In this document: one piece after another, positions 1-28,100 of the stretch
Layout of the letters: the number at the start of each line of letters is the position of its first letter
How positions within the stretch are numbered: position 1 is the stretch's first letter
Origin: Vitrella brassicaformis CCMP3155
Lineage: Eukaryota; Protista; Chromerida
Assembly: GCA_001179505.1 (NCBI GenBank)
Contig: CDMY01000714.1
Span: 1-28,100 of the forward strand
Reading direction: 5' to 3'
DNA: 28,100 nt
Program-made: the position numbers and the translations under genes
Notes under the pieces: model-generated
Seen by the model: the letters and a program-made list of their open reading frames with translations, nothing else
What the model was told of the DNA's origin: nothing
The model's database searches: none

Positions 1-1300
1 GCGCACCGTTGCATCAGGATGCTTTCTCTGAGCTATTTCTTCACGCACGTTTGACTTTCCCCCCAAACGCCCGCACACAATGCGGGAATGCCGGCACGTC
101 TGATTCTCCCCTTTTAGCGGGCACAACTCTACTTCCTCCTGAACACAGAACGGACCGGTGCCGTTCGAAATGCAAAACCTCCCAATTGCTCCCGAAGCGG
201 GGGGTCAACTTGAGGCTCGCCAGTTCTTTTTTTCTTTTTTTTGTGAACGCTATCAACTGGTGACGGTGATCAGATCTGCAACTCGATACGGAGAACACTC
301 ACTCACTTCAACAACAGAAGCGGTTTAGGGGGTCCCTCAGGTCAGGTAGAAATCCTCGTGCATGGTGTTCTCCATGCTCTTAGCATGTGTCTCGTCGTCA
401 ACACAATAAGCAACCAAGCAGCGACATGGACACGCGACACGCACATGCAGTACGCAGCATGCAAAGCTGAGAGGTAGATAGGGATAACAAACTCGGATCA
501 AAAACTGAGAGGTGCCGGAGTACCTTGGACATACGATCAATTCGGTGATATGTGGGTCTCTCTCTCTGTTTTGTCTGTGTCGGCTGCAGGGAAGATTATA
601 CGCCAAGAGACTGTAGTTTCCCCAACAGCCAGCGCATGGACATCGACTGATCGGCGCGTCACCATCGCCCGCCCCTGCCGACTTGACGCCTCCCCCATCC
701 CCTTCCACCGGACAGTCAACCGGCGTGGTGCACAACCTCCAGATGACAAGACAGCGCGACTTAGAGAAAGACAAGATCGACAAGTATGGGCCGACCGCAC
801 AAGCAGCCGGCTTCCGCTTTGTGCCTCTCTGGCGGAGACATTCGGCAGGTGGGGAAAGAAGACAGTGGACTTTCTCAAGATGCTCGCCAGGCGCAAGCCC
901 CGCCCCACCTCCATTCCCACGGATGAGGATATAGCTTACCGAGAGAGCGTCATCAATCACTGGAGAGCCAGCTTCTGTCCATGGAGTTGGTGAAGCACAC
1001 CGCGTTCCATGTGGCGAGTCGTGCACAATGCGCTGCAGCCGCCAGAGGGCCACGGAGGGCCGGCGCGTTTCCTGAAGACTTCGTCAGCCGCGGGCCATAC
1101 AGGCCACACCCGCTCCGGGGCTGTGAGGTGGCTGGCTGGATCTGGATGCTGTGTGTGCGTGTTTTGTGTGTCTATCGTGGTGCGTGTCTCACGCCTGTTT
1201 GCAGTGTGCGACATGCATTTGTTTGCAGTCATTGAGCGTTGTTCACTTTGTCTGCATGGTTGTGTTCCCATACGTAGACAAACTAATTCGTCGCCCGCTC
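1..1300 (+). mobile_element. Decayed repeat copy 1: non-coding 5' part plus the C-terminal restriction-like endonuclease (RLE) region of a CRE-like non-LTR retrotransposon; starts at or before the window edge
   Basis: Across frameshifts, 590-1080 encodes KIIRQETVV-PNSQRMDI..VTIA..DLEKDKIDKYGPTAQAAGFRFVPL-AETFGRWGKKTVDFLKMLARRK..SVINHW..CMELVKHTA. This matches the RLE pattern RxD..DVT..E..K..KY..F.PL..ETxGxWG..FL..LA. Positions 1-23 are the reverse complement of 24961-24983 and homology continues along the whole unit. No RT domain is seen. Confidence 0.75.
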
Positions 1301-1896
1301 GATGTGTTTGCGCAAATGAAAAACCTAAAAACCCGTGACCTGTGGTAGAGTTGTGCTGTTGTATTGTATGTTGCAGCACGACTTCAGGAGGATAAAAAAG
1401 GCAGATCAAGTGCAGGTGCTCATTATAATGCCGGGGGACTGCTTGGGGACTGCTATGTCGACGTCTGCGACCTGTTCGAGAATAGAATAGGCTACTCGCA
1501 TGGAGGAGGACAAACTGAAGAATCGATGTCGAGACGTAATTTCGGGGCGCTTGTCCTGCTTGCCAGCATTGGTCTACGTGTGTGACGAAGGTCTCAAGGG
1601 TCATTGTGTGTGTGCAGTGAGGCGGACAGGGCGGCACTCAGGGATAGACTTTTGCTGGTGCCATGCATGGAGAAAGGGTTTCATGTCAATATGGACGTAT
1701 CGCATGCACAATTGCTTCACGCTATCGTCCTGTCGAGTTCTGGTGAGAACGACATGGTGCTGGGAAAGAGGAATGTACCATCCACCTTGTCCTTGCTCTT
1801 TCCTTATTCGTTTTCGTGAGATGAGATTGTTGCCGCGAGAAAGAACAAGAGAGACATGGATCACGAGTGACGGCCACCACAACGTCAGGAAGAACA

Positions 1897-3625
1897 TCAG
1901 CACGTCATTATTCTTAGTGACGTCAGATAATTGGCGTAGATGTTGGCGTGGCCATGGCAAGCGGCCTTGACCGTGCGTCGGCGGTCCACTAGCTTGCGCA
2001 AAGTCTGTGCGAAATCGATGGCCAGGTTTTTCTGCTCGCGCTCAAGATCGATTGCCAGAGATTCATACGCATTCACAGCGCTCTCGGTGGCCTGGCCATA
2101 GAGACACGACAAAGGACGGCAAGGGTGGTGTCTCGCCTCTCTTCTATCGCTTCACCTTTGCCGCCTCATCCTTGTCTTGCTGCATGAGCATGTGCTTGAG
2201 GTCAAGCAGCAATGTGCGGTCCTCTGCTTGGACCATCCGCATCTGCCGAATGGGCACCAAATTGCACTGGCTGTAGCGCTGGCTTGCGTAGAAGTGGGCT
2301 AGCAAGGGTGAAAACCTATACATGCATCGACGGACTGCCGCAATCGCATTGGCCCTCTGAATTTGCTTACCTCAGCATCCGAGTGACTTTCGTCGGTCTG
2401 AAGATGAGATCCTTATGACTGCGTATGAGCCGCGAGGCAGTGGCTCTGTCCACCGGGATCCTATCTTGACCGGCCATGCCGTCGTGACGAGAAACGCCGA
2501 GAGACAGCTGTTGGAGGGGACTGCAATGGAAGGGGTCGCTGCCGAGTGCCTCCCGCATCTGCCGCGACGTGCAGCCACCCTCTTCGCGTGACGAGCTGGA
2601 CACAGGGACCGCAGCGCCCTGCCGGGCAGAAGCTTGACGAGGGGAGGGGAGAGACGAGCCCTGTCCACGAAGCGGCGGGAAAGAAGTGGGCACGCTGTCC
2701 TGAAAAAGTGCAGACATCAATGACGGCGAAGTACAGATTTGTGTGTCTGGTGTCTCACATAAGTCGTTGACAGCACATTGCCGCCCCCTAGATTTAATTT
2801 CCAGTGGTCGAGGCAGATAAACTCTGGATGGATGCCTGAGGGAGGGAAGCATGAAAAGGGCGGGGGCAGTCCTCTCTTGCTGTCCTTTTCTCGCCTGTAG
2901 TCCAGTAGTGTATCAAAGTGAACAGCTGCCTGTGGGAATACAAGACAAAGGGCTCCATGTGTTTCACCCCCCGAACCCACTTGTACCGACGAAAGAACAT
3001 AGTGAAGTACGGGCGTGACTTCGGATAGGCAAGGAAAAGAGAATAGAGGATGAATTGGGAAGAAGCATCCGCAAATCTGTGGAAGAATCGAGTGGGCATT
3101 GTTGACCGTCACGATGCCCACCCACTTTTTCCTATATCTACTATCCCTACTGTTGAAAGAACGTATCTTTCTTTGCAATGGCGTGGAACAGCAGGAAATA
3201 GCTGCGAGCCAGCCGGTCAAAAAAGACACTCTCCAGTAAGGGTGCGTCGGGGTGGGTGTTCTGGAAAAAGCAAAGGACGACCAGCCAGAAGGCTTCCGCC
3301 ACGAAACCCAAGGAGTAAGCGCTACAGAATTCTTGCTTCCACGACTGACAGACCAGACAGACACCCCAAATGAGAAGGAGGAGAGTGGTACAAGGGATTG
3401 CCCTCACCCTTGACTTTCCGGACTGGAACCTGAGATTGTTGAGCACATTCTGTATCACTTTGCCGACTTGGAGTTCCCCTTATCGATGATAAACACAGAA
3501 CACAACAGTGTGACGTAGTTGATATATATGGGGGCGGTGTTACCCGGCAGCAGGCACGGCTCGTCCATGGCCATGTTCCTCACATCCGGGAGGCGAGCGT
3601 CTTCCACGCGATACTGTTGTTCCAT
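1897..3625 (-). CDS. FAM227: FAM227-like (FWWh domain) protein, about 8 exons
   Basis: Spliced translation MEQQYRVEDARLPD..EAFWLVVLCFFQ..FFDRLARSYFLLF..KDTFFQQFADASSQFILYSLFLAYPKS..FRRQLFTLIHYWTTG..RFSPLLAHFY..ANIYANYLTSL. It follows the FAM227 motif order recalled from memory (xFWW, LFDRxS, KDxFF, AFP.S, W..G, SPL). Exons join in frame. An in-frame stop lies just upstream of the ATG at 3625. Confidence 0.75.
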
Positions 3626-3922
3626 TGGGCGTCTTCACCCAGGAATGCCGGGGGCTGGGGCGGGGGCTAGGGTAGGCAATCTCTTCGGTTACGTTTATTG
3701 CCTCTTTGCATCCCCTTTCAAACGCAACGAACGCGGGCAGTTCCGACAGCTATTTTTTCATCAATCCAATCCTCGCTGCATGACCGAAATGGCACGTAAG
3801 TCGTCACCTCTTCACCTCTACTCACAGTCCGAAACGTTTTAGCACACACACCCAAAAACGCACACCACATACACACACACCATCGGCCAACACCAACGCC
3901 TGCAGCGGATTCGCCTGCTCCC

Positions 3923-6337
3923 TCACTCTAGCGACTTGCTGAAGCCTCGCACCCACGACCGAAAGGAGGGCAGCAGACCGTGACCTTGGTCCACCATCAA
4001 ACACGCAGAAATGCCATCACCACGGAGGGGGTGCGCAAATGGCATTTGTTTGTATGGAATCTTACCGAGTGATGAGACGGAGAAGTATTGTGATTTGGGA
4101 ATGAGGAAGAGGGTGGCCAGCCACGAGAGGGAGGCGATCTGGACGAGCCACACCCCGTTACTCATGATCTTGTGGCGCAGGTAGGGCGCGAAGATGGACG
4201 TCACGATAAACAACAGCGGAAAGGCCAAAAAGTACAGGCTTGAAGCAATAGTGTACGTACGCAAAAAGCTGCACAACACGGTAAAGCAAGGAAACGGATG
4301 GGCTCAACGCTTGGGCGTTTGGCCTCTTCTTTTGTCTGGTTACGCCTGTAGACGCGATGCAGGTGAGGCAAGGTATGTGTTCGAGCAGGCGACGAGGAAG
4401 ATCGCGTAGAGAGCTATCCGAATGCACACTATTGTCCAGCCTATCGCGCCCTCGTTCTGATGTGGTGGCGCAATCAACAGACAACACACAATGCCTCCGT
4501 CCGTTGGGATCCCTCCATCCTCCCCATGTGTATACGCACGCTGTGAAATTTGAAGCGCGAGTCGTCGGCCATGTGGTTCCCGATCGCCACGAGCACAAGA
4601 TGACCCACACAAACCTGAGGGATGGCACAAGGAGACAGAGTACACTTTCTGGAGTCTCTGGGAGACAGTTCCCTTGACCCCTGTGACCGTGGCGACGACT
4701 GGCAGGGCTGGAGCAGAGCCAACCCGTACCTGATGCATTCATGAGGCCAGACATGCACACACGTAAGGCGCACAGGAATCCATCTCACCTTAGCGAGATC
4801 CCCTGAACAAAAGACACACATCAAACATGACATTTCAAAGCATCGCTGACGCCTGCCGCAATCTTAAGTGACCTGTCCTGAGAGTGTATCCGAGAGCTAT
4901 CAACAGGAGAATGGTCGTAACTAGCATCTGCAATTGGAGCACCGATGTCACGAGACCATGACGAAATGGGCGCTTCCCCTGCTGCCTTCCTTACAATTAC
5001 CTGGCTGAGCATTGACAGGACCTCAGAAAGGACGTCACATAATGTCAGGCCTGTCCCATTGTGTGCATAAAAGAACAGATGAGTCATGTTGAGGAGGGAA
5101 CCGGCCTGTTTGACACATAGATACACAAAGCCGCTCTCTGTATTGCACACTGCCCCATCGGCCTCTCGTCTCCACCCACATACTCACAGCCGAGGAAAGG
5201 ATCGCCACGTTGAGCACTGTCGGCGAAGGCATTCACGAATCGACACAAGACACGCGTCCATGAACCCAGTACCTGTGACTGCCTATCGTGTACCCTGGAT
5301 GATGGGATGCAGTGGCTGGGTGCGCATGAGCTCCAATTCCCTCTTCAGGAACACCAGCATCATCACAATGTAGCTCAGTGCCTGCATGGCTGCGGCGAAG
5401 CGAGTCCCCAGCAGCTCATATGAGAATTGGGACCCGTCTTCCTGCAGCATGACCGACTCAAACATGACGGGGAAGGGCCCACTCGTGGGCCCGAGCAGCT
5501 CTTGGCAGTCGCTGAAGGCGAAGTACCACACGTGGGGCCGAATCGACTGGTGGAGGACACCTAAGACGGCACGCAAGTGTGGGAACAACCACTTGTATCC
5601 ACAAATGCTCTGTCCTGCCGTCCATTTCATAGCGCTACCTGTGACCCTGTGCATGCGTCGGCGCCATCGATCGGCAAGCACATGAGGAGTAATATCCAAA
5701 GCAATAAGTCGCGCGCGTAGCTGTATGCACCTGATGCGGGCTTCTCCTAGGACTTACCAGGGCGACCACTCATTGTCCTTTTGCACGATGACCTGCCGAG
5801 TGGTCATGACCTTCTTGCTCCGCTCGCAGGCAGGCAGACGGTCTACCTCGATCCAATGGTTGTCTGCAGGAGGAGCAAGGCACCATAGTCACGTCACCAC
5901 CTGTCCGTCTGTGGGGCCCACCGAGGAATATGAGCAGCGGAAGGGTGACGTTCTTCTCCAGCGCAGGCGAGTTTGTGTGCGTGCCGAGCCTGTCAACCGA
6001 ATACACCGAAGCTCCCCTCCTGAAGCAGGTTGCATGTTCTGCTCTGCCCACTTGATTCGGTACTTGAAGCTTCCATTGCCGATCTTAAATGCGAACTGAA
6101 TGCAAGAGAAGAAGTAATTCCATGAAAGAGTGTTCCCGAGGCGGGGCCTTCCCCTGCTCGATCAGACCTTGGAGAGATACACGAACCTCTTATCGGGGGC
6201 CATCCACCTGTGAAAAGACAGCGCACATATTGCTTCATCTGGAGTGGTTTCACATACCTCGTGTCCTTGACCACCTTCCCCTCCGCGAATCCGCTGAGCA
6301 GAAAGCTCGTGAAGACAACAAAGCGCCAAACCTGCAT
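3923..6337 (-). CDS. GPR180/TMEM145-like rhodopsin-type 7TM protein with signal peptide and extracellular N-terminal domain, multi-exon
   Basis: Signal peptide MQVWRFVVFTSFLLSGFAEG, then FVYLSKFAFKIG, RPHVWYFAFSDC, EDGSQFSYELLG, HPIIQ, HLFFYAHNGTG, FAPYLRHKIM and PKSQYFSVSSLG, which are characteristic motifs of this family. GT-AG introns; stop codon at 3923. Confidence 0.85.
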
Positions 6338-6526
6338 GTCTGCATCGAAAGTCAGCTCTTCAGGTCTTCCATCAACCGGGGGAAGCGGAAGGGCTCCCCT
6401 GTTCAAGCTCGCAATCGTCGGGTTAGGGCAAAGATGTAAGATCTGCCATTCAGACGCTCGCACCTTAGCTGCGCAGGCCTCAATGTGTCGACCGGAAGAA
6501 AGAAGGATGAGTGCGCTTCGCCAGCC

Positions 6527-6535
6527 AAACCCTAA
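6527..6535 (+). promoter_or_regulatory. AAACCCTAA telo-box-like motif in the divergent promoter, ending 32 bp upstream of the GH81 ATG
   Basis: Exact AAACCCTAA at 6527-6535. Function is inferred by analogy to plant telo-boxes only. Confidence 0.3.
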
Positions 6536-6566
6536 CTCTTAACGCATCTTTGCAAAGTGCCGGATA

Positions 6567-9500
6567 ATGTGCAAAAGCGCAGACGATGAGGGAACGTATG
6601 AGGGATGCCCCTTTCGCAGGAGCCTTCTCCTTGCTGCCGTGTGTGGATTACCTTTCCTTTTAGTCGTCCTCACTTTCCGGGGGTCTTCAGTTCCAGACGG
6701 TCCCGGAGATGGCACAGGCTATCCGAGGGCAGATCGTGTGTATGGAGAACTGTACCGCCGGTTTGTGACCCCGACGACTGAGAATCTGCCTCACACCGTT
6801 ACTGCAGCGCGGGGCTCTGGTGGAAATGGAGACGTCATCAAGCTCGATGGTACGTGCGGACAGACTCCGTTCTCCCAGCTCTTATCAAATTTTGCTCCAC
6901 CAGGCATTGGGGGCTTCCATTCGTCTCTTTGGCACCCACGCTACTCCCACACTCGCGTCTATCAGATCAATTTTGCCCCTAGCGCACTAGGCAGACGGCT
7001 CACGGCAGGCGGATGCGCCAACGCTCCGGTCCGGTGCTACATGAAGCTCGCGGTCTTCCCGACGGGGACGGCATCGACCGTGTCTGCCTTCAGCAATGGC
7101 ACGGCGAGGGAGTTGCTCCTACGCCGAGATCAAGACAGCGAGAACACGATCAACGATGAGTTCAAGGGTCGTGTTAGTGGTCAGCCATTGAGGATAGAAG
7201 TGCCCACCCCCGCTGTCAATTTGCCGACCAACATGTGGTGGAGCAATCTGGTGCACGGACAAGGAAAAGGCGAGGGCAATGGCGTCAACGTATCGCCATA
7301 CCTGGTCTCGGTGGTGGCCGAGCCTGGCCGCATTGGAGCCAACGTCCATATGCCCTTCACATTCATCAAAACCGACCCCAAGACGCCTGGAGTGCATTCG
7401 TACATTGACAGCTTTTATCCGCGGGCGTCGGCTTGGTTCGTTGGCTTTGAGGTGGCGCCGCTGAAGGAAATGACGGGCAGCGGGGGAGATTCTAAGCGCT
7501 TCGCGCGGCCTGAGGTGTCACATTTTGTGAGCGACTTTGACGATCTCTCTGTGACGAAGGTGATCAGCTACAAACGTGAGTCGAGAGGGGACAGCAGACC
7601 GGTAAAAAAGAAAAAAAGCAGCTCCCGAAGCAACACTTTGCCCCCTTGTGTGCTTCGTATTGCAGCACGTCACCAAGTTATACCTGGTTCGCGGCTCGCC
7701 GCTTGTGACCCTGGAGCTCCCTGAGCAGCCGCTGATGCTGGCTCCCCTTGACTGGGACAGAGAGCTCAAATTCCCTAACTACATCACCAGGTGACTGACC
7801 ATGGGAGGCGTATGATCAGATGTTGGGATTCCTGCTCTTTGCCGACGTGCATAATGTAGGTTCACCGTACTTCCTGCGTCGAGCGAGGCAATGCAGTCAG
7901 CGAAGGCTAACGCTTCAACTACTTATGACTGTCCGGACGAGGAAGTCGGACGGCAGAACAAATCGGTACGCACGTTTGTGCGAGTCCTGCAGTACACTAG
8001 GAGTCTTTGTGACGGTCTCTTGCTTGCTGTGTCCTTGTTTCAGCTCCCATCGGACACGTTTGTACTTCAGCTCTTGGACGGTTCCGAGTGGGTGCTAATT
8101 GTCTCGGAACCTTTGGCCCTGCGCTGCCTCACAAAGCGCGATAAGGCCGGCATTATCCAGAAGAACTGGATTGAATCCGCAGAGCCATTGCCGGAGGTAG
8201 TGAGCCAGATTCCGCCTGTGCAGTGCTTCTTTTGACTTTCTTGGTTGCACAGGGCACCATAGTGCGTCTCGGCGTCGGCAACGTGTGCAACATGACGGCC
8301 GTTACTTCGGATACCCCCACTCTGCTCGAGCACACGAAGCGGCTTTGCGACCATCAGTACGCATCGACCACGTAAGTGGCGCGCATCACATGAGTCCGTC
8401 CAAGGTGCCGATGGATGCATGGCCCCTGTTGCGTCTATCAGATCCGCATTGCTATCGCATTCGCACCGCTACTATCCAGTGTCTGCCAGTGTTGATATCG
8501 GCCTTCAACCTGTCAGCAACGCGTCGTCAAACCCAAAGGGGCCCTCGCATGCTCGTCAGTGATGAATGTAACGTGCAAACGACCTGCCCTCTGCTTCGGA
8601 CCAAATGGCGTCGCTTTGTGCTGCCTGGCTGTCCTTCAGGCATCTCGTATAGGTTCTGTGTCCGTCGCATGCAGCGGGCCATGATGCAAGAACATCAGTC
8701 ATACAACGAAAAGATGACGGTCTTTGTGAACGGGCTCCACCAGTGAGCACAAAGAACGACAAAGCTGCAGCGGCTCACAGTGGAATCTTCGTCTTCACGC
8801 AGGAAGCTCCTGCCACAAGAGATGCCGCGTGCCTTCGAAGGACCATCTGCCTGCCTCGAGACAGCTCACGGTTGGCCAGAAGAACAAAAGGCCAGAAAGC
8901 TGGAACTCTGCCCATTGTCTCATGTCCAGGCCCCCTGTGCATGACGAACATTGACGTGTCCCCGAGCCGCTCAAGTGATGGCATCTGCACCTACGAGGCC
9001 GTGTTGCGGCTCGCTCCCATTTCTCTATCATCGGCGTCTTTTCACGAGAGCCCGGAGGTGCCTGATGACTGGCAGCAACTGCTTGCTGACCAGATCTGGT
9101 CTGGTAGGAGCTGACTTCCTTCACTCTTTTGTCGTCATCTTGCGATGTCGTGATCAGACCTGAATGGATCAGAGTTTCGGCTACCGGCCGCCCTGCGTCG
9201 AGGCGACTATGATGCCTACCGATTCGGCCGGATTCTCCACAAGTATGCGCACACGGCACTCGTGGCTCATCGCATCAAGGCTCCACTTCTGCGCGACGAG
9301 GCGCTGCATCGCATCCGCGGCCCTTTAGAGAAGTGGCTGAGCTTCACATCCGGCAACCGGCTTGTGACTGACGATTTGTGGGGTGGGGTGGTGCCGTGTG
9401 GATGTGATGCGGACACAAAAGGCAACCCGTGCCATTACCGCTTCAACAAGAGGGATGGTGTTGTGGCAAGTGAGTCGTGTGTGTCGCTCTATGAACCAGA

Positions 9501-10643
9501 GAGGGATGCGGGCAGCGGACTCTATGCCAACCATCTTGCCATGTACGTACAGAGGAGGGACATCGTGATCCATCTTTCGTGCGCCTGCCTTCCCGCAGAT
9601 ACGGCTACCTGGTATATGTTGCCGCAGTGCTGACCTACTTTGACAGAAGCTGGCCAAAGAAACGTATCGGGCATCCGTCGATGCGGGGGGATATGCGTTT
9701 CCACGATGTGAGACGTCTTGCAAAAATCGAGCACTCCAAACGCTCAAAAGAGCGTTCTTCCCTCTCTCGTTCGTTTAGGCTGTGATGCTCTTGATTCGCG
9801 ACGTGGCGGACGTCGGGCAGCTGATCGGCGACCGTCCTTCCAGGTGACCATGAGAAAATGGCCAGAGACACACGGTATCTCAATCCATTCGCAATTCCGC
9901 AGGAATCTCACCCGTTACAAGGACTGGTGGTGGCTCAATTCTTGGAACAGCGGAATTGGGGAAGATCCTGAGGGACCCTCAGCAACGCACACAACAGAGA
10001 TTGTCTTTTCTTACTATGCGATTTCGCTTTACGCGGAGGTCACGAAGAAGAAGGGCATGTATCTCTGGGCTCGTTTCCTTTCGATGACCGAGATGCTCTT
10101 TGCCCGGACATTCATGCATCTGCACGCCCCGTCCTCATCTCCCTCATCTTCACCCGTTTTTCCCTCGCCAGTGCGCATCTATCCAGAGAAGATGACCAAC
10201 TCGTTGCCCTTTATCGGCCGCTTTGCAGAAATGGCTGTCCGTCTGGAAGAGCAGCCATCGCATCTCTATCCCTTGAGCCCCGTCGCCCTTGAACTCTTCG
10301 GCTATGTCGCTGACAGGATTGAGAGAAAGTGTGACGGCTGCGCTGGCTTTCAGCAGGGATGGGGTGTGGGGACGGTGGCAGGCCAATTGCTGTTGAAACG
10401 AACCCGCAGCGGAGAGGCGAGAAGGCTTCTGAAGACGGAGATGAGGGACACCTGCTTTGACGAGGTCAGCGAAAAGCAATCGTCAATACCGCTGCCGATC
10501 CGTCGTGACTGAGACTTTTTTCATGGTTTGTGCAGGGCTTGAGTGGTTGCGAGGCCTATCTTCCAGGTCTCCTGGCGTGGTGGGCAGCTGCCCTTGCTGG
10601 ACGACACAATCATCAAACAAAAGCCGTAGACACATTCCGCTGA
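6567..10643 (+). CDS. Glycoside hydrolase family 81 (endo-beta-1,3-glucanase)-like protein with an N-terminal membrane anchor and substituted catalytic residues
   Basis: Motifs in order: LPTNMWWSNL, LYLVRGSPLVT, LLDGSEW, AYRFGRILHKYA, LVTDDLWGGVV, DAGSGLYANHLAIYGYLVYVAAVL, LLIRDVA, RYKDWWWLNSWNSG, EGPSATHTTEIVFSYYA, HLYPLSPVALELF and LLAWWAA. All exons could be joined in frame with GT-AG introns. A hydrophobic segment lies at residues about 19-37. Confidence 0.88.
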
Positions 10644-10756
10644 ATGGTCGGGGTCTTGGTACATCATATCACTAATTGATAGTACTCACAACACGTATTC
10701 ACTGGACTAAAGGATAGAGTGGATGTCATACACGCACATTTCACGTTCAACGTAGG

Positions 10757-11230
10757 TCAAATAAACTCATCGGCCTCCCTCCGTCTGGCCAACTCCACCT
10801 GGAGCTCCTGCAGCTTCGACTGGCCCGACTTCCCCGCAACGAACATAGCACGCTGAGCGTCTGGCTCTGAATGACGCTCGAGGTCACTACCTTAGTGGGG
10901 GAGGGCTGTCAATGAGAGGTCCATCAACTCAATTTCTTACCCTTCAGAGCCGCCTGAATGAGATGCCAACACACAAGCAAATGAATCGATTGTCGCTCTT
11001 TTTCAACTCTTCAGCTTCTGCACTCGGGGGAGGTGGACAAATCTCACCACATGGAAAGTGCATGGTTCATGGCACCTCCTGGTCCACCTCTCCGAGGCCC
11101 ACAGGGAGCTTTTCGACCGGTTTGTTAGTCTCTGGCAACATGCGTCGCAATATTCAGCGACGAGTGCGTGACACTGGGGGACGTATTCAGTGCTGACACA
11201 CATACGTTTTGTATCTGACTTGGAGTACCC
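10757..11230 (-). other. Four putative in-frame short exons (11230-11206, 11131-11076, 10953-10941, 10866-10757), absent from the ORF track
   Basis: GT-AG introns of 74, 122 and 74 nt join GYSKSDTKQTNKPVEKLPVGLGEVDQEAALKEPDAQRAMFVAGKSGQSKLQELQVELARRREADEFI* in frame. Confidence 0.45.
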
Positions 11231-11368
11231 CTACGAATGGTCATATTTAATGACGGAATACTCATACGTCTGGTCAGGAAAGTGGGTGGCTTTCACGATA
11301 ATGCCAATCATACGCGCAGAGAGGGACTAGATATCGAAATCACGCAACAAATCTGGATCTGTGCCAAG

Positions 11369-16658
<5,290 letters not shown>

Positions 16659-16720
16659 GTCGTCGACACTTCTGTCCCTTCTTCCTTGCTTTTTTCTTCC
16701 CCTTTCAATTCCTCTGCGGG

Positions 16721-16729
16721 TTAGGGTTT
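16721..16729 (-). promoter_or_regulatory. AAACCCTAA telo-box-like motif 63 bp upstream of the PRP16 ATG
   Basis: The + strand reads GGGTTAGGGTTT at 16718-16729, giving AAACCCTAACCC on the gene's sense strand. Confidence 0.3.
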
Positions 16730-17230
16730 CTGATAACGTTACTTCGAGTGTTTACCAGTGGCGTCTGGTATTATTCACGCTGTAATGAACTCCATCAAGA
16801 TGAAAAAGACGGAAACACGCTGATTGTGGTCCCCTTTTATCACCCTCGACCGCAAACGCTTCATTGCAGAAAATGACACCTCACCCCATTCTACCCGATG
16901 GCACCGTACCACGGACGACTGAGGCAGCACAGTGAGCGGGACGACCTCAGACGGGAAAATCATGCCAGATGGAGCCCGAAGTCAACGGCGAAACCAAAAC
17001 GTTGGTTGCACCACTCTCAAGAGGCGCCTGGTTGGCGCTGGAATAGGTGCGGCCCAATACCCTGTGGGCCCGCCACTGCCTCTCTGCGTCTAATGCAGGA
17101 TAGTACAGCAAGAATACCGTACAGCACAGACACAGAGATGGCTTGCCCGTGACTGTGCCCTACATTCATATTCATGAACCATGAAGTGAGCACTCAGAGG
17201 CCACCCCACTTTGACTGACATTATCCTGAC

Positions 17231-17266
17231 AGTACGTCGGAGAGAAAAAGTACGTCGGAGAGAAAA
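17231..17266. repeat. 18-bp tandem duplication
   Basis: agtacgtcggagagaaaa x2. Confidence 0.85.
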
Positions 17267-17305
17267 CCCATGGGGTGACATGCAAACTGAAAAAGGACAA
17301 GACCG

Positions 17306-19885
17306 TCAGCTGCACGACCACGAGGCCACAAGATTGGATCTCCTCATTTCCTTCCCCCTTGCACCAAGGGCAACTGCCTGATAGTAGTGGCACCGCTGCT
17401 TGTCCTCCTCTGGCAGGTCCACCCAGTGCTCAAACTGCTTCTTCTTGACTGTCGCCAGCACCTCAGTCAGCGGCTCGTCATACCTCTCAGACGTCACTAC
17501 TCGCCACCTTTTTACTTCCGTCGCGCCATTCCACGAGAAGTGGAGCCGAAGGGTATTAGTGGGGTTCTGGTTGTCGAGAAGCGCTGCTGGGTCCAGGGAT
17601 CCCGATCCAGCGACCCTTCACCGTGCGATAGGAACCTGATGTCTCGAATGCCCACTCCATCCTAGATGCCTGTGTCATATGAACTCGCCAAGCGCGCCTC
17701 GGTTGGCTTTCCATCGGAATCGAAGAAGAGGTCATACTCGACACCTCGAGCGGACGCTGGTGTGGAGCCCACTGCGTTGTCAAAGAGGCTTATTCGATTT
17801 GCGCCCGCTTGTTTGCCCAGGTCTCTCACGTCGTGCTGCTGGCGAAACTGCCCGTTCGTGTCATTGACAATCCTGAGAGTAAAGTTGTCACAGTTGAATT
17901 CCAACGTTAGGTTCTCTCGTCAGCTCCCCATCCATCCATGCTAAAGGGTACCTAAAATTGCCGCCCCTGCCGCCGAGACGCCACAAGACCTCGCCAGTGT
18001 CCCTGCACGACACCGGATGCAAGTCCGTCTTTGCTTGCAAAACGTCAGTAGTCGCTCACCTATTTATCTTTATGATTTGTGACATCGTCCTCATCCTGAG
18101 GGTGAAAACCAGAAACCATTCTGCTCAGAAACTTGAAGCCGAGGGAGAAAACGTGGTGCTCACGATAGGAGAATGTTGCCGTCGTGGGCTTCCTCCAGAC
18201 TATTCGCATGAAAAACGTCCCAGATACCGTTGATGACAGTGATATGACTCTCCCAAAAGCTGAGGGGGAGATGATCCCAGCTGCGCCACTCGAAGGCCAC
18301 GTCACCTGCAGACGTCGAATGCAGGGACCCTCTTGTGCTTGCCGTTGTCATCTGTGCACACAGCTCATACCGTCAGCAGTGATCTCCTGAATGACCACAC
18401 CCACAACGCCCTTAGTCCACTTCACATCGGGACGCAATTTCTGGCCCTGCAGGAGCTGAAAATCGTAACTTACAGATAAGTAGGATCCCAAAACCAGACA
18501 GACGTCAAGACGAATACCAGATCGTGCATACGCTCTTAAATGGCTTTCCTTACATGAAGATAAGCCCATTGCCGTTCTTCATCAGCTGAAACCTGATGAA
18601 CAACCGAATGAAGTGCACTGATCGAGGAGCAACTTTCTTCCTTCGAGATCCTTCTCGCTCACTCGTGCCCTTCCTGGTGCTCTCCATGCTTCCCACTAAA
18701 CTCATGTCGCACTTCGTAGTCAGGCCCAAGCACCTGGGCGCGGTGTTGAAGATGCCACCACAAGAGTTGGCCTCGGTGTGTCGGTGCAAAACTTGAAACG
18801 TCGACTTCTCTCTCGCGGAAGTACACCGGATCGCCCGTCGAAGTCATCTGCAGGATATGGGTATTGTTTTATTTTCGTCGCAACCCACTCGGCGAGAATC
18901 GTCTTACGATGATATTGTATCGAGGCCAGACGTTGCTTCCACTAGGTCCGGCTGTAAAGAGGTAGCCAGTGGACAACGCAGACAGGTTCCCTCGAACACT
19001 CACGCTGGCACGGGGATAGCTGAGAGGGAGGGTCCTGAATGCATTCAAATGTGGGCACGAATCGACCTGAAGGAATCCCTCATCTTGCCTGTATGCACAG
19101 TTGGGAGCATAGAACTGGCTTTCATCCTGTCTGGGCATTTCATCACGACAATCGATGTCGTCGAGATCGTCCACATCGGCTGCCTGTGTTCCTTGCTGAT
19201 CAATAGCGGGAATGCCCAACAGCCAATCGATGTCTTCAGCCTTCCTGAACAGCTCCAGCGTCTCGTGCGAAGAATACTCTTTCAAGGTGACATTTTGTCG
19301 CAATTTTGCCCTCGCCTCTACGGAAATGTACTTGTTCATTGTGTGAGACGAAATAGAAAAGTTCCACGAAGAAGAAGAAAGCGAATTCCCCTCGATGGTC
19401 CTGATTCCTCTCGCAACTGAAATGCTAACTGTCTCCCCAGGCTCGAAAGGCGCCTCGGGTACGAAATAGACGGTTCGGTTGTCACTCAGCAACCGTGTCT
19501 CTCCCTTGTGGTCGCCAGACTCATCACCGCGGACACGGATCTTCCCTTCAACGCTTTTTCTGTTGACCTTGTCTTCTGGTCGAAAGGCGATTGTTGTGAA
19601 GGGGGAAACGAGGATGGAATGTGGCAAGGGATGGGCGTATACAAACGGGGTTTCCAACAATGCTTCGAGCCCGGGGCTTGGCTTGGGAGCTCTTTCCATT
19701 TCACCCACGTCTCTGAGTCTCGGCTGTCCTCGACCGAGGTCGACACCCATCCATTTCAGCTGACCGAGAACCTGCTCAGTATTCCGTCGCGGCACTCCAT
19801 CGTAAGTGATTGCCCCTTTTTGTGAGCTGCCATGACGCCCAAAAGCCAAAAGAACGCATAGGACAGCAAGAATATTGGCCCGCAT
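17306..19885 (-). pseudogene. Secreted aryl-sulfate sulfotransferase (ASST)-like gene with an N-terminal bacterial-type Ig-like domain; introns present; last exon has a deletion with a stop and a frameshift
   Basis: Signal peptide MRANILAVLCVLLAFG. Ig-like segment HPLPHSILVSPFTTIAF..GDESGDHKG..LSDNRTVYFVPEAPFEPGETVSISV. ASST motifs GHEFQL, VIQE, FEWRSWDH, DVFHANSLE, GNILLSMR, WRLGG, FRQQHDVR, ISLFDN, RGVEY, SYRTVKGRWIG and FSWNGATEV. TAG at 17662-17664 with a frame change to MEWAF, and a second frame change near 17594. Confidence 0.75.
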
Positions 19886-20422
19886 TGAAGATCTGAAATA
19901 TTATTGGAGATGGATCCATCTCTTTATTTGTCACACCCCGCAACGCCGCGCAAGTGAAATGTCTGGGTGCTGACTGTAGGTTGCTTCGGGAGCATGGATG
20001 GACTGTCGCACAGAAGGATGAGCGTTCAACCCCGGTGGTTCCGGGCCGATGTTCCACGCGCGCTGGCAAAGCATCGGAGGAAAGAACACCCTTTGGTCAA
20101 ACAGACTTTGGCGCCCGGAGTGGTCTCCAGGGATGCTTAGTGTTGGGTTGCGCACCCCCATCCATAAGGAACACATGAGCACATGGACTAGAGCGCCGAG
20201 CACGAAACCAATCGCGGCTGCCGCGATCTCTAGTCCTCGCCTAGCTGCAGTTGCAACCGCAATTCTACAGGGCAACCGCAAGTTGAACACGATGCCCGTA
20301 CAGGCTGCGTTGGGAACGGCAGGAGGGAGGGGCTCAAGCTGCTCCTATCACTTCCGCCCCTCCTCTCCCGTGACTGCGTCTTCCGACCTCCTGTCTTTTC
20401 CCCTTCCTCCCTTCTTGTCATC

Positions 20423-21866
20423 ATGCGCTTTGCAGCCTTTCTTGTCGCATGTTTTCTGTTTGCTCACCTCGGTTTCTCCGGCCCGTCGACCTTCCGCGGT
20501 GAAGACACGGTGGCGGCGAACGGTAAGCCCAATTGATGCGCTGTTAGCGTCTCCTGTACCCTCTTTGTGCTTCTGTCCTCTTTGTGCTTCTGCCTCAGGT
20601 GGTGGCGCACCCGATAGCGCCGAAGGGAAGCTCGATGAGGATGACACGAGCATGGTGGCAGCGTCGCAGGGGCAAACAGGTCAGGCATACGAAACGACAG
20701 ACTCTCGTTTCCGATTATCATATGTGTGGGCGTGCTGTGTCGTGCCTTTTGCGCTTTATGTTGCAGTTGTAGCCATGGTCGATGAAGGTGAGACGGCCGA
20801 TGACGTAGCCGAAGAAGTAGAGGGGATGACAGGTACAGGATGGCAGCCCTCGGTTGTCACTTCTGCAGTTTCCTGCTGTGTCCTACCCTGCCTGCGTCTC
20901 AGAGCACGCCAGCGGCCAGCTACCATGGGCATCGCGGGCTCTGGGCAGGTGCAGATGCCACAAACGCAAATGCAAATGCCACCAGAAGCGCCGCAAGTCC
21001 AAGAAGGAGTGTCACAAGCACAAGTGCGGCAAAGAGGACTCCGGCTCCTCAGGCTCTTCGGGTGGTGGCGGTGGTGGCGGTGGTGGCGGTGCGGGAGGTA
21101 GCATCGTGATACTGCCTCCTGCCGGAGCACCCCCGCCTGTCAGTGGCGGAGGATCTCCGCCTGTCAGTGGCGAATCCCCGCCTGGCACTGGTGGCGGGGA
21201 TCGTCCGGCTCCGGACACAACTGTGAACATTGAGTGCAACTTCACCCCTACGATTATCGCAGCAGCAGGAAGCGCGGACACAATCAGCATCCGGTAGGCG
21301 GGTGGGTGGGAGAGGAGGAAGATGTCGGAACGCGTCTGCGTATGCTTGTCAGGGATTTTGTGAGCTTTGAGGACCCGAGTGGGAACACTCCACCCAACGC
21401 TCTATTGGAGCTCCTCGAGTAAGCATCGCCTGAGAGGTGATGCTACCGAACAATCCGCATCCCTCCCTGCCTGTTTGCTGCAGGATTATCATCCCTGCGT
21501 AAGGGAGCTGGTCGACCCGACGAAGCAAATTACCCTTTTCTGGGTCAAATCGTGTGTGGTCTGCAGGGACATCCTCGAATCGTTCCCTGACATTAACCTG
21601 GAGGACATCGGTTCTGGGGACAATGAAGCCCTGCGACTGGGTGAGCAATTTCGTTCCTTACACTCTCCTACGGATGTATGATGCTCATTGGGTCAGAGTG
21701 TAACGTGGATTCGCCAAGTCCATATCAAACAATCGTCGAAGTGCCAATTGACATTCGGCTGGGCGATGAGGTAGAGATATGCCCACAGCGTATTCAGACA
21801 ATTCTGCATTTACCCTTTTTTCAGACGCAGATATGCCCGGTGAACATCAGGTGTGGAGGAGCATGA
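20423..21866 (+). CDS. Orphan secreted protein, about 9 exons: signal peptide, acidic region, Cys/His/Lys-rich basic motif, Gly/Pro linker, 4-Cys C-terminal domain
   Basis: MRFAAFLVACFLFAHLGFSG signal. All exons join in frame through GT-AG introns to end ..ECNVDSPSPYQTIVEVPIDIRLGDETQICPVNIRCGGA* at 21866. No family recognised. Confidence 0.7.
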
Positions 21867-21914
21867 AGCTCCGTGTCGCCTCGCCAGTTGGTGAACACAC
21901 GAAGTTTGCTGCTT

Positions 21915-21970
21915 AGTTGACTGGGGGCTAGGTAGAGGCGGAAGTTGACTGGGGGCTAGGTAGAGGCGGA
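21915..21970. repeat. 28-bp tandem duplication
   Basis: agttgactgggggctaggtagaggcgga x2. Confidence 0.9.
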
Positions 21971-22058
21971 TTAAATTCTGGGTCCTTCTGCAAAGTTTAA
22001 TTTTCAGCCCTTTTCAGCCCTTCTGCGAAGTTTAAATTTTCAGCCGAATTTTTCTGCC

Positions 22059-22224
22059 GTCGCTGTCTATGAAACTAGCAGACATTTGCTACATGTTGAG
22101 CTGGGTTCTTCAGCTTTTATGAGATGGGTGGGTGTCCTCTGTCGCTGTCTATGAAACTAGCAGACATTTGCTACATGTTGAGCTGGGTTCTTCAGCTTTT
22201 ATGAGATGGGTGGGTGTCCTCTGT
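22059..22224. repeat. 82-bp tandem duplication
   Basis: gtcgctgtctatgaaactagcagac...gggtgtcctct starts at 22059 and again at 22141; the copies look identical by eye. Confidence 0.9.
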
Positions 22225-24108
22225 ATGAGTGTATGAGATGATGAGCTGTACTGTGTTCTTACGGTTCACCTCATCAGTAAGTATGTATACATGTACTTAT
22301 GTATCACTTGGTTTGTGAGGAGGGTGCATCATCTATACCAGCAAGACTCCTCCTCAATTTTCCCAGACCCTGGTGTGTGTTCCATTGAAACGAATTTTTC
22401 CCAGCCGAATTTTGAACTGGATGCTAAACACCATTCCTCCTCAATCACCGTATGTTGACAATTCTTCATCTCCCTACCTGTCTCTTCACTGTAGGACGCT
22501 AATCCCGGAGTAAGAAGACAGCGACATTCGTCTATAATAACAACATATGACATGTCACCTCTCTTGGATTGTAGCCTGTCAATGTCGTTCTAGGCTGGTG
22601 AAATTGAGGTGGAAATTGATTTCATTGATTTCATAGTGGACGGAGCCATCCCCGATCCACTCACTTGCCTTGCCTGGTGACGACCGATTGTGGATGACGG
22701 AAGGCTGCTGCAGTCGCAGCTTTGTAGCGGAAACACATGAAGTTGGAATGTTCAGTATGGCTTCCTTCCTGAATTAAGTGTAAAGCATGAAAGCGTATCG
22801 CCTCATCAGTCGGCGACCGCACGAAGTTTGCATGCTATCGATGCTTTTTTGTTCACTAACTCACTGAGAGGATAAGGCAGAGAGATGCGGAGCGTTCGGC
22901 AATTGTAAGGTTCAACCTGTTTCTGCCGTGGCTGGACGCAGCCCTTTATCTATCGCTGTCCATGGGTGCACGAAGCCAACAGATATGTATGGTGTATGAA
23001 CGACCGTCGACCAAGGCCCACTGGCCATCACAGTGCCTTGGTCAAATTGCTGCTCGCCAGGTGCGAGACCGAGTCTTGAGTAAACAAAAAGAGCGAGGAC
23101 CATCTGTGTCTAACCTGGGAAGCATTCGTGAGAAAAGGGAAAACGCTCGTCCACTGCAACCAGCGCATGCAGAACACGCACATGGATGTCGCGGACTGCA
23201 CAGACACAACAAACCGCGAGGCACGCACCACAATACCCACAGCATCCAGATCAAGCCAGCCCCCTCACGGCCCCGAGGCGGGGCTGGTGTGAAGCTTGTG
23301 TATGGCCCGCGGCTGACGAAGTCCTCCGGAAACGCGCTGGCCCTCCGTGGCCCTCTGGCGGCCGCAGCACGCTGCGCACGACTCCCCCCCGGAACGTGTT
23401 GTGCTTCATCAGCTCCATGCACAGAAGCTGGCTCCAATGATTGACGATGCTCTCTTGGTAAGCTGTGTCTTCCTCCATGGGAATGGAGGTGAGGCGGGGC
23501 TTGCGCCTGGCGAGTATATGAGAAAGTCCATGGTCTTCTTTCCCCACCTGCCGAATGTCTCCGCAGGCTGGACCGCAGCGAGGGGCACGAAGCGGAAGCC
23601 GGCTGCTTGGGTGGTTGGACCATACTTGTCGATCTTGTCTTTCTCTAAGTCGCGCCGTCTTGCCACCTTGAACTTGTGCACCACGCCGGTTGCCCGGCAA
23701 AAGGGGATGGGGGAGTCGTGAGGTCGGCAGGGGGGCGATAGTGACGTCGAGAGGGTAGTCATGCCCGCCGATCACACAGTAGATGTCCATGCACTGCCCA
23801 TTGGGGAAAACTACAGTCTCTTGGCGTATAATCTGCCACTGCGGCCCACACAGACAAAACACAAAGGAGAGAAAGAGACCGATATATCGGATCAGTGGCA
23901 CGCGCAGCGTCCACTGAATTAATCGTATGTCCAAGGTACTCCGGCACCCTCTCAGTTTTTTATCCGACTTTGTTGTTATCCCTATCTACCTCTCAGCTTT
24001 GCATGCTGCGTACTGCGTGTGCGCGTCGCGTGTCCATGTCGCTGGCTGGTTGCTTATTGTGTCAACGACGAGACATACGCTAAGAGCATGCAGATAACCG
24101 TGCACGAT

Positions 24109-24168
24109 GGATTTCTACCGGAGAAGGGATGCGTTCGTGGATTTCTACCGGAGAAGGGACGCGTTCGT
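24109..24168. repeat. 30-bp tandem duplication within repeat copy 2
   Basis: ggatttctaccggagaaggga(t/c)gcgttcgt x2. Confidence 0.85.
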
Positions 24169-24267
24169 ATCCCCCTAAACCGCCTCTGTTGTTGAAGTGA
24201 GGGTGAGTGTTCCCAGTATCGAGTTGCAGATCTGATTACCGTCACCAGTTGATAGAAAAAAAAACCG

Positions 24268-24288
24268 ACACACACACACACACACACA
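24268..24288. repeat. (AC)n microsatellite
   Basis: About 10 AC units. Confidence 0.9.
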
Positions 24289-25079
24289 AAGAAACACACA
24301 TACAATGAACTGGCGAGCCTCACGGCCTTTTCTGTAGCTGATTCCGTTGCGGTTCTGCTCGGACACGTCAAGACGTCATTTGCCGTCCCGTTGCGTGTGC
24401 TCCAGCAGATCTCGAGGTGGCTCTTCCGCTCTCAAGCACGCTCCCAACCATCATTCACGAGGCAGTCAGAGTCAGCGCATCAGTGAGTAAAGCCAATGGG
24501 CGCGGTGAGCGCTTCGGAAGGGAATCTCTCCCAACCAACCTCACTGACTCGCCTTGCTTCAGTGTGTCAAGCTGAATAGCTTGGAAGCGAACAGGAAAAA
24601 ACGGCTAACAGCAAACCCTGATCGGACGCTTCTTGCCCACTGGGCGAGCCACAGCAAAAACGTCAGGCCCAATTTCATTCATGCACACAACAGCAAACCC
24701 TGATCGGACGCGCCACAGTAAAAACGTCAGGCCCGGTTGCATTTTCATTAACATCCCGCTTCTAGAGCAATTGGGAGGTCTTACATTTCGAACGGCATCG
24801 GTCCGTTGTCTGCGCCTCAGGAGGAAGTAGAGTTGTGCCCGGTAAAACTTTAAGGGAGAATTTCGTCGCCCATTTCATGCGTCTAGTACTAAACGAAACA
24901 GACGTTCCACGCTGGGCGTTTGGGGGGAATGAGCGAACGTTAAGAAATAAGCGCAGAGAAAGCATCCTGATGCAACGGTGCGCAGTGCGTGCGTTCCTCT
25001 GCACCGTTCGAACACAGTAGCCCACTAACGAGAGCAATAGAGTGCGTGCGTGAGGTGAGGAGAGGGGAGGCGGAGGAAG

Positions 25080-26339
25080 GTGGAATCTCTCCGCTGGATG
25101 GGCGCCTTGTGTTCATCAGGGGTTGTCATGGATGAGGACGAGCAGCGAGAGCTGGAGTGGCTGCGGTGGGAGCTTCAGGAGGTCGGAGAGGACGGACAAC
25201 CAATAGCAGAAGAGGAGCAGCAACAACACGAGCCAAGCTACCACAACAGCACAGCCAACAACACTGGCTACCCACAGCACTTTCTCCATCCCCCTCTGCC
25301 CCCGTCAGCACACCAGCAGCCTGCGTTCCCTCCGTTCCTGTCGCCTCACACGGCGCCGTGCTCAGCTCCAGGCGGTGAGAATGGTACCTTTCCCATGTAC
25401 TGCGCCCGCGACGTGCCAGGAGTGCCCATCGCTGCTCCTGTAGCTGCTCACGGCTTCATCCCACCTCTGTCCAACCCCTTCGACCGTCGCGGAACAGAGG
25501 AGCGTGCGGAGCCCCCTGCCAAGCAGCGACGTCAGGCAAGCCGCGTTGCCGCGCTTCCACCCCTGAGGACCTTGGCTGATCACTCACCCATTGGCGGCAC
25601 GGACACCACCGAGTCTGCGGCCTCGTCATCGGCAGCGGTGGTGGGCGGGGCTTCTCAGGGGCCTCGCTTCTTCTCAGCGCAGCTGAGCACCACCCAGACG
25701 ACCGAGCAGATCCCCTATGTCGCTGTTCAGCCATCGGGTTTCTCTCTGTCGGCGATGCCCGCCGGGAGTGCAGTTGGCGCTGAGTCCGCAGCGGGCGTAT
25801 CTGTCGCGATGGGAGATGGGGAGGGCGGGATGGGCGTAGGGGGCCGCGGGGGGACATCGGGCAAGAGGAAGCGCGAATCCCCTGTTCCATCCCCTGTTCC
25901 ATCTCTGCGCCTGCCGGAGTTGCGCGGACCAGAAGCATCGTCGACGGGCTCGGGGGCGGGCGGCGTTCATCAAGCGATGACGGTGAGCGCGGTCTCGTTT
26001 CCCCGGAGGCCTGCGTTTCCCCGGTCGACTGCTCCGATTGGCTCGGGCTCTGGTTTGATCCTGCCGCCATACTCCGACTCGAAAAGCCTGATTCGTCTGC
26101 GGCCCGACCGCATTTCGCAGCCCCAGGGGGTTTCTGACGGCACGCGGGGAGGGCCGAGTGGACAGGGAGGGTCCGCGGCCCAGGAGAGAGGCCAGCCCTC
26201 AACAACACCCGGTGCGTCCAACCCGTTGTCCAACTTGTCCCACCCCCCCACGCCACCGCAGCCCCCTTCTGTGCCGTCGAGTCCGCCCGTGGCCATCGAC
26301 ATCGACGTGACAGAGAGCGGAGGCGGGCACTGGCTGTAG
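25080..26339 (+). CDS. Hypothetical low-complexity Pro/Ser/Gly/Ala-rich protein (probable start at ATG 25128); may have further exons downstream
   Basis: 1260-bp stop-free frame, unusually long for this intron-dense region. Acidic N-terminus and a basic SGKRKRES motif resembling a nuclear localisation signal. No domain recognised. Confidence 0.5.
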   Translation: MESLRWMGALCSSGVVMDEDEQRELEWLRWELQEVGEDGQPIAEEEQQQHEPSYHNSTANNTGYPQHFLHPPLPPSAHQQPAFPPFLSPHTAPCSAPGGENGTFPMYCARDVPGVPIAAPVAAHGFIPPLSNPFDRRGTEERAEPPAKQRRQASRVAALPPLRTLADHSPIGGTDTTESAASSSAAVVGGASQGPRFFSAQLSTTQTTEQIPYVAVQPSGFSLSAMPAGSAVGAESAAGVSVAMGDGEGGMGVGGRGGTSGKRKRESPVPSPVPSLRLPELRGPEASSTGSGAGGVHQAMTVSAVSFPRRPAFPRSTAPIGSGSGLILPPYSDSKSLIRLRPDRISQPQGVSDGTRGGPSGQGGSAAQERGQPSTTPGASNPLSNLSHPPTPPQPPSVPSSPPVAIDIDVTESGGGHWL

Positions 26340-27179
26340 ATTAGCGACCGCAGGGGTGGCTGGCTTGCACGTGTCTGTTTGTTTGTCCTTCGGGAGGATG
26401 CATGTATGTGTACGGGTGGTGGAAGGGTATTTATGATATGTATGCTCGGGTGCATTTTCTATTGACGAATAGACGCACACCGTGCCCATCAGTGACTGAA
26501 ATGGATGCTCTGTACGGCTGGGGTGTTTTTCGAATGAGTGACTCTACCTACTGAGTGTTTGTTGTTTGCATCTGCATGTTTGTGTTGGACCAAGCTTGGC
26601 TACGGCTGTGGCAAAGACGTGACGTACATCTTATTCAAAAGGAGCACAGTCATCAGTGTCTGTATTCTGGGTGCTTGGACGCCCTTATTCAAAAAGGGCG
26701 GTACCAAGGTGTGCCTGAAATGGTTCAATCAGTCACCGAGTGAGAATGCAAGCAAGTCGCTCGTTGGGAAGGTGATGACATTCATCTGCGAGGCGCCTTT
26801 ATTCATCACTGTATCGCTGGGAGTAAAAGCGCAAAGAGTATCCCGAGAGTCGCAGCCCGACCCGTGCGACTCTCCCAGACTTGACGTCAATTAGACCAGC
26901 ATTGACAGATAGCCGACTGAGCGACTGGAGGGCGCGGATGTTTGCTCGATTGCTTGTTGGCTCTGTTGCTTGTCCGTGTTTTGCTGTTGAATGCATACCG
27001 CTTCACACCTGATTTGCACGACAAATTTTTTGAACGACTTCTTACCTGCAGGCGAGGGCGGAAGATAGGGGAGGAGAACAATGAAGATAGGGGAGGATCT
27101 CATCTACAGAGTTACGGACTCTGGCAGCTCAGACATCGAGTCGTCTCTGTATGTATTCGAGTGAATACGTCGAGTGGGA

Positions 27180-27515
27180 CGGGTCTAGGCTTGGAGACAA
27201 ATTCGAACCAAACAAAGCAAGGGAAGACAAAAGAAACACAACCATACAAAGCAAGGAACAACGCTCGTCCACTGCAACCAACAGCACATATGGAACACAC
27301 ACATGCATCTCACGCACTGCATAAGTAGGCACAACCAAGCATGAGACATGCATTGCAATGCACACGGTAACCAGATCTCCAGATCCAGCAGCCACCTGAG
27401 TGACTACACAGCATCTGGATCTGGATCCGGATGACGAATTGGATGGGAGACGCGCTGGCCCTCCGTGGCCCTCTGGGAGCCGCAGCGCGTTGTGCACGAC
27501 TCGCCCCCGTGGGCC
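27180..27515 (-). mobile_element. Repeat copy 3, 3' end only (5'-truncated)
   Basis: gcgctggccctccgtggccctctgg..gcagcgcgttgtgcacgactcgcc (about 27450-27505) matches 23335-23385 and the reverse complement of about 1013-1070. aacgctcgtccactgcaacca (about 27259) matches about 23143. Confidence 0.75.
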
Positions 27516-28073
27516 AGTCCGCCCACCCCGCCCGTCGGTAGTGGGAAGATGGCAGAAGAGAAGTAAGGCATGTAAGTGAATCGCCGATAGCCCAGTTCGC
27601 GTGTTCGCCTTCGTATGCTGGATTTCCTCAGGCAAATCAAATCAGGCAAATTCTTCCTAGTGCCCAATTTGCGCCTTTAAGAAACAACGCGTGCGGTCAG
27701 ACAAAAGGTTCGATCACGATCGTTTGGAAGTGAAAAGGGGACACGGTTGGGGTTATGTGTTGCTTCCAGTACTACAGACACGTTAATATGTCGAGAAGCT
27801 TCGTGTTTTTTGTAAGAATAGGTGGGCCATGTAAGAATAGGTGGGAGAGAGTCGGGGAGAATGGTGAAGAGAGGATCTGCCGGGCGGTCAGTCCCGGATA
27901 AAGGATTACGTCAATGCAACGTAAGGTCTGTGGATTTTGTGGAGAGTCCACGTAGGACATGTAGTATGCGTCAGTCCATTCTGTCTGACGTCCTGTCCGC
28001 CATGGCCTGTCTCATGGAACGGACAAAGACTCAACAGCCGTCCTGTCTCACAGATCAGTGGATCGTCGGTCTA

Positions 28074-28100
28074 TGAACCCTAGACCCTAAACCCTGGACC
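28074..28100 (+). repeat. Degenerate telomere-like heptamer array T(A/G)(A/G)ACCC, truncated by the window end
   Basis: TGAACCC TAGACCC TAAACCC TGGACC; only four units are visible. Confidence 0.6.

What the first reader, a model, noticed from the sequence alone, without database searches (positions are those of the whole stretch)
9511..9999. Intact, membrane-anchored GH81 with two of three conserved acidic active-site residues replaced: candidate non-catalytic beta-glucan receptor
Seen: the spliced protein aligns without gaps to two GH81 active-site motifs. DFGNGYYNDHHFHYGY becomes DAGSGLYANHLAIYGY (Asp to Asn, codon 9529-9531). DGxNQESSSEA becomes EGPSATHTTEI (first Glu to Thr, codon 9985-9987; second Glu kept at 9997-9999). 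The gene reads open over about 4 kb and many exons, keeps the structural motifs and aromatic residues (KDWWWLNSW), and has an N-terminal hydrophobic anchor. Established (from memory): in characterised GH81 enzymes the NDH Asp and the two QESxSE Glu residues form the catalytic centre, and legume beta-glucan elicitor-binding proteins belong to GH81. Inference: this is a pseudo-enzyme retained as a beta-1,3-glucan lectin or sensor. It could bind fungal or oomycete walls, or laminarin-type storage glucan, in an alga-like protist.
Basis: partly seen in the sequence, partly recalled or inferred. Interest (0 to 1): 0.85.

Follow-up and report, generated by a model that had tools for sequence, protein, structure and literature searches.

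The report
Membrane-anchored GH81 pseudo-glucanase in Vitrella
An expressed 15-exon gene of the alga Vitrella brassicaformis encodes a membrane-tethered protein with the whole fold of a beta-1,3-glucan-cutting enzyme but without two of the four acidic residues such enzymes need, so it most likely no longer cuts glucan; whether it still binds glucan is untested.

Summary
The window is a whole 28.1 kb contig of Vitrella brassicaformis CCMP3155. RNA contigs from four runs (three studies) support a 15-exon gene (CDS 6567-10643, 1056 aa).

- **Topology:** one N-terminal hydrophobic segment is followed by a poorly modelled stalk.
- **Fold:** the body is a full three-domain GH81 fold (AlphaFold pTM 0.83; TM 0.76 to RmLam81A).
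- **Catalytic residues:** a profile built only from 112 canonical GH81 proteins aligns both motifs without gaps. All 112 keep Asp, Glu and Glu at these positions. Here they read Asn772 (9529-9531), Thr862 (9985-9987) and Glu866 (9997-9999).
- **Published support:** yeast Eng2 needs four acids, and two of them are gone here. First-Glu-to-Ala kills barley GBP1.
- **Not a dying gene:** a second Vitrella paralogue (36% identical, sister clade, six shared intron positions, expressed) also lacks the Asp.

"Pseudo-enzyme" is well supported. "Beta-glucan receptor" is not. About ten polar residues of the centre are replaced and differ between the paralogues, and the cytosolic tail is only 18 residues. 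A clade-specific Asp855 in the catalytic loop leaves a re-wired enzyme possible. The scan had already flagged the paralogue elsewhere in this genome. I rate this a new variant of a known kind, of moderate interest.

The parts
6463..10954 (+). Transcribed span seen in RNA contigs (5' UTR from at least 6463; 3' UTR to at least 10952-10954, where it overlaps the convergent neighbour)
6567..10643 (+). Coding sequence, 1056 aa. The 15 exons are 6567-6849, 6904-7601, 7666-7790, 7860-7965, 8044-8196, 8253-8371, 8442-8554, 8640-8742, 8803-8870, 8930-9103, 9158-9542, 9599-9707, 9779-9843, 9903-10464 and 10536-10643
   Evidence: Joints in RNA contigs of 4 runs. All 14 introns are GT..AG, and the translation is open to the stop at 10641-10643. 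It matches the JGI transcript protein P0010 from residue 103 on
6621..6677 (+). Residues 19-37, the single strongly hydrophobic segment (probable signal anchor). It is preceded by an 18-residue tail ending in RR
   Evidence: Kyte-Doolittle 19-residue mean 2.49, the only window above 1.6. The paralogue has the same feature at residues 53-71 (2.41)
6850..6903 (+). First intron, 54 nt and in frame. It keeps the anchor in frame with the GH81 body
   Evidence: runs X1, X6, X7. The JGI contig L001 instead skips 6827-6921 with non-canonical ends, which breaks the frame
9505..9608 (+). Motif block 1 (DAGSGLYANHLAIYGY), residues 764-779, interrupted by intron 9543-9598
9529..9531 (+). Asn772 (AAC) at the invariant Asp of NDHH (RmLam81A D475 by memory; ScEng2 D518 by spacing)
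   Evidence: 112/112 canonical proteins have Asp
9543..9598 (+).
   Evidence: all four runs, GT..AG
9913..10020 (+). Motif block 2 (RYKDWWWLNSWNSGIGEDPEGPSATHTTEIVFSYY), residues 838-873
9922..9924 (+). Asp841, retained (column of ScEng2 D588 by its spacing of 21 residues from the first Glu)
9964..9966 (+). Asp855, an acidic residue shared only by the two Vitrella paralogues. Canonical GH81 has Phe here in 87 of 112. It is the candidate replacement acid if the site is re-wired
9985..9987 (+). Thr862 (ACG) at the invariant first Glu of QESxSE
   Evidence: The same residue is Ala in the 6fop 'E515A' structure and is E500 in barley GBP1
9997..9999 (+). Glu866 (GAG), the second Glu of QESxSE, retained

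Best explanation
The gene encodes a type II-like membrane protein with four parts:
- an 18-residue cytosolic tail;
- one transmembrane signal anchor (residues 19-37);
- a poorly structured stalk of about 150 residues;
- a complete three-domain GH81 body facing the lumen or outside.

The GH81 scaffold is kept: the glycines, the aromatic residues, Arg838, Asp841 and Glu866. The protein has lost the Asp of NDHH (now Asn772), the first Glu of QESxSE (now Thr862) and most neighbouring polar residues. It therefore most likely cannot hydrolyse beta-1,3-glucan by the family's inverting mechanism.

It is one of two old Vitrella paralogues that share this state. The loss is therefore ancient and the proteins have been kept for a non-hydrolytic role.

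The most likely role (inferred, not shown) is binding or organising the alga's own wall or sporangium beta-1,3-glucan at a membrane. That would mean tethering, templating or shielding the polymer rather than acting as a signalling receptor.

**Shown:** gene structure, expression, fold prediction, residue equivalences, the paralogue and its age.
**Inferred:** loss of activity (from published mutants of other GH81 enzymes), membrane topology, any ligand.
For: - **Gene and expression:** 14 GT-AG introns and zero mismatches in RNA contigs of 4 runs from 3 studies. The ORF is 1056 aa.
- **Family and fold:** Pfam GH81 C-domain E 1.4e-21; canonical-only HMM E 3.8e-50 covering both the N and C domains. 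The AlphaFold model has pTM 0.83, with pLDDT 85-97 in the blocks of ten residues that hold both motifs. The top 15 Foldseek PDB hits are RmLam81A, BhGH81 and CtLam81A, with TM up to 0.77 over the whole target.
- **Residues:** the columns are D/E/E in 112 of 112 canonical proteins and N772/T862/E866 here. The alignment there is ungapped.
- **Necessity of those residues:** ScEng2 D518, D588, E609 and E613 (PMC3627985). GBP1 E500A abolishes laminarin hydrolysis. 6fop 'E515A' carries Ala at the first Glu.
- **Long retention:** paralogue P0002 (CEL99133.1) has Ser/Asp/Glu at the three columns and is 36% identical. It is sister to this protein with SH-aLRT 100. The two share the derived states H->L, H->N, N->F and T->P at nearly invariant columns. 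Six intron positions are shared with the same phase. dN is 0.73 against dS of about 2. The paralogue is present spliced in an RNA-run assembly.
- **Secretory-type features:** both paralogues have one N-terminal hydrophobic segment and 13 Cys conserved between them.
Against: - No binding or activity data exist.
- So many polar residues of the centre changed, and so differently in the two paralogues, that sugar binding at the old catalytic subsites may be lost too.
- Both paralogues share a new acidic residue (Asp855/Asp796) seven residues before the lost Glu. The paralogue also keeps a carboxylate (Asp803) at the first-Glu column, so some catalysis could survive.
- dS is saturated, so dN/dS of about 0.37 is only a rough bound.
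- Topology rests on a hydropathy scale only.
- I could not read model coordinates, so no distances in the active site were measured.
- The assignment of acid and base among the GH81 acids comes partly from memory. The structure papers are not in the held library.
Confidence: 0.6

Rival explanations
1. It is still an enzyme with a re-wired centre. Glu866 and Asp841 would work with a new acid (Asp855, or Glu854/Glu857 or His863 in the same loop). The activity could be hydrolysis or transglycosylation of beta-1,3-glucan, or action on a different glycan.
For: - Two of the four essential acids are kept.
- Asp855/Asp796 is acidic in both paralogues where 87 of 112 canonical proteins have Phe.
- The paralogue has Asp at the first-Glu column.
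- The scaffold and many aromatic residues are conserved.
- Long retention under constraint fits an enzyme as well as a binder.
Against: - Asp and the first Glu are invariant in 112 of 112 canonical proteins.
- Single mutations of them inactivate three different GH81 enzymes.
- The neighbouring residues that position the substrate and the base (H, H, Q, S, N) are also gone and are not conserved between the paralogues. That is not what a newly optimised active site looks like.
Confidence: 0.2
2. The GH81 fold has been recruited for something that no longer involves carbohydrate in the old cleft. It could be a structural wall or membrane protein, or a protein-binding scaffold.
For: - About ten polar cleft residues are replaced, mostly by small or hydrophobic ones and differently in the two paralogues.
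- Branches are long: stem 0.91 and tips 0.73-0.92, against a median of 0.39.
- There are clade-specific Cys pairs and insertions.
- The last third of the barrel aligns poorly to the canonical profile.
Against: - Aromatic and glycine positions lining the cleft are kept: Y770, Y777, Y779, Y782, W848, Y872 and W722.
- The genome reportedly has beta-1,3-glucan synthesis genes (earlier scan note s1-226943, untested).
- GH81 relatives in the sister lineage Coccidia occur in species with beta-1,3-glucan in their oocyst walls (PMC3518913).
Confidence: 0.15
3. It is a decaying pseudogene, or an assembly or annotation artefact.
For: - Essential residues are lost.
- One JGI transcript contig (L001) carries a frame-breaking 95-nt skip in exon 1.
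Against: - The ORF is open across 15 exons.
- All introns are spliced at GT-AG in four runs from three studies, identical to the genome.
- An ancient expressed paralogue has the same architecture.
- dN is well below dS.
- The 95-nt skip has non-canonical ends, and three other runs contradict it by showing a 54-nt in-frame GT-AG intron.
Confidence: 0.03

Closest known systems
Canonical GH81 endo-beta-1,3-glucanases (Rhizomucor miehei RmLam81A 4K35/5XBZ, Bacillus halodurans BhGH81 5T49, Clostridium thermocellum CtLam81A 6FOP, yeast Eng1/Eng2)
   Same: - Same family by sequence profile and predicted fold over all three domains.
- The scaffold residues of both signature motifs are kept, as are Arg838, Asp841 and Glu866.
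   Different: - Asn for the invariant Asp and Thr for the invariant first Glu; about eight further nearly invariant polar residues are replaced.
- N-terminal membrane anchor and stalk.
- 13 clade-specific conserved Cys.
- The Pfam N-domain model is not matched by this protein.
Plant GH81 beta-glucan-binding proteins (soybean GBP; barley GBP1)
   Same: GH81 proteins discussed as glucan binders or perception components at the cell surface.
   Different: Barley GBP1 keeps the catalytic centre and is an active endoglucanase; only the engineered E500A form is inactive. The Vitrella protein carries that kind of change naturally, plus the Asp loss, and is membrane-anchored.
Coccidian GH81 'glucan hydrolase' (TgGH81/EtGH81; Bushkin et al. 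2012, PMC3518913)
   Same: - Closest lineage to chromerids (established phylogeny, from memory).
- Many-exon genes with a 'relatively divergent' GH81 domain.
- Found in organisms that make wall beta-1,3-glucan with a plant-like glucan synthase.
   Different: Orthology and the state of the four acids in TgGH81 could not be tested here because no tool could fetch those sequences. An N-terminal phmmer search of 1.84 billion representatives found only the Vitrella paralogue.
Non-catalytic glycosidase-fold glycan binders (GH18 chitinase-like lectins; insect GH16-like beta-glucan recognition proteins). Recalled from general knowledge, not tested here
   Same: Same logic: the enzyme fold is kept, the catalytic acid is replaced, and the protein is retained under selection.
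   Different: - Different folds and families.
- In those cases the sugar-contacting residues are largely kept and binding is demonstrated. Here many cleft residues changed and binding is unknown.
Vitrella paralogue CEL99133.1 (P0002, contig CDMY01000275)
   Same: - Same architecture: N-terminal anchor and full GH81 body.
- Sister in the tree.
- Lacks the Asp (Ser698) and keeps the second Glu (Glu807).
- Shares Asp796, the counterpart of Asp855.
- Expressed.
   Different: - 36% identity and 20 introns against 14.
- Asp803 at the first-Glu column, with both flanking Ser kept, so it is less degenerate in motif 2.
- It matches the Pfam N-domain model.

Membership tests
Glycoside hydrolase family 81 (sequence/fold family) | Significant match to the GH81 C-terminal (alpha/alpha)6-barrel domain profile | tested here: met
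   PF17652 scores 77.7 bits against a cut-off of 25.6, E 1.4e-21. The canonical-only HMM gives E 3.8e-50.
Glycoside hydrolase family 81 (sequence/fold family) | GH81 N-terminal beta-sandwich domain | tested here: met
   Pfam PF03639 is not matched by this protein. However, the canonical HMM aligns positions 60-93 and 125-421, paralogue P0002 passes PF03639 (30.7 bits against 25.6), and the model aligns over the whole length of RmLam81A (TM by target 0.76).
Glycoside hydrolase family 81 (sequence/fold family) | Three-domain GH81 fold | tested here: met
   The AlphaFold model has pTM 0.83. Foldseek's top 15 PDB hits are all GH81, E 1e-19 to 1e-25. This is a prediction, not an experimental structure.
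Active GH81 endo-beta-1,3-glucanase (EC 3.2.1.39) | The four acidic residues necessary for activity (ScEng2 D518, D588, E609, E613) | tested here: not met
   N772, D841, T862 and E866: two of the four are replaced. The column of D588 was assigned by its spacing of 21 residues from E609.
Active GH81 endo-beta-1,3-glucanase (EC 3.2.1.39) | Hydrolysis of laminarin or curdlan | not testable with these tools
   Needs recombinant protein. The UniRef name 'glucan endo-1,3-beta-D-glucosidase' is an automatic name.
Pseudo-enzyme retained for a non-catalytic role | Intact, expressed gene | tested here: met
Pseudo-enzyme retained for a non-catalytic role | Long-term retention under constraint after loss of the catalytic residues | tested here: met
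   The sister paralogue is 36% identical and shares derived substitutions and six intron positions. dN is 0.73 against dS of about 2, which is saturated. No orthologues from other species were available for a proper dN/dS.
Beta-1,3-glucan lectin or receptor | Conservation of sugar-contacting residues, or measured binding | tested here: inconclusive
   Aromatic and glycine scaffold residues are kept, but about ten nearly invariant polar residues are replaced. Residue-level contacts from the crystal complexes could not be checked, and there are no binding data.
Beta-1,3-glucan lectin or receptor | A signalling or effector part on the cytosolic side | tested here: not met
   Only 18 residues precede the anchor, and no Pfam domain lies outside GH81.
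Plant GBP-type GH81 glucan-binding protein | Intact catalytic centre together with glucan binding | tested here: not met
   The catalytic centre is not intact here, whereas barley GBP1 is active.

The most novel reading that the evidence does not exclude
The two Vitrella proteins may be the free-living representatives of a chromerid-apicomplexan lineage of membrane-anchored, non-hydrolytic GH81 proteins that organise wall beta-1,3-glucan. On this reading the 'divergent GH81 glucan hydrolase' predicted in Toxoplasma and Eimeria, whose oocyst walls contain beta-1,3-glucan, would be their counterpart and would also be a glucan organiser rather than a hydrolase.
Probability: 0.15. Interest if true: 0.6.

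Novelty: new variant of a known kind. Interest (0 to 1): 0.42.

Why it matters
GH81 is treated as a single-activity family (endo-beta-1,3-glucanase only), and databases name these two Vitrella proteins as that enzyme.

A naturally occurring, anciently retained GH81 without two essential acids would be, as far as the searched literature goes, the first candidate pseudo-enzyme of this family. No paper in the library holds both 'Vitrella' and 'GH81', and the 'GH81' plus pseudo-enzyme search found no natural case.

Three things follow if it holds:
- It warns against reading GH81 counts as glucanase capacity in alveolate genomes.
- It offers a natural, non-cutting GH81 cleft as a possible beta-1,3-glucan probe.
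- It gives a tractable free-living model for the poorly understood GH81 gene of coccidian parasites with beta-1,3-glucan in their oocyst walls.

The general idea, a glycosidase fold turned binder, is well known, so the surprise is moderate.

Tried and rejected
- **phmmer of the public protein against PDB sequences** found no GH81 chain. The link had to be made through a canonical bridge (P0007), a custom HMM and the fold.
- **Word-indexed homologue searches** with the protein and with the two-paralogue alignment returned almost nothing beyond Vitrella, Bigelowiella and Closterium.
- **The exhaustive phmmer search** with the N-terminal 343 residues found only the paralogue below 1e-10.
- **A metagenome/metatranscriptome scan** with clade-specific peptide patterns found no relative. 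No orthologue outside Vitrella was obtained, so no proper dN/dS was possible.
- **Paralogue dN/dS** was computed, but dS of about 2 is saturated and YN00 failed.
- **The JGI transcript's 95-nt skip (6827-6921)** was considered as a real intron that would detach the anchor. I rejected it because its ends are non-canonical and three other runs show a 54-nt in-frame GT-AG intron.
- **My first hand-made splice guesses** for the exon 1/2 junction (donors at 7560 or 7576) were wrong; RNA shows 7601|7666.
- **The original GH81 structure papers** (PubMed 24100321 and 28781080) and PMC4334804 are not held. The acid/base assignment in RmLam81A and BhGH81 therefore rests on memory.
- **Searches for Vitrella wall glucan or Vitrella GH81 papers** found nothing relevant.
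- **Neighbouring ORFs** gave no glucan-related Pfam hit.
- **Model coordinates are not returned by the tool**, so no active-site distances could be measured.
- **Toxoplasma, Eimeria and Chromera GH81 sequences** could not be fetched with the remaining tools.
- **Read laying** was given 5000 letters.
Full report
**Origin and gene model**

The window is a complete 28,100-base contig of Vitrella brassicaformis CCMP3155, a photosynthetic relative of Apicomplexa. The public protein CEM31131.1 (P0001, 924 aa) maps to it at 100% identity, and its longest contig is 28,100 bases.

I laid Logan contigs of four runs from three studies on 6301-11300 (5000 letters, within the operators' limit). They show fourteen + strand joints, all GT..AG, and no differing letters. 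Splicing the window at these joints gives an open frame from ATG 6567 to the stop at 10641-10643. The model has 15 exons, introns of 54-85 nt, and encodes 1056 aa.

The intron is 9543-9598, is seen in all four runs, and splits the Ile776 codon.
- A JGI transcript contig (L001, protein P0010) agrees with the model from residue 103 to the C-terminus.
- The public model is wrong at both ends. It starts at an internal Met and uses a false last exon. The transcripts instead end in a GLLAWWAAALAG helix that matches the usual GH81 C-terminus.
- L001 skips 95 nt (6827-6921) inside exon 1, which would break the frame. That skip has non-canonical ends. Three other runs contradict it by showing a 54-nt in-frame GT-AG intron at 6850-6903. 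The ATG at 6567 and the hydrophobic segment are therefore in frame with the body.

**The observation**

The spliced protein reads DAGSGLYANHLAIYGY (residues 764-779) and RYKDWWWLNSWNSGIGEDPEGPSATHTTEIVFSYY (838-873).

I collected 112 canonical GH81 proteins of at least 560 aa and aligned them with the two Vitrella proteins. Independently, I built an HMM from the canonical rows only and aligned it to the Vitrella proteins. Both methods give the same ungapped register:

| Canonical residue | This protein | Codon |
|---|---|---|
| Asp of NDHH | Asn772 | 9529-9531 |
| First Glu of QESxSE | Thr862 | 9985-9987 |
| Second Glu of QESxSE | Glu866 (retained) | 9997-9999 |

All 112 canonical proteins carry D, E and E at these columns. 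RNA contigs show the same letters, so neither sequencing error nor editing explains the changes.

**Family and fold**

- Pfam's GH81 C-domain is matched well above its cut-off (77.7 bits against 25.6).
- Pfam's N-domain model is not matched by this protein. It is matched by its paralogue, and the canonical HMM aligns the N-domain here too.
- An AlphaFold model of P0010, built with an 89-sequence alignment, has pTM 0.83. The blocks of ten residues that contain the two motifs have pLDDT 85-97. About 85 residues after the anchor are disordered, with pLDDT below 50.
- Foldseek's first 15 PDB hits are all GH81 structures: RmLam81A with TM by target 0.73-0.77, then BhGH81 and CtLam81A.
- AlphaFold DB clusters likewise return only GH81-type proteins.

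**Are the replaced residues really essential?**

- A review of Aspergillus glucanases reports that site-directed mutagenesis of yeast Eng2 identified four necessary acids: D518, D588, E609 and E613 (PMC3627985).
- By spacing, these correspond to the NDHH Asp, the Asp of R-x-x-D (21 residues before the first Glu), and the two Glu. Here they are N772, D841, T862 and E866.
- Barley GBP1 loses laminarin hydrolysis when its first Glu is changed to Ala (E500A; bioRxiv 10.1101/2023.04.12.536646).
- The PDB entry 6fop, titled 'CtLam81A mutant E515A', has Ala exactly at the first Glu of QASSSE.
- From memory only, since the papers are not held: the RmLam81A study names D475, E553 and E557 as the catalytic centre, with E553 as proton donor and E557 as base.
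- Under any published pairing, at least one member of the acid/base pair is missing here.

**How far the centre is remodelled**

Of the 38 columns that are at least 98% invariant in canonical GH81:
- both Vitrella paralogues keep 20;
- both have changed 11;
- one or the other has changed 7.

The retained positions are mostly glycines, aromatic residues, Arg838, Asp841, Glu866 and Glu897. The positions lost in one or both paralogues are mostly polar residues of the two motifs (N, D, H, H, H, Q, E, S, S, N). Seven of the eleven shared losses carry different residues in the two paralogues. That pattern looks like relaxed constraint on the former -1/+1 site.

It strengthens loss of catalysis. It weakens the assumption that the old cleft still grips glucan the same way.

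One caveat remains. Both paralogues share an acidic residue (Asp855 here, Asp796 in the paralogue) seven residues before the lost Glu, at a column where 87 of 112 canonical proteins have Phe. This is the concrete candidate if the site has been re-wired.

**Not a dying gene**

The paralogue P0002 (CEL99133.1) lies on another contig and is the only other strong hit among 1.84 billion representatives.

- It is 36% identical over the full length and shares 13 conserved Cys.
- It forms a clade with this protein (SH-aLRT 100) on a long stem.
- It shares four derived substitutions at nearly invariant columns.
- It shares six intron positions with identical phase.
- It appears spliced in an assembly of run ERR558152, on a contig that holds its uninterrupted coding sequence.
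- It has Ser698, Asp803 and Glu807 at the three columns.
- dN is 0.73 against a saturated dS of about 2.

The loss of the Asp is therefore most simply placed before an old duplication, and both copies have been kept since.

The scan's first stage had already flagged a gene elsewhere in this genome with the same title idea (s1-205718). Its 4777 letters equal the span of P0002's gene, 6001-10777 in L002. That match is an inference.

**Topology**

Residues 19-37 are the only strongly hydrophobic stretch (Kyte-Doolittle mean 2.49). They are preceded by 18 residues ending in RR. The paralogue has an equivalent stretch at 53-71. That position is too far from the N-terminus for a usual cleaved signal peptide, which favours a signal anchor.

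The inferred order is a short tail, an anchor, a disordered stalk and a globular domain. This is the layout of type II membrane proteins, including many Golgi-resident glycan enzymes (general knowledge). The compartment is therefore open: plasma membrane, Golgi or another organelle.

**Context**

- Bushkin et al. [quoted passage not shown] They noted a plant-like glucan synthase and a roughly 30-exon, 'relatively divergent' GH81 gene in both.
- Chromerids are the closest free-living relatives of these parasites.
- Earlier unchecked notes of this scan mention a GT48 glucan synthase and GH16 and GH17 proteins with lost catalytic residues in this genome.
- This makes an endogenous wall-glucan partner plausible, but I could not fetch the coccidian sequences to test orthology or the state of their acids.
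- Neighbouring genes in the window show nothing glucan-related. The downstream neighbour is a convergent DEAH/HA2 helicase whose 3' part overlaps this gene's 3' UTR.

**Verdict**

- The gene encodes an intact, expressed, probably membrane-anchored GH81-fold protein that lacks two of the four essential acids. It very likely is not a canonical endo-beta-1,3-glucanase. I estimate about 0.75 for loss of canonical activity and 0.6 for the whole best explanation.
- Glucan binding is plausible but unproven (about 0.4). A signalling receptor role is unlikely. A re-wired enzyme remains possible (about 0.2).
- It is a new variant of a known kind (a glycosidase fold turned non-enzyme), apparently not described for GH81 in the searched literature.
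- Interest is moderate.

Noticed in passing
window 6567-7040 and 10465-10643: The public gene model CEM31131.1 (P0001) is wrong at both ends. It starts at an internal Met (about 7041), so it lacks the anchor and 158 residues. It also uses a false last exon. RNA contigs and the JGI transcript give a 1056-aa protein ending in ...LLAWWAAALAGRHNHQTKAVDTFR.
   Followed up: yes
window 6827-6921 (L001 284/285): One JGI transcript contig skips 95 nt with non-canonical ends next to a short inverted repeat (GAGACG/CGTCTC), which breaks the frame. Three other runs show a 54-nt GT-AG intron at 6850-6903 instead. It is probably an assembly or template-switch artefact, possibly a rare aberrant isoform.
   Followed up: partly
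window 10953-11046 (- strand) and 11811-13077 (-): A CT..AC joint in all four runs is an intron of the minus strand. It lies about 310 nt beyond the GH81 stop, apparently in the 3' part of the convergent DEAH/HA2-type helicase gene. RNA contigs of 7.7-7.8 kb run through both genes, so the two 3' ends overlap.
   Followed up: partly
window 6301-6467: RNA contig depth is three- to ten-fold higher here than over the GH81 gene (for example 284 against 178 in X7, and 30 against 2-5 in X1). This suggests a separate, more highly expressed transcript ends just upstream. An ORF at 5993-6463 (-) has no Pfam match.
   Followed up: no
window 18869-19885 (-): A 338-aa ORF has a weak match to the bacterial Ig-like domain Big_5 (25.1 bits against a cut-off of 23.6). 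It may be part of another secreted or adhesive protein gene.
   Followed up: no
L002 6001-10777 (contig CDMY01000275): The paralogue gene has 20 introns against 14 here. Only six positions are shared, so many introns were gained or lost since the duplication.
   Followed up: partly
window 6483-6541: The 5' UTR holds upstream ATGs (about 6483 and 6506) before the in-frame stop at 6540-6542. One opens a short upstream ORF of about 11 codons.
   Followed up: no
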